Assembly: GCA_963789965.1 (NCBI GenBank)
Contig: CAWBMO010000001.1
Coordinates: 576,010 to 640,009, forward strand
Length of the DNA: 64,000 nt
Direction: 5' to 3'
DNA from: an uncultured Acidobacteriota bacterium
Lineage (GTDB): Bacteria > Acidobacteriota > Vicinamibacteria > Vicinamibacterales > CAVVIG01
Shown here one piece after another: positions 1 to 64,000 of the stretch. Position 1 is the stretch's first letter. Each line of letters begins with the position of its first letter. The translations under genes and the position numbers were made by a program. Below the pieces are notes generated by a model. The model saw only the letters and a list, made by a program, of their open reading frames with translations. It did no database searches and was not told the DNA's origin.

Positions 1-163
1 GAAAACCGGTGATGTCCGACACATTGATCACCGCCAATCCGGCTTCGGTCAGCGCGCGCGCGGTGCCGCCGGTCGACACCAGCTCAAAGCCGCGCGAGGC
101 AAGGCCGCGGGCGACATCCACGATGCCGGTTTTGTCGGAAACGCTAATGAGAGCTCTTGGCAT
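1..163 (-). CDS. purH: Bifunctional AICAR formyltransferase/IMP cyclohydrolase, 5' part (runs off window)
   Basis: Minus-strand translation [38 protein letters not shown] matches the PurH N-terminus (SVSDKTG, STGGT). Confidence 0.93.
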
Positions 164-231
164 AAGGCGAAAACTTCAGTATTATCTCTGACGACGCCGG
201 GCGGGCCTGGCGCCGTAAGGGAAAGGCCGCA

Positions 232-249
232 TGCGCGGCCTTTTTTTTT
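232..249 (+). terminator. Intrinsic terminator-like hairpin (GGCCGC-ATGC-GCGGCC + T9)
   Basis: GC stem followed by nine T, between divergent purH and csp. Confidence 0.5.
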
Positions 250-338
250 GCTCCGGTAAATGGTACAGGCGGTACGAACCGGGGTTGGTTCAATGACGCG
301 GCTTCAGGTCGCGTCACAGCAAGTTAGGAAGAAGAACG

Positions 339-542
339 ATGCGCATCACAGGCAAGGTCAAATGGTTCAACAACGCCAAGGGGTACGGATTCATCGAACG
401 CGACGGAGGCAGTGATGTCTTCGTCCACTACTCAGCTATCCAGGGCGACGGATTCCGCTCGCTCGAGGAAGGCCAGGCAGTGGAGTTCGAGATCGTTGAC
501 GGCCCGAAGGGCCCGCAGGCCGGCAACGTCACGAAAATCTAA
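339..542 (+). CDS. cspA: Cold-shock protein
   Basis: GKVKWFN..KGYGFI and DVFVHYSAI (RNP1/RNP2), 67 aa. Confidence 0.96.
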
Positions 543-549
543 CCCTGTT

Positions 550-577
550 GTAGGGCAGAGGCCGCCCTCTGCCCTAC
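550..577. repeat. GTAG-type palindrome / bidirectional terminator
   Basis: GTAGGGCAGAGG-CCGC-CCTCTGCCCTAC, perfect 12-bp stem between convergent genes. Confidence 0.7.
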
Positions 578-1155
578 TCTTTCGCACCCTTCATCGCCCG
601 CGCCGTAAAACTGACTTTCCCATCCTTCACTGCCACACGAAACGCCACTTCGGGACTGCCGCCCTGCCGCAGTTTGCTCACCTGGCCCTTCACCAGGTCG
701 GCGAACTTGTGGAACGGCACGTTCTCCTCGCCCACTTCGCGGCGCGCTTCGGCGAGCGACTCGTAGAGTTCCGTGAGCTTGTCGATCTCGCGCACGGGAT
801 CCTTGAACGCGGCCACGCGCAGGATGCGGTCTTCGGCACCCTTCTTCGGCAGCTCTTTTTGAGTCGGCTTCTGGCCGAACGGTCCCGGGCGGCCCTCTTC
901 GCGCGCGCGCAGCCCGCGGTCCCACAGATCGATGAACGCCGCGAAGCGCGACTGCAGCGTGGTGAAGCGGAACCGGTCGCCCGTATTCTGGATATAGGCG
1001 CGGTCGTACTGCTTGACGAGCGATTCCACGCGGCTGCGGGTTTCCCATGGCGGCTTCGGCAGCCGACCGGAGAAGTACATGTTGTACTCGGCCTCGAGAC
1101 GCTTCAGTTCGCTCTCGAGCCGCGTCAAATCCCGTTCGACCTCGCTTGGCGGCAC
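574..1155 (-). CDS. Conserved protein, MXAN_5187 C-terminal-domain-like
   Basis: LEAEYNMYFSG..KPP, RFRFTTLQSRF, and C-terminal VAFRVAVKDGKVSFTA pattern. Confidence 0.7.
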   Translation of the reverse strand: MPPSEVERDLTRLESELKRLEAEYNMYFSGRLPKPPWETRSRVESLVKQYDRAYIQNTGDRFRFTTLQSRFAAFIDLWDRGLRAREEGRPGPFGQKPTQKELPKKGAEDRILRVAAFKDPVREIDKLTELYESLAEARREVGEENVPFHKFADLVKGQVSKLRQGGSPEVAFRVAVKDGKVSFTARAMKGAKE

Positions 1156-1159
1156 AGGA

Positions 1160-1576
1160 CTACCGGGCTACCCGCTGGATGAAGAACCACACCAGCGGCA
1201 GCCACAACTGCCGCGCGTACGGGACCGGCCGATCGTCAATCAACACCTCCGTCGCGTCGGCGCGCCCGACGATTTCGAAGACCTGGCGGAGCCGCTCGGC
1301 GTCCGCCGGCAAGAAACGCACGCGATAGCGACGGTCCACGCCGCTTCCCGTCTCGCGACACTCGGCCGCGCCGCGCGAGAGATCGAGCGCGCGCGCAAAG
1401 TCCGGCAGATCGAGTGGTGGAAACACGAGCGTGATCGAGAAGGGGTGCGGCGTCGGCCCGAACAGCGCGTCGTGCAGCTCGGGATCGAGCGAGGCGAGTT
1501 CCTCGTCGGTCGGCTGCTCGGGCAGATCCGCGTAGGGCCAGAACCGCTCAAGAGGACGGTGCTTCGGTGTCTCCAC
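1160..1576 (-). CDS. Hypothetical protein
   Basis: GTG start; METPKHRPLERFWPYADLPEQP...LWLPLVWFFI; fills the gap and is co-oriented with the downstream gene. Confidence 0.7.
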   Translation of the reverse strand: METPKHRPLERFWPYADLPEQPTDEELASLDPELHDALFGPTPHPFSITLVFPPLDLPDFARALDLSRGAAECRETGSGVDRRYRVRFLPADAERLRQVFEIVGRADATEVLIDDRPVPYARQLWLPLVWFFIQRVAR

Positions 1577-1590
1577 GGGAGCACCATAAT

Positions 1591-1622
1591 ATTGCAGAAT
1601 TGCAGGATTACAGAATGGCAGA
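1591..1622. repeat. 4 x 8-bp tandem repeat (ATTGCAGA-like)
   Basis: attgcaga attgcagg attacaga atggcaga. Confidence 0.7.
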
Positions 1623-1645
1623 AGGGATTGTCGGAAGGACCTGCA

Positions 1646-2122
1646 ATGGAGAAGATCCTGATCAGCGCGTGTCTGCTGGGAGAACGCGTGCGATACCACG
1701 GCGGTGACGCGCGGATCGAGCATCCGATCCTGCGGCGCTGGCAGGAAGACGGGCGGCTTGTTCCCCTCTGTCCCGAGGTCACCGGGGGCCTCGCAACGCC
1801 GCGGCCCGCGGCTGAAATCACGGTGACGCCGGTAGGGCGGCGCGTGTCGACCGCGGCCGGGCAGGATGTGACCGGCGCCTTCGAACGCGGGGCGGAGGCG
1901 GCGGCGAACGCGTGTGCCGCCCATGGCATTCGCATCGCGATCTTGAAAGACGGCAGCCCCTCGTGCGGCAGCCGTTCGATTTACGACGGCACCTTCAGCG
2001 GTCAACAGGTCAAGGGCGATGGCATGACCGCGGTGCGCTTGCGTGCAGCAGGCGTCAGGATCTTCACCGAATCTGAGATTGAGGCAGCGAGCGGCTATCT
2101 CGATTCACTAAAACCCAGGTAA
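1646..2122 (+). CDS. DUF523 / 2-thiouracil desulfurase-family protein
   Basis: ILISACLLGERVRYHG, CPEV.GGL.TPR and LKDGSPSCG motifs. Confidence 0.9.
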   Translation: MEKILISACLLGERVRYHGGDARIEHPILRRWQEDGRLVPLCPEVTGGLATPRPAAEITVTPVGRRVSTAAGQDVTGAFERGAEAAANACAAHGIRIAILKDGSPSCGSRSIYDGTFSGQQVKGDGMTAVRLRAAGVRIFTESEIEAASGYLDSLKPR

Positions 2123-2227
2123 AAGCGCTACCACAGAGGACACGGAACGCAAACGGAGAACACGGAAGTTACATTTTGTTCATCCGTTCCCTCCTGTCGA
2201 CCTCCGTGGCCTCCGTGGTAGCGCTTT
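2122..2227. repeat. Inverted-repeat element built from CACGGAG-like units
   Basis: AAAGCGCTACCAC...GTGGTAGCGCTTT 13-bp terminal IR with internal cacgga/tccgtgg units. Confidence 0.8.
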
Positions 2228-3660
2228 CAGAAGATTGTCGAGATTGACGCGGCCGCCCAGTCGAGCACGCGGGTTGGCAGGATGCCGAGATAGAACACGA
2301 GGACGGCGGAAACCACCAGCGCGAATCCGGCGATCCCCGGCACCGCGGGAAACTGAGCCGGCTGATCGCTCGGCGTCATGTACATCATGACGACGATGCG
2401 CAGGTAGAAGAAGACGGCGACGACGCTCGTCAGGACGCCCAGAATGGCGAGCCAGGTGTAGCCGGCTTTGACCGCGGCGCTGAAGACGTACCATTTGGCG
2501 ATGAATCCGGCGAGCGGCGGAAAGCCTCCGAGCGACAGCAGAAAGATCGTCATGAGGGCGGCCAGCGCTGGATGGTCGCTCCACAGGCCTGCGTAATCCT
2601 GCACGCGATCGTTCGGGCGATTGGCATTGTCGAGCATCGCGATGACGCCAAAGGCGCCGAGGTTGGTGACGGAGTACGCGAGCAGATAGAACAGCACCGC
2701 GCCTTTACCGAGGTCGTTCGCCGCGAGCAGGGCCACAAGGAGGTACCCGCCGTGGGCGATGCTGGAGTACGCGAGCATTCGCTTGACGTTCGACTGCGCC
2801 ACGCCGACCACGGTCCCGACGATCATGGTCGCCGCGGCGACGGCCCACAGGACTGGACCCCACTGCGCCTTGAGCGGCTCGAAGGCCGAAAGAAACACGC
2901 GCGCAAACGCCGCAAACGCGGCGGCCTTCACGCCCGTCGACATGAAGCCGGTGACGGCAGGCGGCGCAGCCTCGTACACGTCTGGCGTCCACATGTGAAA
3001 GGGGACGGCAGACACCTTGAACGCAAATCCGACGAGCAGCAGGCCGAGCGCCAGCAACTGCATCGGCGTGGGCGCCAGCGCCTGCGCGGCAATCAGGCTG
3101 CCGATCCGATCGAGGCGCGTGCTGCCCGTCACGCCATACGTAAACGCGATGCCGTAGAGAAAGAACGCGCTCGAAAACGCGCCGAGAAGAAAATACTTCA
3201 GGGCGGCCTCCGTCCCGAGTGGCGAATCGCGACGGATTCCCGTGAGGACATAGACGGCGAGCGACAGCACTTCGAGCGCGAGAAAGATAAGCAGCAGATC
3301 GGACGCCGTCGCCATCAGCATCATGCCGGCGATGGCAAACAGCATCAGCGCGTAATACTCGCCCTGCGGCAGCCGCTCGCGCTCGACCGTCGGCCCCGAG
3401 AAAGCCAGCGACAGGAGGCCGACGACAATGAGCACCATGGTGACGAACAGGCCGAAATTGTCGGCCTGAACGACGCCGAAGCTCGAGGTGTTGTGGTTCC
3501 ACAAGAGCACGCAGGCGACCGCCGCCCCGGTCAGGCCGATGGCGCCCAGGGGCCCAATCGGCATGCGCTCACCCGGTGCTCGGAACGCTTCGGCGACCAT
3601 CGCGGCAATCGCCGCCGCGGTCACACACAGCATCGGAACGATGGCGTTCAAGGAGGTCAT
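2227..3660 (-). CDS. nuoN: NADH-quinone oxidoreductase subunit N
   Basis: EAALKYFLLG, FKVSAVPFHMWTPDVYE, KRMLAYSSIAH; start overlaps the nuoM stop (ATGA). Confidence 0.96.
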   Translation of the reverse strand: MTSLNAIVPMLCVTAAAIAAMVAEAFRAPGERMPIGPLGAIGLTGAAVACVLLWNHNTSSFGVVQADNFGLFVTMVLIVVGLLSLAFSGPTVERERLPQGEYYALMLFAIAGMMLMATASDLLLIFLALEVLSLAVYVLTGIRRDSPLGTEAALKYFLLGAFSSAFFLYGIAFTYGVTGSTRLDRIGSLIAAQALAPTPMQLLALGLLLVGFAFKVSAVPFHMWTPDVYEAAPPAVTGFMSTGVKAAAFAAFARVFLSAFEPLKAQWGPVLWAVAAATMIVGTVVGVAQSNVKRMLAYSSIAHGGYLLVALLAANDLGKGAVLFYLLAYSVTNLGAFGVIAMLDNANRPNDRVQDYAGLWSDHPALAALMTIFLLSLGGFPPLAGFIAKWYVFSAAVKAGYTWLAILGVLTSVVAVFFYLRIVVMMYMTPSDQPAQFPAVPGIAGFALVVSAVLVFYLGILPTRVLDWAAASISTIF

Positions 3661-5270
3661 CGTGGGTGGTCGCTGGTCGTTGGTCGTTGGTCGTTGGTCG
3701 TTAGTCGTTGGTCGTTGGCCACTGGCAACTGGCCGCCCGTGACTGGGCGCTGGTCCGCGCGCGCCTGGATGCGCGCCGGCGCCTGCGCACGCACCTGGCT
3801 GATCATGCGCGCGGCTGATGGCTCGATGGGGCGAAGAAACAGGTTCGGCAGCACTCCCATCAGGACCGTCGCCGCGACGATCGGCACGAGCACGACCCAC
3901 TCGCGCGGCGTGAGATCCCTCATCCCCGCATTCTTCTCATTGCTCACGGGTCCGTAGTTGACGCGTTGGAACATCCAGAGCATGTAGGTGGCCGACAGCA
4001 CGACCCCGGTCGCGGCGAACGCCGCCAGGCGCGGGTTCCAGCGGAACGCGCCGAGCAGAATCAGAAACTCGCCGACGAATCCGTTCAGTCCTGGCAGGCC
4101 GATCGAAGCGAGCGTGATGATCAGAAACACGGCGACCAGGTGCGGAACGACCCCTTTCAAGCCGCCGTACTCCGCAATCAGCCTCGTATGTCGCCGGTCC
4201 GACAGCATGCCGACGATGAGGAAGAGACCGCCGGTGGTGACGCCATGGTTGAGCATCTGGTAGACGGCGCCCTGCACGCCCTGGATATTCAGTGCCGTGA
4301 TACCCAGCACGACGAACCCGAGATGGCTGACGCTCGAATAGGCCACGAGTTTCTTCATGTCCGGCTGGACCATCGCCACGAGCGCGCCATAGATGATGCC
4401 GACGACCGCGAGCAGGGCCAGGTAAGGCGCGAAGAACGATGCGGCCAGCGGAAAGAGCGGAAACGCGAAGCGCACGAGCCCATAGGTGCCCATCTTCAAC
4501 AGCACGCCGGCGAGCAGGACCGAGCCGGCGGTCGGCGCCTCGACGTGCGCGTCGGGCAACCATGTGTGAAACGGAAACAACGGCACTTTGATGGCGAACG
4601 AGAGTGCAAACGCCAGGAAGAACCAGAACTGCAGGTTGGCGGGAATCTGCAGCTGGTACATCCGCGTCAGGTCGAAGCTGTAGCTGCCGGCGACGGTGCT
4701 GTGCAGAAACGCCAGCCCGAGAATCGCCAGCAGCATCAGCACGCTGCCGCCCAGCGTGTACAGGATGAACTTCACCGCCGCGTACACGCGCCGCTCGTAA
4801 CCCCAAATGCCGATGAGGAAGTACATCGGAATGAGCATCGCGTCCCAGAACACGTAGAACAGGAACAGATCGAGCGAGATGAACACCCCCATCATCGCGC
4901 TCTCGAGCAGCAGCACGAGGACGCAGAACGCCCTGGTGTGCTTGTGCACCGACTCCCACGATCCGAGAAGAGCGAGCGGCGTCAGAAATCCGGTCAGGAC
5001 GAGCAGGAGCAGGCTGATGCCGTCCACTCCGACGAAATAGCTGATTCCGAACGCGGGGATCCACGCATGACGCTCGACGAACTGAAAGTCGGCCGACCCC
5101 GGGTCGAAACGGGCCCAGAGCAGCAGCGTCTCGAGGAACACGAGCACCGACACGAGCAGCGCGCCGGTCCGCAGCGTCTTCTCGTGCTGCTCGTCGTCCT
5201 TCACGAACAGCAGCAGGATCGCGCCAACGATCGGCAGGACGATCAGGGACGTGAGGATGGGAAGATTCAT
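3657..5270 (-). CDS. nuoM: NADH-quinone oxidoreductase subunit M (C-terminal tail encoded by a 7-mer repeat)
   Basis: KVPLFPFHTWLPDAHVEAPT, LLKMGTYG, KKLVAYSSVSH. Confidence 0.96.
   Translation of the reverse strand: MNLPILTSLIVLPIVGAILLLFVKDDEQHEKTLRTGALLVSVLVFLETLLLWARFDPGSADFQFVERHAWIPAFGISYFVGVDGISLLLLVLTGFLTPLALLGSWESVHKHTRAFCVLVLLLESAMMGVFISLDLFLFYVFWDAMLIPMYFLIGIWGYERRVYAAVKFILYTLGGSVLMLLAILGLAFLHSTVAGSYSFDLTRMYQLQIPANLQFWFFLAFALSFAIKVPLFPFHTWLPDAHVEAPTAGSVLLAGVLLKMGTYGLVRFAFPLFPLAASFFAPYLALLAVVGIIYGALVAMVQPDMKKLVAYSSVSHLGFVVLGITALNIQGVQGAVYQMLNHGVTTGGLFLIVGMLSDRRHTRLIAEYGGLKGVVPHLVAVFLIITLASIGLPGLNGFVGEFLILLGAFRWNPRLAAFAATGVVLSATYMLWMFQRVNYGPVSNEKNAGMRDLTPREWVVLVPIVAATVLMGVLPNLFLRPIEPSAARMISQVRAQAPARIQARADQRPVTGGQLPVANDQRLTTNDQRPTTSDHPR
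3672..3735. repeat. 7-bp tandem repeat (GGTCGTT)n in the nuoM 3' end
   Basis: About 6 copies, translated as NDQRLTTNDQRPTT. Confidence 0.85.
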
Positions 5271-5277
5271 CGCGTAT

Positions 5278-5357
5278 GAGCCGGCTCCAGGCTCCAGGCT
5301 CCGGGCTCCGGGCTCCGGGCATGGCCCAACGCCAAGAGCCCAAAGCCTAAAGTCAGG
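5278..5357. repeat. 7-bp tandem repeats (GGCTCC[A/G])n then AAGCC(C/T)-type units between nuoL and nuoM
   Basis: ggctcca ggctcca ggctccg ggctccg ggctccg ... gccaaga gcccaaa gcctaaa. Confidence 0.8.
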
Positions 5358-5364
5358 GTTTCCG

Positions 5365-7275
5365 CTATCGCCACAGGTAATACCCCAGCACCATCACGAC
5401 TCCGAGAAACAGCGAGGCTGCGTACGCCCGCACCGAGCCGGTCTGAAGACGACGGAGGATCTCGCTGCCACCCCGCACCGCCTGCGCGACACCGTTGACC
5501 GCGCCGTCGATCAGCCGCACGTCGATCGGCCACAGTCCGTCCCTGGAGACGATGTGAATCGGCTGGACCACCGCGGCATCGTAGATCTCGTCGACGTAAT
5601 ACTTGTGCTCGAGGACGCGGTGCAGCCCGGCGAACTGCCGGGCGACGCGGTCGGCGGCCTCGCGCGTTTTCAGGAAGAAGTACACCGCCAGGCCAATTCC
5701 GGCCACAGCCACGATTGACGACACCGCCATCAACGTCGTTTCAATCCCGGCGCCGGCGCCCGCCTCCTCGGCCCGCAGCGCGAAGCTTGGCTCGAGAAAC
5801 CGTTCGAAACGCCCGCCAAGGCTGGCGTAGCCGGCCACGACCGATCCGATGGCCAGCACTATCAAGGCGATGGCCATGGCCGGAGGAGCGTCGTGCAAAT
5901 GTGGCCCGTGACCTCCGTCGTGCTCTCCGTGTCCTTCGTGGTGGTGCTTTTCGCCAAAAAACGCGAGAAACACCAGGCGGAACATGTAGATCGCCGTCAG
6001 GAGCGAGGTCAGGACGCCGATCGTCCAGAGCAGCGTGTGGCCGCCGACGAACGTGCGGAACAGAATTTCGTCCTTGCTGAAGAACCCGGCCAGTCCGGGC
6101 ACGCCGGCGATCGCCAGCGAGCCGATGAGAAAGGTCCAGTAGGTGATCGGGAGGTCGTTCTTCAAGCCGCCCATCCGCCGCAGATCCTGCTCGCCGGCGA
6201 GCGCGTGAATGACCGCGCCCGATCCGAGGAACAGCAGCGCTTTGAAGAAGGCGTGCGTATAGAGATGAAAGATGCCCGCCCCGTAGGCGCCGACACCCAT
6301 CGCGAGAAACATGTAGCCGAGCTGGGAGACGGTCGAGTACGCGAGGACGCGCTTGATGTCGTTCTGCACCAGGGCGATGCTGCCGGCCATCAGGGCCGTC
6401 GCGGCGCCGACGATCGCGACGATCGTCAAGGTCTGCGGCGCGTGGCTGAACAGGAGCGCGTTGCGCCCAATCATGTACACACCCGCCGTCACCATCGTGG
6501 CCGCATGGATGAGCGCCGAAACCGGCGTCGGGCCCTCCATGGCATCCGGCAACCAGACGAACAGCGGAATCTGCGCGGACTTGCCGGTCGCGCCGATGAA
6601 GAGCAGCAGGGTAATGACCGAGATCGTGCCGAATGTCGTCTCCGGAGCGAGCGGGGCGACCGACTGCGCGATCTCCTGAAAATCGAGCGTACCGAAGCGC
6701 ACGACGATCAGCAGCACGCCCAGCACGAACGCGACGTCGCCGATGCGGTTGACGATGAACGCTTTCTTGCCCGCGTCGGTCGCTGACTGCTTCTGATACC
6801 AGAAGCCAATCAGCAAGTACGAACAAAGGCCTACGCCCTCCCAGCCGACAAACATCACGAGGAAGTTCGAGCCGAGCACAAGCACGAGCATGAACGCCGC
6901 AAAGAGATTCAGGTACGAGAAGTACCGCGCGAACTCGGAGTGGCTCTCCTCGTGCATGTAGGCGGTCGAATAGATGTGAATCAGCAGCCCGATGCCCGAG
7001 ACGATCAGGATCATCACCGACGCGAGCGGATCAAGGCGCAGCGCGAATGGGACGCTGAAATCGCCGGATGTGATCCAGCTGAAGAACGGCTGCGTGATGA
7101 CGCGGGCTTCGGGCTCGAGCGCGAGCAGCCCCCGAACGGCCGTAAGAGACACGGCGAAGGATCCGGCCATCGCCGCACACGCGACCGCCCCGGCCGCGCC
7201 TTTGCCGATCCGCCGCCCCAAGCCGGCGTTCAGCAGGAACCCGACAAACGGTAACAGAGGAATAAGCAGGAGCAT
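5365..7275 (-). CDS. nuoL: NADH-quinone oxidoreductase subunit L
   Basis: GWEGVGLCSYLLIGFW, GKSAQIPL..WLPDAMEGPTPVSALIHAATMV. Confidence 0.97.
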   Translation of the reverse strand: MLLLIPLLPFVGFLLNAGLGRRIGKGAAGAVACAAMAGSFAVSLTAVRGLLALEPEARVITQPFFSWITSGDFSVPFALRLDPLASVMILIVSGIGLLIHIYSTAYMHEESHSEFARYFSYLNLFAAFMLVLVLGSNFLVMFVGWEGVGLCSYLLIGFWYQKQSATDAGKKAFIVNRIGDVAFVLGVLLIVVRFGTLDFQEIAQSVAPLAPETTFGTISVITLLLFIGATGKSAQIPLFVWLPDAMEGPTPVSALIHAATMVTAGVYMIGRNALLFSHAPQTLTIVAIVGAATALMAGSIALVQNDIKRVLAYSTVSQLGYMFLAMGVGAYGAGIFHLYTHAFFKALLFLGSGAVIHALAGEQDLRRMGGLKNDLPITYWTFLIGSLAIAGVPGLAGFFSKDEILFRTFVGGHTLLWTIGVLTSLLTAIYMFRLVFLAFFGEKHHHEGHGEHDGGHGPHLHDAPPAMAIALIVLAIGSVVAGYASLGGRFERFLEPSFALRAEEAGAGAGIETTLMAVSSIVAVAGIGLAVYFFLKTREAADRVARQFAGLHRVLEHKYYVDEIYDAAVVQPIHIVSRDGLWPIDVRLIDGAVNGVAQAVRGGSEILRRLQTGSVRAYAASLFLGVVMVLGYYLWR

Positions 7276-7276
7276 C

Positions 7277-7347
7277 AAACGCAACCACGAAGACACAAAG
7301 ACACGAAAAAGAAGAACTCTTCTTCGTGTTTTCGTGTTTTCGTGGCC
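7277..7347. repeat. Hairpin element of 8-bp units (CACGAAGA/TCTTCGTG)
   Basis: ccacgaagacacaaagacacgaa...ttcgtgttttcgtgttttcgtgg; same family as 9195-9268. Confidence 0.85.
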
Positions 7348-7354
7348 ATCCCTT

Positions 7355-7657
7355 TTACCATTTGAGTTGTGTAAACATGTCGGGGTTGAGTGACTCGCGG
7401 TGACGGAACAGCGCGATGACGATGGCGAGGCCGACGGCCGCCTCGGCCGCCGCCACGGTCATGACGAAGAACACGATGATCTGGCCGTCCGCCGACCCCA
7501 TCGCCCGTCCAAACGCGACGAACGTCAGGTTGACCGCGTTCAACATGATTTCGATCGACAGCAGGATCGTGATGAGATTGCGCCGTACGAAGACGCCTGC
7601 CGTGCCGATGGCGAAGAGCACCGCCGACAGAAGCAGGTAGTGGTTCAGCGTTGGCAT
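7355..7657 (-). CDS. nuoK: NADH-quinone oxidoreductase subunit K
   Basis: [30 protein letters not shown]. Confidence 0.97.
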
Positions 7658-8164
7658 TTATCCCTTTTCGCGCTGGGCCAGCACCACGGCGCCGACCATC
7701 GCCACGAGGATCAACACCGAGGTGACCTCGAAAGCAAACGCGTAATCAGTAAAGAGGGAACGGCCGATCGCGGCGACCGAGGTCGTGGACCCGCCGGCGA
7801 AGGCGCCCGATTCGCCTCCCTCGGTCAGCGCCCAGGCCAGCTCGGAGGCGAGCACCACCGCGAGAAACGCGCCGAACCGCAGCGGCCCGCTGCGCAGGAG
7901 GATATGACGGCGCTCGTCCGCCTCCGTGTCCTCGTGGGGCGCATTGAGCAGCATGACCACGAAGAGAAACAGCACCATGATCGCGCCGGCGTAGACGACG
8001 ATCTGAATCACCGCCACGAACGGCGCGTCCAGCATGACGTACAGACCGGAGAGCGCGCCGAACGAGGCGATGAGGAGCAGCACACTGTAGATGGGATTGC
8101 GCTGCGCAATCACCAGCAGTGACGCCCCGACCGCGACCGCCGCAAACACGTAAAACAAGGTCAT
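7658..8164 (-). CDS. nuoJ: NADH-quinone oxidoreductase subunit J
   Basis: NPIYSVL, QIVVYAGAIMVLFLFVVMLL, FEVTSVLILVAMVGA. Confidence 0.96.
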   Translation of the reverse strand: MTLFYVFAAVAVGASLLVIAQRNPIYSVLLLIASFGALSGLYVMLDAPFVAVIQIVVYAGAIMVLFLFVVMLLNAPHEDTEADERRHILLRSGPLRFGAFLAVVLASELAWALTEGGESGAFAGGSTTSVAAIGRSLFTDYAFAFEVTSVLILVAMVGAVVLAQREKG

Positions 8165-9186
8165 GTCGTGAGGTACAGAACCGCCGCCGCCGTGGCCAGC
8201 AGGTTGACGACCGCGAGCGGCAGCAGCACCTTCCAGCCGAACGCCATCAACTGGTCGTAGCGGTAACGCGGCAGGGTCCACCGCATCCACACGTAGAAGA
8301 ACAGAATGGCGCCGACCTTGAGCAGGAACCAGATCCACCCGTACTCCTCCGGCAGGAACGGCCCATGCCATCCGCCGAGGTACAGGTTGGTCGCCACGGC
8401 CGACACCGTGACCATGTTGATGTACTCCGCGAGGAAAAACATCGCGAAGCTCATGCTGCTGTACTCGGTGTGATAGCCGGCGACGAGCTCCTGCTCGGCC
8501 TCGGGGAAGTCAAACGGCGCGCGATTGGTTTCCGCGATCCCGGCCAGCATGTAAATGATGAACCCGAGCGGCTGCACGAAGATGAACCACCGCGGCAGGA
8601 TGCCCAGCCACGTGCCGGCCTGCCCGTTGACGAGCTCGCGGAGCGACAGCGAATTGCCGATGAGCAGCACGCTCGCCAGCGCGAGACCGTACGACAGCTC
8701 GTAGCTGATCATCTGCGCGGACGAGCGCAGGCTTCCGAGCAGCGAATATTTGCTGTTCGAGCTCCACCCGGCCAGCACGATGCCGTACACGCTCATCGAG
8801 CCGATCGCGAAGATGACGAGCACCGCCACGTTGACATCGGCCACCTGCAGCCGCAACGGGGTATCCAGGAGGCCGAACAGCGTCGTGTCGGCGCCGAACG
8901 GCACGACCGCGAACGCGGCAAACGCGCACGTCGCGGCAATGATCGGCGCGAGCGCAAAGAGGAACGCGTCGGCCGCCTTCGGCCGCAGCTCCTCTTTGAA
9001 CATCAGCTTCACCACGTCGGCAAGCGGCTGCAGCAATCCCTTCGGCCCGACGAGATACGGCCCCAGACGCTGCTGGAGCATCGCCGCGACCTTCCGTTCG
9101 ACGTAGACCATCACGGCCGCCGAGTTCAGCAGCATGAAGAAGACGAAGAGCGTCAGCACGATCTGCGCGATGAACAGCGGTGTCAT
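8161..9186 (-). CDS. nuoH: NADH-quinone oxidoreductase subunit H
   Basis: ERKV...QQRLGP, GLLQPLAD, ETNRAPFDFPEAEQELVAGYHTEYS. Confidence 0.97.
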   Translation of the reverse strand: MTPLFIAQIVLTLFVFFMLLNSAAVMVYVERKVAAMLQQRLGPYLVGPKGLLQPLADVVKLMFKEELRPKAADAFLFALAPIIAATCAFAAFAVVPFGADTTLFGLLDTPLRLQVADVNVAVLVIFAIGSMSVYGIVLAGWSSNSKYSLLGSLRSSAQMISYELSYGLALASVLLIGNSLSLRELVNGQAGTWLGILPRWFIFVQPLGFIIYMLAGIAETNRAPFDFPEAEQELVAGYHTEYSSMSFAMFFLAEYINMVTVSAVATNLYLGGWHGPFLPEEYGWIWFLLKVGAILFFYVWMRWTLPRYRYDQLMAFGWKVLLPLAVVNLLATAAAVLYLTT

Positions 9187-9194
9187 ATCGACAA

Positions 9195-9268
9195 AACGCA
9201 ACCACGAAAACACGAAGACACGGAGAACACCATTTTCATTTTCGTGTTTTCGTGTCTTCGTGGTTGCA
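9195..9268. repeat. Hairpin element of 8-bp units, second copy
   Basis: gcaaccacgaaaacacgaagacacg...cgtgttttcgtgtcttcgtggttgc. Confidence 0.85.
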
Positions 9269-9270
9269 TT

Positions 9271-10566
9271 TCAGTGCGCTCCCACTGGGTGCCGCGCTCG
9301 CCAGCCGGCCGGCAGCGTGCAGCGTCCTTCTGTGATGTGCGATTCGTATTCGTGCCGGAAGTGCTTCAGGGTCGTGACCACGGGCGTGACCGCCGCGTCC
9401 CCGAAGGCGCAGAGCGTCTTGCCCGCGATGTTCGCCGAGATCCCCGACAGCAGATCGAGGTCGCGCATCTGCCCCTCGCCGCGCTCGATCTTGTGGAGAA
9501 TCTTGTACAGCCAGTCGGTGCCTTCACGGCACGGCGTGCACTTTCCGCACGATTCATGGCGGTAGAAGTGCAGCAGGTTCAGCGCGAGCCAGACCATGCA
9601 CGTCGTGTCGTCGAGCGCGACGATCCCCGCGGACCCGAGCAGCGAGCCCGCCTTCTGGATGCCGTCGAAGCTCGCCTGCGTATCGAGTTGCTCCGGCAGC
9701 AGGATCGGGACCGACGATCCGCCGGGAATCACCGCCTTCAACGTGCGCCCGTCGCGCACGCCGCCGCCATAGCCTTCGATCAACCCGCGTAGCGTCACGT
9801 CCATTGACGCTTCGTACACGCCGGGCCGCCTCACATGCCCGCTGACGCAGTACAGCTTCGGTCCGCCATTCTTCTCGGGGCCGAGACTGGCGAACCACTC
9901 GGCGCCGTTCAGGACGACGAGTGGAACGTTGCAGAGCGTTTCGACGTTGTTCACGGCCGTGGGCGCGTTGTAGAGGCCGACGACGGCGGGAAACGGCGGC
10001 TTGTTCCGGGGTTGCGCGCGCTTCCCTTCGAGCGATTCGAGGAGCGCGGTCTCTTCGCCGGCTTCGTACGCGCCGGCGCCGCGGTGCATGAAGACATCGC
10101 AGTCGAAGCCGGAGCCGAGCACGTTCTTGCCGAGGAACCCGCGCGCGTACGCCTCGGCGATTGCCGTCTCGAGCACGCGCTGCACGTGCAGGAACTCGCC
10201 TCGTATGTAGATGTAGGCGACTTTCGCGCCGATGGCGTAGCAGCCGATGGCGCACCCCTCGATGAGCAGATGGGGATTGCGCTCCATCAGCAGGTGGTCC
10301 TTGAACGTGCCCGGCTCGCTTTCGTCCGCGTTGCAGGCGATGTAGCGCGGTTTCTCGGACTTCTTGTCGACGAATTGCCACTTCATTCCCGTCGGGAATC
10401 CGGCGCCGCCGCGGCCGCGCAGCCCCGACGCTTTCACCATCTCGATCACGTCATCGGGCTTCATCGCGAGCGCTTTGCGAAGCGCGTCGTAGCCCTGATG
10501 CTGCAGGTAGAAATCGAGCGTGAAGGAGTTCGGCTCGCGAACGTATGTCGTGAGAATTGGATCCAC
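9271..10566 (-). CDS. nuoF: NADH-quinone oxidoreductase subunit F
   Basis: SGLRGRGGAGFPTG, NADESEPGTFKD, GEETALLESLEG, HESCGKCTPCREG. Confidence 0.97.
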   Translation of the reverse strand: MDPILTTYVREPNSFTLDFYLQHQGYDALRKALAMKPDDVIEMVKASGLRGRGGAGFPTGMKWQFVDKKSEKPRYIACNADESEPGTFKDHLLMERNPHLLIEGCAIGCYAIGAKVAYIYIRGEFLHVQRVLETAIAEAYARGFLGKNVLGSGFDCDVFMHRGAGAYEAGEETALLESLEGKRAQPRNKPPFPAVVGLYNAPTAVNNVETLCNVPLVVLNGAEWFASLGPEKNGGPKLYCVSGHVRRPGVYEASMDVTLRGLIEGYGGGVRDGRTLKAVIPGGSSVPILLPEQLDTQASFDGIQKAGSLLGSAGIVALDDTTCMVWLALNLLHFYRHESCGKCTPCREGTDWLYKILHKIERGEGQMRDLDLLSGISANIAGKTLCAFGDAAVTPVVTTLKHFRHEYESHITEGRCTLPAGWRARHPVGAH

Positions 10567-10572
10567 TTTAAT

Positions 10573-10717
10573 TCACTGGCGCCGGGGCCCCACCCCCGGC
10601 GCGAACTGACGCTGATGCCTCGCCTCGGCTTTGCTTGGCCTCGGCTCGGCATGGCCGCAGGCGCTTCCCGCTCTCCGCTCTCTCCTGCCCATCCCGCCCA
10701 TCCTGCCTATCCTGCCT
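10573..10717. repeat. Composite structured repeat between nuoE and nuoF
   Basis: Hairpin GCGCCGGGG-CCCCA-CCCCCGGCGC, repeated gcctcggct units, then a 9-mer (TCCTGCCCA)x4 that contains the nuoE stop. Confidence 0.7.
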
Positions 10718-11318
10718 TTTGCGATTCGATCACGTGGTGGCAGCCGCTGACCGCGTCTTCCCCGCGGGCGCGAAGGTCGTCGACAAGCTTCGCCGCATCC
10801 TCCGGCTTCAGGCACTCGTGCCAGGCGTCGTTGACCATCACGACCGGCGCGCGATCGCATGCGCCGAGGCATTCGACTTCGACGAGCGTGAAGGTCTTCG
10901 TCGCGTCGGTCTCCCCGGGATGGATGCCAAGCTTGTCCTGCAGCGCTTCGGTCACAAGCTCGGCGCCGTTCAGCGCGCACGACAGGGTGCGGCACACCTG
11001 CAGGACGAACTTCCCCACCGGCTTCGTGTAAAACATCGTGTAGAACGAGACAACGTCCTCGACATCGGCCGGCGTGATCTCGAGCAGCCCGGCGACATAG
11101 CGAATCGCGTTCGCGGTGATGTAGCCCTGCTGGTGCTGGGCGAGATACAGCGCAGGCAGGACTGCCGACCGGCGGCGATCCGGCGGATAGTGCGTGACGA
11201 TGTCGTCGAAACGCGCGCGGTTTTCCGGTGTGTAGACGAACGGCGGCCCTTCGTCTTCGAGCTGGCGCGACGACTTGTGGAACGTCGCACCGTACGCCAT
11301 CTGCGGATGAAACGTCAC
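10707..11318 (-). CDS. nuoE: NADH-quinone oxidoreductase subunit E
   Basis: VSFYTMF, VCRTLSCALNG and ECLGACDRAP 2Fe-2S motifs. Confidence 0.96.
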   Translation of the reverse strand: MTFHPQMAYGATFHKSSRQLEDEGPPFVYTPENRARFDDIVTHYPPDRRRSAVLPALYLAQHQQGYITANAIRYVAGLLEITPADVEDVVSFYTMFYTKPVGKFVLQVCRTLSCALNGAELVTEALQDKLGIHPGETDATKTFTLVEVECLGACDRAPVVMVNDAWHECLKPEDAAKLVDDLRARGEDAVSGCHHVIESQKAG

Positions 11319-12496
11319 CGGTCCACGTCCCCCATCACCACGTCAATGGATCCAATCACCGCGATGACATCGGCGATGAGTCCGCCGATGATCATGCGTT
11401 CGAGCGCCTGACAGGCAAGGAGCGAGGGCGCCCGCGACTTGATCCGCCACGGCCGGTTCGTGCCATCGGACACGACCGAGAATCCATGCTCGCCGCGCGG
11501 ACCTTCGACCGGCACGTACGCCTCGCCGGCCGGTACGGTGAACCCCTGCGAGTAGATCAGGAAGTGTTGAATGAGCGCTTCCATCTCCGTGTAGACCCGA
11601 TCCTTGGGCGGCGGCGTGATCCGTGGATCGTCGATCGCGAACGGCCCGGTGGGCGTGATCCGCTCGAGCGCTTGCCGGCAAATCTTGAGGCTCTCGCGCA
11701 TCTCGGCGATCCGGACCTGATAGCGCGAGTACACGTCGCCCCGCGTCTGGACCGGCACGCTGAACTCGTACGTCTCGTAGCCCAGGTACGGGAAGTACTT
11801 GCGCACGTCGTAGTCCACTCCCGCCGCGCGGGCGATGGGTCCAACCAGGCCGTACGCGACGGCATCGTCTTTCGAAATGACGCCGACGCCCTGTGTGCGC
11901 TTCAGGTAGATCTCGTTCTTCGAAAGGAGATCCTCGTATTCGTCGAGCTTCGACGGCAGGCGATCGAGAAACGCGCGGACGGCATCGTGAAAGCCCCGGG
12001 GCAGATCCTCACGAAGCCCGCCGATACGCATGTAGCTCGGGAACAGGCGGAAGCCGGCGAGCAGCTCGTTGATATTGAGCAGCAGTTCGCGCTCGCGGAA
12101 GCAGTAGAGCATCACCGACACGGCGCCTACTTCCATGCCGTGCGTGCCGAGCCAGACCAGATGACTGTTGATGCGCTGCAGCTCGGCCAGCAGCACGCGG
12201 ATAGTGCGAACCCGGTCTGGCAGCTCGATGTCGAGCAGCTTCTCCACCGACAGGCAGAAAGCCATGCTGTTTGACTGGGCGCTCAGATAGTCCATCCGCT
12301 CGACGAGCGGGATCACCTGCTGCCACTTCTTCTGCTCGGTCGTCTTCTCGATGCCGGTGTGGAGGTACCCGATCGTCGGCGACGCCGACACGACCGTCTC
12401 GCCATCGAGCTCGAGCACCAGCCGCAGCACGCCGTGCGTGCTGGGGTGCTGCGGCCCCATGTTGACGGTCATCGTTTCGGTGCGGATCTCGGGCAT
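11315..12496 (-). CDS. nuoD: NADH-quinone oxidoreductase subunit D
   Basis: NMGPQHPSTHGVLRL, IGYLHTGIEK, ERMDY, D.VMGDVDR. Confidence 0.97.
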   Translation of the reverse strand: MPEIRTETMTVNMGPQHPSTHGVLRLVLELDGETVVSASPTIGYLHTGIEKTTEQKKWQQVIPLVERMDYLSAQSNSMAFCLSVEKLLDIELPDRVRTIRVLLAELQRINSHLVWLGTHGMEVGAVSVMLYCFRERELLLNINELLAGFRLFPSYMRIGGLREDLPRGFHDAVRAFLDRLPSKLDEYEDLLSKNEIYLKRTQGVGVISKDDAVAYGLVGPIARAAGVDYDVRKYFPYLGYETYEFSVPVQTRGDVYSRYQVRIAEMRESLKICRQALERITPTGPFAIDDPRITPPPKDRVYTEMEALIQHFLIYSQGFTVPAGEAYVPVEGPRGEHGFSVVSDGTNRPWRIKSRAPSLLACQALERMIIGGLIADVIAVIGSIDVVMGDVDR

Positions 12497-12514
12497 CTAT
12501 TTTCCGCACCTGTT

Positions 12515-12589
12515 CATCACGAAGACACGAAGGGCACGAAGGTACACGAAATCCATAGTTTCTCTTCGTGTTCTTCGTGCCCTCGTGAT
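12515..12589. repeat. Hairpin element of CACGAAG 8-9-bp units between nuoC and nuoD
   Basis: atcacgaagacacgaagggcacgaaggtacacgaa...ttcgtgttcttcgtgccctcgtgat. Confidence 0.8.
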
Positions 12590-12606
12590 AGGCAGGCGTT
12601 CGGACA

Positions 12607-13155
12607 TCAGGACCTCGTCAACCGATCGCGCTGCAGGTTCGCACGGAATTCCTCCTCGGTCACCTGCAGCGGCTCGCTCGAGCGCGGCGTCATGTTGATC
12701 TGCACCGGATAATCCTTGCGCAGCGGAAACCCGTCCCAGTCCTCGGGCATCAGCAGCCGTCGCGGATCGGGATGGCCGTCGAAGACGACCCCGAACAGGT
12801 CCCAGACCTCGCGCTCCAGCCAGTTGGCGGCCGGCCACACGCTGGTCACCGTCCGCACGCGGGCATCAGCGCCCTGCAGTCGGACCTTGAGCCGCAGTCG
12901 ACGCCGGTGTTCCAGGGAGAGCAGGAGGTAGACGAGCTCGAAGCGCGGCTCGCGCGGGTGATAGTCGACGGCGGTCAGCTCGATGAGCAGCGAGTACCGC
13001 AGATCCGGCCGATCGCGCAGCGCCCGCGCCACCGCCGGCACATCGTCGCGCGACACGTAGATGGTGGTCTGCAGATCGACGCTGGGCGCGGCCTCGAAGG
13101 TCGCACCGGGCACCTCCTCGTGCAGCGACGCGATAAGCGCGGTGGAATCTGACAT
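12607..13155 (-). CDS. nuoC: NADH-quinone oxidoreductase subunit C
   Basis: ANWLEREVWDLFGVVFDGHPDPRRLLMP..W.GFPLRKDYP. Confidence 0.96.
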   Translation of the reverse strand: MSDSTALIASLHEEVPGATFEAAPSVDLQTTIYVSRDDVPAVARALRDRPDLRYSLLIELTAVDYHPREPRFELVYLLLSLEHRRRLRLKVRLQGADARVRTVTSVWPAANWLEREVWDLFGVVFDGHPDPRRLLMPEDWDGFPLRKDYPVQINMTPRSSEPLQVTEEEFRANLQRDRLTRS

Positions 13156-13200
13156 GTTCGACACGTTCGACAAGCTCGACAGGCTCAACTAGCTCAATTA
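13154..13200. repeat. 9-bp degenerate tandem repeat between nuoB and nuoC
   Basis: gttcgacac gttcgacaa gctcgacag gctcaacta gctcaatta. Confidence 0.75.
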
Positions 13201-13662
13201 GACGAGCTTTTGCAGCGCGATCTTCCGCTGAAGCTGCACGATGCCATAAATGAGCGATTCGGGGCGCGGCGGGCAGCCTGGCACGTACACGTCGACAGGG
13301 ACGATCTGGTCGACACCCTGGACGAGCGCGTAGTTGTCGAACACGCCGCCGATCGACGCGCAGGCGCCCATCGAGATCACCCACTTGGGTTCCGGCATCT
13401 GGTCGTAGATGCGGCGAAGCGCCGGCGCCATCTTCCTCGAAAGGCGGCCGGCCACAATCATCAGATCGGACTGTCGCGGGCTGCCGCGAAAGACTTCGGC
13501 GCCGAAGCGCGCGATGTCGTAACGCGAGCAGCTCATGGCCATCATCTCAATCGCGCAGCATGCGAGGCCGAAGGTGACGGGCCAGATCGACGAGCGGCGG
13601 GCCCACTGGACCATTTTTTCAACCGACGTGGTCAATACCGGAATTTCTGCCTCGAGCCCCAT
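13198..13662 (-). CDS. nuoB: NADH-quinone oxidoreductase subunit B
   Basis: [32 protein letters not shown]. Confidence 0.97.
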
Positions 13663-14027
13663 TACACCTTCTCGTTTCCCCAGTCGAGCGCCCCTTTGCG
13701 CCAGACATAGACGTATCCCGCGAGCAGCAGGACCATGAACAACACCACCTGCGCGAAGCCGGTCCAGCCCAGGTCGCGCAGCGCCATCGCCCATGGATAC
13801 AGAAAAGCCACTTCGATATCGAACAGCAGGAAGATCATCGCGACGAGGTAGAACTTGACCGACTGCCGCTCGCGTGCGTCGCCGACCGCCGGCATGCCGC
13901 ACTCGTACGGGGCGGATTTTTCGGGGGTCGGCTTGCGCGGACCGAGCACGCTCGATAACAGCACCGAGATCAGCGCGAACCCGGCGCCGAGCGCAATCAT
14001 GATGAGGATGGAAATCCAGCCCTGCAT
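13662..14027 (-). CDS. nuoA: NADH-quinone oxidoreductase subunit A
   Basis: [33 protein letters not shown]. Confidence 0.97.
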
Positions 14028-14113
14028 GGGGATGGGGGCGTCTTTCCGATCGGGTTTCCAGCGCGGCTGCCGTTCTGGGGGCCCCGGGTTGTTCGCGGAC
14101 GCGCGCGCTTGGC

Positions 14114-14131
14114 TTGTGAACGATTTCGCAA
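14114..14131. promoter_or_regulatory. Putative Rex operator upstream of nuoA
   Basis: TTGTGAA-CGAT-TTCGCAA, one mismatch to TTGTGAA-N4-TTCACAA; the palindrome extends to GGCTTG...CAAGCC. Confidence 0.7.
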
Positions 14132-14143
14132 GCCCAGGGCCTC

Positions 14144-14172
14144 ATGCTAGCGCATCGCTCTCACTTAGTCGA
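14144..14172 (-). promoter_or_regulatory. Putative sigma70 promoter of the nuo operon
   Basis: Minus strand TCGACT-N17-TAGCAT, just upstream of the Rex-like box. Confidence 0.5.
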
Positions 14173-14193
14173 TAGCGAGGCCCGTTCCGGCTG

Positions 14194-14318
14194 GGGGACG
14201 GCCTTTAGGCCGTCCCCCCGAGGGCGGGATTCGTAGATCCTTGAGCGGAAGTGCGCGGCACGCCCTGAAGGGCGTGCCCTACCGATACATCGGTCGGGCA
14301 CGGCCTTCAGGCCGTTCC
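14194..14318. repeat. REP palindromes upstream of the RAYT gene
   Basis: GGGGACGGCCTTTAGGCCGTCCCC, then the head-to-head pair GGCACGCCCTGAAGGGCGTGCCCTAC / GGGCACGGCCTTCAGGCCGTTCC. Confidence 0.85.
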
Positions 14319-14372
14319 AAGAATGTCCCCGCAACGTTCCCCAAGGCACGGTCATTGCGACACGTCGGCGGC

Positions 14373-14864
14373 GTGTCTCGACGACCACGTCGCCTCACGA
14401 CATTCAGCTACGTCGGTTTTCATCGCTATTCACTGACGTTCTGCACAGCCGGGCGCAGTCCGGTCTTCATCGAGCCAGCTGTGATTGATGAAGCAATCAA
14501 TGAAATTTCACGAGCTGCGGCTTCTCATGAGTTTGCAGTTCTTGCGTACTGCTTCATGGCCGATCACTTGCACCTGCTGCTGGAAGCGACCTCCGAAACC
14601 TCGGATCTCGTAGCGTTCGCCGTCGAAGCGAAGCAGCGAACCTCGTACCGTTATCGTCGCCAACAGGATCGGGCGCTGTGGCAAAAGGGCTATTACGAGC
14701 ATGTCCTCCGGGACGACGAAGCAACCCTAGTTGTGGCTCGATACATTTTGGCCAACCCGGTGCGAGCAGGGATCGTACAGGAGTCCCATGACTATCCGTT
14801 CTCAGGTTCGCTCGTCTTCGACAGGCGACAGCTCGATGAATTATGGAGGAGCGTTGCGGAGTGA
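14373..14864 (+). mobile_element. REP-associated tyrosine transposase (RAYT, HUH Y1 family)
   Basis: YSLTFCT, AYCFMADHLHLL (HUH), LWQKGYYEH, YILANPVRAG; flanked by REPs. Confidence 0.92.
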
Positions 14865-14865
14865 T

Positions 14866-15259
14866 CGTTCGGCACGCCCTGAAGGGCGTGCCCTACCGGT
14901 ACACCTTCGCGGCGCACGTCGACCGTCGTTCGGCACGCCCTGAAGGGCGTGCCCTACCGATACACTCTCGCGGCGCACGTCGACCGTCGTTCGGCACGCC
15001 CTGAAGGGCGTGCCCTACCGGAACACTTTCGCGGCGCACGTCGACCGTCGTTCGGCACGCCCTGAAGGGCGTGCCCTACCGATACACTCTCGCGGCCACG
15101 TCGACCGTCGTTCGGCACGCCCTGAAGGGCGTGCCCTACCGGAACACTTTCGCGGCGCACGTCGACCGTCGTTCGGCACGCCCTGAAGGGCGTGCCCTAC
15201 CGATACACTCTCGCGGCGCACGTCGACCGTCGTTCGGCACGCCCTGAAGGGCGTGCCCT
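14866..15259 (-). repeat. Tandem array of 7 GTAG-type REPs, 61-bp period
   Basis: Core GGCACGCCCTGAAGGGCGTGCCC at 14871, 14932, 14993, 15054, 15114, 15175, 15236; reads GTAGGGCACGCCCTTCAGGGCGTGCC on the minus strand. Confidence 0.95.
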
Positions 15260-15278
15260 GCATCAGTGCCCCACATCA

Positions 15279-15318
15279 GTAGGGGACGGCCTTCAGGCCG
15301 TCCCGTCGAGGGCGGGAT
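15279..15318 (+). repeat. Second-class REP, direct repeat of 14194-14230
   Basis: GTAGGGGACGGCCTTCAGGCCGTCCC...GAGGGCGGGAT. Confidence 0.85.
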
Positions 15319-15323
15319 CATCC

Positions 15324-15950
15324 TTATTCAACCAACACCGCGGGGCACCATCCGCGCACCGAATTCACCAGCCAGAAGCGAGGCGCCGCCTTCAACTGCT
15401 CGACCGTCACCACCGCTTCGCTGACCTCGCCGGTCGCCAGCAGCTCCGCGCGCAGCGTGCCGGGCAGAAGACCGCAGGCGATCGGCGGCGTGATCCGCCG
15501 GCCCCCGGGGTGACTGTCATCGACGGCTTCGACGACGAGGTTGGCGATGGTCGATTCAGTGACCTCGCCGGCCGGATTCCACAAAATCACATCGTCGCAG
15601 TCAGGACGGCGGGCGCGGTCGTAGACGGTGCGGTTCGTGGTCTTGTGATACAGAAATTCGTTGGAAGGGTCGATCGGATGCTCCGCGAGCCGCACGCGCC
15701 ACACGCCGTCGCGATGATCGAGCGGCGTGTGCTCGACGCGAACGGCCCCGTCTTCAGCGAGCAGCAGGCGCACGCGCAGCGGCGCATCAGCCGACCGCAC
15801 GGCGCGATCGAGCGCCTCGCGGATCGCACTCTGCGAACAGGCGAATCGGAAGTGGCGCGCGGAGTCGTCGAGGCGCGCGAGGTGGCGGCCGAGCAGGTAC
15901 CACCCGTCCCGCGGCGTCCATCGCATCGTCTCCAGGAGCTCGAACGGCAC
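15324..15950 (-). CDS. Aminotransferase class IV (PabC/ADC-lyase-like)
   Basis: FELLETMR, FLYHKTTNR, GEVTESTIANL, GLLPGTLR, NSVRGW. Confidence 0.88.
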   Translation of the reverse strand: MPFELLETMRWTPRDGWYLLGRHLARLDDSARHFRFACSQSAIREALDRAVRSADAPLRVRLLLAEDGAVRVEHTPLDHRDGVWRVRLAEHPIDPSNEFLYHKTTNRTVYDRARRPDCDDVILWNPAGEVTESTIANLVVEAVDDSHPGGRRITPPIACGLLPGTLRAELLATGEVSEAVVTVEQLKAAPRFWLVNSVRGWCPAVLVE

Positions 15951-15991
15951 GGACGTGTGTGGCGGCGGGATGCCGTCGTGTGCGCTTGACG

Positions 15992-16261
15992 CTATTGCGA
16001 GCTCGCCGCGTTGGTCACGGTCATGCGGCGATCGACTTCCTCGATGGCCTGCCGAATCTGCGCGCGGCGCCGTTCGTGGCCGGTCGCGGCCAGTTGCCGC
16101 TCGAGCTCGGTCCGCGCGAGCCGCAGTGACTCGAGCGCGTGCACGCGCTCAGGATCGCGCACCGTCTTCGGCTGCCGGTGCACACGCGCCCGTTCCATTT
16201 CTTCCATGCGCTCCTGAATGCGCGCTTCAGCGTCGATAAGCCCTTCGCCCGAATCACCCAT
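15992..16261 (-). CDS. Hypothetical coiled-coil protein
   Basis: 89-aa helical ORF filling the gap. Confidence 0.65.
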   Translation of the reverse strand: MGDSGEGLIDAEARIQERMEEMERARVHRQPKTVRDPERVHALESLRLARTELERQLAATGHERRRAQIRQAIEEVDRRMTVTNAASSQ

Positions 16262-16328
16262 GAATGCCCTTTGTCCTTTTCTCCGAGGTTTCGCTAGTCC
16301 TTGACGTACACATTATAAGATCGCGCAC

Positions 16329-19300
16329 GTGACCGCGCGCGCGAATAACGACCCGCTGCAACCTTTCCATCCAGCCGTGCGCGAGTGGTTCAGCGGCGCG
16401 TTCGAGGGGCCCACACGTCCGCAAACGCTCGGTTGGCCGGCGATCGCGCGCGGTGACTCGACCTTGGTGCTCGCTCCAACAGGCAGCGGGAAGACGCTGG
16501 CCGCCTTTCTTTTCTGTCTCGATCGGCTGATGTTCACGCCCCAACCGCCGAAAGCGAGCCGTTGCCGTGTGCTGTACGTGTCGCCCCTCAAGGCGCTTGC
16601 GGTCGATGTTGAACGCAACCTGCGCGCGCCGCTCGCCGGAATCGCGCAGGTCGCCGGGCGGCGCGGCGACGCCTTTGTCACGCCGGCGATCGCGATTCGA
16701 ACCGGCGACACGCCGCAGAGCGACCGCGCCAGGTTTCAGCGCGAGCCGGCCGACATCCTGATCACGACGCCCGAATCACTCTATCTGCTCCTGACCTCGA
16801 ACGCACGCGAGGCGCTCCGCTCGATCGATACCGTCATCATCGACGAGATCCACGCGCTCGTGCCGACCAAGCGCGGCGCCCACCTCATGTTGTCGATCGA
16901 GCGGCTGGCCGCGCTCACCGGACATTCCCTCGGGGCGTTCCAGGCCGGCCAGCGCCTCCAGCGCATCGGCTTGTCCGCGACGCAGCGGCCGCTCGACGAG
17001 GTCGCCCGCTTCCTCGGCGGCGTCGAACGCGTGTCGTCGCAGCGCCACCGGGCCGCCGATGCGGAGACCGACATCGCCGACGAATTTTCCAGCCATCAAG
17101 GGGAGGTCCGCTATCGGCCGGTGACCATCGTCGACGCCGGCGCGAAGAAATCGCTGAAGCTCACCATCGAAGTCCCTGTTGAAGACATGGCGCGGCTGAC
17201 CACGGCCGACGATCTACCGAGCGGGCCCGCCTCGGTCGGCGATCAGCGGCCTTCGATCTGGTCGGCCATTCACCCGCGGTTGCTCGAGTTGATTCGCGGC
17301 CATCGCTCGACGCTGATCTTCGTGAACAGCCGCCGGCTGGCTGAGCGCCTCGCGGGCGCGCTCAACGAGCTGGCCGGCGAAACGCTCGTGCGATCCCATC
17401 ACGGATCGATCGCCCGCGCGCAACGGGTGGAAGTGGAAGACCTGCTGAAGGCGGGCGCGCTGCGGGCACTCGTCGCGACCTCATCACTCGAGCTCGGGAT
17501 CGACATGGGCGCCATCGATCTCGTCGTGCAGATCGAAGCACCGCCATCGGTCGCCAGCGGGCTGCAACGCATAGGACGCGGCGGCCATCAGGCCAACGCG
17601 GTGAGCGAAGGGGTGATCTTCCCGAAATTTCGCGGCGATCTTGTGGCGAGCGCCGCCGTGGCGAAAGCCATGCACGACGCGGCCGTGGAGGCGACGCGCT
17701 ATCCACGCAACCCTCTCGATATCGTCGCCCAGCAGATCGTCGCGATGGTCTCGATGGACACCTGGGATGCCGATGACCTCTTCGCCACTATCCGCCGCGC
17801 GGCGCCATTTGCCGAGTTGAGCCGGACAATATTTGAAGGCGTGCTCGACATGCTGTCGGGCCGCTACCCGTCCGACGAATTCGCGGAGCTGCGTCCGCGC
17901 GTCACCTGGGATCGGTTGAAGGGCACGATCACCGCGCGGGAGGGGGCCAAGCGCGTGGCGATTGCGAACGGCGGGACGATTCCGGATCGCGGACTGTACG
18001 GTGTGTTCCTGATCGGATCCGATCCCTCGAAATCTTCGGCCCCGGGCGCCGCCCGTGTCGGCGAGCTGGACGAAGAAATGGTGTTCGAGACCCACGTCGG
18101 CGAGACGTTCGTCCTCGGCGCCTCGACGTGGCGGATCGAGGAGATCACGCACGATCGCGTGCTCGTGTCGCCTGCGCCCGGCGAGCCGGGGAAGATGCCG
18201 TTCTGGAAAGGCGATCGCGCCGGTCGTCCACTCGAGCTCGGGCTCGCGATCGGCCGCCTCATGCACGATCTCCTGCGGCTGACGCCGGCCGCCGCCGTGC
18301 ATCGATTGACGCGCGATCACGATCTGGACGCCCGGGCCGCCGAGAACCTGCTCGAGTACCTGCGGGATCAGGTCGCCGCCACGCGCGTACTGCCCGATGC
18401 CAGTTCGATCATCGTCGAGCGGGTGCGCGACGAGCTCGGCGATTGGCGGATCTGCGTGCTGTCGCCGCGGGGCGGACGCATTCATGCCCCGTGGGCCATG
18501 GCCGCGGCGGCGAAGATTCGCGAAGAGACGGGCGTCGAAGTCGAGACGCTGTGGGGAGACGACGGGTTCGTGGTGCGGTTTCCGGATGTCGACCAGCCGC
18601 CGGAGCCGCGGCTGCTGCTGCCCGACCCGGATGAAGTGCAGGCGCTGGTGGTGCGCCAGCTTGGCGCGACGGCGCTCTTCGCGGCGAAATTCCGGGAGAA
18701 CGCCGCGCGATCCCTGCTGCTGCCGAAGCGCCGGCCCGGCATGCGCGCGCCGTTGTGGCAGCAACGGAAGCGGGCCGCCGATCTGCTCGCCGTCGCATCG
18801 CGCTACGGGTCGTTCCCTGTCCTGCTCGAGACGTATCGTGAATGCCTGCGCGACTTCTTCGACATGCCGGCCCTGATCAGCACGCTGACCGATGTCCGAA
18901 GCCGCAAGATTCGCGTCGCGACGGTCGACTCCGAAAAGCCGTCGCCGTTTGCGGCGTCGCTGCTCTTCAGCTACGTCGCCAGCTTTCTGTACGACGGGGA
19001 CGCGCCGCTCGCCGAGCGGCGGGCACAGGCGCTTGCGGTCGACCAGACCCAGCTGCGCGAACTCCTTGGCGACGCGGAGCTGCGCGAGCTGCTGGACGCC
19101 GAGTCGATGGAAGCGATCGAGCGCCAGCTTCAACGGCTCGATTCGCAGTACCGCGCCAGGAGCGCCGATGGCGTTCACGACATGCTGCTGGGGATCGGCG
19201 ATCTCACCAGGGAAGAACTGCTCGAACGGGCGCTGAACGTGGCCGCCGCCGAGAGCGTCGATGCGCTCACCGATGCGCGCCGGATTCTCAGCGTGCGCAT

Positions 19301-21125
19301 TGCCGGCGAGACCCGGTACATCGCGGTCGAGGACGCCGCGCGCTACCGTGATGGGCTCGGTGTGCCGCTGCCGGGCGGCCTGCCCGAGTCGCTGCTCCAG
19401 CCGGTTCGCGATCCGCTCGGCGACCTGGCGACGCGGTACGCCAGGACGCACGCGCCCTTCACCGCCGCAGACTTCGCGGCGCGATACGCGCTCGGCCCGG
19501 TTGCCGCCGAAGCGGTGCTGCTGCGGCTGACGGCCGAAGGGCGCCTGGTCGAAGGCGAGTTCCGTCCGGGCGGCACCGAGCGGGAGTGGACGGATACCGG
19601 CGTGCTGCGCATGCTGCGGAGCCGCTCGCTCGCCAAACTCCGCCACGAGATCGAACCGGTCGACCACACCGTACTCGGCCGCTTCGTGACGACCTGGCAC
19701 GGCGTGGTGAAGCGGCGGCACGGCGCCGATGCGCTGCTCGATGCGATCGAGCAGTTGCAGGGCGCGCCCCTGCCCGCCTCGATTCTCGAGACCGAGATTC
19801 TGCCCGCACGGCTCGAGCTCTACGATCCCGCCGACCTCGACGCGGTCACGGCCGCCGGCGAAGTCGTCTGGACAGGCGTCGAGCCGATCGGCGAGCGTGA
19901 TGGCCGCGTGGCGCTCTATCTTGCGGAGCATCTGCCGAAGTTGTTGCGGCCGATGGTCGACATCCGCCTCACCGCCTTCGCCAAGGCTACGGCGGTCAAG
20001 AAGGCGGATCCCACGTCGGCAAGAGTCCGTGGGGTCCGGCTTCCGCCTACGCCTGAAGCTTCGGCGGACCGCCGAAGCCTTGGCGTAGGCGGTCAGCGTG
20101 ACCACGAGCCATTGGACGCACGCGAGACGAAGATCATCGAATTTCTGCGGTCGCACGGCGCATCGTTCTTTGGTCCGCTGCACGAAGCGGCCGGCGCCGG
20201 CTATCCAGCCGAGAGCGTCCAAGCTCTGTGGAATCTCGTGTGGAAAGGGCTCGTGACCAACGACACCTTCCATGCGCTGCGTGCGTTCACGCGCACACAC
20301 GCGGCACGCCACACTTCTGCCAGGTCGACCAGGTCCCGGCGCCAGGAGGCCAGCGCGTTCCGATCACGGCGTCTTGCACCGGCGTCGGCCGAGGGCCGGT
20401 GGACGCTCGTCCGAACCGGACCGCCCGCCACCGACGCGACCAGGTGGTCCGCGGCGATCGCGCAGCAACTGCTCGCCCGCCACGGCGTCGTCACGCGCGA
20501 AGGCGTCGCCGCCGAATCCATTCCGGGCGGCTTTGGCAGCGTGTATCCGGTCCTGAAAACGCTGGAGGAAACCGGACGCGTGCGTCGCGGCTACTTTGTC
20601 GCCGGGCTCGGGGCGACGCAGTTCTCGCTCCCGGGCGCACTCGATCTCCTCCGGTCGCTCCGCGATCCGGCAGGAAACGACTCGCCAGAGGTCGCCGTTC
20701 TCGCAGCAACCGATCCGGCAAACCCGTATGGCGCGACGCTCAAGTGGCCCGCCGTCGCCGCGCACGCCGCTCCGGCGCGGCAAGCCCCGGATTCAGACGC
20801 AGCGCCCGCCGGCCGCGGGCCGACACGTTCGGTCGGTGCGACGGTTATTCTGGTGGACGGCGCGCTGGGCGCGTATCTTGCGCGCGGTGATCGTCAGCTC
20901 ACGGCGTATCTGCCGGAGGCCGAACCGGCGCGTTCCCGCGTCGGGCGCGCGGTGTCGCGCGCGCTCATCGAGCGTGCGCGAGCTGGCGGCGACGCGCCGC
21001 GCGGGATGCTGATCGAGGAGATCGACGGCGTGCCTCCGGCCGCGCACGCACTCGCTCCGTATCTCGCCGAAGCGGGGTTCATTGGAGGGGCGATGGGGTT
21101 TCAGGCTACGTTCAGAAGAATTTGA
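16329..21125 (+). CDS. lhr: Lhr-family SF2 helicase, long form with C-terminal winged-helix/glycosylase-like region
   Basis: APTGSGKT, TPESLYL, DEIH, GLSAT, ATSSLELGID, QRIGRGGH; 1598 aa; RRGYFVAGLG. Confidence 0.95.
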   Translation: MTARANNDPLQPFHPAVREWFSGAFEGPTRPQTLGWPAIARGDSTLVLAPTGSGKTLAAFLFCLDRLMFTPQPPKASRCRVLYVSPLKALAVDVERNLRAPLAGIAQVAGRRGDAFVTPAIAIRTGDTPQSDRARFQREPADILITTPESLYLLLTSNAREALRSIDTVIIDEIHALVPTKRGAHLMLSIERLAALTGHSLGAFQAGQRLQRIGLSATQRPLDEVARFLGGVERVSSQRHRAADAETDIADEFSSHQGEVRYRPVTIVDAGAKKSLKLTIEVPVEDMARLTTADDLPSGPASVGDQRPSIWSAIHPRLLELIRGHRSTLIFVNSRRLAERLAGALNELAGETLVRSHHGSIARAQRVEVEDLLKAGALRALVATSSLELGIDMGAIDLVVQIEAPPSVASGLQRIGRGGHQANAVSEGVIFPKFRGDLVASAAVAKAMHDAAVEATRYPRNPLDIVAQQIVAMVSMDTWDADDLFATIRRAAPFAELSRTIFEGVLDMLSGRYPSDEFAELRPRVTWDRLKGTITAREGAKRVAIANGGTIPDRGLYGVFLIGSDPSKSSAPGAARVGELDEEMVFETHVGETFVLGASTWRIEEITHDRVLVSPAPGEPGKMPFWKGDRAGRPLELGLAIGRLMHDLLRLTPAAAVHRLTRDHDLDARAAENLLEYLRDQVAATRVLPDASSIIVERVRDELGDWRICVLSPRGGRIHAPWAMAAAAKIREETGVEVETLWGDDGFVVRFPDVDQPPEPRLLLPDPDEVQALVVRQLGATALFAAKFRENAARSLLLPKRRPGMRAPLWQQRKRAADLLAVASRYGSFPVLLETYRECLRDFFDMPALISTLTDVRSRKIRVATVDSEKPSPFAASLLFSYVASFLYDGDAPLAERRAQALAVDQTQLRELLGDAELRELLDAESMEAIERQLQRLDSQYRARSADGVHDMLLGIGDLTREELLERALNVAAAESVDALTDARRILSVRIAGETRYIAVEDAARYRDGLGVPLPGGLPESLLQPVRDPLGDLATRYARTHAPFTAADFAARYALGPVAAEAVLLRLTAEGRLVEGEFRPGGTEREWTDTGVLRMLRSRSLAKLRHEIEPVDHTVLGRFVTTWHGVVKRRHGADALLDAIEQLQGAPLPASILETEILPARLELYDPADLDAVTAAGEVVWTGVEPIGERDGRVALYLAEHLPKLLRPMVDIRLTAFAKATAVKKADPTSARVRGVRLPPTPEASADRRSLGVGGQRDHEPLDARETKIIEFLRSHGASFFGPLHEAAGAGYPAESVQALWNLVWKGLVTNDTFHALRAFTRTHAARHTSARSTRSRRQEASAFRSRRLAPASAEGRWTLVRTGPPATDATRWSAAIAQQLLARHGVVTREGVAAESIPGGFGSVYPVLKTLEETGRVRRGYFVAGLGATQFSLPGALDLLRSLRDPAGNDSPEVAVLAATDPANPYGATLKWPAVAAHAAPARQAPDSDAAPAGRGPTRSVGATVILVDGALGAYLARGDRQLTAYLPEAEPARSRVGRAVSRALIERARAGGDAPRGMLIEEIDGVPPAAHALAPYLAEAGFIGGAMGFQATFRRI
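19954..20104. repeat. Nested palindromic elements inserted in-frame in lhr
   Basis: ATCCGCCT[..ACCGCCTTCGCCAAGGCTACGGCGGT..]AAGGCGGATCCCACG and CGTGGGGTCCGGCTT[CCGCCTACGCC..GGCGTAGGCGG]TCAGC. Confidence 0.8.
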
Positions 21126-21210
21126 GTCGCGAATTGCGTGCCATTTTCGTGGCCTCGGCCACAACCGCCCGGGCAAACTACCGAAAATCCCGAAATCGTT
21201 AAATCGCATC

Positions 21211-22050
21211 ATGCCTGAGGGCGACACCATCTTTCGTACCGCCCGCACGCTCCACCGGGCGCTTGCTGGCCATGTGGTCACACGCTTCGAGTCCGCGTTT
21301 CCCTCGCTCAACCGCGTCGCCTTCGATCGGCCGATCGTCGGACGCTCGATCGAATCGGTCGCGCCGCGTGGGAAACACCTGTTGATGACGCTGACCGGCG
21401 ATCTGATCCTGCACACCCACATGCGGATGAACGGGAGCTGGCACATCTATCGTCCTGGCGAACGATGGCAGCGATCGCCCGCTGACATGCGCGTGCTCGT
21501 CGCGACCGAGGCGTTCGTGGCTGTGGGCTTCAACGTGCCGGTCGCCGAGTGGCTCTCCACTCGCGATCTCGCCCGCCATCGCCAGCTCCGGTCGCTCGGC
21601 CCGGATCCGCTCGATCCCGCCTTCGATCGCGCCGACGTCCTCGCGCGGCTGCGCGCTCTGGGATCGGTCGCCGTCGGCGACGCGCTGCTCAATCAGCGCG
21701 TCATCGCCGGCATCGGCAATGTCCTCAAGTCCGAGATTCTCTTCGTCGCCGGCATCGATCCGTTCGCGCCGGTCGGATCGCTCGACGATGCCTTCGCCGC
21801 CCGCCTGATCGACACGGCGCATGAGCTGCTGAGGGCCAACGTGCTCGAGCCGGCGCAAACACTGAGCGCCGGCAGCGGGCGACGGACGACCAGAAGCATG
21901 AGCCCTGCGGCGGCGCTGTGGGTCTACGACCGCAGCGGCAAGCCGTGCCGGCGCTGCGGCGCCATGATTCAGTCGAGAAAGACCGGCGTCGACGCGCGAA
22001 TCACCTATTGGTGTCCGACGTGCCAGGGGAATAGATCCTCAAATCCTTAG
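21211..22050 (+). CDS. nei: Fpg/Nei-family DNA glycosylase
   Basis: MPEGDT, RGKHLL, HMRMNG, AGIGNV, CRRC..CPTCQ zinc finger. Confidence 0.93.
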   Translation: MPEGDTIFRTARTLHRALAGHVVTRFESAFPSLNRVAFDRPIVGRSIESVAPRGKHLLMTLTGDLILHTHMRMNGSWHIYRPGERWQRSPADMRVLVATEAFVAVGFNVPVAEWLSTRDLARHRQLRSLGPDPLDPAFDRADVLARLRALGSVAVGDALLNQRVIAGIGNVLKSEILFVAGIDPFAPVGSLDDAFAARLIDTAHELLRANVLEPAQTLSAGSGRRTTRSMSPAAALWVYDRSGKPCRRCGAMIQSRKTGVDARITYWCPTCQGNRSSNP

Positions 22051-22080
22051 GTCCCTAAATCCTCAAATTCACCATCTATA

Positions 22081-23196
22081 ATGTCCTTCATGTCCGTTCC
22101 CACCGCCCGGGCTGTTCACCGCCTGCTCGTCGGTGTCGTGGCGATGGGGTTGGTCCTGTCGGTCACCGCGCGCGGCGGCCAGGTCCAGGCGCCAGCCTCC
22201 TTTGCGTCGCGCGTCGCGCAGCTGTCGGAGCGCGGCGGCTTCTTCGATACCGACAATCTGATCTCGAACGAACGGTCGTATCTCCATGTCGTGCCGGCGC
22301 TGCGCGAGTCGGGTGTCGGCGGCGGCGCCTATGTCGGCGTCGGGCCCGACCAGAATTTCTCGTACATCGCGCAGGTCAAGCCGGCCATCGCCTTCATCAT
22401 CGACGTGCGCCGCGACAACCTGCTGCTGCACCTCCTCTTCAAAGCGCTCTTCTCGATGTCGGACACGCGCGCCGAGTATCTCAGCCTGCTGTTCGGCCGG
22501 CCCATCCCCGCCCCTGCTAGCGAGTGGCGGACCGCCGATCTCGACAAGATCGTCGCCTACATCGATGGCACCCCGTTGGCCGATGAGGCCATCGCGGCAC
22601 TGCGGGCGCGGGTTGACGAGAAGATCAAGACGTTCGGCGTGCCGCTCTCGGACACCGACTTGGCGACCATCAACCGGTTTCACCGGCGCTTCGTGATCGC
22701 CGGCCTGCCGCTCAAGTTCCAGACGACCGGCCGGGCGCCCCAAAGCTACTACCCCACATACCGCGATCTGCTGCTCGAGACGGATCGCCAGGGGCATCGG
22801 TGGAATTTCCTCGCGTCGGAGGATGACTTTCAATTCGTGCGCTCGCTCGAACGCCGCGATCTCGTCATCCCCGTCGTGGGCGATCTCGCGGGGCCTTCGG
22901 CGCTCGTCGAGATCGGCCGCTTGATGGCGTCGCGCGGCGACCGTCTTTCCGCGTTCTACGTGTCGAACGTCGAGTTTTATTTGTTCGCCGACGGCAAGTT
23001 CCCGCGTTTTGTCGAGAACCTGGAGCGTCTCCCCCACGCGAACCGCAGCCTGATCATCCGCTCCGTGTTCGGCGGTTTCGGACAGTCGACGCCCGGTTAC
23101 TACAGCAGCTCGCTCGCGCAGCCGGTCGACCAGCTGCTGCGGGGCTACGCGTCGGGGAACTTCCACTCGTACCCAGAATTGGCTGTGGCGAGGTAA
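22081..23196 (+). CDS. Conserved secreted hypothetical protein
   Basis: Signal-like N-terminus; DTDNLISNE, YVGVGPDQNFSYIA, FYVSNVEFYL. Confidence 0.75.
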   Translation: MSFMSVPTARAVHRLLVGVVAMGLVLSVTARGGQVQAPASFASRVAQLSERGGFFDTDNLISNERSYLHVVPALRESGVGGGAYVGVGPDQNFSYIAQVKPAIAFIIDVRRDNLLLHLLFKALFSMSDTRAEYLSLLFGRPIPAPASEWRTADLDKIVAYIDGTPLADEAIAALRARVDEKIKTFGVPLSDTDLATINRFHRRFVIAGLPLKFQTTGRAPQSYYPTYRDLLLETDRQGHRWNFLASEDDFQFVRSLERRDLVIPVVGDLAGPSALVEIGRLMASRGDRLSAFYVSNVEFYLFADGKFPRFVENLERLPHANRSLIIRSVFGGFGQSTPGYYSSSLAQPVDQLLRGYASGNFHSYPELAVAR

Positions 23197-23199
23197 TCC

Positions 23200-23700
23200 A
23201 TGCCGGCGGCTGCATCATTCGACATCACGTCCACGATTGATTTTCAGGAAGTCGACAACGCGCTCAACCAGGCGCGCAAGGAAGTCGCCCAGCGCTACGA
23301 CTTCAAGGGCGCGACCGCCGAGATCACGCTCAACGCGACCGACAAGACGCTGACGCTCGTGACCGACGACGAAATGAAAATGAACGCGCTGTGGGAAATG
23401 GTGCAGACGCGGCTGGTGCGCCGAGGGGTCCCGGTGAAGAACTTCAAGTCGGACAAGAGCGAGCCGGCGGCCGGCAGCAAAGTCCGCCGCGTGATTCCGA
23501 TTCAGCAGGGCATTCCGATCGAGGCGGCACGCGAGATCGTGAAGTACATCAAGGACCAGAAGCTCAAGAAAGTTCAGGCGGCGATTCAAGCCGATCAGGT
23601 CCGCGTCAGCTCGCCGTCGAAAGACGAGCTGCAGGCCGCCATGCAGGCGCTGCGGGACCACGACTTCGGGGTCGCCCTGCAGTTCGGCAACTATCGCTAG
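23200..23700 (+). CDS. yajQ: YajQ-family nucleotide/c-di-GMP-binding protein
   Basis: SFDITS, QEVDNA.NQ, RYDFKG, QVRVS, LQFGNYR. Confidence 0.95.
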   Translation: MPAAASFDITSTIDFQEVDNALNQARKEVAQRYDFKGATAEITLNATDKTLTLVTDDEMKMNALWEMVQTRLVRRGVPVKNFKSDKSEPAAGSKVRRVIPIQQGIPIEAAREIVKYIKDQKLKKVQAAIQADQVRVSSPSKDELQAAMQALRDHDFGVALQFGNYR

Positions 23701-23703
23701 TCC

Positions 23704-24963
23704 TTGTCTCCTTCCTACCTCGCGATCATCGGCGGCGCCTTCCTCGCCTGGTTCATTCTCGTGGTGCTTTTTGCGCCGCACATTCCTTACCACGTGGAGG
23801 AGCCGGTCGACCCAGGCAGCGAGCAATTCATCCATGTCCTCGAATCGACCTGCAACACGGCGCTCAACCAACACAACAAGATTGAGATTCTGACCAACGG
23901 CGCTCGGTTTTACCCCGCCATGATCGATGCAATCCGCGCCGCCAGTGAAACGATCAGCCTGGAGTGCTACATCTTCGAGACAGGCGAAGTCGCCGATCGC
24001 TTCATCGACGCGCTGCGCGAGCGGGCGGGCGCGGGTGTCCACGTCACGATTGTCCTGGACGCGCTCGGGAGCTTCGGCGCCTTCAGCAGCGTGGCCAAGC
24101 GGCTGAGCCACCCCAACTGCCGTGTCGAGCGGTACCAGCGAGTGCGGTGGTACAGCCTGGCGCGTCTCAACAATCGCACGCACCGGGAGCTGCTGGTCAT
24201 CGATGGGCGCGTGGCGTTTGTCGGCGGCGCCGGCGTGGCGGACCGGTGGTTCAAACCGACTCGTGGCAGACCGGCGTGGCGCGACATGATGGCGAGAATT
24301 GAAGGGCCCGTCGTCTCGAACATCCAGGGCATCGTCGCGGAGAACTGGCTGGAATGCACCGGCGAGATCCTGACCGGCGCACGCACGTACCAGGCCGACC
24401 ACGCGAGGGGCGCCAGTCCGGCGCTCGCGGTCAAGAGCGCCCCTGCGGATCGCGCGACGGTTTCGCGTGTGCTGTTTCAGATGCTCGTGGAGTCGGCCAC
24501 ACGCCGCGTGCTGATTTCGACGCCGTACTTTCTTCCGGACAAGGCGTTTCGGCAGGCGTTCGTGCGCACGGCCGGGCGCGGTGTGGAGGTCGCCGTCATC
24601 GTGCCCGGCGCGCACACCGACCAGCAGTGGGTACGCCTGGCGAGCCGCCGCATGTGGGGCGACCTGCTCAAAGCCGGCGTGCACATCTTCGAGTACGGCA
24701 GCGGGATGACCCACGTCAAGGCGCTCATGGTGGACGAGCTCTGGTCGGTCATCGGCACGACCAACGTGGACAACCGGTCGTTCGAGCACAACGACGAAGT
24801 GAACCTCGCCGTGCGCGACCGAACCGTGACCGCCCGGATCGCGTCAGATTGGCTGAACGACCTCTCACAAAGCCGCGAGGTCACGTTGCACGAGTGGGAG
24901 CACCGGCCGGTGTGGGAAAAGCTCATCGGCAGGGTCGCGTGGATTCTCGAGCGGCAGCAGTAG
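23704..24963 (+). CDS. cls: Cardiolipin synthase-like phospholipase D
   Basis: Two PLD motifs, THRELLVID and HVKALMVD..GTTN.DNRSF; STPYFLP. Confidence 0.88.
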   Translation: MSPSYLAIIGGAFLAWFILVVLFAPHIPYHVEEPVDPGSEQFIHVLESTCNTALNQHNKIEILTNGARFYPAMIDAIRAASETISLECYIFETGEVADRFIDALRERAGAGVHVTIVLDALGSFGAFSSVAKRLSHPNCRVERYQRVRWYSLARLNNRTHRELLVIDGRVAFVGGAGVADRWFKPTRGRPAWRDMMARIEGPVVSNIQGIVAENWLECTGEILTGARTYQADHARGASPALAVKSAPADRATVSRVLFQMLVESATRRVLISTPYFLPDKAFRQAFVRTAGRGVEVAVIVPGAHTDQQWVRLASRRMWGDLLKAGVHIFEYGSGMTHVKALMVDELWSVIGTTNVDNRSFEHNDEVNLAVRDRTVTARIASDWLNDLSQSREVTLHEWEHRPVWEKLIGRVAWILERQQ

Positions 24964-24981
24964 ATCCTCAAGTCTTCAGAT

Positions 24982-25773
24982 TCACTTCTTCTGAATAGCC
25001 GCCGTCCAGATCTCGATCTGTTCCTCTGTCATCGAACCGACTTCGAGACGGCTGTCCCGGTACTTGGTGCGTTCGAGATCGTGCAGAAATTGTTCGCGGG
25101 ACAGCAGGGTGCCGTAACAGACGTCGTTGTTGAGATTCGGCCGGCTGACACTAAAGCGCCGTACCAGTTCGTCGGTTACCCAGGCGGGGACGTGATGGCG
25201 TTTGTCGGGGTAGACAAATCCGAACAGAATCAGATGGCTGAGCAGCACGCGCCAGTGGTCGCCGAATCGCATCAGCAGGCGCGGCCAGTCGAGCGTCGGT
25301 CCCGTCTCACGCAACAAGTGAAGGACGTCGGCCCCGTCGAACCGCTCGCGTTCCTGGACGAACGCCTTGGACCAGATCATCTCCTCCACGGGCGACAAGC
25401 GGACAATCATCCCCAGCACGTCGGCCCTTGGCGCGTGATCGAACCACAAGTCGTCGACGCGGGCGACACCGTTTCCGGAATTGAAAATCACATCCATGAA
25501 GTGCTGGCCCTGCCGGATCCTGCCCAGCCAGTGCGGGAACGGCATCTCTGTTTCATATCCAGCCTGAGAGAACACCTCGAGCACGCGGGGGCAGTCTGCC
25601 GGACGGACGAACACGTCGATGTCCTTGGTATCGCGCGGAATGTTCGAGTAGTGCGAGAACGCAAAGGTGCCGCCAAGCAGAAACGGTATCCTGGCTTCGA
25701 GCAGCTTCCCCAGCGCATCCATATAGAAGGCGGCGGCGGGGTCGTGTATCGCACGGGCAGTGCCGGTTTCCAT
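24982..25773 (-). CDS. Nucleotidyltransferase family protein
   Basis: LGGTFAF..RDTKDIDVF pol-beta-like motif; SKAFVQERERFDGADV. Confidence 0.8.
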   Translation of the reverse strand: METGTARAIHDPAAAFYMDALGKLLEARIPFLLGGTFAFSHYSNIPRDTKDIDVFVRPADCPRVLEVFSQAGYETEMPFPHWLGRIRQGQHFMDVIFNSGNGVARVDDLWFDHAPRADVLGMIVRLSPVEEMIWSKAFVQERERFDGADVLHLLRETGPTLDWPRLLMRFGDHWRVLLSHLILFGFVYPDKRHHVPAWVTDELVRRFSVSRPNLNNDVCYGTLLSREQFLHDLERTKYRDSRLEVGSMTEEQIEIWTAAIQKK

Positions 25774-25798
25774 GGAGGTCCTTGTCGGCGGCTGTCGC

Positions 25799-26656
25799 TC
25801 AGCCACGCCCTTCGCCAGACCGACGATCGCCGTCGGCGTTGCCGGCGAGCTGCGGCGCCACATCAGGTGACGGGCCGCCTGGCGCGGGTCGCTCGGTTGG
25901 CGGCGGCGCCGGTGGTTCGATCGCCCCGCTCGCGGGTACTTCGAAAATGCGGAACGGGGGCCGGTCCGAAAATGCCCGTGTCAGCAACGGCATGGCCACG
26001 TTGTACACAGGGACGCCGCTCGTCGTCGCGCCCTGCAGCCGCCCGCGATGCGCGTGTCCGTGCAGGACGATCGACACGGGATATCGATTGAGCGGCTCCT
26101 CGAGCCGGCTCGATCCGAGAAATGGGTAAATCTCGAGCGGCTCGCCTTCGACGGTCTGCTGCACCGGCGAATAATGCAGCAGCGCGACAAGATGCCTCGT
26201 CCGCAGGCGTGCGAGCGCGGCCTCCAGCTTCAGCGCTTCATCGACGGCTTCTCGCACGAACTGCTTGACGACGGTTTCTCCCCACGGACCAAGCGCGTGA
26301 TGGCCGAACCCGCCGCAAAATCCTCTAGTGCCAGCGATGCCGATTCCGTGGGTCTCGTACGCATCGCCGTCGAGCACGACGATGCCGGCGTCACTGACGA
26401 TGTGCCGCACTTCGTCGCCCGTGCCCGATTCAAGGTCGTGATTACCCAGAACGGCGACGACCTGCATGTGGACTGCTGTCAGCTCGCGCACGAGCACGTG
26501 CGCCTCCTCGGGAAGACCGCATTCGGTCAGGTCGCCGGCAATCAGCAGGACGTCGGCCGATTCGGCGATTCTCGCAAAGAGCGATTGAAAAGCGCCTTGT
26601 GACGTCCTGGAACAGTGGAGATCGCCGAGTGCGGCGACGCGCACCACGTCGGTCAT
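25799..26656 (-). CDS. Calcineurin-like metallophosphoesterase
   Basis: GDLH, AGDLT, GNHD, LLHY, HGHAH. Confidence 0.92.
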   Translation of the reverse strand: MTDVVRVAALGDLHCSRTSQGAFQSLFARIAESADVLLIAGDLTECGLPEEAHVLVRELTAVHMQVVAVLGNHDLESGTGDEVRHIVSDAGIVVLDGDAYETHGIGIAGTRGFCGGFGHHALGPWGETVVKQFVREAVDEALKLEAALARLRTRHLVALLHYSPVQQTVEGEPLEIYPFLGSSRLEEPLNRYPVSIVLHGHAHRGRLQGATTSGVPVYNVAMPLLTRAFSDRPPFRIFEVPASGAIEPPAPPPTERPAPGGPSPDVAPQLAGNADGDRRSGEGRG

Positions 26657-26735
26657 ACGATTCGTTCTACAAGAGTTAAGCCAAACGAGGAATGCCTGAG
26701 CTGGAACGCGAATGTGGGCAAACCCAGCCGTGGGG
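26618..26735. repeat. Repeat copy 1 (phosphoesterase 5' end plus upstream region)
   Basis: Near-identical to 35634-35750; partially similar to 35803-35896. Confidence 0.9.
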
Positions 26736-26815
26736 ACTGACGCGCTGAGCCGATCGCGGGGCTTTCGAGCGACTCGGTGCTCGTTACCTGCGCTTTCATT
26801 GAGCGTTGATGTTTG

Positions 26816-28547
26816 TCAGGACGGGGCCGCGGCCAGCGGCAGGCGCACTTCAACCCGCGTGCCGTCTCCAAGCACACTCTCGATCTTCAGCGACCCACCG
26901 TGCGCCGCGGCGATCTGCCGGGCGATCGGAAGACCGAGTCCCGTCCCTTCTGTTTTCGTCGAGAAGAAGGGCTCGAGCACGTGCTCGAGATCGGCGGCCG
27001 AGAGTCCACATCCAGTGTCAGTCACGACGACCCGCACGTCAGAACCATCGATCTCGACGATGACGCTCGCCCTGCCGCCGGGCTTCATCGCCTGAGCCGA
27101 GTTGAGCAACAAGTTGAGCAGCAGTTGCTCCAGTGCGATGGCATCGCCCAGCACCCAGGCTGGCGGGCCGAGGCTCGACAACACGCTGAGCGTCGCTCCG
27201 CTGCTCGGTGAATGTGCTCTCCGCGCGCTGAGCCGCGGCTGCGACGACGGGGCCGAGGTCGAGGCGGCGCCGCGGAGTGCGGCCACTTCGCGCAACCCGC
27301 AGCGAACCGCTCACCGTTCCATCCAGCCGCCTGACGTTCTCGAGCGCGCGGACGATGAGCGGCCGCCCTGGCGCGTCCTCGGCCGTCTTTTCCTCCGCAC
27401 GCTGCAGATCGACACGGACCGCAGTGAGCCCGTTGCGCACCTCGTGGGACAGCGTGACGGCGAACTGGCCGACTGCTGCAAGCGCCTGCCGTTTCGACAG
27501 CTCGGCGAGGGTGCGCCGCAGAGTCTCCGTCATGCTGTTAAAGGCGGCAGCCACGCGGCCGACCTCATCGGCGCCGCTCCCGTCAACACGATGATCGAGG
27601 TCGCCGCCCGCCACGGCATCGGCGGCAACGGCCAAACGCTCGAGCGTCGACGTGAGCCGCTTCGTCAAGAAGGCGCTGAGTGCGAGCGCCATCAACGACA
27701 CCAGCGCGATCGTGATCGCTCCTGCACGCGCCACGCGCTCGAACGGTTGGACGTAGGCGTCGAGTGGAGCCGCGAGGGTCAAGTCGACCTCCGGATCGGC
27801 GAGAGTGCGATGCACGGCGAGCCAGTCGCCGTTCGTCGTCGTGAAACGGTCCTGCCCGATCACCGAATCGGGCGCGAACACTGGGAGCAGCGACTGCCCG
27901 GTGGCGCGCTCCACTGCTTGCATCCTGGCGCCATTCGGCATTCGGACCGAAGGGTCGATTGGCGATCAAAGCGCCGACAGCGACACGCGCGACCAGTTCA
28001 CCGAGGGGAGCCTCTCTGGTGGCCGAGGTGATCGGGACGTCGCACCGTCAGGGTCGGGATCGGAGGGCGACGGCGCGACGGGCTGACCGCGCGTGTCGAC
28101 GGCATCCGACCTGGAGCGCTGGCGCTGGTCCAGCGCGTCGATTCCCGCGCCACGGCCGACGACCAGCGCACGCCGCCCGTGCGCATCCCGATACTCGAAC
28201 GCAGGAATCGTGCGTGCAGACGCTGGCAACGAGCTGCGAGAAGTACTCGGCATCCGTCGGCGGTCACGGCTCGCGGTCGGATCGCCGGCCAGCAGTCGGG
28301 TGAGCAACCTCGTTGTTGGCGAGCAGCGCCAGATCGCCGCGCCGGTAGCTCCACCGCGTCTCCACGCGGGGCGGCGATCTTCTCGAGCGATTGATCGAGC
28401 TCCGAGCGGAGCAGGTCTTCTCCGGCGCGCACGACGGACCGCGTCAGCCAGACGCCGATCAGCGCCGAGCGGCACGACCGCCGCAAAGAAGACGACGAGC
28501 AGGAAGCGGCCGCGAAACGACGTCGGCAGCGTCGCGAGGCGCGTCAC
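26816..28547 (-). pseudogene. HAMP sensor histidine kinase, frameshifted
   Basis: DEVGRVAAAFNSM (HAMP), LSHEVRNGL, LLNLLLNS, PFFSTKTEGTGLGL spread over 4 or more frames. Confidence 0.8.
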
Positions 28548-28551
28548 GCCC

Positions 28552-29883
28552 TCACTCCAGTCCGTACTTCTCGAGCAGGCGGTTGAGCCGCGGGCGCGAC
28601 ACGCCGAGGATCTCGGCGGCGCGCGCCTTGTGGCCGCCGGTGGCTTCAAGCGTCCGCCGCACGTGCTCCTTCTCGATCTCGTCGAGCGACGCGATGGCGG
28701 CCTGGCCGGCTCGCGCGGCGCGGCGATCGCGAGGTGCTCCGGCCGGATCACGCCGCCCGACGCGACCACGGACGGCGCGCGCCAGGCAGTTCTCCAGCTC
28801 GCGGACGTTGCCGGGCCAGTCGTGCTCCATCAGGCGCGCGAGCGCTTCGTCCGACAGCACCGGCGGTCGTCGTCGCCGGCAGCGGCGCTGCCACGACGAA
28901 TCAGCTCGGCCGCCAGCAGCGGAATGTCGCTGCGACGCTCGCGCAGCGGCGGCAGGACGATTTCGACGACGCGCAGCCGGTAGTAGAGATCTTCGCGGAA
29001 GGTGCCGTCCTCGATCATCTGCTCGAGGTCGCGGTGCGTCGCGGCAATGACGCGGGCGTCGGTGCGCTCGGTCTTCTCCGCGCCGAGCGGGCTCGAACTC
29101 GCGGTCCTGGATGACGCGCAGCAGCTTGGTCTGAAACTCCGGCGAGGTGTCGCCGATCTCGTCGAGGAAGATCGTGCCCGCGACCGGCGAGCGCGAAGCG
29201 GCCCTTGCGCGCGTTGACCGCGCCGGTGAACGCGCCGCGCGTGTGGCCGAAGAGCTCGGACTCGAGCAGCGGCGTCGGCAGCGCGGCGCAGTTGACCGGC
29301 ACGAACGGCTCGGCCGCGGCGGCCGAGTTCGTGTGAATGGCGCGCGCGACGAGCTCCTTGCCGGTGCCGCTCTCGCCGCGGATCAGCACGGTGGCGCGCG
29401 TCATCGCCGCCTGACCGATGAGCTTGTAGACGGCGATCATCCGCGGGTCGCGGCCGACGAGATCATCCGAGCGCAAGGTCGGCGACGGGTGCGCGGGGCG
29501 CGCCGCGCGCGGGAACGGCCGATCTCGAACGCGGCGTCGAGCACTCGCCGCACCTGGTGCAGGTCGAGCGGCTTGACGAGAAACTCGACCGCGCCCTCGC
29601 GCATCGCCGCGACGACGGTCGGCATGTCGTCGTAGGCGGTCATGAGGATCACGTCGACGGACGGCGCGCGTTCGTGCAGGACCTTCAGAAACGCGATGCC
29701 GTCCATGTCGGGCATGCGCACATCCGACAACACGACGTCGGGCGCCGCGACATCCAGCATCGCGAGCGCCCGATGAGGTCCTTCGGCCACGCGCACCTCC
29801 GTCGTCCCGTTGTCCGCGAGCGCCTCGGCCAGCGAGGTGCGGATGGTCGGGTCGTCGTCGACGATCAGGAGGCGGCGTGGCAT
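28552..29883 (-). pseudogene. Sigma-54-dependent response regulator (NtrC/AtoC-like), frameshifted
   Basis: Receiver LIVDDD..DVRMP; [41 protein letters not shown] and Fis HTH in different frames. Confidence 0.85.
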
Positions 29884-29899
29884 GGTGGCGAGATCGCAG

Positions 29900-31897
29900 T
29901 TAACGCTTCATGATCGCCTGAAGGGCCGGGCCGAGGTCGATCTCGAAGATCTTCGACGTGTCGGGCCCATCGAAAGTGTAGGCGAGCAACTTGCCGTCAG
30001 GAGAGGGTGCCAGAAGGCGTCCTGCTGTCCCAGGAGTGATCTCGCCGATGAGACGGGTCGCGCTCCCATCGAGAGGCACGAGGAAGAGCTTGGACACGGA
30101 GTCGCCAGCGACCTTGCCGATACTGACGATCTGTTTGCCATCTGGGAAAGCTACGCTGTAAGACTCCGCGAACGGAAGACGCAGCGTGCGCGTGGAGTCG
30201 CCTGCGGTCGATAGGATCTTGATGACCCGTGCCTCACCCTTCGCATCGACTTGTATGAGAAGCGGTTGGTCACCGGCAACCAGGAGCTCGCGTGTCCGTG
30301 AGCCTGGTTCGGAGTCAGGATCCGGCAGGCGCCGGGTGGCACCGCCGTCGAGGGCCACGAGGAACCGTTCGGGACTCTGCTCAGTCGCCACACTCACGAC
30401 CGCCTCGCGTCCGGAGGTGAAGAGGACGTCATTCGCCTTGGGAAATTCCGCGGAAACATCGCGAAGCAGTCGCTCAGGCCCGGTCAATGGAATCTCAACG
30501 ATGCTCAAACGGTTCGGCGACCCGATGGCGACGAACGTTCGCTTGATGGCCCTGATAGCATTCCCGTCCGACCGCCATACGAATCTGCCGATCTGCGAGG
30601 ACGACGTGGTCAAGACGCGCGTCTGTCCCGAGTTGACGTCGAGGATTGCGAGCTCGTACTGATCGTATGGGCTGTATCCGACTTTCTGCCCGTCCGCCGC
30701 ACGATTCGCGCGAAACGCGAGAAAACGGCCGTCGGGCGACCATGGCTGTTCCCAGACTAAACGCTCCGGGGACGTTCCAAACCAGCCGTCGAGGTGTACC
30801 GGCACCGAATGCCGACGCGGCGACGAGCCATCCGCGTTCACGACCGTGATGTCGTAGTGCGAACGGTTGCCGGTCAGTACCGCAAGCCGTCGGCCATCCG
30901 GCGACCACGCCGGTGAGCCGGTCTGTACGTTCCCCGGCAACAGCTCGCGCACCTGTCCCGTGCCGATGTCGAGAACACGCACGCTCTGATTTTGAACGAG
31001 GGTCATTGCGGTAAATCGCATCGAGTCAAGGCGCATGTTGAGCACGTCCCCTTCGTCAATCGGCGGCGGCAGGGCGACCGAGATCTCTCCTTCGACACCC
31101 GAGGCCGTACGGTAGAAGAAGCGGTCTGGATTCTCGTGAAAGAATGCCACGCGCGCGTCTGGCGAGAGGCCCACTGGCTGCGCATCCGTGAGCTGCGTCC
31201 AAGGAATCAAAGGCTCGCTTCGACCACCCACTACAGGTACGCGCTCGATAACAGTCGGGGAATTGAGGGAGGGGCGCACTACATATAGTGATTTCCCGTC
31301 GGCGCTCCAGGCATGAGGACCCATTCGTGTCGGGTAGTTCGCCACTACGCGCTCCGGCCCACCCGTCGCCGGAACAAGAGCGAGATCCCACGTACCATCC
31401 GGGCGAGGACCAGCGGTGAACGCTAGCATCGTGCCGTCTGGCGAGAACACCGGGCGCCTCCTTGTTGGCCGGAGGCTCACGCGCTGCGCCGAGCCGGTCG
31501 CGGCGCCGGTCTTGGGATCGATCGGCATCGTCCATACGAGATTTCCCGAGCCATCCTCCGAGGATCGGCTGAAGGCAAGCCGGTCGCCTTGTGGCGACAC
31601 TGAATGTTGGAGCATGTTCGACCCGAGAAGCGTGCGACGTTTCGTGGCGACATCGTAAATAAAGGTGCTGTTGTCGGCATTGTCGAGCGGTGACGAAGAC
31701 GTGTCGGATGTGTAGATCAGAGCGCCTCGGCTGGGGAGCAGGACCCATTCCCACACATTCCCTTCGATGGCCGCGAGCTCGCGAACCGTCGCTTGCGGGG
31801 CCGGTGTCTTCGGCGCCTGTGCCCATCCAGCGATTGACGGTAAGAGCACCCCGGCGACTCCGGCGGCCAACAGTCGGTACCATGTGATGTATCGCAT
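29900..31897 (-). CDS. Secreted TolB/PD40-repeat beta-propeller protein
   Basis: Signal peptide; repeated (W/F)SPDG motifs. Confidence 0.8.
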   Translation of the reverse strand: MRYITWYRLLAAGVAGVLLPSIAGWAQAPKTPAPQATVRELAAIEGNVWEWVLLPSRGALIYTSDTSSSPLDNADNSTFIYDVATKRRTLLGSNMLQHSVSPQGDRLAFSRSSEDGSGNLVWTMPIDPKTGAATGSAQRVSLRPTRRRPVFSPDGTMLAFTAGPRPDGTWDLALVPATGGPERVVANYPTRMGPHAWSADGKSLYVVRPSLNSPTVIERVPVVGGRSEPLIPWTQLTDAQPVGLSPDARVAFFHENPDRFFYRTASGVEGEISVALPPPIDEGDVLNMRLDSMRFTAMTLVQNQSVRVLDIGTGQVRELLPGNVQTGSPAWSPDGRRLAVLTGNRSHYDITVVNADGSSPRRHSVPVHLDGWFGTSPERLVWEQPWSPDGRFLAFRANRAADGQKVGYSPYDQYELAILDVNSGQTRVLTTSSSQIGRFVWRSDGNAIRAIKRTFVAIGSPNRLSIVEIPLTGPERLLRDVSAEFPKANDVLFTSGREAVVSVATEQSPERFLVALDGGATRRLPDPDSEPGSRTRELLVAGDQPLLIQVDAKGEARVIKILSTAGDSTRTLRLPFAESYSVAFPDGKQIVSIGKVAGDSVSKLFLVPLDGSATRLIGEITPGTAGRLLAPSPDGKLLAYTFDGPDTSKIFEIDLGPALQAIMKR

Positions 31898-31997
31898 TAG
31901 CGTGAACCTCCAAGATAGCGTTCGCGCGGCGCCGTCAGGTGCAGCCGCGAGTCATACAGCCCGTCGAATGAGCGCCTCGGCCCCACGAAATGATGTC

Positions 31998-34217
31998 TTA
32001 CTTACGGGTTAGTTGTGTGGGGCCACCGCCCCGGTACAGGAAAAGACAGATCACGTTGCCGTTGTCGTCCTTGGCAAATTCGAAATCGCCGTTGGACGCT
32101 TTGAGAAAAAACATAGTTTCTGACTCTGCGAACAAGGGAGCCTTCTCTCGTCCCGTGCGCTGGATCATCAGTTGATTGCCTTCTAGCGTCACCACCCATT
32201 CGATTCCGTTAGGCTCTGCGTAGGTGCCAAGATATTTCGCGAGAATCGAGCGCGCGACCGTGACCTCTCTGCGCTCTGGCAGCAGCGGCACGTTGAACAC
32301 GAACTGCTGACCGTTGCGGCTCATACTTCCCTGCTCGCAAATCGAGAATCCATTATTGGAGCATTCGGGAGCATTGGTCCCTTCCCGCTCGAAGACGCCC
32401 ACAAGTGGAAACGTGGCCGGGGCCCGGAAGAGCAGCTTCGGAGCTGTTGAACGGAACGAGGGCGCGGTACTGATCTCTGAAACCATCACTCCGCCGTTGG
32501 GCGTGAGGTAGTAGAGCTCTTTGCCGTCGAGCCGCCACTGGACTAGGCCCAAACCACCTTCCCTGGATACCTGCCACGTGGTGTCTCCGAGTCCCGAGGA
32601 GGAACTGAAGGTCCGGACATAGACTTCGTTCCGACCTGATTCGTCAGAGACGTACACCACAAAGTGGCTGTCGGGAGAAAAACGTACTGCGTAGACATTG
32701 AATTCTTCTCGTAACAACTCGACAGCTTTTCGCTCGCCGTTCAGCGGCAGCCAGGACGGAGCACCGGCCTCGGAATAAGTGAGAAAACGCCCATCGGGCG
32801 ACCAATCGGTATTCGGAGGCGCGTAGACGCCTGGCGTGTGATGGAAGAGCAGTTCCTCTTTCGAGGTGCCGTTCGCGGCGATTTGGTATATGCCGCCCTG
32901 AGATTCGCGATAGGAGAAAAATGCGATCTGGCTGCCATCGGGCGACCAGACTGGAGAGTTCTGGTATTGCAGTTCGTGACCGGAAGTCGTGATCTGTGTA
33001 CCGTTGCCCGTGGCGACATCGAATACCCAGAGGCTATCGTTGTTCAGAAAGGCAGCGACCTTGGTACCGTCGGGAGAAAGCCTGGGCTCGGTGCGGGCGC
33101 CAGGATCGCCCAGGTTGCGCACCAGTTTCCCTTGACGGTCGAACACCATAGTCTGGCGAGGGAAGCCAGTACCTCGGGGCTTGGGGGGAATGGAAAACAA
33201 GAATTGCTGCCCGTCGGAGCTGAAACTGTTTGCGGCAATGGGGTTTTGCGTGTCCGAGTCCGGCACGTTGAACAGGAGCCGCGGCTTTCCCGATTTGAAG
33301 TCTGGAGTGGTGGTCACCTCGACGGCCATCACTCCTCCGTCGGGTGTCGTGTAGTAAAACTCCTTGCCGTCCTGACGCCAGGCGCAGGTGCACAAGCCGC
33401 CTTGGTCAGAAACCTGCCACAGTGCGGCTACCGGTGCGGCCCCATCGGCAGGGGATGGGTCGAATGGCCGGACATAGACTTCCCATCTTCCGGACTGGTC
33501 CGAGGCATAAGACAGAAAGCGACTGTCTGGGGAAAGACGTCCAGCGCCAGGGCGGAACTGACTTGCGACTTCGATGGCTTTGCGCTCCTGAGACCCGGCG
33601 GGAGTGCTCGCAACTAGATTGAGGGGCAGAATATAAAGCCGACCCTTATTATCGTTGAAGGTCAGGAACCGTCCGTCCGACGACCAGTCGGTGGAGATCG
33701 CGTTGAAGTTGTCAGAATCGTTGGGATGGGCTGAATGCTTGTAGAGGAGCTCCGCCGTTCCTGTTCCATTCGCGGCTATTCGATATAGACCAACCGAACC
33801 ATAACCGATGATGGACATGTAAGCGATCTGACTGCCGTCGGGAGACCATACTAGCCCCGGTTTAGCTGCCGGACCGGAAACGATCCTCGTGCTTGCGCCA
33901 GTCGCAAGGTCAAACACCAAGAGGTCGATGTTTTGTGTTGTCGGATCGCGCCGGTTCACTGCCAACCGCTTGCCGTCCGGCGACAAAGCCTGCCAACCGT
34001 AAAAGGCGCGCTCGCCGAGTGTGCGTATCAACTTTCCTTGCCGGTCGTATAGAGTCAGAACTCGCGCAGTGGCCTCGAAGTTTGCTTTGCCCAAAGCGGC
34101 TCGGGAGGCTGCTTGAACCTGGCTATTGGGCTGAGCTTGGCCGAGGCCAGGTTCAGGCGCCAGCAGCATGAGAACGCCCGCCGCACTGACCATCGCAGAC
34201 TGGAATCGAATCTTCAT
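31998..34217 (-). CDS. Secreted TolB/PD40-repeat protein, duplicated propeller plus DUF3471-like C-terminus
   Basis: Signal peptide; two similar halves (SDQSGRWEVYVRPF / SDESGRNEVYVRTF); C-terminal LAKYLGTY..LFAESETMFF. Confidence 0.8.
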   Translation of the reverse strand: MKIRFQSAMVSAAGVLMLLAPEPGLGQAQPNSQVQAASRAALGKANFEATARVLTLYDRQGKLIRTLGERAFYGWQALSPDGKRLAVNRRDPTTQNIDLLVFDLATGASTRIVSGPAAKPGLVWSPDGSQIAYMSIIGYGSVGLYRIAANGTGTAELLYKHSAHPNDSDNFNAISTDWSSDGRFLTFNDNKGRLYILPLNLVASTPAGSQERKAIEVASQFRPGAGRLSPDSRFLSYASDQSGRWEVYVRPFDPSPADGAAPVAALWQVSDQGGLCTCAWRQDGKEFYYTTPDGGVMAVEVTTTPDFKSGKPRLLFNVPDSDTQNPIAANSFSSDGQQFLFSIPPKPRGTGFPRQTMVFDRQGKLVRNLGDPGARTEPRLSPDGTKVAAFLNNDSLWVFDVATGNGTQITTSGHELQYQNSPVWSPDGSQIAFFSYRESQGGIYQIAANGTSKEELLFHHTPGVYAPPNTDWSPDGRFLTYSEAGAPSWLPLNGERKAVELLREEFNVYAVRFSPDSHFVVYVSDESGRNEVYVRTFSSSSGLGDTTWQVSREGGLGLVQWRLDGKELYYLTPNGGVMVSEISTAPSFRSTAPKLLFRAPATFPLVGVFEREGTNAPECSNNGFSICEQGSMSRNGQQFVFNVPLLPERREVTVARSILAKYLGTYAEPNGIEWVVTLEGNQLMIQRTGREKAPLFAESETMFFLKASNGDFEFAKDDNGNVICLFLYRGGGPTQLTRK

Positions 34218-34276
34218 ACGAGACTCCTGCTGTTGCTCACGCGCACCTGCTCATACCCCCGCGACCTTACGCGCCA

Positions 34277-34654
34277 TTACCTCGCCAGGAGCACCTTCCC
34301 GTCCGCGCCCGTTATCTTCCACAGAAGCCCGTTGGGGGAACCATCGCGTGCGGGGCGGACCTCGACGGTGACGGTTTGGCCGATTATTTTCTCAAAATCG
34401 GCTTTGTAGATTTTACGAATGGCGAAAAAGTTGGGCGGCTGGCACTCCAGCGACCATGTTGCCACCTGGCCCTGGTCGTTCTTCACGTCCGCATAGATAT
34501 AGACGTGGGGATTCCTCCAGTCGAGCTTAGAGAGCGTGCCGGTCACTGTGACGAGTTTTTCCGGGTCGAAGCGCGTGTTGTTGTGATGCGCCCACGCCGT
34601 GCCCGCCGGCAGCATGAGGCCCAGAGCGATGAAAGCACTAATTCTGATCTTCAT
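34277..34654 (-). CDS. DUF6152-family secreted protein
   Basis: AWAHH after the signal peptide, WRNPH, W.LE. Confidence 0.8.
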   Translation of the reverse strand: MKIRISAFIALGLMLPAGTAWAHHNNTRFDPEKLVTVTGTLSKLDWRNPHVYIYADVKNDQGQVATWSLECQPPNFFAIRKIYKADFEKIIGQTVTVEVRPARDGSPNGLLWKITGADGKVLLAR

Positions 34655-35001
34655 GCAGCTGCTCCTTAACCCCCCGCGGTGAACGACGCCGAGTCAACCG
34701 GCCCGTGCGCTATGGAGCCGTCGCCCTGACGATGCCCACGACGCTACACCCGTTCACCGCGGGCTGCATCTGAAGACGCAGGAGCGGGGCGCGGGTGCGG
34801 CGCTCAGATCCGCTTCCCTTCGTCTCTCACGATGCGTGCCATGGCAGGGCCAACATGCAAGTGCAGGCGCACGCGCATGTTACACGTGCGCGACGCACCC
34901 GACGCGTGCCGTCACCCGGAACGTTTCGTTCCGAAGGGTCTGCCACCGCGTTACGTGTTCGCCGCTTGGAGTGCGCGAGCGCCTTGCGAGGCCGAGGAAT
35001 C

Positions 35002-35625
35002 CTACCGGGCCAACAGGCGGCCCGGTTCGGCCGCGAACACGGACGCTGGAACGATCTCGATGCCGTCCTCGGTGACGCGGCGCTTGGGTTCCAGGCACAC
35101 GACGACCCGGCGCGCCTGCGAGTGATCCGCGCGCAAGTGACGGGAGCCCCTTGAGGTGGTCAGCCGTAATCCGTGCGCTCGCCTTCGCTTCAATCGCTAC
35201 CGACATCTGCCCGACGATGAAGTCCACCTCGATCCCGCTGGCCAGCCGCCAATAGGACAGATCGCCGAATGACTCGTGATACGCGTTCCACGCGAGAAGC
35301 TCGTGGAGCACCGTGGAGCACCCAGTTCTCGAAGGCCTTGCCGAACAGCTCGCCGCCAGGCAGCAACCGTCCCTGACGGGCCAGGTGATTCACGACGCCT
35401 ACGTCGGAAAAGTAGAACTTGGGCGCCGCCACCACCCGGCGCTAGGACCGTCACGTGTAAGCCGGCAGCCAACGTCCGAGGAGCGTGTCCTCGAGGATGC
35501 CGAAATGGCCTCCACAATCGCGAGCGATGTTCGCGAAGTTGACCAGGCCGCCGTCGGACAGGGCTGCCGCGTCGAGAAACGCCGAAAACACGAGCAGGTT
35601 ACGCACCAATCCCTCGGACGATAGG
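35002..35625 (-). pseudogene. AAA+ ATPase/DUF4143 remnant
   Basis: EGLVRN, LEDTLLG, PKFYFSDVGV, AFENWV, EVDFIV, IEAK; in-frame stops and frameshifts. Confidence 0.8.
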
Positions 35626-35633
35626 CAGCATTA

Positions 35634-35750
35634 GAGATCGCCGAGTGCGGCGACGCGCACCACGTCGGCCATACGATTCGTTCTACAAGAGTCAAGCCAG
35701 ACGAGGAATGCCTGAGCTGGAAAGGAATGCTGGCAAACGCAGCCGCGGGG
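35634..35750. repeat. Repeat copy 2 (encodes MADVVRVAALGDL-stop)
   Basis: Direct repeat of 26618-26735. Confidence 0.9.
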
Positions 35751-35802
35751 GTGCGATGCGCTTTTAGTATTCGGATGACCGCCCGCACCGGCGCGTCGAC
35801 TC

Positions 35803-35896
35803 AACAGTGGAGATCGCCAACTGCGGCGACCCGCACCACGCCTGTCATGGTCGTCATGAATACAAGAGTTGGGCCAAGCAGGAAATGCTTGAGCCG
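35803..35896. repeat. Repeat copy 3, diverged (MTGVVRVAAVGDLHC-stop)
   Basis: AACAGTGGAGATCGCC..TGCGGCGAC and TACAAGAGTT..GCCA..AATGC.TGAGC conserved. Confidence 0.8.
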
Positions 35897-36005
35897 CGCG
35901 TTACGGCCGGGCTTGCTGGCTTCGGAGGGCTCTTTCTAACGAATCGAACGAGAGGCCTGCCCGCACCGGCGCGTCGAGTGGACGCGCCGGGCGAGCGAGC
36001 GTGAA

Positions 36006-38904
36006 TCAGAATCGAATGCCGAAGGCGAGGCGCAGCGTGCGGCCACCGGCGACCCCGGCCAGCGGCGCAGGGAACTGGTTGTTGCTCGTGGCCGTGCCGA
36101 ACGCCGCGTTGGGAAGATAGCCGGTCGCGAGCCCGAGGCTGTCTTTGGCGCTCGCCGGATCCGCCTTGATCGACGTGCTCCACGCGATCTGCTTTTGATT
36201 GTTGAACGCGTTGAAGACGTCAGCCTTGAGCCATGGACGCATCGACCTCAGTACCGGGATGTTGTAGTTCACCGAAAGATCGAGCACCCCGTAACCCTTG
36301 AAGTCTTCCGAGCCCCGTTCGCCAAAGAACACCGCCTGGGTGCTTGGCAAATCCGGGTATGCGGCGAGCAGCACCTTTTGCGCCGTGGTCGGACCCTGGC
36401 TCAGCGCGAAGGCTGTAGACCTGGCCGGAATTGACGCGCATCAGACCCGAGAAGCTGATCTCGCCGCCACGTCCCAGATTCAGGTCGTAGATGGACCACA
36501 GCCGCAGCTTGTGGCGCTGGTAGTCCTGGAGCCGTCCCATCGGATAGTTACGCGTCGCGTTGAACGCCTCGGGGTAGTTGCCAATCGTAGAGGTCTGCCC
36601 CGGGATGTTCGCCGCTTCCCCTTCGTAGTTGCCTTCGTTCTGAAGCATGACGGTGTAGTGGCCGTTGACGCTCCAGTTCCGGCGAACGCGATACAGGCCC
36701 TCGAACTGCAGACCCTGGTATTGCCGCTTTGCCAGGTCGCTGTCCGCGAACAGGACGTTGGTGAACGTGCCGAAATCGGTGCCGTTGTTCACGACGTGGG
36801 TCACGCCGTTGGCGAGCGAAATGTAGTCTTCGATCAGATTCCCGGTGCGGCGGAAAATATAGGTGCCTGACACCGATCCACGCGATCCGACGGCCACGTC
36901 GAGCGAGGTGGTGAATTCCTTCACCACCGGCGTCGACAGCCCGGACTGAAGCGTGACGTTCGCCGTCGGGAACACCCCAGCCACGGTGAGGTAATTGTTG
37001 ACGTCGAATCCGGGCGCAAAGCTTCGACCCTGCCCGGCCGGTCCGACGTAGACGCCGATCGTCTCGTTCGCGTTCCCCACGTTGGTATTGCCAGCGATCT
37101 GATTCTCGTTGTACCGGCCGGCATAGTGGCCGTAGGTTGCGTGCGCGACGTATTTCCCGTTCCCCTTCATGTCGAACGAGGTCGCGAGCCGCGGCACGAC
37201 GGTCTCGGTCTTGACGCCGACGATGCCGCCGGTGGCTTCACTCTTGACGTGCTCGAAACGCACGCCAAGGTCCGCCGACCACCGGCCGTTGATGGCCCAA
37301 TGATCCTGCGCGTACAGCGACTGCGTGTCGATGTTCAGCGCGACGTTGCGAAGCGGTGAGTACACCTCGACGAGCGACGAGCCCGGCGTGAACACCGGCA
37401 GCAGGTGGCTGGTCGAATCGTAGAGCGGGCTGCCGGCCGCGTCGGCCGCGTAGTCGGAATGGAAAACCAGGTTGGTCGCCGTCTGGGATCCGCCGCCCGT
37501 CCGCTGACTTCGGAACCATTCGTAGCCGCTCTTGAGGTCGTGCCGTCCGGCCGCCTGGAACCCGGACGACAGGCTCCCGGTCAGCTGACGATTGTTTCGT
37601 CCCTCGAGGTCGCTCGCGTCGAAGTACGGCGCGTTGTACTGAGCATTGCCGGCCAGGTTCAGGAACGGCGACTCAATCGCAGAGGTGTTGGTGCCCCCTG
37701 CGGCGCGCGTCCACTCGCGCTGGGAATATTGCGCTTCCGCAAGCCACGTCCGGTTGACGACGCCCTTGTAGTTCGTAAAGAAGGACGAGTTCGGGAGGCT
37801 CGCCGGGGCGTTTGTGAACGGATCGATGCTGAGCGACGGAATCGACGGCCGGTTCAACATGTTCATGTGATTGTTCACATAGCCGCCCTGCAGCGTCTGC
37901 GAGGGGGCAACGGTCCCCGTCAGCTTGATTTCGCCGCGGCGGTTCTTGTCCGTTTGTGTGTTGGCGATGCCGGTGCGCGGGAACGCCGTGGCGTTGGTGA
38001 CGTTCTCCCAGCGGCCCCCCCCGAAGAACCACAGCCGGTCGGCGACGATCGGTCCGCCGAGAATGCCTTCGTAGCTCTTGCCGAGGACGCTCGCGTGCGT
38101 GACCCCCTTGGAGACTTCGAACGGCGTCTCGGTGCTCCACGAGGGATTCGAGAAGTTCACGCGCCAATCGCCGGAGAACGTGTTGCCGCCGCTGCGCGTG
38201 ATCGCGTTGACGACGCCGCCGGTGAAGCGCCCGTACTCTGCGCTGATCCCGGACGTCAGCGTCTGGACTTGCTGAATGGCGTCCTCGATGAACAGGTTGA
38301 ACGGCGACCCCAGCAGGTTGTCGTCCACGTCGACGCCGTTCACGAGAAAGATGGTGTCGAAGGCAAACGCGCCGTTGACGGACACCTGTCCGGAATTCGG
38401 CGTGACGTTGGTCAGGCCTGGCGACAGCTCCGCGATGCCGGACAGCGTGCGGGCGACGGCCAGTTGCTCGACCTCACGTTGGCTGAAGTGCGCGCCGGCA
38501 GCCGGTGTCGGCACAGCGACCGGCGCCTCGGCGGCCACTTCCACGGTTTCGGCCCGGCCGGCCGCCTTCAGCGTGGCGTTGTACTCCACCGCGAGGCCGA
38601 CCGGCACCGGGACCATGGTCATGACGGTTCGGAAGCCGGCTTTGGCGAACTCAACGGTGTAGTCGCCGGGCGGCAGGGCGCGAAGCAGGTAGGCGCCGTC
38701 CCGGCCGGTCGTCATCACACGCGCGCCTTGCAGGGCGGGCGAGCTGACTGTGACCGTAACGCCTGGGGCAACGAGGCTCTGATCGTCCTTTACGACGCCT
38801 CGAAGTGTTCCAGTTTGGCTCCCCTGAGCGAAGCTCAACGTTGCCTGCGCGAGGATTATTGATAGAGCCAGTAACGCTCGATTAAGAACTTTATGTATCT
38901 TCAT
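36006..38904 (-). CDS. TonB-dependent receptor (Oar-like, carboxypeptidase-regulatory N-domain), one frameshift near 36400
   Basis: Signal peptide, PGVTVTVSSPALQG, SAEYGRFTGGVVNAITRSGGN; terminal LAFGIRF in the second frame. Confidence 0.88.
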
Positions 38905-38947
38905 AGTCTCTTATGATAGCCATAGTAGGACTCTGTTCGTCCAGCCT

Positions 38948-39748
38948 TTATTTTTCGGTGGGCCAAACCAGGATTCTTTGTGCAATTATGGAACACCCTC
39001 CGCAACTGCGGGTCGCGAGCCCTCGACCGATTCGCGCGACGTCTTCCCGCGAAAAGGCCCAGTCGGCGGCGACATTCCGTCGCAGCTCCCGGTCGGACCA
39101 GAGCGCGCGCATCAGGCCGGCCGCCGAATGACGGGCGGTGCCCAGCAGCAGATGGCCAATTTCATGCGCGACGGCGCGACCCAGGAGCGTCCCCACACTC
39201 ACCCGCGTTCGGGAAGCGAGCTCGCTGATGCGGTCGGCGTACACGGTGGCGAGCGTGCCGGTCCCCCGTTGAAGATCGACGAGGGCGCACCCCAGCGACT
39301 CCGCAACGATGGCCTCGGGCGCCGCCACGATCCGCACGAGCACCTCGCCTGAACCGAGGGCATCGGCGCAGCCCGCCGAACAGTCGCGCCACACCGCTTG
39401 AAGGCCGGCGTCCTGAAGGGTGGCGGCCGCCACGGTGCGGGCTTTCGTCATTTCCTCAGGCGGGACGCCGTACGTCTCATAGGTTCGTACCACCAGTCGC
39501 TCCGCGGCGGGGCTCTCGCTGCTCATCGTCAGCCACGCCGCCACGACCATCCATCCGATCGCTAGTGTCGAGCCTCCGAAGTTCGTTGTCGCAACGAGGG
39601 CGGCGAGGCGCCCGGCTGGCAAGGCGCGAGGAGGGAGAATATCGGGAATATGCGACCGACGAGCAACGCCGCCAGGCGGGATGCATCGCCGGCCGAATGC
39701 AAACGAACTTCGGAGACTCGACACTAACGCTCGAAGGTGCTTGTGCAT
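38948..39748 (-). CDS. Secreted HEXXH (metzincin-like) protein with an in-frame MITE
   Basis: AVAHEIGHLLLG..HS..GLMRA; removing the MITE restores a signal peptide. Confidence 0.75.
   Translation of the reverse strand: MHKHLRALVSSLRSSFAFGRRCIPPGGVARRSHIPDILPPRALPAGRLAALVATTNFGGSTLAIGWMVVAAWLTMSSESPAAERLVVRTYETYGVPPEEMTKARTVAAATLQDAGLQAVWRDCSAGCADALGSGEVLVRIVAAPEAIVAESLGCALVDLQRGTGTLATVYADRISELASRTRVSVGTLLGRAVAHEIGHLLLGTARHSAAGLMRALWSDRELRRNVAADWAFSREDVARIGRGLATRSCGGCSIIAQRILVWPTEK
39563..39726. mobile_element. MITE-like element with 25-bp terminal inverted repeats and TA ends
   Basis: TAGTGTCGAGCCTCCGAAGTTCGTT (39563-39587) vs AACGAACTTCGGAGACTCGACACTA (39702-39726), one mismatch. Confidence 0.85.
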
Positions 39749-39959
39749 GACTCCGCCACTATGCGGAGCCGATCGCGGGGCCTCAATGACGCGGAGGTGA
39801 CAAGAGGTGAAATGTGGGCGACGCGCTATCCGGTTGATCGCTCACCAGTTGCACGAGACATGACGAGATCGGGTGGCGCCGGGCGACCTGTGGACACCAG
39901 TCCATTCGGCGATTGGACTGGTATGATTGGGCGCGGGCGAACGATTCTTGGGACATCAG

Positions 39960-41741
39960 ATGCCTGTGGAACAACACGCCAACGGCGCGTTCCGATTCGG
40001 ACGATTCGAGCTCGATCTCCGCGCGCGCGAGCTGCGGAAAGACGGCGTCCGCATCCGGCTGCAGGACCAGCCGTTCGAGCTGTTGGCGATGATGCTCGAG
40101 CGGCCGGGGGATATGTTGACCCGCGACGAGCTCCGGCGCCGGCTGTGGCCCGATGGCACGTTCGTCGACTTCGAGCATGGGTTGAACGCGGCGGTCAAAC
40201 GGCTGCGCGCGGTGCTCGGCGACAACGCCGAGCACCCGCGGTTCGTGGAAACGCTGCATCGTCGCGGCTACCGCTTCATTGGTTCGGTCGAGGGACTCGA
40301 TGGCGTCGAGTGGCATCCCCGTGAAGGGGCCTCGTCAGCCGCGGCACAGGCGACGGGCACCAAGCGGCGGCTCGCGGTGCTGCCGTTCACCTGCATGTCG
40401 GACAACGCCGGCCCTGAGTACTTCACCGAGGGTCTGCGTGAAGAAATGATCACGGAGCTCGGCCGCCTGTGCGCAGGACGTCTGGGCGTGATCGCGCGGA
40501 CCTCGTCCACGCTCATCCAACGGACGGCGACGCGGATCCGCGACATCGGGCAGGCGTTGCGCGTTGACTTCGTGGTCGAAGGCAACGTACGGCGCGAAGG
40601 CGACCGCGCGCGCATCACGGTGCAGTTGGTTGAGACACGCGGCGAGACCCAGTTGTGGGCGGAGTCCTACGAGCGTCATCTATCGGACTACTTCCAGGTC
40701 CAGTCCGAGGTCGCGACGGAAATCGTGCATTCGCTGGCAGTGGAACTGCTGCCGGTTTCCGGCGACGCGCCGCAGATCGGCACGCGCCACGTCGACGCGC
40801 ACCAGGCCTACTTGAAGGGCCGCTATCACTGGAACAAGCCTGGCGACGAAGGGATCATCCCGGCCATCGCGTTCTTCAAGCAGGCGGTCGCGCTCGATCA
40901 GCAGTTCGCCTTCGCCCACTCTGCCTTGGCGCGCGCGTACATGGGCGCGGTCAACTATGACGTCCTCGAGCCGCGGCCCGCGCTCGATAACGCGCGCCGC
41001 TCGGCCGTCCGCGCCCTGGAGCTGGATCCGACCGACTCGGAGGCACACCTGACGCTCGCGGAGGTCGGGCGAGTCCTCGAGTGGGACTGGGCCGGCGCCG
41101 AGAAGGCCTACCGGACGGCGCTGGCGTTCAATCCCAGCAACGTCGCTGTACATCGCCACTACGGCCTTTACCTCGCGGCGAGGGGAAGATCCGCGGAAGC
41201 GTCAGCGGCAACCGACCGCGCGTACGATCTCGATCCGCTGTGTCTGGTGGTCAACACGAGTGCCGCCTTGGTGCGCTACCTCGCGCGCGATTTCAATCCG
41301 GCCATCGAGCGGTGCCGCGACACGCTCGATATGGACGAAGGGTTCGCGCCGGCGCGCCGGCTGCTGGCGGCGGCGCTCCTGCAGGCCGGCCGCGCCGACG
41401 AAGCCACGACCGAGCTGAAGGCGCTCGCACAGGAGCACCTGGATCCCGTGTCGCTCGCGTGGGTCGCGCACGGCTTCGCCACGCTCGGCGACGTGGCGCG
41501 CGCCGGCGGCATTCTCGAGCAGCTGGCGCTTCTCGCGCGGGAGCGCTACGTGTCGGCGTACCATCGCGCGCTCGCCCACACCGCGCTCGGGGACCGTGAC
41601 GGGGCGCTTGGGCTGCTGACGCAGGCCTTCGAGCAGCGCGATCCGTCGATCATCAATCTGGGTGTGGAACCGCGGTTCGATGCGCTCGGTACCGATCCAC
41701 GCTACAAGGCCCTCGTCGAGCAGCTCGCGCTCGGTGATTAG
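39960..41741 (+). CDS. Winged-helix (OmpR/CadC-type) regulator with TolB-N-like and TPR domains
   Basis: FRFGRFELD, LQDQPFELL, FVETLHRRGYRF, LAVLPF, TPR repeats. Confidence 0.9.
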   Translation: MPVEQHANGAFRFGRFELDLRARELRKDGVRIRLQDQPFELLAMMLERPGDMLTRDELRRRLWPDGTFVDFEHGLNAAVKRLRAVLGDNAEHPRFVETLHRRGYRFIGSVEGLDGVEWHPREGASSAAAQATGTKRRLAVLPFTCMSDNAGPEYFTEGLREEMITELGRLCAGRLGVIARTSSTLIQRTATRIRDIGQALRVDFVVEGNVRREGDRARITVQLVETRGETQLWAESYERHLSDYFQVQSEVATEIVHSLAVELLPVSGDAPQIGTRHVDAHQAYLKGRYHWNKPGDEGIIPAIAFFKQAVALDQQFAFAHSALARAYMGAVNYDVLEPRPALDNARRSAVRALELDPTDSEAHLTLAEVGRVLEWDWAGAEKAYRTALAFNPSNVAVHRHYGLYLAARGRSAEASAATDRAYDLDPLCLVVNTSAALVRYLARDFNPAIERCRDTLDMDEGFAPARRLLAAALLQAGRADEATTELKALAQEHLDPVSLAWVAHGFATLGDVARAGGILEQLALLARERYVSAYHRALAHTALGDRDGALGLLTQAFEQRDPSIINLGVEPRFDALGTDPRYKALVEQLALGD

Positions 41742-41760
41742 CCGGAGCGAAGGTGGCCGT

Positions 41761-43295
41761 ATGACAAACAAGAGTCGACCTGGCGAAAAGGCGAACCCTC
41801 CTCGATCATCGCGCAGCTCCGGCAGCTCGGGCCGTCGTCCGACGGCGGCCTGCCGCGCACGCGGCCCGTCTACCGTCACGTCGTCCAGGCCCTCGAGCGC
41901 GGCATCACGAAGGGCGCGCTTTTGCCCGGGCTGCGGCTGCCGGCCGAACGCCAGCTCGCCCTGTCGCTTGGCATCAGCCGCACGACCGTCGTCAGCGCCT
42001 ATCGCGAGCTCGAGTCCCGGGGCCTCGTCCGCGGCTACGTCGGACGGGGAACGTTCGTCGCGGCGGCACCCGATTCCTCCGGCGCGCCATTCGCCTGGCG
42101 TGGGAAAGTGGCCGCGTCGGCGCTGCGATCGACCGACTCGATGATTCGGGATCTCGTCCGGGACGCCGCGGATCCCAACGTCATTTCGCTCGCGGCGGGC
42201 ATTCCGGCGATCGACCGCTTTCCTGTCGATGCGTTCCGGCGGTCGCTCGACAGAGTCCTCAAACGTGAGGGCCGGCAGATGTGGGGGCATGGCGCCACCG
42301 AAGGGCAACCGGTTCTGCGCGAGGCGATTGCCCGCCGGTTCGGCGGGCCGCCCGAGAACGTGCTGGTGCTGGCGGGCGCGCAGCAGGGACTCGACTTGCT
42401 CGTCCGCTGCCTCGTCGACCCCGGCGACACGGTCGTCGTGGATCGCCCGGGGTACCTCGGCGCGATTCAGACATTTCGCGCCGCCGGCGCGCGGCTTGTC
42501 GGGTGGGACGTCGTGAACCACGACCTCGACGAGCTCGAGGATCATCTGGTGCGGTATCGGCCGAAGCTGATCTACACCAACCCGACGTTTCAGAACCCCA
42601 CCGGCTGGACGATGCCGATTCGCCTGCGTCGGGATTTTCTGGCGCTCGCGAGCCGGCTGCGTGTGCCGATCATCGAGGACGATACGTACCGCGAGCTGCA
42701 TTTCGCGACGCCGCCGCCGCCCTCACTGCATTCGCTCGACACGCAGTCGGTGGTGATTCACTTGAACAGCTTTTCGAAGGTGCTCGCGCCGGGCCTGCGG
42801 CTTGGATGGCTGTCGGCCGCGCAGCCGATCGTCGAGCAGCTGGCGCTCATCAAGCAGCGGGCCGACCCGCACACGCAGAATCTCGCGCAGTTCGTCATCG
42901 CGGACCTGATCGAGGACGCCACGTTCGACGAGCACCTCGTACAACTCCGCGCCGAACACCGGCGCCGGCGCGACGCCCTCGCGTCCGCCCTCCAACGTCA
43001 CGGCGCGGCGAACCTGCTGCGGTGGACGATGCCGGAAGGCGGGCTGTACTTCTGGTGCAGGCTGGGCGGCCGGCTCCAGACCGCGCACGTCCTCGCTCGC
43101 GCGCTGGCCGAATCAGTCTCGTTCGTCCACGGCGAAGCGTTTTACGTGGACCGCGCGGGCGACCGCGAATTGCGGCTGTGCTTCTCGAACGTTCCACCCG
43201 CGCGCGCCGACGAGGTCGGACGCCGTCTCAGTCGCGCACTCGCCGCGGCGCGCCACGAAACCGCCCCGCCCTCCCAGCTCGTCGCGGTGGTCTAA
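41761..43295 (+). CDS. MocR/GabR-family GntR regulator with PLP aminotransferase domain; probable 1-nt frameshift near 41788
   Basis: LPAERQLA..LGISRTTV..AY, NPTFQNPTG, IIEDD, SFSKVLAPGLRLGW; the HTH frame has no start, and the ATG at 41761 is out of frame. Confidence 0.88.
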
Positions 43296-43296
43296 C

Positions 43297-43392
43297 GAAT
43301 TGCAGATTTCAGATTGCTGATTTCAGATTGAACTGAATCGGCAGTCTGAAGTAAATCTGCATCTGAAATCTGCAATCTGCAATCTGCAATTC
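43297..43392. repeat. Inverted arrays of a 7-bp unit (TGCAGAT/ATCTGCA)
   Basis: gaattgcagatttcagattgctgatttcagatt...aatctgcaatctgcaatctgcaattc between convergent genes. Confidence 0.85.
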
Positions 43393-43403
43393 CCCGTATT
43401 TCT

Positions 43404-43922
43404 CTATCTGATGGTCCAGAGGAACACGTGCGTGCCTTTGACGGCGATGTCGCGCTCGGGCTTCCAGTCGGGCGGCATCGGGAACCGGTGCGACACGATC
43501 CGCGCGCCGGGCTTCAGCTCACGACGAAGCTTCGGCTGCAGCCGCGCGTTGATGTTGGGCGAAAGGAACAGCGTGACGACCGTGGCCTCGGAAAGATCGG
43601 TCTTGAAAAAATCGGCCCTCACGAAGCTGACCTGACCCGCGACGCCCGCCTTCTGGGCATTCTTCATCGCCGTCTTGTTCAGTTCCGGATCAAGCTCGAT
43701 GCCCACGGCGCGGGCGCCGTATTTTCTGGCGGCTTCGATGACGATGCGGCCATCGCCTGAACCGAGGTCGTAGACGACGTCAGCCGACGTGACCTGAGCC
43801 GCGTCCAGCATCGCGTGGACGACCGCGTCCGGCGTCGGGACATAGTGCACGTCCGCGCCAGGGGTTTGAGCTAGGAGGGTCGCTCCCGCTGAAACGGCCA
43901 GAGCGAGGAGTACTCTGCGCAT
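43404..43922 (-). CDS. SAM-dependent methyltransferase with signal peptide
   Basis: YVPTP, VYDLGSGDGRIVI, LKPGARIVSH. Confidence 0.88.
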   Translation of the reverse strand: MRRVLLALAVSAGATLLAQTPGADVHYVPTPDAVVHAMLDAAQVTSADVVYDLGSGDGRIVIEAARKYGARAVGIELDPELNKTAMKNAQKAGVAGQVSFVRADFFKTDLSEATVVTLFLSPNINARLQPKLRRELKPGARIVSHRFPMPPDWKPERDIAVKGTHVFLWTIR

Positions 43923-43938
43923 CGCACCCATCGTACCA

Positions 43939-44238
43939 TCACGCAAGTGGCGACGGACGGCGGCGCCGATCCTTGCCGAAGCGAAGGACGTTGCGCCGAT
44001 CGTGCCGGCGCCGTTCCGGTGAGAACTCGATGAGCCTCCAGCCGCCGGCGAACAGCTGGTCCTCGTAGGCGACCTGGAAATCGAGAAGGGCGCCGACCGA
44101 ATCAAAGTCGTGATGCCGATCGTCTTCGCCCGGTGAAGACACGACGAGGCGCGTGGGCTCGACGCGTTGAACCCGGACCTGGTCGCCGCCCCGCGCGAAG
44201 AGCCAGGTGGGCGGCGTCGATGCTGAATCGGATTTCAA
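43939..44238 (-). CDS. Hypothetical protein
   Basis: 99-aa ORF with GW.L..FSPERR..DRR motif. Confidence 0.55.
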   Translation of the reverse strand: MKSDSASTPPTWLFARGGDQVRVQRVEPTRLVVSSPGEDDRHHDFDSVGALLDFQVAYEDQLFAGGWRLIEFSPERRRHDRRNVLRFGKDRRRRPSPLA

Positions 44239-44305
44239 ATAGAGGCGGAACTATATCACGCGGCACCGCGCATCCCTGGGTCGTTTCGTTCTAGGATCGG
44301 AGCCG

Positions 44306-44677
44306 ATGGCCAATACGTTCATGCTCCTCGGCTCGCTGGCGGGCTTCCTGGGCGTCGCGGCCGGGGCATTTGGTGCGCACGGCTTGCGCAGCCGCTTGTC
44401 ACCCGACATGCTCGCCGTCTTCGAAACGGCCGTGCGCTATCAGATGTACCACGTGTTCGCACTACTCATCACGGCGGCCGTCATTTCCCGCGCCGGCGAC
44501 GCGCGGCTGCTCTCCGTCGCGGGGTGGTCCTTTATTACCGGAGTGGTACTCTTTTCCGGAAGTCTCTATGCCCTGGCCCTGACCGGGATATCGAGCCTGG
44601 GCGCCATCACACCGATCGGTGGCCTCGCCTTTCTCGTCGGATGGGCCTGTCTGGCCCTCTTCGCCGCCGCGCACTGA
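44306..44677 (+). CDS. DUF423/TMEM256 membrane protein
   Basis: GAFGAHGL, TAVRYQMYH, LFSGSLY, ITPIGG. Confidence 0.93.
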   Translation: MANTFMLLGSLAGFLGVAAGAFGAHGLRSRLSPDMLAVFETAVRYQMYHVFALLITAAVISRAGDARLLSVAGWSFITGVVLFSGSLYALALTGISSLGAITPIGGLAFLVGWACLALFAAAH

Positions 44678-44752
44678 CATTCCTTGACAAATTTTCTACA
44701 GCGCTTGAAACTGCCGTTTATCAGTCGGTTCAGGCAGGTTGGAGGTGTCCAC

Positions 44753-45151
44753 ATGGGCTCAAATATCACGGCTCGGGCGTTCGTTGCGGCTTCCCTTACG
44801 ATGATCGGTTTGGTCGCTCTTCCAGTCTCGATGTTCGCGCATCACGGCACAGGGACTTCCTATGATCAGGAGAAGACGGTCCAGGTCAAAGGCAAGGTCA
44901 CGGAATTTGCGTGGAAAAACCCGCACTCCGCGCTGTTCATGAACGTCACCGATGGCCCTTTCAAGGGCAAGAACTACGCGGTGGAGCTGAACAGCCCGGG
45001 CGTCATGATTCGGCAGGGCTGGACCAAAAAGCAGTTCCAGGTTGGCGACGAAGTCGTCATCAACGTGCATCCATCGAAAACCGGAGCGGCAGTCGGCGAA
45101 TGTCTGAGCTGCACGGTAATCGTCAACGGCATCGAGACGAAGCCCAAGTAA
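44753..45151 (+). CDS. DUF6152-family secreted protein
   Basis: FAHHG, FAWKNPH; GGAGG RBS. Confidence 0.82.
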   Translation: MGSNITARAFVAASLTMIGLVALPVSMFAHHGTGTSYDQEKTVQVKGKVTEFAWKNPHSALFMNVTDGPFKGKNYAVELNSPGVMIRQGWTKKQFQVGDEVVINVHPSKTGAAVGECLSCTVIVNGIETKPK

Positions 45152-45178
45152 CCGCGACGCGAACGTCAGGAGTATTGA

Positions 45179-46021
45179 ATGCGCAATCGTGTTGTCGGTT
45201 ATGCGGTCACAGGCGCGTTCGTCGGACTGTGCCTATGCGGCGTGTGCGGCGATGTGTCGACGGTGGCGCTCGCACAGCAGAAGCCCGCGTCATCGCCTGA
45301 TCCGCATGACTTGAGCGGCATTTGGGGGCGAGCCGGTGGAGGCGGCGGCGGCGCGACGGCGGTCAAGACGGACGCGCGGGGCATGCTGCCGGATGGCGGC
45401 GTCAACACGGAATGGGGCCCGAGCTCTCCGCTGACGCCCAAGGGTCTCGCGCAGGTCAATACCAACAAGTCGGGGAAGGGACCACGAGCGGTGCCTCCCG
45501 CATTCGGAAACGACCTGCTCGGCGAGGCGAATCCTCCCGGCCTGCTGCGAGCGCTCGTCTACGGACGGCCCTTCCAGATGATCATGCTGCCGGACAAGGT
45601 CGTGCAGCTCTTCGAATGGACGCGAGTCTGGCGGGAAGTGTGGCTGGACGGGCGCAAACCACTCGAGGACGTCGGGCCGTTCTGGTACGGCACATCGGTC
45701 GGCAAGTGGGACGGCAACACGCTCGTCGTGGACACAAACAATCTCGACGCGCGGGCGTGGATGGATCAGTGGGGCAGCCCGTTCAGTGAGTCGATCAAGC
45801 TGCAGGAACGGTGGACCCGCACGAGCAAGGACTCGCTCGACCTCGTCATGACGATCGACGACCCGGTGATGTATACGAAGCCGTGGACCACCACCAAACG
45901 CAGCTTCAGGTTTCAAACGAAAGACATGCCCGACGGCGAAATGATCGAAGTGATTTTCGCGCCGGTTGACGAGAAAGAGTTCAACCTGAGGGTCAGAAAT
46001 CCCGCCGCCGGCGTCAAGTAG
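45179..46021 (+). CDS. Secreted hypothetical protein (DUF6152 partner type)
   Basis: DLSGIW, WYGTSVGKWDGNTLVVDT, TIDDPVMYTKPW. Confidence 0.8.
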   Translation: MRNRVVGYAVTGAFVGLCLCGVCGDVSTVALAQQKPASSPDPHDLSGIWGRAGGGGGGATAVKTDARGMLPDGGVNTEWGPSSPLTPKGLAQVNTNKSGKGPRAVPPAFGNDLLGEANPPGLLRALVYGRPFQMIMLPDKVVQLFEWTRVWREVWLDGRKPLEDVGPFWYGTSVGKWDGNTLVVDTNNLDARAWMDQWGSPFSESIKLQERWTRTSKDSLDLVMTIDDPVMYTKPWTTTKRSFRFQTKDMPDGEMIEVIFAPVDEKEFNLRVRNPAAGVK

Positions 46022-46052
46022 CCAATCCGGCAACGTGAGAGGACGTTACGCG

Positions 46053-46937
46053 ATGAAATGGAATGTTGCGGTCATTCTTCTGGCGGTGTGTGTGCTGACG
46101 GCGGCGAATGCGCCAGCTGCCTTCGGCCAGGCCTCGCCGCGCCCTGCGAACCTGAGTGAGCAGACCGCGAAGGCGGTTCCCCCCTTCAAGATATTCGACA
46201 ACCTGTATTACGTCGGGCTCGATTTCGTGAACGCCTACGTGATCCAGACAAGCGGCGGCCTGATTCTTGTCGACACGCTGTTCGGCAACTTTGCCGATCA
46301 CACTGCAAAGGCTATGCAGGAACTCGCGCTGAACCCGAAGGACGTCAAGTACATCCTCATCACGCACGGTCATGACGACCACTACGGCGGCCTCAAGACG
46401 ATGCAGAAGCTGACCGGCGCCCGGGTGATGATGGCCGAGGCCGACTGGAACTTGATGGAAGAGACGATCAAGAAAGAAGGGGACGCCGCCGTTTCCAGCA
46501 AGCTCGTCGCGCGCGATATGATCGTCAAGGATGGCGACACGCTCAAACTCGGAAACACGACGATCAAGCTCTACCTCACGCCTGGCCATACGCCGGGCGT
46601 CACGTCCCTGGAATTCCCGGTGAACGACAACGGGAAGGCATACAAGGTCTTCATGTGGCCGGGCCCCACGCTGCAGAGCAACGAGCTGCCGGTGATGGAG
46701 CAATTCCTCGCCACGACGAAGCGGCTGCAGACGCTCACCAAAGGATCAGAGGTGTGGCTGCACAGCCACCCGTGGTCGGTGAGCTTTTTCGAGAAGTACG
46801 ACAAGTTGAAGAACCGGAAGCCGGGCGACGCGAACCCCTACGTCAATCCTGGCGAGATCCCGATCTTCTTGCAGCAGCGCGTGGAGGACACGGAAAAGAG
46901 AATCGCGGAAGCCAAAGCGAAGGCCGTCAGTCCCTAG
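46053..46937 (+). CDS. Secreted MBL-fold hydrolase, subclass-B3 beta-lactamase-like
   Basis: PFKIFDNLYYVG, THGHDDHYGG, TPGHTPG, HSHP. Confidence 0.85.
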   Translation: MKWNVAVILLAVCVLTAANAPAAFGQASPRPANLSEQTAKAVPPFKIFDNLYYVGLDFVNAYVIQTSGGLILVDTLFGNFADHTAKAMQELALNPKDVKYILITHGHDDHYGGLKTMQKLTGARVMMAEADWNLMEETIKKEGDAAVSSKLVARDMIVKDGDTLKLGNTTIKLYLTPGHTPGVTSLEFPVNDNGKAYKVFMWPGPTLQSNELPVMEQFLATTKRLQTLTKGSEVWLHSHPWSVSFFEKYDKLKNRKPGDANPYVNPGEIPIFLQQRVEDTEKRIAEAKAKAVSP

Positions 46938-46939
46938 GC

Positions 46940-47785
46940 GTGCCCGCCTCTATCGATCTCGACGGCTACTTCGCGCGAATCGGCTATACCGGTGGACGCT
47001 CGCCGACATTGGCGGCACTGCGCGCGATCCACCTTCGCCATGCGCAGGCGATTCCGTTCGAGAACCTGAATCCCCTTCTGAAGAGGCCGGTCCGCCTCGA
47101 CCCGCCCTCGCTCTATCAAAAACTGGTGATCGATGGACGCGGGGGCTACTGCTTCGAGCAGAACCTCCTGCTCAGTCACGCGCTGCAAGGATTGGGCTTT
47201 GAAGTGAGGTGGCTCGCGGCACGAGTGCTCTGGAATGCGCCCGAACACGCGGTGATGCCCCGCAGCCACATGCTGCTGCTCATCACCCTCGATGACTCGC
47301 CGTATATCGCCGACACCGGATTCGGAGGGCTGACGCTGACCGGTCCGCTCCGCCTCGAGCCTGACATCGAACAGACGACGCCGCACGAGCCGTTCCGCCT
47401 GACGCGAACGGGCGATGAGTTCTTCCTGCAGGCGCAATTCGGCGGGACGTGGCGGACGCTGTATCGTTTTGGTTTGCAGGAACAGTTCCTGCCGGACTAT
47501 GAGGTGACGAACTGGTACCTCTCGAATCACCCGGAGTCACGTTTCGTGACCCAGTTGATCGCCGCCCGGCCCGATTCTGACCGCCGTTACGCCCTGCTCG
47601 ACAATGAACTGGCCGTGCATCACGTGAACGGGCCGACGGAGCGGCGCCTTCTGGGAAGCGCTGCGGAGCTTCAGGAAACGCTACGGACGCTCTTTCACGT
47701 GAGGTTGCCCGATACGCCGGACCTCGAGGCAGCTTTGACGCGCATTATTGCGGCGAGCGGCGCGACCGCGAACGCGAGTCCCTAG
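46940..47785 (+). CDS. Arylamine N-acetyltransferase
   Basis: IPFENL, RGGYCFEQN, SHMLL, ADTGFG (Cys-His-Asp triad). Confidence 0.93.
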   Translation: MPASIDLDGYFARIGYTGGRSPTLAALRAIHLRHAQAIPFENLNPLLKRPVRLDPPSLYQKLVIDGRGGYCFEQNLLLSHALQGLGFEVRWLAARVLWNAPEHAVMPRSHMLLLITLDDSPYIADTGFGGLTLTGPLRLEPDIEQTTPHEPFRLTRTGDEFFLQAQFGGTWRTLYRFGLQEQFLPDYEVTNWYLSNHPESRFVTQLIAARPDSDRRYALLDNELAVHHVNGPTERRLLGSAAELQETLRTLFHVRLPDTPDLEAALTRIIAASGATANASP

Positions 47786-47982
47786 ATATCTCGTCGAGCC
47801 AAGCGCCTTCCGGGATTAGTCGATCACTTGGGCTCTGGTTCAACGACGCAGCTGCCACCAGCCGGTTCCAGGCGATTATCAACGGATCAGCGGTGATCCT
47901 CCTGGGGGGCCCCACGATCGCCACCGAACGATCGAGCGGCCGGGCCGTGGACGTTCGGTGAAACGCGCCCGCCGTGCCCACC

Positions 47983-48948
47983 CTACTGTTCCCGAGGATC
48001 CAACTTCCCCAAGCCCGTGCGGCGGCGGATCGCGTTAATGAGATTTCCGCGGCGCCCATGACGGAGGGCGAAATAGGGGGCGTACGGATGAACGCCCAGG
48101 TATATGGCCGCGGCGCTGGTCGGCCGGAAAATGAGCGAGCGAATAGCCTCCGGCCAGGAGCCTCCGAACCTGTAGCGATTCGTTTCGCGCTCACCGGTGA
48201 CGGCTGCGATTTCCAGGGCGGTGTCTCGAAAGCGTGGGTTGTTCAGCATTTGCGCCGCAAGGTACTCGTGCTCTGGACTGTTTGCCGTGGTGTAGCTGCG
48301 ATCTCGCGCACCAGCAGGCACCGCCAGGACGCTGACCCTCGACTGAAAACGCAACCGTGCGCCGGACCGCCACGCACGAAATAGCCAGTCCTGTGACGAC
48401 GAGACGAACGTCTCGCGTGCCGACCGCCACGGACCGACCTTCGCCGCCAGTTCGCGCTTCAGCAGCCAGGCAGAGGCGAACACGAACACCCGCGGATCGT
48501 AGTCGTCGCCCGCGGGCACGCCGCTCAGGCGGAAGCGCCACGTGCCGGCTGCCAGCTCATCCTCGGAGGCGGGCAACGCCACGAGCAAAGGCGACCACAC
48601 GAGGTCGGCATCGGTCTCTTCGCAAAACGCAATGGCGGAGGCCAGATGATCGGGGAAGTACAAGTCATCATGATTCAAGAAGGCGATGTACCGCCCGCGT
48701 GCGCGGCGAACGCCTTCGTTGTTCGGCCCGGACTGCTCCCCGACGTTCTGCGGCAGGTTGATGTACGTGATCCTCGCATCGTTGGACGACGCGACGATGT
48801 CGCCGGTCTCATCGGTACAGTGGTCGCCGACGACGATCAGTTCCCAATCGGCGAGCGTGGAGCGCCGCACGCTGTCGATGGCGTGTGCGAGGACACGACT
48901 GCGGTTGTATGTCGCGACGATGACCGAAACCAGCGGGCCTGTGGACAT
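47983..48948 (-). CDS. Glycosyltransferase family 2
   Basis: VSVIVATYNR, ELIVVGDHCTD, IAFLNHDD. Confidence 0.9.
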   Translation of the reverse strand: MSTGPLVSVIVATYNRSRVLAHAIDSVRRSTLADWELIVVGDHCTDETGDIVASSNDARITYINLPQNVGEQSGPNNEGVRRARGRYIAFLNHDDLYFPDHLASAIAFCEETDADLVWSPLLVALPASEDELAAGTWRFRLSGVPAGDDYDPRVFVFASAWLLKRELAAKVGPWRSARETFVSSSQDWLFRAWRSGARLRFQSRVSVLAVPAGARDRSYTTANSPEHEYLAAQMLNNPRFRDTALEIAAVTGERETNRYRFGGSWPEAIRSLIFRPTSAAAIYLGVHPYAPYFALRHGRRGNLINAIRRRTGLGKLDPREQ

Positions 48949-49012
48949 TCGCGCCGCCTCAGCGTGCGTCAACGAGCGATGAATTCTGCTCGTAAGCATA
49001 CAATTTAACGGC

Positions 49013-50210
49013 ATGAAGCACGTCGCAGTGCTCGGCGCGGGGATCATGGGCAGCGCGACCGCGTTGTTTCTGGCGCGACGCGGTGCCCGAGTGACCCTAT
49101 TCGACGCGGCGGACCAGCCTTTCGCCGGGGCGAGTCGCTGGAACGAGGGCAAGATCCACCTCGGCTACCTTTACGCCGCCGATCCCTCGCTCGAGACCGC
49201 GCGACGTGTCGTGCCGGGTGGCCTCGCCTTCAAGGCCCTCGACCGAGGAACTCATCGGGTGCTCACTCGACCAAGCCATCACGCCGCGCGACGACACCTA
49301 CCTGATACATCGCGATTCGGTCGTCGGGGCCGAGGCGGCGGAGCACTACTTCGCCGCAGTGACCTCTCTCGTGACGAGTCATGGAGATGTGAGCAGCTAC
49401 CTTGCTCCGGTCACGGCGGCGCGGCGCCTGTCTCAGTCGGAGTTGAATGCCGACTACGACACCGCGCAGGTGGTCGCTGGCTTCCGCGTGCCGGAGCGGT
49501 CGGTGTCGACAGTATGGGTGGCAGATCGTTTCGTCGACGCACTCTCCGCCGAATCGCGCATTGAGCGGCGCATGCAGACGTCGGTCCGCGGCGTGCGCGG
49601 CTCGACGGATGCACTCGCCTCGCCGTTGTTCGTGGAGACCGATGCCGGTGCCGAGGGCCCGTTCGACTACGTGGTGAACTCGCTTTGGGAGGGCCGGCTC
49701 GCCATTGATGCGGGGCTCGGCCTCCCGTTGCCCACGACCTGGTCCCATCGCTTCCGGCTGTCCGCTTTTCTGCGCACGTCGCATTCTGTCGACGTACCGA
49801 ACACCGTGATCGCCACGGGGCCGTTCGGCGACGTCAAGAACTACAACGGAAGGGATTTCTACCTCTCGTGGTACCTGACCGGGCTCCTTGCCGAAGGAAC
49901 CGCGGTCAAGCCGCCGCGGCTGCCTTCTCTCGCGGAGAAAGACCATGCGCGGATGATCGGGGAGATCATCGATCGCCTCGGCAGTTTTGTTCGCTCTGTG
50001 CCTGCCCTAAGGTCTTGCACAGAGAAGGTCCGTCTCGAAGGGGGCTGGGTCTACGCGGCGGGTCAAGGCTCTCTTGCCGACCCGAAATCGACGCTGCATC
50101 GCCGCGACCGCATCGGCATCACCCACGCCGGCTCGTACATTTCGGTCGACACCGGTAAGTACTCCACCGCGCCCTGGCTGGCGCGTGAGATTGCGGGGCT
50201 GATCTGCTGA
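49013..50210 (+). CDS. FAD-dependent oxidoreductase, frameshift near 49240
   Basis: VAVLGAGIMG, ASRWNEGKIHLG; continues in another frame to DTGKYSTAP. Confidence 0.8.
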
Positions 50211-50340
50211 CCGTTGAACCGCCCGCGCCAACGGGACAATGCAGACCGGTCGTGGAGAGAGACGCACCGATGAACACTTTGGCGGATGGCGCCACTCGCG
50301 ATGTTTGGACAAATCGTGAGCAACGCGGTCCGGCTCAGCG

Positions 50341-51501
50341 TCACGGCCTCTCGCGTTTCATCACGAACGTCGTCGCAGACTTGCTGTTTGTCAGGACAAT
50401 GTTCCAGGTCGAGTCCTTGCAGGTATAGGAGAGTTCGAGGATCGCAGAAGACGGTGGGAGAATGCCTCCCAATGTATGGCTCCAGCTCCATTCGTGCGAG
50501 AGCATCGATCGACCGTTGGCATCGAGGAGATCGGTCGTGACGTTCGAACGGTCAACCCGGTCGACGACCAGACTGCCATTGTCGGCCGATAGATGGCCCG
50601 ACGCCGTTCCCTTCCACGTTTGCGAAGAGTCCCACTGTTTGTAGTAGGAATTGTAAAACTGGGTCTTGTTCATCGCAGTGTAGTCAACGGAGACATTTCC
50701 GTCGGCCCTGACGATGATCACCGCACCCGCTCCGCCGGAAACCGGTGCGCCTGAAGAACTCTGAGACTCCGACACCCATTCTCCGACGAGGCAGCGGTCG
50801 AGCTTGCCTGCAATCGCGCTGAACTTGGCGCCAGGATGTGGCTTTGATTGGGGCGTGGCTCCGGCGCCGCTGCTGCTGGCGCCGCTGGTGCCGTCAGGAC
50901 CGGAGAGCGTACTCCGAACCCAGACATGAGTCTGATAGGTGGTCCCGGTCGCATTGTCCGTAAAATCAATAAACGTATCTCCCAGCGCGACCGAGTAGAT
51001 CTGAATCGTGTTCGCCGTATTCGTGCGGGCCGTTGCCACGCTCGGATTGCTGGACACGACGCCGCTGATCTGAGGCGTGCCGCCGCCCGGGACGGTCACA
51101 TTCTGCGTATGCTTGATCAGCATCACGATCTGCGACAGCTGTGTCTTCGTGCGATCGTAACCGGCGCCGCCACCTCCCGTCGCATTCGCCGCCTGGACCC
51201 AGACTGGCAGACGATAACGTATTCCGCCGTCAAGAAATTCAACCTCAGTTTTGCCGGGAGCGACCGCGACGATCTGAACTTGGGCGGTCCGATACTTTTG
51301 CGCGGTGGCGACGCTCGGATTGCTCGATGTCACTTGGATGATATCGGGCGTTCCTGTGTTTGGCGTGGAGACGTATTCGGTATGCTTCATTTCCAAAACA
51401 AGTTGGGTCAACGTCACGGTACTTTGCGCACGTGCAGAGGCCGCCCTCATCGACAACGCAATCAGTAGCATCGTAACGAGCACCGGTCGTGTCTTGTTCA
51501 T
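50341..51501 (-). CDS. Secreted protein with two Ig-like (pilus-assembly N-terminal-type) repeats and a C-terminal domain
   Basis: Signal peptide; SSNPSVATA twice; Gly/Ser linkers. Confidence 0.7.
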   Translation of the reverse strand: MNKTRPVLVTMLLIALSMRAASARAQSTVTLTQLVLEMKHTEYVSTPNTGTPDIIQVTSSNPSVATAQKYRTAQVQIVAVAPGKTEVEFLDGGIRYRLPVWVQAANATGGGGAGYDRTKTQLSQIVMLIKHTQNVTVPGGGTPQISGVVSSNPSVATARTNTANTIQIYSVALGDTFIDFTDNATGTTYQTHVWVRSTLSGPDGTSGASSSGAGATPQSKPHPGAKFSAIAGKLDRCLVGEWVSESQSSSGAPVSGGAGAVIIVRADGNVSVDYTAMNKTQFYNSYYKQWDSSQTWKGTASGHLSADNGSLVVDRVDRSNVTTDLLDANGRSMLSHEWSWSHTLGGILPPSSAILELSYTCKDSTWNIVLTNSKSATTFVMKRERP

Positions 51502-51659
51502 GGCCAGACTCCTTTTGAATAGCTCCAATAGGAGGAACGGACACGGCCGAAGTGGCGGGGCGAAGACCATCCCTGGGGGCCAACCGGCTCCGGCGCGGCG
51601 GGCATCCTCGCCCGGGAATACAACGCCCTTCCCTGAGACGCTCTAAGGGCTTGACAGCA

Positions 51660-51812
51660 CAGGCCTTCGAGTCGTTTCAACGAGACCGTTTGACAGCCGC
51701 TGTGCAAAAGGCCGGCATCACAACGCAGCCGACGGTACAGTTCTTCCCGGTCCACGTCTACACCCCGAACATCGATGTGATCCGCAAGGCCGGGGCGTCC
51801 TCCCTGCCGTTA
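51660..51812 (+). pseudogene. Probable gene remnant (C-terminal half of a small protein)
   Basis: Protein-like QAFESFQRDRLTAAVQKAGITTQPTVQFFPVHVY with no plausible start. Confidence 0.35.
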
Positions 51813-51860
51813 GGGGGTTTGACCATCGCCCGTCCGGGCTGAATGGGTTGCTCGGCCTGG

Positions 51861-51890
51861 CACACACTCCTTTGTGTGATATAATGTGTG
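51861..51890 (+). promoter_or_regulatory. vapBC promoter/operator, leaderless
   Basis: CACACA-CTCCTT-TGTGTG palindrome overlapping an extended -10 (TGaTATAAT, 51877-51885), 6 nt before the GTG start. Confidence 0.7.
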
Positions 51891-51891
51891 A

Positions 51892-52092
51892 GTGGCCACC
51901 AATCTCGACCTCGACGATCGCCTGCTCAAGGAGGCGCTCAAAATCGGCGGGCGGGCCACGAAGAAGGAAACGGTCACCGAGGCACTTGAGGAGTACATCA
52001 ACCGCCGCAAGCAGGCCGGGGTGCTCGAGCTTTTTGGGACGGTCGAGTACCAGCATAAGTACGACTACAAGAAACAGCGCCGCCGGCGATGA
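51892..52092 (+). CDS. vapB: Type II antitoxin, VapB family
   Basis: MATNLDLDDRLL.EA...TKKETV..AL.EYI; overlaps the PIN gene (ATGA). Confidence 0.9.
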   Translation: MATNLDLDDRLLKEALKIGGRATKKETVTEALEEYINRRKQAGVLELFGTVEYQHKYDYKKQRRRR

Positions 52093-52493
52093 GGGTCCTC
52101 GTCGACACGTCGGTATGGTCGCTTGCCTTCCGGCGTCATGCGCCTGTACATCCGGCAGTTGACGAACTCCAGCGCTTGATTGTTGCCGGCCGGGCCGCGA
52201 TGGTCGGTCCCATCCGCCAGGAGATTCTCAGCGGAATCCGTGATGCTGGTGCCTTCGAGCGTCTTCGGGATCGGCTCGCGGGGTTTCCAGATGAACCGAT
52301 CGCGACCGCCGAGTACGAACGCGCGGCCGAATTTTTCAATGCCTGTCGCGCCAAAGGACTTCAGGGTTCGAATACTGACTTTCTCCTGTGCGCCGTGTCA
52401 GCCCGCCATAAGATGCCCCTCCTCACGACGGACGCCGATTTCCGCCGCTACGCCGCCGTCATCCCGTTTGCCCTGCACGTGATCGCTTGGTGA
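52089..52493 (+). CDS. vapC: PIN-domain toxin
   Basis: VLVDTSVW, QEILSG, DFLLCA, LLTTDADF. Confidence 0.92.
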   Translation: MRVLVDTSVWSLAFRRHAPVHPAVDELQRLIVAGRAAMVGPIRQEILSGIRDAGAFERLRDRLAGFPDEPIATAEYERAAEFFNACRAKGLQGSNTDFLLCAVSARHKMPLLTTDADFRRYAAVIPFALHVIAW

Positions 52494-52579
52494 ACACGTC
52501 CCTTCACACAATCACGAGTGCGGCGTTGTTCAGGGCCACCTGCGCGAGAGGCCAAACCTGGCCCGAGCGGCCTCGTCCT

Positions 52580-53443
52580 TCACACTCGTCTTTCATTCAC
52601 GTGAACGCTGTAGTATCCGTTGGCTTCTTCGACGGTCAGCGACGCGTCGAACGCCTTGCTGAGATTCGCGGCCGTCAGAACAGTCGACTTCGACCCGTCG
52701 CAGGCCACGCTCCCTCGGCTGAGCAGAATGACGCGGTCGATCTCTGGAATGATCTCGTCCGCATGATGCGTGACCAGGATGATCGTCACTCCCCCCTGCG
52801 CCACGCGGCGCACGCGTTCCATGAAATGGTGCTGCGCGACCAGATCGAGTCCGCGTGTTGGTTCATCGAGGACGAGTGCCTTGGGCTTGTGGACCAGCGC
52901 CCGGGCAATCAGCACGCGACGAGCCTCTCCTGTCGACATCGTGTCCAGCGTGGCTTCGGCGAGATGGGCGACGCCCATGCTGTCGAGCGCTTGGGCCGCC
53001 TGTTGCCGCATCGCGTCCGTCACGTGGGAGTGGGAGAACAGCCCCTGGCTCGCAAAGAAACCGGACACGACCGCGTCGCGACCGGTGATCGCACCCGAGG
53101 CGTTGCCGTGCACGAACCGATCGTGGAGATCGGCCGACACGATGCCCAACTGAGCGCGTAAGTCGAAGACGTTCCAGCGCTCCTGTCCGAACACGCGAAT
53201 CGGTGGCCTTTGACTTCGCTCAGGCCCGCCCCGAGCATTGTCGAGGGGCGGCGTGCCGTTCGAGCTGGCGAACGGATAGACCTGCAGCGTCAGGAGCTTC
53301 ATCAACGTCGACTTGCCGGAACCGTTCGGGCCCAGGATGGCTGTGTGTTCGCCGGCGTGGATGGTCAGCGTCAGCCCGTTCAGGATGCGGCTGCCGCCGA
53401 GCACCACCGAGGCGTCGTTGATTTCGAGCAGCGGCGAGTCCAC
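52580..53443 (-). CDS. ABC transporter ATP-binding protein (ModF-like)
   Basis: GPNGSGKST, MSTGE.RR, LVLDEP, VTHH. Confidence 0.9.
   Translation of the reverse strand: MDSPLLEINDASVVLGGSRILNGLTLTIHAGEHTAILGPNGSGKSTLMKLLTLQVYPFASSNGTPPLDNARGGPERSQRPPIRVFGQERWNVFDLRAQLGIVSADLHDRFVHGNASGAITGRDAVVSGFFASQGLFSHSHVTDAMRQQAAQALDSMGVAHLAEATLDTMSTGEARRVLIARALVHKPKALVLDEPTRGLDLVAQHHFMERVRRVAQGGVTIILVTHHADEIIPEIDRVILLSRGSVACDGSKSTVLTAANLSKAFDASLTVEEANGYYSVHVNERRV
53205..53251. repeat. Small palindromic element in-frame in the ABC ATPase gene
   Basis: CCTTTGAC-TTC-GCTCAGG..CCCGAGC-ATT-GTCGAGGG; adds PLDNARGGPERSQRP. Confidence 0.65.
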
Positions 53444-53446
53444 GGG

Positions 53447-54013
53447 CTACGGGCGCTGGCTCGCCGGCGGCACGTGCCCTTGCAGGCGGAGGTAGACGGC
53501 CAGTTGCCCGTAGAGATCCCAGGTGTGGCCGATCACGAACGTGAAGACGCGGGCGCGGGACGATGGTCCCAGGAAGGGAGCATCGACAGTCTGCAACATC
53601 GTTTGATCGGTTTGCTCTTTCAGGATCGCGGTGCCGTAATCGAACATGTCGGCCATCGCCTTCATGGCCGCCTCCTTGGTCATCGCAGCGGTTGCCGCAT
53701 CGACCCTTGGAGCGGGGGCCTTCCCGCCGACCAATTGAAGAAACCTGTTCGCGCCAACGCCGATGTGTACGACTCGCCGGCCGAACGTTTCCTGGGCCGG
53801 CGTCGGCTTGAAGCCGTACCCCTCCGCCGGCATTTCGTTGGCGATCTTCATCAGCGTGTCTTTCAGGTCGGTCCAGTCCTTCAGCATCTCGGCCCGGATT
53901 GAAGCAGTGACCGACGCGGTTGCGGGGGGCTGCGCGGCGATCACAGCGGGTTTCGGCGCCGCGATGACAACGATGCCGCAGGCCATCGCAAACAACCGAA
54001 TCGCGTGTTTCAT
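53447..54013 (-). CDS. DinB-family protein with signal peptide
   Basis: MPAEGYGFKPT, VVHI, HTWDLYGQLAVYLRL.G.VPP. Confidence 0.85.
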   Translation of the reverse strand: MKHAIRLFAMACGIVVIAAPKPAVIAAQPPATASVTASIRAEMLKDWTDLKDTLMKIANEMPAEGYGFKPTPAQETFGRRVVHIGVGANRFLQLVGGKAPAPRVDAATAAMTKEAAMKAMADMFDYGTAILKEQTDQTMLQTVDAPFLGPSSRARVFTFVIGHTWDLYGQLAVYLRLQGHVPPASQRP

Positions 54014-54028
54014 GAGCGGGCCTCCTTA

Positions 54029-54373
54029 TTATGACCGGGCGTCGCCGGACGTCACAAACGCGGGATCCACGAGACCGGTGTACTCGGGATGGCGACTGAT
54101 GAAGCCGGCAACGAAGGGGCAATACGGTCTCACCGTGAATCCCTGATCTCTGGCGTCATTCAAAACTGAACGGGCCAACTCATCGCCCAGCCGCTTGCCT
54201 CGCAGTGCCGGCGGCACTTCGGTATGAATCAGCGATAACACGTTCTGTTTCAGATGGTAGGTCAGAAACGCCGTGTGCTCCCCGATCGTGATCTCGATAC
54301 GATCCTGGTCGGTGTCCCGCACGATCGGCACGCTCGTGCCATCGACCAGCACTCGAGCGAGCTCGTGCTTCAT
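54029..54373 (-). CDS. GNAT acetyltransferase (YjdJ-like)
   Basis: HTEVPPALRGK.LG, PYCPFV. Confidence 0.9.
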   Translation of the reverse strand: MKHELARVLVDGTSVPIVRDTDQDRIEITIGEHTAFLTYHLKQNVLSLIHTEVPPALRGKRLGDELARSVLNDARDQGFTVRPYCPFVAGFISRHPEYTGLVDPAFVTSGDARS

Positions 54374-55530
54374 CTGACAATCACCGAGTCTGCCTCCTGG
54401 GACGGTACGTCAGCCAGCTGGATTTGCAGGTTGCCAGGATTGGTCGCATAGAGCAGCCCGGTGGCATACGAGACGACCCCTGCACGCACCAGTTTTTCGA
54501 TCTCGCCGTCGAAGTACTGCATGCCGTCCAGCTCGCCATCCTTCATGGCATCAAGCAGCGTCTTGCCTTCGGCCTCGCCCTGTTCAATGTAATCACGCGT
54601 GCGCATCGTTGCCTTCAAGACTTCGAGAAGGACCGCGCGCCCTCCGGCCTTCTTGGGGATCAGACGTTGGGAGATGAAGTAGCGGAACGACGACGCCAGC
54701 CGCGTGCGCACGCTCTGCTGATCTCCCGCCTCGAACGTGCCGATGACCCGCTCGACGGTTTTCGAGGCGTCGATCGTATGGAGCGTCGACAGCACCAGGT
54801 GACCGGTTTCCGCCGCGGTCAGCGCGGTCTCGATCGTTTCGCGGTCGCGCATCTCGCCGACTAGAATGACCTTGGGCGCCTGCCGCAGGGCGGCGCGGAG
54901 CGCCAGCGCGAAGGTCGGCGTATCGGTATGCAGCTCTCGCTGGTGCACCGTCCCTTTCTTGTGCTGGTGCAGGAATTCAACCGGGTCTTCAATGGTGATG
55001 ATGTGTTCGGCGCGCGTCTCGTTGATCAGATCGATGAGGGCCGCCAGCGTCGACGACTTCCCCGATCCGGTCGGACCGGTGACCAGAACGATGCCGTTCT
55101 TGAGCGCCGCGATCTCGGCAAGCGATGACGGAAGGTTGAGATCGGCGAGCGTCGGGATCTTCGCTGCAATCACCCGCATGACGACGGCGAACGTGCCTCG
55201 CTGGCGGAACACGTTGACGCGGAAGCGGGCCCGGCCAGGGAGCATGTACGAGATGTCGCACGCGCCCTCTTCTTTGAGCGTGCGCAGCGCCCTCTCGTTG
55301 GCACCGATGATGTCGCGCGCCACCCGCGCCGTATCGTCGGGCTCCAGAACAGGAACTTCGGGCACCGCGATTGGCACCAGCTGTCCGTGCTGTTCCACCT
55401 GCGGAGGCCGGCCCGGCGAGAAAACCAGATCGCTGATCCCCTTGCCGGAGTCGAGCATCGCGATGATGAGCGCCGGCGTCGCGATTCGGGCCGGAGGGCC
55501 CTCTGAGGTGGCGGGAGCGTTCGTTGTCAT
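54370..55530 (-). CDS. pilT: Type IV pilus retraction ATPase PilT/PilU family
   Basis: RFRVNVFRQRG, GPTGSGKSSTLAA, TIEDPVE, LVGEMRD, AETGHLVLSTLHT. Confidence 0.92.
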   Translation of the reverse strand: MTTNAPATSEGPPARIATPALIIAMLDSGKGISDLVFSPGRPPQVEQHGQLVPIAVPEVPVLEPDDTARVARDIIGANERALRTLKEEGACDISYMLPGRARFRVNVFRQRGTFAVVMRVIAAKIPTLADLNLPSSLAEIAALKNGIVLVTGPTGSGKSSTLAALIDLINETRAEHIITIEDPVEFLHQHKKGTVHQRELHTDTPTFALALRAALRQAPKVILVGEMRDRETIETALTAAETGHLVLSTLHTIDASKTVERVIGTFEAGDQQSVRTRLASSFRYFISQRLIPKKAGGRAVLLEVLKATMRTRDYIEQGEAEGKTLLDAMKDGELDGMQYFDGEIEKLVRAGVVSYATGLLYATNPGNLQIQLADVPSQEADSVIVR

Positions 55531-55561
55531 GGCGACATCCTAATGGGAGAGCGCTGCTCTT

Positions 55562-56305
55562 CTATGCTTTCGTCGCCTTGAACCGCAGGCGGACATACGG
55601 GGCGGTCCAACGGCCGCGCCAGTCGCACAGTGAGGGACGAAGCAGGTCCTCGATTTCCTCGAGGACCGATTCACTGACTTCGCTTCCTGCACCCAGTCGA
55701 TCGAGCGTTGCACGCTCGAAAATAGTCAGCCAGCCCCGGATGCCGGTTGGAAGCGGCGTCGGCCGCGGAATCAGGGCGATTTCGCGCACGTCGAATCCGT
55801 GCGCCTCGAGTCGCGCGCGGTATTCGTCGTCGCTTGGGTAGTATCGGCGCTTTTCAGCGGGAAGGTTACGCCGCGCGAGCACCGCACGCACGGCTACCTC
55901 AATCGCGGCGATGTTGCCGTAGCCGCCGAACTCGGCGACAAAACGGCCTCCGGGCCGGAGCGCGCGGGCGACGCCCGACAGCAGGGCGTCGTGATTCCGC
56001 ACCCAGTGCAGCGCGGCATTGGAGAACACCGCGTCGAACTCGTTGCGGAACGCGAGCTCTTCCGCGTTCAGCAGGCGCGCGTCCAGGCCCCGCGCCCGCG
56101 CCGCATCGATCATGTCCTCGGAGCTGTCGACGCCGACGACCGCCGCGCCGCGCGAGGCGATCTGCTGCGTGAGCGTGCCCTCGCCGCACCCGACGTCCAG
56201 CACCCGCTCGCCAGGCCGCGCGTCGAGCAGCGCAAGGACCGCGGCGCCAAGGTTCGGCACGTAGGCCGCGTGTTCGAGGTAACGGTCGCTGCTCCAGGTG
56301 TTCAC
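55562..56305 (-). CDS. SAM-dependent methyltransferase (Tam-like)
   Basis: VLDVGCGEG, FDAVFSNAALHW, YVRLRF. Confidence 0.9.
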   Translation of the reverse strand: MNTWSSDRYLEHAAYVPNLGAAVLALLDARPGERVLDVGCGEGTLTQQIASRGAAVVGVDSSEDMIDAARARGLDARLLNAEELAFRNEFDAVFSNAALHWVRNHDALLSGVARALRPGGRFVAEFGGYGNIAAIEVAVRAVLARRNLPAEKRRYYPSDDEYRARLEAHGFDVREIALIPRPTPLPTGIRGWLTIFERATLDRLGAGSEVSESVLEEIEDLLRPSLCDWRGRWTAPYVRLRFKATKA

Positions 56306-56507
56306 TGTGTCCTGTTCTGGTTGGAGTTTACGCTGCGAGTCGTTTCCCGTCTAACCAGGTGAAGAACACGCTCGGCAATGACGCCGGGCGGCCGGTTCTG
56401 CCGCGGGTTGCTCAGCATTGCACTGGTGCACCGCTGCACAGGCTCCCCCCGGGCTTGTTAGAGGTCCACGCGGGTTCGGTTTGAGGTCGATAAGAGAAGG
56501 AGGAGTC

Positions 56508-56786
56508 ATGAAGGTGTTACGAGTCATCCCGGCGCTCCTGGCTGCCGGCTGGATCACGGTCAGCGGCATGCAGCCTGTGCTGGCGCAGGTGCAGGCAAAA
56601 CCGACGCGGCCCGAACAGGCCGTGCCCAAACGGCCCGAGCCCGATCGTCCCGATCATCGGCGCCCGCACCGCGACCGGCCGGAGCGTCCCGAACGGCGCG
56701 ATCACGACCGAGGCCGGCCGGATCGTCCGGAGCGAACCGAGCGGCCGGCGAGCGCCGAGCGAGTGGAGCGCTCGGCGAAGCGCTAA
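56508..56786 (+). CDS. Small secreted Arg/Pro/Glu-rich protein
   Basis: Strong RBS (AAGGAGGAG), signal peptide, RPERP repeats. Confidence 0.75.
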   Translation: MKVLRVIPALLAAGWITVSGMQPVLAQVQAKPTRPEQAVPKRPEPDRPDHRRPHRDRPERPERRDHDRGRPDRPERTERPASAERVERSAKR

Positions 56787-57661
56787 TGGCTGGACACAAC
56801 AGGCAGGGCCGCGAGGCCCTGCCTCTCATCATCCATGCGGCGGTTGTCGCCATCCTGATGCTTCTCGCGACGCCGGCCGTTGGCCGCGCGCAGAACGGGC
56901 AATGGCAGTTTGGTTCCGCGCCAAGCTTTTCGAGCGGGAAGTACGGGACCGACGCGCGCACCGAGGTCCTGCACACGCCGATCACCGCCCGTCGTCTGTT
57001 CGGCGACGGTGACGTGACGTTCGTGTTCCCGATCACCTGCATCTGGGGAGACGGCGGCGTGACCGTCGTGAACGGATCGCCAGTCCGGCAGCAGCGGCTC
57101 GCCAACAGTACCGCCGGCAGAGCCGCGACGAGCAGCCGTACTGGTGCTGGTGCTGGCAGCTCCGGATCGGCCCGCAACTGCGGCATGGGCGACGTCGTCG
57201 TCCGCGGTCGCTACTATCTTCTCGACGAACGTAGGTGGCTTCCGACGATCGCACTCCGCGCGCACGTCAAGGCACCGACCGCCAGCGCCGAACGCGGCCT
57301 TGGCACCGGTCGGCCCGATGAGGGAGTTGGACTGGAAATCAGCCGGACCATCGCGGGAGGCACGCTGGCGATGGTGGACGGCGGCTACACCGTCATCGGC
57401 AAGCCTGACGGCGTCGTCTACAACAACAATTGGTGGTACGACGTCGGCATCGGCCAGGACGTGCGGAAGGTCGTCAACGTGAGCGTCTTCTTCGAGGAGT
57501 ACCGCGCCATCGTGCCCGGGCTCGCGAATCCGCGTGACGTGCTCGCGGCCGTGAGCGTGACCGGCGCGAGCGGCTGGCGCTTCCAGGTAGCTGGAGAGTT
57601 CGGTTTGTCCGACGGTGCTCCGGATCACGCGGTCACGTTCGGGACCAGCAAACGATTTTGA
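56786..57661 (+). CDS. Putative outer-membrane beta-barrel
   Basis: Signal peptide, SSGKYG, GMGDV, KAPTA...GLGTG..D, terminal Phe. Confidence 0.72.
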   Translation: MAGHNRQGREALPLIIHAAVVAILMLLATPAVGRAQNGQWQFGSAPSFSSGKYGTDARTEVLHTPITARRLFGDGDVTFVFPITCIWGDGGVTVVNGSPVRQQRLANSTAGRAATSSRTGAGAGSSGSARNCGMGDVVVRGRYYLLDERRWLPTIALRAHVKAPTASAERGLGTGRPDEGVGLEISRTIAGGTLAMVDGGYTVIGKPDGVVYNNNWWYDVGIGQDVRKVVNVSVFFEEYRAIVPGLANPRDVLAAVSVTGASGWRFQVAGEFGLSDGAPDHAVTFGTSKRF

Positions 57662-57684
57662 CCGGTTGCTGAAGAGCGGGCATC

Positions 57685-57719
57685 CAGAAGTCAAAAGTGA
57701 GAAGTCAGAAGTCAGAACT
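57685..57719. repeat. 5 x 7-bp tandem repeat (CAGAAGT) over the ECF start
   Basis: cagaagt caaaagt gagaagt cagaagt cagaact. Confidence 0.75.
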
Positions 57720-58293
57720 GGATCCTGCTCTTGACGACGTGGCGCTCGTTCGAGCCGCGCAGCGCGGGGACCGCGAAGCGTTTGGCGCGCTCGTCTCCCG
57801 CCACGCACCATCGATTCTCAGTCTGACGACGAGGATGCTGGGGCAGACTGCTGACGCGGAAGATGTGGCACAGGAAACGTTCGTCGCGGCGTACAAGGCG
57901 TTGTCGCGTTTTCAGCTCGATTCAAAGTTCTCGACGTGGCTGTATCGGATTGCCGCGAACAAATGTACCGACGCACTCAGGGCCCGGCGTCCTGAAAACA
58001 TTTCTCTCGACGCCACGGGCGACGAAAGCTCGGTCGCGTGGGAGACCGCGAACGAAGAGACGCCGCACCGGGAGTTGGAGCAGGCTGAGCTGGCGTGGGA
58101 GCTCGACACGGCGATCCAGGCGCTGCCGCACCTCTACCGCGAGTCGTTTGTGCTGAAGCATGTTGAAGGTCTAGGCTACGACGAGATGAGCGCCATCCTC
58201 GGCGTGCATCGCGACACTCTCAAGATGCGTGTCTATAAAGCCCGCACGCTGCTCTGCCAATCGCTGGCGCATCTGGACGGGGCGCCCCGATGA
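57697..58293 (+). CDS. ECF sigma factor
   Basis: DAEDVAQETF, FSTWLYRIAAN, region 4 GLGYDEMS..LG...TLKMRV. Confidence 0.93.
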   Translation: MRSQKSELDPALDDVALVRAAQRGDREAFGALVSRHAPSILSLTTRMLGQTADAEDVAQETFVAAYKALSRFQLDSKFSTWLYRIAANKCTDALRARRPENISLDATGDESSVAWETANEETPHRELEQAELAWELDTAIQALPHLYRESFVLKHVEGLGYDEMSAILGVHRDTLKMRVYKARTLLCQSLAHLDGAPR

Positions 58294-59003
58294 AAGGAAA
58301 GGCATTCGACATGATCGACTCCGAGCAGCTCGTGCAGCGGTTTGTCGACCAGGAGCTCTCCGCCGAAGAGCGCGTGCGATTCGTCGCGCGGCTGGGGCGG
58401 GACGAGGGGCTGCGCCAGCGGGCGATCGAGCTCGAGCAGCTCGTGCTCGGCGTCAGCCGGCTGCCCCGGCCGGCGGTGCCCGATGGGTTCGTCGCCGCCG
58501 TGTTGGAACGGACCGCTCCAGCGCCGTCGATCTGGCGCACGCTCGCCGACGCACTCTGGGCGCCGCGCGATCTTCAGTGGAATCTGGCGAGCGCCGTTAC
58601 CTGTCTCGCCTTGCTCGTTGCGGGTGGCGTCGTCGCTGGGCGTCTGGCCGTCGGACCCGGCCAGCCCGCAGTGACACCAAGCGCGGCCGACACCCCCGTT
58701 GCCGCTGCAGCCTCCGCGTCGACCGTGCTCGTTCGACTGGTCATCCTGCAGCCCGGCGCGAGAACCGTGCAGGTTGCCGGCGACTTCAACGGGTGGAACC
58801 CCGCGCGCACGTCACTCGAACAGATTTCCGACGGTGCGTGGGCAGTGACCATTCCCCTCAAGCCAGGACGCTACGAATACAGTTTCGTTGTGGACGGCCA
58901 ACAGTGGATCGCCGACCCGTTTGCCGCCGAGCAGAGCGACGACGGGTTTGGATCGCGGAACGCGGTGCTCGATGTGAGTCCGCAGTTGGGGGCACAATCA
59001 TGA
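58290..59003 (+). CDS. Putative anti-sigma factor with TM helix and C-terminal CBM48/AMPK-beta glycogen-binding domain
   Basis: FVDQELS N-terminus, TM helix, VQVAGDFNGW, LKPGRYEYSFVVDG.QW..DP, DGFG..N. Confidence 0.85.
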   Translation: MKGKAFDMIDSEQLVQRFVDQELSAEERVRFVARLGRDEGLRQRAIELEQLVLGVSRLPRPAVPDGFVAAVLERTAPAPSIWRTLADALWAPRDLQWNLASAVTCLALLVAGGVVAGRLAVGPGQPAVTPSAADTPVAAAASASTVLVRLVILQPGARTVQVAGDFNGWNPARTSLEQISDGAWAVTIPLKPGRYEYSFVVDGQQWIADPFAAEQSDDGFGSRNAVLDVSPQLGAQS

Positions 59004-59045
59004 CGCGTTGCTTGTCCGACAGGCCTCGATTAGGCTCCAGTGGCT

Positions 59046-59414
59046 ATGCCTGCAAGGTTATCTGGGGCGCTTGCGGCGACATTCGTCGCGGTGATGATGG
59101 GTACATCGTGCGCGGGAAGAATTGCGCCGGCGGCGCCCATCGCCACGCCGGCGGGCGTGCGGTTCGTGCTGATGCGACCCGAGGCGCGCAGCGTGGCGCT
59201 GGCCGGCAGCTTCAATCAATGGTCGGCAACCTCGTATCCCCTCGTGCGCGACGGATCACGTGGGCTCTGGACAGTCGTCGTTCCGTTGGCTCCCGGCGAG
59301 CATCTCTTCATGTATGTTGTGGACGGCACCGAGTGGGTCAGCCCGCCGCTTGCCGAGGACTACGTGGATGATGGGTTCGGTGCGAAGAATGGAGTCGTGG
59401 TTGTCCGGCCGTGA
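59046..59414 (+). CDS. CBM48/glycogen-binding-domain lipoprotein
   Basis: Lipobox-like GTSC; VALAGSFNQW, LAPGEH..MYVVDG..W, DDGFG.KN. Confidence 0.82.
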   Translation: MPARLSGALAATFVAVMMGTSCAGRIAPAAPIATPAGVRFVLMRPEARSVALAGSFNQWSATSYPLVRDGSRGLWTVVVPLAPGEHLFMYVVDGTEWVSPPLAEDYVDDGFGAKNGVVVVRP

Positions 59415-59433
59415 CCTGAAAGCACTACGGGCC

Positions 59434-60216
59434 GTGACCTTCGTGGTAGTGGTGTGTCTATCGCTTGGCGGCCTGGCTACGTCCACCCTTTCCGCCGCGC
59501 AGTCGGCGTCGGCTTCCGACCGCGAAGCGCTCGACCGTCTGGTCGCGGAGGCAGCGGCGAAAGGACTGCCGGCTGCTCCGCTGACGAACAAGATCCAGGA
59601 AGGGTTCGCAAAGGGCGCGGACCCGAAGCGGATCGAGCTCGTGGTGCGTCAGATGGCGACTAATCTCGAGACCGCCGATCGACTCGTGCGCGAGATCGAG
59701 CCGGCGTCAGCGGGCGCGGGACGTGAGACGTCGGTGACGCTGCTGGCGGAGTCGATCGGAAGCGGTGTCACCACCGACGAAGTGCGCCAGCTCCAAAAGA
59801 CTGCGCAGGTGTCGGGAAAGCCACCGTTGACGGCCGACGCGGTGGCCAGTGCGGCAAAGGGGTTGTCTTTTATTAAAGACGCCCGACTCCCGGTGGCCGA
59901 CGGCACCGCCGTGATTGCCGAGGCAGTGAAGCAGGGATTCCGATCGCGCGAGATTCTCGATCTGGGACGCGAGGTCAAGCGCCGTGAAGCCGACTACCGA
60001 GCCGGTCGCGCCAGCCTGCGGGCATTGCGGGATGCCATCGCGCGCGGGGATCGTTCAGACCAATTGTTCCGCGACAGCCGAAGCGATGCCGTCGAGCGGC
60101 CTGCGGCAACGCGACCAGAGACGCAGGTCGATCGGCCGGCGGCTCGTCCCGAGGCCCCGCAACGTCCGGAACAACCCGTACGTCCCGAGCGTCCTTCCAC
60201 CGGGCGCGATCGGTAG
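59434..60216 (+). CDS. Secreted helical hypothetical protein with RPERP-like tail
   Basis: Signal peptide, GLP..PL.NKIQEG.AKG; start approximate. Confidence 0.7.
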   Translation: MTFVVVVCLSLGGLATSTLSAAQSASASDREALDRLVAEAAAKGLPAAPLTNKIQEGFAKGADPKRIELVVRQMATNLETADRLVREIEPASAGAGRETSVTLLAESIGSGVTTDEVRQLQKTAQVSGKPPLTADAVASAAKGLSFIKDARLPVADGTAVIAEAVKQGFRSREILDLGREVKRREADYRAGRASLRALRDAIARGDRSDQLFRDSRSDAVERPAATRPETQVDRPAARPEAPQRPEQPVRPERPSTGRDR

Positions 60217-60540
60217 CCCGAGGCAAAGCGCCGTCCTCGCCTGTCGCAGAGTCGTTTCTGAGGGAAGGCCCAAAGAGGGAGTGCGGCGGGTCCTTAGCTC
60301 CGACGGGGCCGTCGGCCGGGAACCGTGCCCTGACCCGCGCCCTGGCGGCGCTGCCACGCCTCGAACGCAGCCACCTCCGCTCGTCGTCCCTGGCGCCTCC
60401 GGCCTGGTGCACCGCGGCGAGCGGCCATCGGGTGTGCGGCGTGGGCGCGATCACTGTTCATACGCGAACCTCCGTTGAGATCTATCGGCTTGACTTCTGG
60501 ACTCCTGTACCCTACGGAATAGCGCTTTGTTCTAGGCGGC

Positions 60541-60612
60541 CACGAACCAGGGACAGAAGACGGACCAAGGACCAGGAACGGACCAGGAACCAGGGCCCAA
60601 GGACCAGGGACT
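60541..60612. repeat. GGACCA(A/G) tandem repeat
   Basis: cggaccaaggaccaggaacggaccaggaaccagggcccaaggaccagggac. Confidence 0.75.
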
Positions 60613-60742
60613 GAGCTGTTTGGCGTAAAGACGCCGCGTTACAAACCTCGTCGGTCCTGTCCAAGACTTGCAATCGTCCACGTCCGGGGTCCTGGAATCT
60701 GGCGTGGAATGGCCCAATCTCCTGGCACACGTCTTGGGGGTT

Positions 60743-62032
60743 ATGGCGGACGTGCTCGCCTTTCTGGCTCTATTAATGGTCCTCGGCCTGGTCTTTACGG
60801 CCATGGCCCCCCAGGCGCGCGAGGAGATCGGTCATGCGGCGCTGGCTGCCATCAGGCGCGTCAGGCAGGAAGCTACCCGCAACCGCCCTGAGTGCGAGCA
60901 GTTCCGGGCAGCCCTCCGCGAGCGGACCCGGTGGGCGCTCGTCACCCCGGCTCTCATTGCTCTGAACGTGACGGTCTTCGTCCTGATGCTCTCGGGCACC
61001 GGCGCCCTCAGCGATCCCGCGACGCTGGCCGGTTGGGGCGGCAATTTCTGGCTGCGAACGAGGAACGGCGAGTGGTGGCGTCTGGTCACCTCGATCTTCG
61101 TGCACGCGGGAATGCTTCACCTTCTCGTCAACGTCGCCGGACTCGCCCAGATCGGCTTCATCCTGGAGCGTCTGGTCGGCCGCGCAATCGTCATCGCCGT
61201 GTTCCTGGCGGCGGGGATCTTTGCGAGTCTGGTCAACCTCGCCACGTATCCGATGGCCACCGGCGTTGGTGCATCCGGTGCCGTCTTCGGACTCTACGGC
61301 CTGCTGCTCGCCTCGTCGATCTGGGGCATCCGGCACCGCTCGAACGTCACGATGCCGCTGACGACGGTGAAAATGCTCCTCCCGGCTACGGCGGTCTTCA
61401 TCCTGTACAACCTGGCGACCGACAGCCTGGGAAGCGCGGCCGAGTTCACCGGGCTTCTCGTGGGGCTGGTGTGCGGGGCAGGCCTTACAAAAGGTGTCAG
61501 CGATCGCAAGCCAGCCGCACGTCGCGTCGCCCATCTCACGGCGGCCACGGTCGTGATTGCCGTGCTCTCTGCGATCCCTCTGCGTGGAATCACCGACGTC
61601 AAACCGGAGCTCGAACGAACGGTCGCGGCCGAAGATCGCATGGCCGCTGCGTATCGAGAGGCGGCCGGGCAGTTCAGAAACGACCGGGTGACAGCCGACG
61701 CGCTGGCTCTCTTGATCGATCGAAAAATCATTCCCGAGCTGCAGGTCACCGACCAACGGCTGAAGGCGCTGGTTGGAGTGCCGAAAGAACATCAGCCGCT
61801 CATCGCGACCGCTGAGGAGTACGTGCGGCTGCGGTCCGAAAGCTGGCGCCTTCGGTCCGAATGGCTGCGCAAGGCTGGCAGAGTCCCGGCGCGAGGAGGC
61901 GAAGCCGCTCTGCACAGGGCCAACATGCGCACGATCGCACAGGCGGAGGAAACCGAGCGGGCGGCGCTCGAAGCCCTCGAGAGAATTCGGTCAGCCGGCG
62001 CCGAAGCGACCGAGGCGAGTGCGAGGCCGTAG
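60743..62032 (+). CDS. Rhomboid-family intramembrane protease homolog with C-terminal helical domain
   Basis: GEWWRLVTSIFVH, HLLVN, GASGAVFG; start uncertain. Confidence 0.85.
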   Translation: MADVLAFLALLMVLGLVFTAMAPQAREEIGHAALAAIRRVRQEATRNRPECEQFRAALRERTRWALVTPALIALNVTVFVLMLSGTGALSDPATLAGWGGNFWLRTRNGEWWRLVTSIFVHAGMLHLLVNVAGLAQIGFILERLVGRAIVIAVFLAAGIFASLVNLATYPMATGVGASGAVFGLYGLLLASSIWGIRHRSNVTMPLTTVKMLLPATAVFILYNLATDSLGSAAEFTGLLVGLVCGAGLTKGVSDRKPAARRVAHLTAATVVIAVLSAIPLRGITDVKPELERTVAAEDRMAAAYREAAGQFRNDRVTADALALLIDRKIIPELQVTDQRLKALVGVPKEHQPLIATAEEYVRLRSESWRLRSEWLRKAGRVPARGGEAALHRANMRTIAQAEETERAALEALERIRSAGAEATEASARP

Positions 62033-62044
62033 GAGCGCCGTGCT

Positions 62045-63253
62045 TCAGGACCGGCCGCGGGCGGCGCGAATCGCAGCGGCGTGTGAGAGGATTCGCTCGT
62101 CACGCGTACCGGTCCGCATCGCACGCTGTGATGCGGAAAAGGCCTCATCGAGCCGCTCTGTCTTGTAGTACGCCCACGCAAGCGCGTCTTCTGTGAAGAT
62201 ATCGTGCCGCGTGGCCGCGACCGCTTCGGCGATCTTGACGGCCTCAGGCAGCTTGCGATCGTGTTCAACCAGAAACAATGCCAGATTCACTTCAGTCTGC
62301 GCGATAGCCGGGCCCGCGAGCTCTTCGGCCAGCTGATAGTAGCGTTCCGCCTGAGCCACGTCGCCGCTTTGGGCGTAGAGATCGCCGATTCGGGCGGCAA
62401 GGTCCAGCGTCGGAGTGCGTCCGAACTGATTGAGGAAGATCGCAAGCGCTCCTGTCCGATTGCCCCGCACAGCCTGCACCTTCCCTTGCCCGATCATCGC
62501 GGACGGGTGGGAAGGGAAGAAGAAAGCGGCACGGCGATACTCACGGTCTGCCTCGTCAAGTTGTCCCATGCGGAGGTAGAGATCGCCGACTTGCGCGCTG
62601 TACCATGCCTGCGCCTCAGGATCGTGTGCGGCAGTCGCCTCTCTTGCCATCTGCATCGCCCGAAGCGCACCACTGACACTCCCTTGCAGTTCGCGTGCGT
62701 ACGCGACGCGTGCGTACGCGGCCGCGCTCGGCCGCAGCGTCACCATCTTGTCGAACGCACCAAATGCGTCCTCGTACTCACCGAGCTCAATCCAGGCGTC
62801 CCCGAGAACCCCGTAGTTCCATGCATCGTCCGGGCGAAGGTCGCGAGCACGACGGCCGGCGTCGAGCGCTTCACGAAAGCGGTGCTGCGAGAGATACGTG
62901 GCACCGAGCAGTCGGAGCGCATCGTAGTGACCGGGCGTGTCCTTCAGTACTGACGTCAGCAGACTGCCTGCCCTACCCGACAGCCTGCCATCGCCGGTCA
63001 CGCGCGCCTGACGCAACAACGCATCCGCCAGCAGAACCGCTGCGCCGGCATCCTGCGGCCGTTCTTCCAGCCGCCGCTCCATTTCGCTGATGCGCTGGCG
63101 CAACCCTTCTGCCGACGTCTGAGGCGCGCCGGGCATGCCCACGACCGGCGCCAGGCTTCCCGGCTCCACCGCTTTGCGCGCGTCGCGCCCGATCAGATAG
63201 GGAACCACCGCGGCCGCCACTCCTATCACGACCGCGGCGATGATCCATTCCAC
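62045..63253 (-). CDS. Membrane-anchored TPR protein
   Basis: N-terminal TM helix, multiple TPRs, DALAWAYY; start uncertain. Confidence 0.82.
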   Translation of the reverse strand: MEWIIAAVVIGVAAAVVPYLIGRDARKAVEPGSLAPVVGMPGAPQTSAEGLRQRISEMERRLEERPQDAGAAVLLADALLRQARVTGDGRLSGRAGSLLTSVLKDTPGHYDALRLLGATYLSQHRFREALDAGRRARDLRPDDAWNYGVLGDAWIELGEYEDAFGAFDKMVTLRPSAAAYARVAYARELQGSVSGALRAMQMAREATAAHDPEAQAWYSAQVGDLYLRMGQLDEADREYRRAAFFFPSHPSAMIGQGKVQAVRGNRTGALAIFLNQFGRTPTLDLAARIGDLYAQSGDVAQAERYYQLAEELAGPAIAQTEVNLALFLVEHDRKLPEAVKIAEAVAATRHDIFTEDALAWAYYKTERLDEAFSASQRAMRTGTRDERILSHAAAIRAARGRS

Positions 63254-63331
63254 CCGCCTCACTCGCCCCACCCGCCCCTTCTGCCCCTCCCGCCCTTCCT
63301 GCCCTTCCCGCCCTTCCCGCCCCTCCTGCCT
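63250..63331. repeat. 9-bp tandem repeat (CCCGCCCCT-like)
   Basis: About 9 copies between DUF4331 and TPR genes. Confidence 0.8.
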
Positions 63332-63335
63332 GAGC

Positions 63336-64000
63336 TCACGGATGGTGAACATGCTCGTAGCCCTGGTGTGGTACGGCAAGGTACGGAAAGTCAGCGGTGA
63401 ACGGGCGGTCGTTCGCATCCACGCCATCGCCGAGCACGTTATTGGGCGAGCGGTTCGCGTTGCCCGCGCAAAAACCGAACGACTCGATGAGTGGGCCGAC
63501 TACGGGGCCGTACCCGCAGGCAAAGGCGCGCAGGTCGATGTCGGTCACGTCGTCCTCGAGCCGCCTCCCGTTGGGGAAACCTGCGAAGTCGCCGGCCAGC
63601 ACGCCGAGCCGGTTGCCTGAACCGGCCGGGCCGGTGGGCGGAATGCCCGTGTTCAGACGAAGCAGGTCGGCTTTCCTGTCGCCCGTGAAGTTCAGGCCCG
63701 GAACGCCTGTGAGAAGCACGGCGACCAGATCGCCACGGCCGGTCGCTGGTGCATCGTTGAGGACCGGGTACAAGGCGTTTTCAAGACGCGTGACCTCGGG
63801 CTCGGTATATCGGACCAGAAACCGCGCGTCGCCGTGTGGATCGGACATGTTCCATCGGTCTTTCTGCCCCAGCGGGATCACGACCTCGTTGATGAGCGGA
63901 TTGCCGAGCCGCGAGACCTGCACGAACTTGCTGTCATCGCGGTCGCTATCGTGCTCATCATCATTGTCGCGATCGTCGTCGTTGACGTGGTCGTGGTCGT
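63336..64000 (-). CDS. DUF4331-family protein, 3' part
   Basis: QVSRLGNPLINEV, DLLRLN, GFPNGRRLEDDVTDI, FPYLA.PH. Confidence 0.9.
   Translation of the reverse strand, partial: DHDHVNDDDRDNDDEHDSDRDDSKFVQVSRLGNPLINEVVIPLGQKDRWNMSDPHGDARFLVRYTEPEVTRLENALYPVLNDAPATGRGDLVAVLLTGVPGLNFTGDRKADLLRLNTGIPPTGPAGSGNRLGVLAGDFAGFPNGRRLEDDVTDIDLRAFACGYGPVVGPLIESFGFCAGNANRSPNNVLGDGVDANDRPFTADFPYLAVPHQGYEHVHHP

Follow-up and report, generated by a model that had tools for sequence, protein, structure and literature searches.

A widely conserved operon predicted to combine ECF envelope signalling with two extracytoplasmic CBM48-type domains

Organization of the operon

What does a sigma/anti-sigma pair monitor when its anti-sigma factor carries a CBM48-type domain outside the cytoplasm, and what does the released sigma factor switch on? 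The question is raised by positions 56508-60216 (+ strand) of a 64,000-nucleotide stretch of DNA from an uncultured Acidobacteriota bacterium (hereafter the window). The first-pass annotation described this segment as six packed, co-oriented genes, some of them overlapping, and all six were confirmed on the plus strand at the coordinates given here together with a putative promoter motif:

56326..56354, +, putative ECF-type promoter motif GTTTAC-N16-CGTCTAA, ~150 nt upstream of g1
g1, 56508..56786, +, secreted, intrinsically disordered Arg/Pro/Glu-repeat protein of 92 aa
g2, 56786..57661, +, outer-membrane beta-barrel of 291 aa, FapF / COG4313 (Phenol_MetA_deg) type
g3, 57697..58293, +, ECF (group 4) sigma factor, RpoE/AlgU/SigW-like
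g4, 58290..59003, +, predicted single-pass anti-sigma factor of 237 aa with an extracytoplasmic CBM48/AMPK-beta-type domain
g5, 59040..59414, +, lipoprotein of 124 aa made up of a single CBM48/AMPK-beta-type domain that is paralogous to the one in g4
g6, 59389..60216, +, secreted all-helical protein of 275 aa with a disordered Arg/Pro/Glu tail

Overlaps join g1 to g2 (1 nt, TAATG), g3 to g4 (4 nt, ATGA) and g5 to g6, the latter with an ATG at 59389 and an alternative TTG start at 59401. The arrangement goes beyond chance because the set recurs in two phyla with its order unchanged. Judged from sequence, the six-gene set is a real and widely conserved bacterial envelope-signalling operon with predicted co-transcription, and it represents a so far uncharacterised variant of ECF envelope signalling.

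Sigma factor and anti-sigma factor

The g3 product matches the Pfam families Sigma70_r2 (4.6e-21) and r4_2 (1.8e-11) and scores 105.2 bits with TIGR02937 (cut-off 42.9); no NCBIfam equivalog model matched it at its cut-off. Its closest matches among solved chains are 6in7 (9e-29), 1or7 (2.3e-27) and 5wuq (2.6e-27). In g4, a single strong hydrophobic 19-mer (residues 99-117, nt 58584-58640) forms the predicted TM helix between a cytoplasmic N-terminal part (residues 1-95) and the extracytoplasmic CBM48/AMPK-beta-type domain (residues ~147-231, nt 58728-58982), and one TM-grade segment occurs in 17 of 17 family members. The C-terminus matches AMPK1_CBM (2.2e-11; 44.3 bits, cut-off 26.8) and CBM_48 (1.7e-8) in Pfam. 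Thus, the proposed sigma/anti-sigma pair with an outward CBM48 domain is supported by Pfam matches and by the single-TM topology. Gene context and matches below threshold (NF052375, 26.6 bits vs cut-off 100; zf-HC2, E 0.036) weakly suggest that the g4 N-terminus is an anti-sigma domain, and one source labels g4 homologues 'anti-sigma factor RsiW'. A search with the g4 family profile found no solved anti-sigma factor, and residues 1-60 contain no His or Cys and therefore no Zn-binding motif.

The sigma factors nearest g3 belong to the RpoE-RseA-RseB-RseC (E. coli), AlgU-MucA-MucB (P. aeruginosa) and SigW-RsiW (B. subtilis) systems, which have in common with the operon the gene order of sigma factor, single-pass anti-sigma factor and then periplasmic accessory proteins. 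RpoE, AlgU and SigW are controlled through proteolysis of their single-pass anti-sigma factors, and by analogy release by regulated proteolysis is probably common to these systems and the operon. In contrast to RseA and RsiW, the periplasmic domain of g4 has a CBM48 fold, and Pfam and NCBIfam show no relationship of g5 or g6 to RseB or RseC. The cluster contains no protease gene.

CBM48-type domains

A second CBM48 domain had been assigned to the lipoprotein, and g5 indeed matches AMPK1_CBM (1.4e-9) and CBM_48 (1.6e-9) in Pfam; all 24 aligned orthologues keep its lipobox Cys24. The g4 and g5 domains both pass the curated cut-offs and share 39-52% identity in tblastn cross-matches. Among solved structures, they are closest to a GH13 pullulanase, AMPK beta and GlgB. 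The g5 profile matches the AMPK beta CBM (1z0n, 4y0g), a member of the same fold family, over the whole domain at E 2.8e-9 to 2.2e-8, whereas the signature D-G-F-G-x-x-N is common to the g4/g5 domains and an archaeal pullulanase N-terminal domain (5ot1) but not AMPK. The equivalents of AMPK W100, W133, L146 (here Phe), G147 and N150 are kept in the g4/g5 domains and are invariant in alignments A1 and A5; the two tryptophans belong to the sugar platform of AMPK. Among the AMPK beta mutants described in PMC6274970, changes of W100 or W133 impair glycogen binding and K126Q in beta1 abolishes it. Unlike the AMPK beta CBM, the g4/g5 domains are extracytoplasmic and membrane-tethered, and at the position of K126 g4 has Ser (its relatives have Met or Gln) and g5 has Met. 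The conservation of the tryptophans could have structural reasons.

Barrel, repeat protein and helical protein

In a Foldseek search, the AlphaFold2 model of g2 (mean pLDDT 83.7) matched FapF (5o65/5o67/5o68) at E 7.7e-13 (TM 0.58-0.67) and the COG4313 channel Pput2725 (4rl8) at E 1.1e-7 (TM 0.62-0.67), with which it has the barrel fold in common. The g2 family profile matches FapF at E 1.8e-4. With Pfam PF13557, g2 itself scores 20.4 bits, below the cut-off of 22, and is linked to this family through its Nitrospira orthologue (40.6 bits). The protein ends in Arg-Phe. In the model, the first strand begins at residue 40, straight after the signal helix, so that g2, unlike FapF, has neither the N-terminal coiled coil nor the helical plug region ahead of the barrel; a disordered Gly/Ser/Thr loop of 23 residues (105-127) distinguishes it from both FapF and 4rl8. 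The predicted structure confirms g2 as a true outer-membrane barrel of the FapF/COG4313 type. Of the earlier proposal that the barrel serves as a glucan channel, the outer-membrane barrel stands by AlphaFold2 and Foldseek, but no maltoporin-like or CymA-like glucan channel was matched, and the model resembles a polypeptide exporter rather than a glucan channel.

FapF exports unfolded polypeptides, and its secretion requires the periplasmic coiled coil, as described in PMC5557850. As with fapF, the gene ahead of g2 encodes a secreted, unfolded protein; the differences are that Fap partners are missing from the locus and that a charged Arg/Pro/Glu repeat takes the place of an amyloid repeat in the putative substrate. 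This protein, g1, has one signal-peptide-like N-terminal hydrophobic segment, no foldable part and no Pfam or NCBIfam match, and its mature 65 residues include 18 R, 12 P, 8 E and 6 D. In 10 of the 17 loci screened, an ORF with a signal peptide and RPE repeats stands in the place of g1 ahead of the barrel, and tblastn located a g1-like ORF upstream of the barrel in related locus L001 as well.

The g6 protein has one N-terminal hydrophobic segment, an all-helical folded part (residues 41-225) and a 43-residue tail with 9 R, 9 P, 5 E and 3 D. Its family is unnamed; g6 has no Pfam or NCBIfam match and occurs once in its own genome. Its AlphaFold2 model (pLDDT 86.2) gave no Foldseek match with E <= 0.001, and the best VIA-align Z (6.3) was obtained on generic helical bundles. 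Tails differ in kind across the family, being Arg/Pro/Glu, Gly/Met/Ser, Gly-rich or Pro-rich.

Conservation of the gene set and promoter motif

Synteny was analyzed in the best 80 of 450 confirmed loci. Within these best 80, the ECF sigma gene lies directly upstream of the g4 homologue in 75, g6 stands beside the sigma/anti-sigma pair in 72 as the most constant partner, a second CBM48 is present in 67 and a g2-family barrel in 46; sigma factor, anti-sigma factor and g6 nearly always co-occur. The tight linkage across phyla, for which a neighbourhood check had been suggested, is borne out by this sample. In 13 of the same best 80 loci, g5 is replaced by the barrel N-domain of a fused barrel::CBM48 form. 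Such fusions, with the second CBM48 at the C-terminus of an outer-membrane barrel and thus at its periplasmic end, are found in Gemmatimonadota and others; ten were aligned, and the ESM Atlas model of the N-domain resembles those of porin and YaiO barrels (TM 0.6-0.8). ESM Atlas clusters with AMPK1_CBM comprise 736 and 68 members. Loci of Gemmatimonadota, Balneolaceae and the delta type keep the sigma factor, anti-sigma factor, CBM48 and g6 and lack g1 and g2, the FapF/COG4313-type barrel and the disordered Arg/Pro/Glu-repeat protein being additions in Acidobacteriota and Nitrospirota. The operon's relatives are found in Vicinamibacterales and Nitrospira. The constancy of g6 (72 of the best 80 loci) had been missed in the first-pass annotation.

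The 68 flanking ORFs scanned (of 95 chosen, 15 loci) include no glycoside hydrolase, glycogen enzyme or sugar transporter, and the genome's single GH13 match is on another contig, in agreement with the earlier remark that no glycoside hydrolase lies nearby.

The motif GTTTAC-N16-CGTCTAA has one match in the window vs none in 100 shuffles. It was found in 33 of the best 80 of 450 related loci, in two phyla, with 49 of 51 matches on the gene strand; the Nitrospira copy lies between the barrel and sigma genes. With the full -10 element, the operon's own copy is the only one in the genome (assembly 76.5% complete), and the relaxed motif is not enriched genome-wide in this assembly (12 matches vs 14 for the control). 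Because of this incompleteness, more copies of the promoter and more members of the regulon may lie outside the assembly. From these sequence matches we infer that the motif works as the promoter of the operon, and likewise that the operon is autoregulated.

Proposed function and alternatives

We consider it rather likely that an RpoE-like ECF sigma factor and a single-pass anti-sigma factor form the centre of an envelope-signalling operon that is self-contained and activates itself, and we read this operon as a monitor of envelope state rather than a nutrient (starch) sensor. At rest, g4 would hold g3 at the inner membrane, and the periplasmic CBM48 of g4, the CBM48 on the outer-membrane side and g6 would make up the sensory part. 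Altered binding at the conserved twin-tryptophan face, whose ligand would be either a partner protein or a glycan polymer from the envelope or the environment, would open the anti-sigma factor to stepwise proteolysis, as for RseA or RsiW. The freed sigma factor would transcribe its own operon, and the system would therefore chiefly raise the amount of these envelope proteins, among them the barrel and the repeat protein that the barrel may export. From the domain sequences, an alpha-glucan is a possible if doubtful ligand, and sensing of starch is one option among several.

The first-pass annotation had proposed that both CBM48 domains bind alpha-glucans (maltodextrin, glycogen-like polymers) present in the periplasm or brought in from outside, with the lipoprotein as co-receptor, the barrel admitting the glucan and the ligand freeing the sigma factor. 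This chain as a whole seems unlikely. It agrees with the Pfam scores of both domains, their pullulanase, AMPK beta and GlgB relatives and the five retained AMPK positions, including the tryptophans that matter for glycogen binding (PMC6274970); the same idea was written for ECF278s1 (PMC7826278), and RsgI is a precedent for a polysaccharide-sensing anti-sigma factor (PMC10328401). However, the lysine whose mutation abolishes binding in AMPK beta1 is lost, glucan enzymes and transporters are missing from the scanned flanks, the only GH13 match is located elsewhere and the barrel falls in with FapF and COG4313 instead of any known glucan channel; the complete promoter motif is confined to the operon, and thus points to no catabolic output. 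Alternatively, the Acidobacteriota/Nitrospirota version could export g1, and perhaps the g6 tail, via the FapF-like barrel to the surface or matrix, with the sigma factor, anti-sigma factor and CBM48 proteins as a dedicated regulator. The one-base overlap of g1 and g2, their adjacency in both phyla, the motif upstream of g1, the unfolded, signal-peptide-bearing g1 and the similarity of g2 to a transporter of unfolded substrates (PMC5557850) fit such a role. We nevertheless regard it as rather unlikely: g2 has no periplasmic coiled coil of the kind that FapF secretion needs, and the COG4313 channel, equally similar to g2, is not a protein exporter. Moreover, g1 and g2 are missing from Gemmatimonadota, Balneolaceae and delta-type loci where the core persists, and therefore export cannot be the function of the core.

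A quite improbable reading, framed by analogy with RcsF-IgaA and FecA-FecR, is that the CBM48 folds no longer bind sugar and instead link the outer membrane (g5 or the barrel-fused CBM48) to the inner membrane (g4), via g6 or each other, a lost connection being the signal. The AMPK beta CBM also makes protein contacts within its kinase complex. The second CBM48 on the outer-membrane side, its fusion behind a modelled barrel, the constancy of g6, which has no other recognisable function, and the loss of the lysine essential in AMPK (PMC6274970) are consistent with a tether. Yet g6 tails are not conserved in kind, the sequence of g5 does not tell which membrane holds this lipoprotein, and invariant tryptophans of the exposed type are what a sugar site would keep.

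Comparison with described sensor systems

The preferred reading of the operon as an envelope-state monitor can be set beside two systems with related sensors. In Clostridium thermocellum SigI/RsgI, the anti-sigma factor passes an extracellular polysaccharide-sensing signal across the membrane (PMC10328401), a precedent for carbohydrate-module sensors on anti-sigma factors. This Gram-positive system differs in its SigI sigma family, in the autoproteolytic periplasmic domain of RsgI with its Asn-Pro site and in its output of cellulosome genes, whereas the operon shows no enzyme output; Pfam found no RsgI domain in g4.

For ECF278s1 in ECF classification 2.0 (Casas-Pastor 2021, PMC7826278 supplement), an in-silico description already gives the anti-sigma factors a periplasmic domain of AMPK type and suggests that the anti-sigma factor could sense glycogen; similar remarks may accompany other groups of the classification. 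The first-pass annotation knew of no functional characterisation; this holds in that the ECF278s1 entry reports no experiments, but the same sensor idea is present there as a one-paragraph in-silico note from which accessory genes are absent. The description of ECF278 draws on Desulfovibrio, Syntrophobacter and Chloracidobacterium, predicts the promoter GTGAC / GTATA and lists no context genes as conserved. Compared with this description, the operon differs in its motif GTTTAC-N16-CGTCTAA, in its Vicinamibacterales and Nitrospira relatives and in having four further conserved genes.

Organization of the operon

Six genes of the forward strand (g1 to g6) are packed at positions 56508-60216 with spacing close to nil. 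The first-pass annotation had described them as tightly packed, co-oriented and in part overlapping, which is borne out by the coordinates and by the overlaps between g1 and g2, g3 and g4, and g5 and g6.

Genes of the operon and the next gene downstream
56508-56786, +: g1, Arg/Pro/Glu-repeat protein; the A that ends its TAA stop also begins the start codon of g2
56786-57661, +: g2, predicted outer-membrane barrel; followed by a 35 nt gap, then g3
57697-58293, +: g3, predicted ECF sigma factor; ATGA overlap with g4
58290-59003, +: g4, putative anti-sigma factor; followed by a 36 nt gap, then g5
59040-59414, +: g5, predicted CBM48 lipoprotein (124 aa)
59389 (ATG) or 59401 (TTG) to 60216, +: g6, helical protein; start within the end of g5
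60668-62032, +: rhomboid-family protease (Pfam, 4.7e-23)

The sigma factor and its putative anti-sigma factor

By domain content, g3 is a predicted ECF (group 4) sigma-70 factor. Its 198 residues matched Sigma70_r2 (4.6e-21) and Sigma70_r4_2 (1.8e-11) in Pfam, with regions 3 and 1.1 absent, and scored 105.2 bits against TIGR02937 (cut-off 42.9). None of the NCBIfam equivalogs (RpoE, SigW, AlgU and others) was reached, the best score being 139 bits against cut-offs of 204-243. The nearest solved chains were 6in7 (9e-29), E. coli sigma-E (1or7, 2.3e-27) and SigW (5wuq, 2.6e-27). A 7-nt tandem repeat (CAGAAGT, 4.7 copies) at 57685-57717 runs across the annotated GTG start of g3, and the true start may lie further downstream.

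The g4 gene (237 aa) directly follows the sigma gene and is ATGA-coupled to it, and in 75 of the best 80 of at least 450 loci with a g4 relative, the gene immediately preceding that of the relative encodes a sigma factor. The N-terminal 95 residues of g4 are charged and contain neither His nor Cys; the zinc-binding H-x3-C-x2-C motif of the ZAS subclass is absent, with no His or Cys in residues 1-60. This N-terminus scored 26.6 bits against NF052375 (cut-off 100) and 14.6 bits against zf-HC2 (E 0.036, cut-off 22.2), and a profile search matched it to no solved anti-sigma factor. Because the direct N-terminal evidence is weak, the case rests on context, namely the neighboring sigma gene and the name 'anti-sigma factor RsiW' that one source gives to g4 homologues; from this, g4 is a putative anti-sigma factor. 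The anti-sigma-like N-terminus proposed earlier is thus reflected in sub-cut-off profile scores only, while the role itself is backed by the adjoining sigma gene. The single transmembrane (TM) helix ascribed to this protein was recovered as a hydrophobic stretch of TM grade at residues 99-117, which all 17 aligned relatives share; one such helix, together with a gene coupled to that of the sigma factor, is a feature of Class I (RseA/RsiW-type) anti-sigma factors. The C-terminal domain exceeds the curated cut-offs of AMPK1_CBM (44.3 bits versus 26.8) and CBM_48 (35.1 versus 22.4); at E ≤ 0.01, Pfam returned these two families, a weak X25 match and nothing else. Unlike the SigI/RsgI polysaccharide sensors, g4 has no RsgI-type N-terminal or autoproteolytic periplasmic domain detectable by Pfam.

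The ECF278 entry in the supplement of the ECF classification 2.0 (Casas-Pastor 2021, PMC7826278) places at +1 a putative anti-sigma factor that has one TM helix and, in the periplasm, an AMPK glycogen-recognition domain, a remark that is absent from the main text of that paper. The entry predicts a GTGAC (-35) / GTATA (-10) promoter and gives no context genes. In our operon, too, the +1 product is a putative anti-sigma factor with one TM helix and a predicted periplasmic AMPK-type domain, whereas the conserved motif is GTTTAC-N16-CGTCTAA. Given this entry, the idea of a periplasmic AMPK-type sensor is not new. As it stands there, the ECF278 text carries no accessory genes, cross-phylum conservation, barrel fusion or promoter of the kind found here, and entries for other groups may hold similar remarks. 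Full-text literature searches returned no paper on this module, and the retrieved excerpts that join anti-sigma factors with CBM48 concerned cellulolytic or starch systems only. The earlier statement that no functional characterization is known therefore stands for the module as such, but the sensor idea already appears in the supplement entry.

Conservation across phyla

Relatives of g4 made up at least 827 protein clusters at E ≤ 0.001 among 8000 candidates scored. Both CBM Pfam families were present in all 120 relatives among the matches listed, one of which (P0057) is labelled Vicinamibacterales. On contigs representing one genome per species, 450 of the 600 pattern matches encode a g4 relative, corresponding to at least 450 species genomes. 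The best 80 of these at least 450 loci were compared with HMMs built from our own alignments and run over all six-frame ORFs. According to hand-assigned labels, this set includes 44 Nitrospirota, 12 Gemmatimonadota, 11 Acidobacteriota, three Balneolaceae, three 'delta proteobacterium', two Anaeromyxobacteraceae and five other loci.

Module components in the best 80 of at least 450 loci
Sigma gene adjacent to anti-sigma gene: 75 loci
g6 homologue adjoining the pair: 72 loci
Second CBM48 ORF or domain: 67 loci
g2-family barrel: 46 loci, in 44 of them immediately upstream and co-oriented
Barrel N-domain of the fused form: 13 loci

The sigma gene (75/80), g6 (72/80) and the second CBM48 (67/80) are therefore conserved as neighbors across phyla in this set. 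Sequence extends at least 1500 nt downstream of the anti-sigma gene in only 68 of the 80 loci and at least 1600 nt upstream in 69, so that several misses represent contig ends. For instance, six of the eight loci missing g6 end within about 500 nt, and two (L078 and L080) are truly without it.

The module occurs in three layouts. Acidobacteriota and most Nitrospirota share the arrangement of the window, (g1)-g2-sigma-anti-sigma-g5-g6. In Gemmatimonadota, Balneolaceae and one delta-type locus, the sigma and anti-sigma genes are followed by a fused protein, with the barrel N-domain joined to CBM48, and by g6. Four loci (L049, L050, L052 and L070) have a small CBM48 protein encoded upstream of the sigma gene.

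Promoter motif and predicted regulon

The spacer between the barrel and sigma genes of Nitrospira loci contains a conserved TGTTTAC-N16-CGTCTAAT element. In the window, GTTTAC-N16-CGTCTAA has a single match, at 56326-56354 in the spacer ahead of g1, compared to 0 in 100 shuffles. The same motif was found in 33 of the 80 loci (best 80 of at least 450), with 49 of its 51 matches on the gene strand. The -10 element equals the prediction for ECF279 and resembles that for ECF281 in the respective entries of the PMC7826278 supplement.

Many Nitrospira loci carry a second motif copy further upstream. In the Nitrospira locus L013 (415-2394) this copy is followed by two extra lipoprotein genes, a g1-like gene and the barrel gene, with equivalents in L026 and others; the extra lipoproteins have 146 aa without a family and 483 aa with six DUF5666 repeats. 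The second copy and the two lipoprotein genes thus make for a larger operon in Nitrospira.

Within the genome assembly of the window (76.5% complete), the full -10 element was found in the operon copy only. A relaxed form, GTTTAC-N15-17-CGTC, gave 12 matches versus 14 for the reversed control and is therefore not enriched; no further regulon members were found with it in this assembly. Within what can be seen, the predicted target of the sigma factor is its own operon, the motif being a candidate promoter. A scan for sigma-70 promoters returned 0, and a scan for intrinsic terminators returned four terminator-like sites versus 3.6 expected. Among the sequencing runs listed for this stretch there was no RNA run, and the best DNA runs had 0.43 and 0.33 of the sampled words in common with it.

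Lipoprotein, outer-membrane barrel and the barrel fusion

The second CBM48 protein, g5, has a signal sequence ending G-T-S-C24 followed by one CBM48 domain, which scored 38.4 bits against both AMPK1_CBM (cut-off 26.8) and CBM_48 (cut-off 22.4). All 24 aligned orthologues share the lipobox Cys, with A, S or G as the residue before it. In agreement with the lipobox reported in the first-pass annotation, g5 is a predicted bacterial lipoprotein.

An AlphaFold2 model of g2 (mean pLDDT 83.7) comprises a signal helix (residues 11-32) and strands that begin at residue 40 and continue to an Arg-Phe C-terminus, with a single disordered loop at residues 105-127. In Foldseek searches it matched FapF, a transporter of polypeptides (E 7.7e-13 to 1e-11, TM 0.58-0.67), and also 4rl8, a channel of the COG4313 type (E 1.1e-7), and the g2 family profile matched FapF at the sequence level (E 1.8e-4). 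Against PF13557, a Nitrospira orthologue (L013) scored 40.6 bits and the g2 of the window 20.4 bits, slightly under the cut-off of 22. From the model and these matches, which uphold the initial barrel call, g2 is a predicted outer-membrane barrel of the FapF/COG4313 type (Pfam PF13557). FapF is described in the excerpt of PMC5557850 as a plugged 12-stranded barrel that passes unfolded substrates and needs a periplasmic coiled coil. In contrast, g2 has no N-terminal periplasmic coiled coil, only the signal helix preceding the first strand; g1 can therefore be named only as a hypothetical export substrate.

The fused protein of the second layout (366-458 aa) consists of an N-domain of about 280 residues and a C-terminal CBM48. 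Its N-domain, as modeled in the ESM Atlas, aligns with models of barrels, porin and YaiO among them (TM 0.6-0.8), and the nearest Atlas clusters, with 736 and 68 members, carry AMPK1_CBM. Because the second CBM48 is fused to a barrel, its expected place is the outer membrane, on the face toward the periplasm. The g2 barrel and the fused barrel are unrelated by profile (hhalign probability 0.5%); homology was therefore rejected, and we treat the two as analogous. A second g2-family barrel gene occurs 3-5 kb downstream of the module in L005, L033 and L048 (on the opposite strand in the latter two), and in L010 and L021 the sole g2-family copy lies downstream on the opposite strand.

Predicted secreted proteins g1 and g6

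In g1, a signal-like segment precedes 65 residues, 44 of which are R, P, E or D. A composition filter applied to 17 loci found ORFs of this type (signal peptide and RPE repeats) upstream of the barrel gene in 10 of them, and tblastn found one in L001 as well. The Nitrospira homologues of g1 are longer, about 200-240 aa (L011, L013, L025 and L039, at about 2460-3180), with a heptad-like DRREDRQ run followed by RPERPE repeats and the ending SGRN or AGRN.

The g6 protein has a signal-like N-terminus, an all-helical block (residues 41-225) and a 43-residue Arg/Pro/Glu tail. Its model reaches pLDDT values of mostly 93-98 over the block and 86.2 on average for the whole protein. The family has no name in Pfam or NCBIfam. 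Foldseek returned nothing from the PDB at E ≤ 0.001, the family profile reached at best E 0.038 against PDB sequences, and a wide VIA-align search gave small helical bundles and designed repeats (best Z 6.3), below the meaningful level for helical proteins. Matches in the ESM Atlas, at 0.87, were to unnamed clusters only. One longer protein (689 aa, PQQ repeats, 44% coverage) that suggested a fused form of g6 is probably a gene-calling join.

Tails with g1-type repeats are found on g6 in Acidobacteriota and many aligned Nitrospirota orthologues, and those of other lineages are Gly/Pro/Lys-, Gly/Met/Ser- or Gly-rich. Recognition of Pro-rich g6 tails by the CBM48 tryptophans was considered, but the Gly/Met/Ser- or Gly-rich tails of several lineages weaken this idea. 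Most tails of the aligned Nitrospirota orthologues end GRD(H/R), resembling the g1 ends.

Ligand compatibility of the CBM48 domains

By the curated cut-offs, the g4 and g5 domains are predicted members of the CBM48 / AMPK-beta family. The g5 family profile spans the whole AMPK beta CBM (1z0n, 9.6e-9; 4y0g, 2.8e-9), and g4 aligns with it over the first two thirds. A complex prediction of g4 (140-237) with g5 (25-124) scored 0.00 in two runs without controls and is evidence neither way. As excerpted from the review PMC6274970, glycogen binding of AMPK beta1 is abolished by W100G and K126Q and weakened by W133L and G147R, and glycogen inhibition is removed by mutating W100, W133, K126, residue 146 (printed there as L148A) and T148. 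The equivalents of these positions were mapped through the alignments.

AMPK beta1 positions and their equivalents in g4 and g5
W100: W169 in g4, W61 in g5; invariant (17/17 g4, 24/24 g5)
W133: W206 in g4, W99 in g5; invariant (17/17 g4, 24/24 g5)
L146: F220 in g4, F113 in g5; kept as Phe
G147: G221 in g4, G114 in g5; kept
N150: N224 in g4, N117 in g5; kept
K126: S198 in g4 (Met or Gln in relatives), M91 in g5; lost
T148: variable

With the platform tryptophans kept and the K126 contact lost, the site is compatible with a glycan ligand, not necessarily an alpha-glucan, and also with another ligand that stacks on tryptophan. The first-pass annotation had proposed a system that detects periplasmic alpha-glucans, with the lipoprotein as co-receptor and the barrel as channel. 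The invariant tryptophans of g4 and g5 agree with this model, but the Ser and Met replacing K126 do not, and the genomic surroundings also argue against it. Of 95 chosen flanking ORFs, 68 were scanned in 15 loci covering all lineages (the 27 omitted were mostly the farthest or already scanned); they included no glycoside hydrolase, glycogen enzyme or sugar transporter, which extends the earlier observation that no glycoside hydrolase lies nearby, and the flanks vary from locus to locus. The assembly of the window (4.19 Mb, 76.5% complete) contains one match to Alpha-amylase (GH13, PF00128), at 66286-66501 of C6, a contig other than that of the operon. The absence of glucan genes from the scanned flanks and the single distant GH13 match disfavor a nutritional starch sensor, and we regard the complete proposal, in which glucan passes through the barrel, as unlikely.

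This genome has three AMPK1_CBM matches, two in the operon and one elsewhere. The third (40.8 bits) lies in locus L089 (1424-2557; about 842.9-844.1 kb of contig C6), which encodes a cytoplasmic protein of 377 aa with a C-terminal AMPK1_CBM and, by eye, an N-terminal ParA/MinD-like Walker motif (KGGxGKT). This protein may be a glycogen-granule positioning ATPase.

Proposed mechanism

With parts, co-occurrence and a shared promoter motif established, and extracytoplasmic placement argued by sequence logic, we consider a general model of self-activating envelope signaling fairly probable; an alpha-glucan as its ligand is doubtful. In RpoE/RseA, AlgU/MucA and SigW/RsiW, the sigma factor is kept at the membrane by its anti-sigma factor until proteolysis removes the latter. 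By analogy, g4 would hold g3 at the membrane and undergo proteolysis when its periplasmic domain changes state. The anatomy suggests an input device formed by the inner-membrane CBM48, its outer-membrane-side paralogue and g6. The promoter suggests that the output would be more of the operon's own envelope proteins, in this lineage among them the FapF-like barrel and the disordered repeat protein of the preceding gene.

A more specific reading, which we consider speculative and improbable as a whole, treats the module as a trans-envelope gauge. The outer- and inner-membrane CBM48 paralogues would grip the same periplasmic partner, either a glycan strand or g6, and lost outer-membrane contact or altered periplasm geometry would free the sigma factor. 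The rod-like polyampholyte (Arg-Pro-Glu)n protein would then be made, exported via the FapF-like channel, and reinforce or coat the envelope. If true, Nitrospira, Acidobacteriota and Gemmatimonadota would possess an envelope-integrity circuit of a new kind, with the glycogen-binding fold put to new use.

Pairs of ECF sigma and anti-sigma factors are the third major mode of bacterial signaling. To our knowledge, most of their input signals are not known, and hardly any regulation has been studied in Nitrospira nitrifiers, Acidobacteriota and Gemmatimonadota. The module of the general model is abundant (at least 827 clusters and at least 450 species genomes) in lineages important for soil and water. 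It would present one and the same binding fold from either side of the periplasm, and along with it come a helical family without a name, a barrel resembling FapF and a conspicuous Arg/Pro/Glu-repeat protein. Once identified, the ligand would tell whether the AMPK glycogen-sensing fold has been redeployed by bacteria as an extracytoplasmic sensor, and it would give function to several nameless protein families; the system is small and testable with few purified domains.

Genes flanking the operon

Upstream of the operon lies a methyltransferase gene in the opposite direction. None of the 80 loci (best 80 of at least 450) has a counterpart of the downstream rhomboid gene beside the module. Tandem repeats of 7 and 18 nt (GGACCAA) at 60542-60611 precede this gene, and its product has a helical C-terminal extension of ~180 residues. 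It is followed at 62045-63427, on the reverse strand, by a gene for a TPR-repeat protein (TPR_2 at 2e-15) with an N-terminal EGREGREGQEGREGQKGR repeat.
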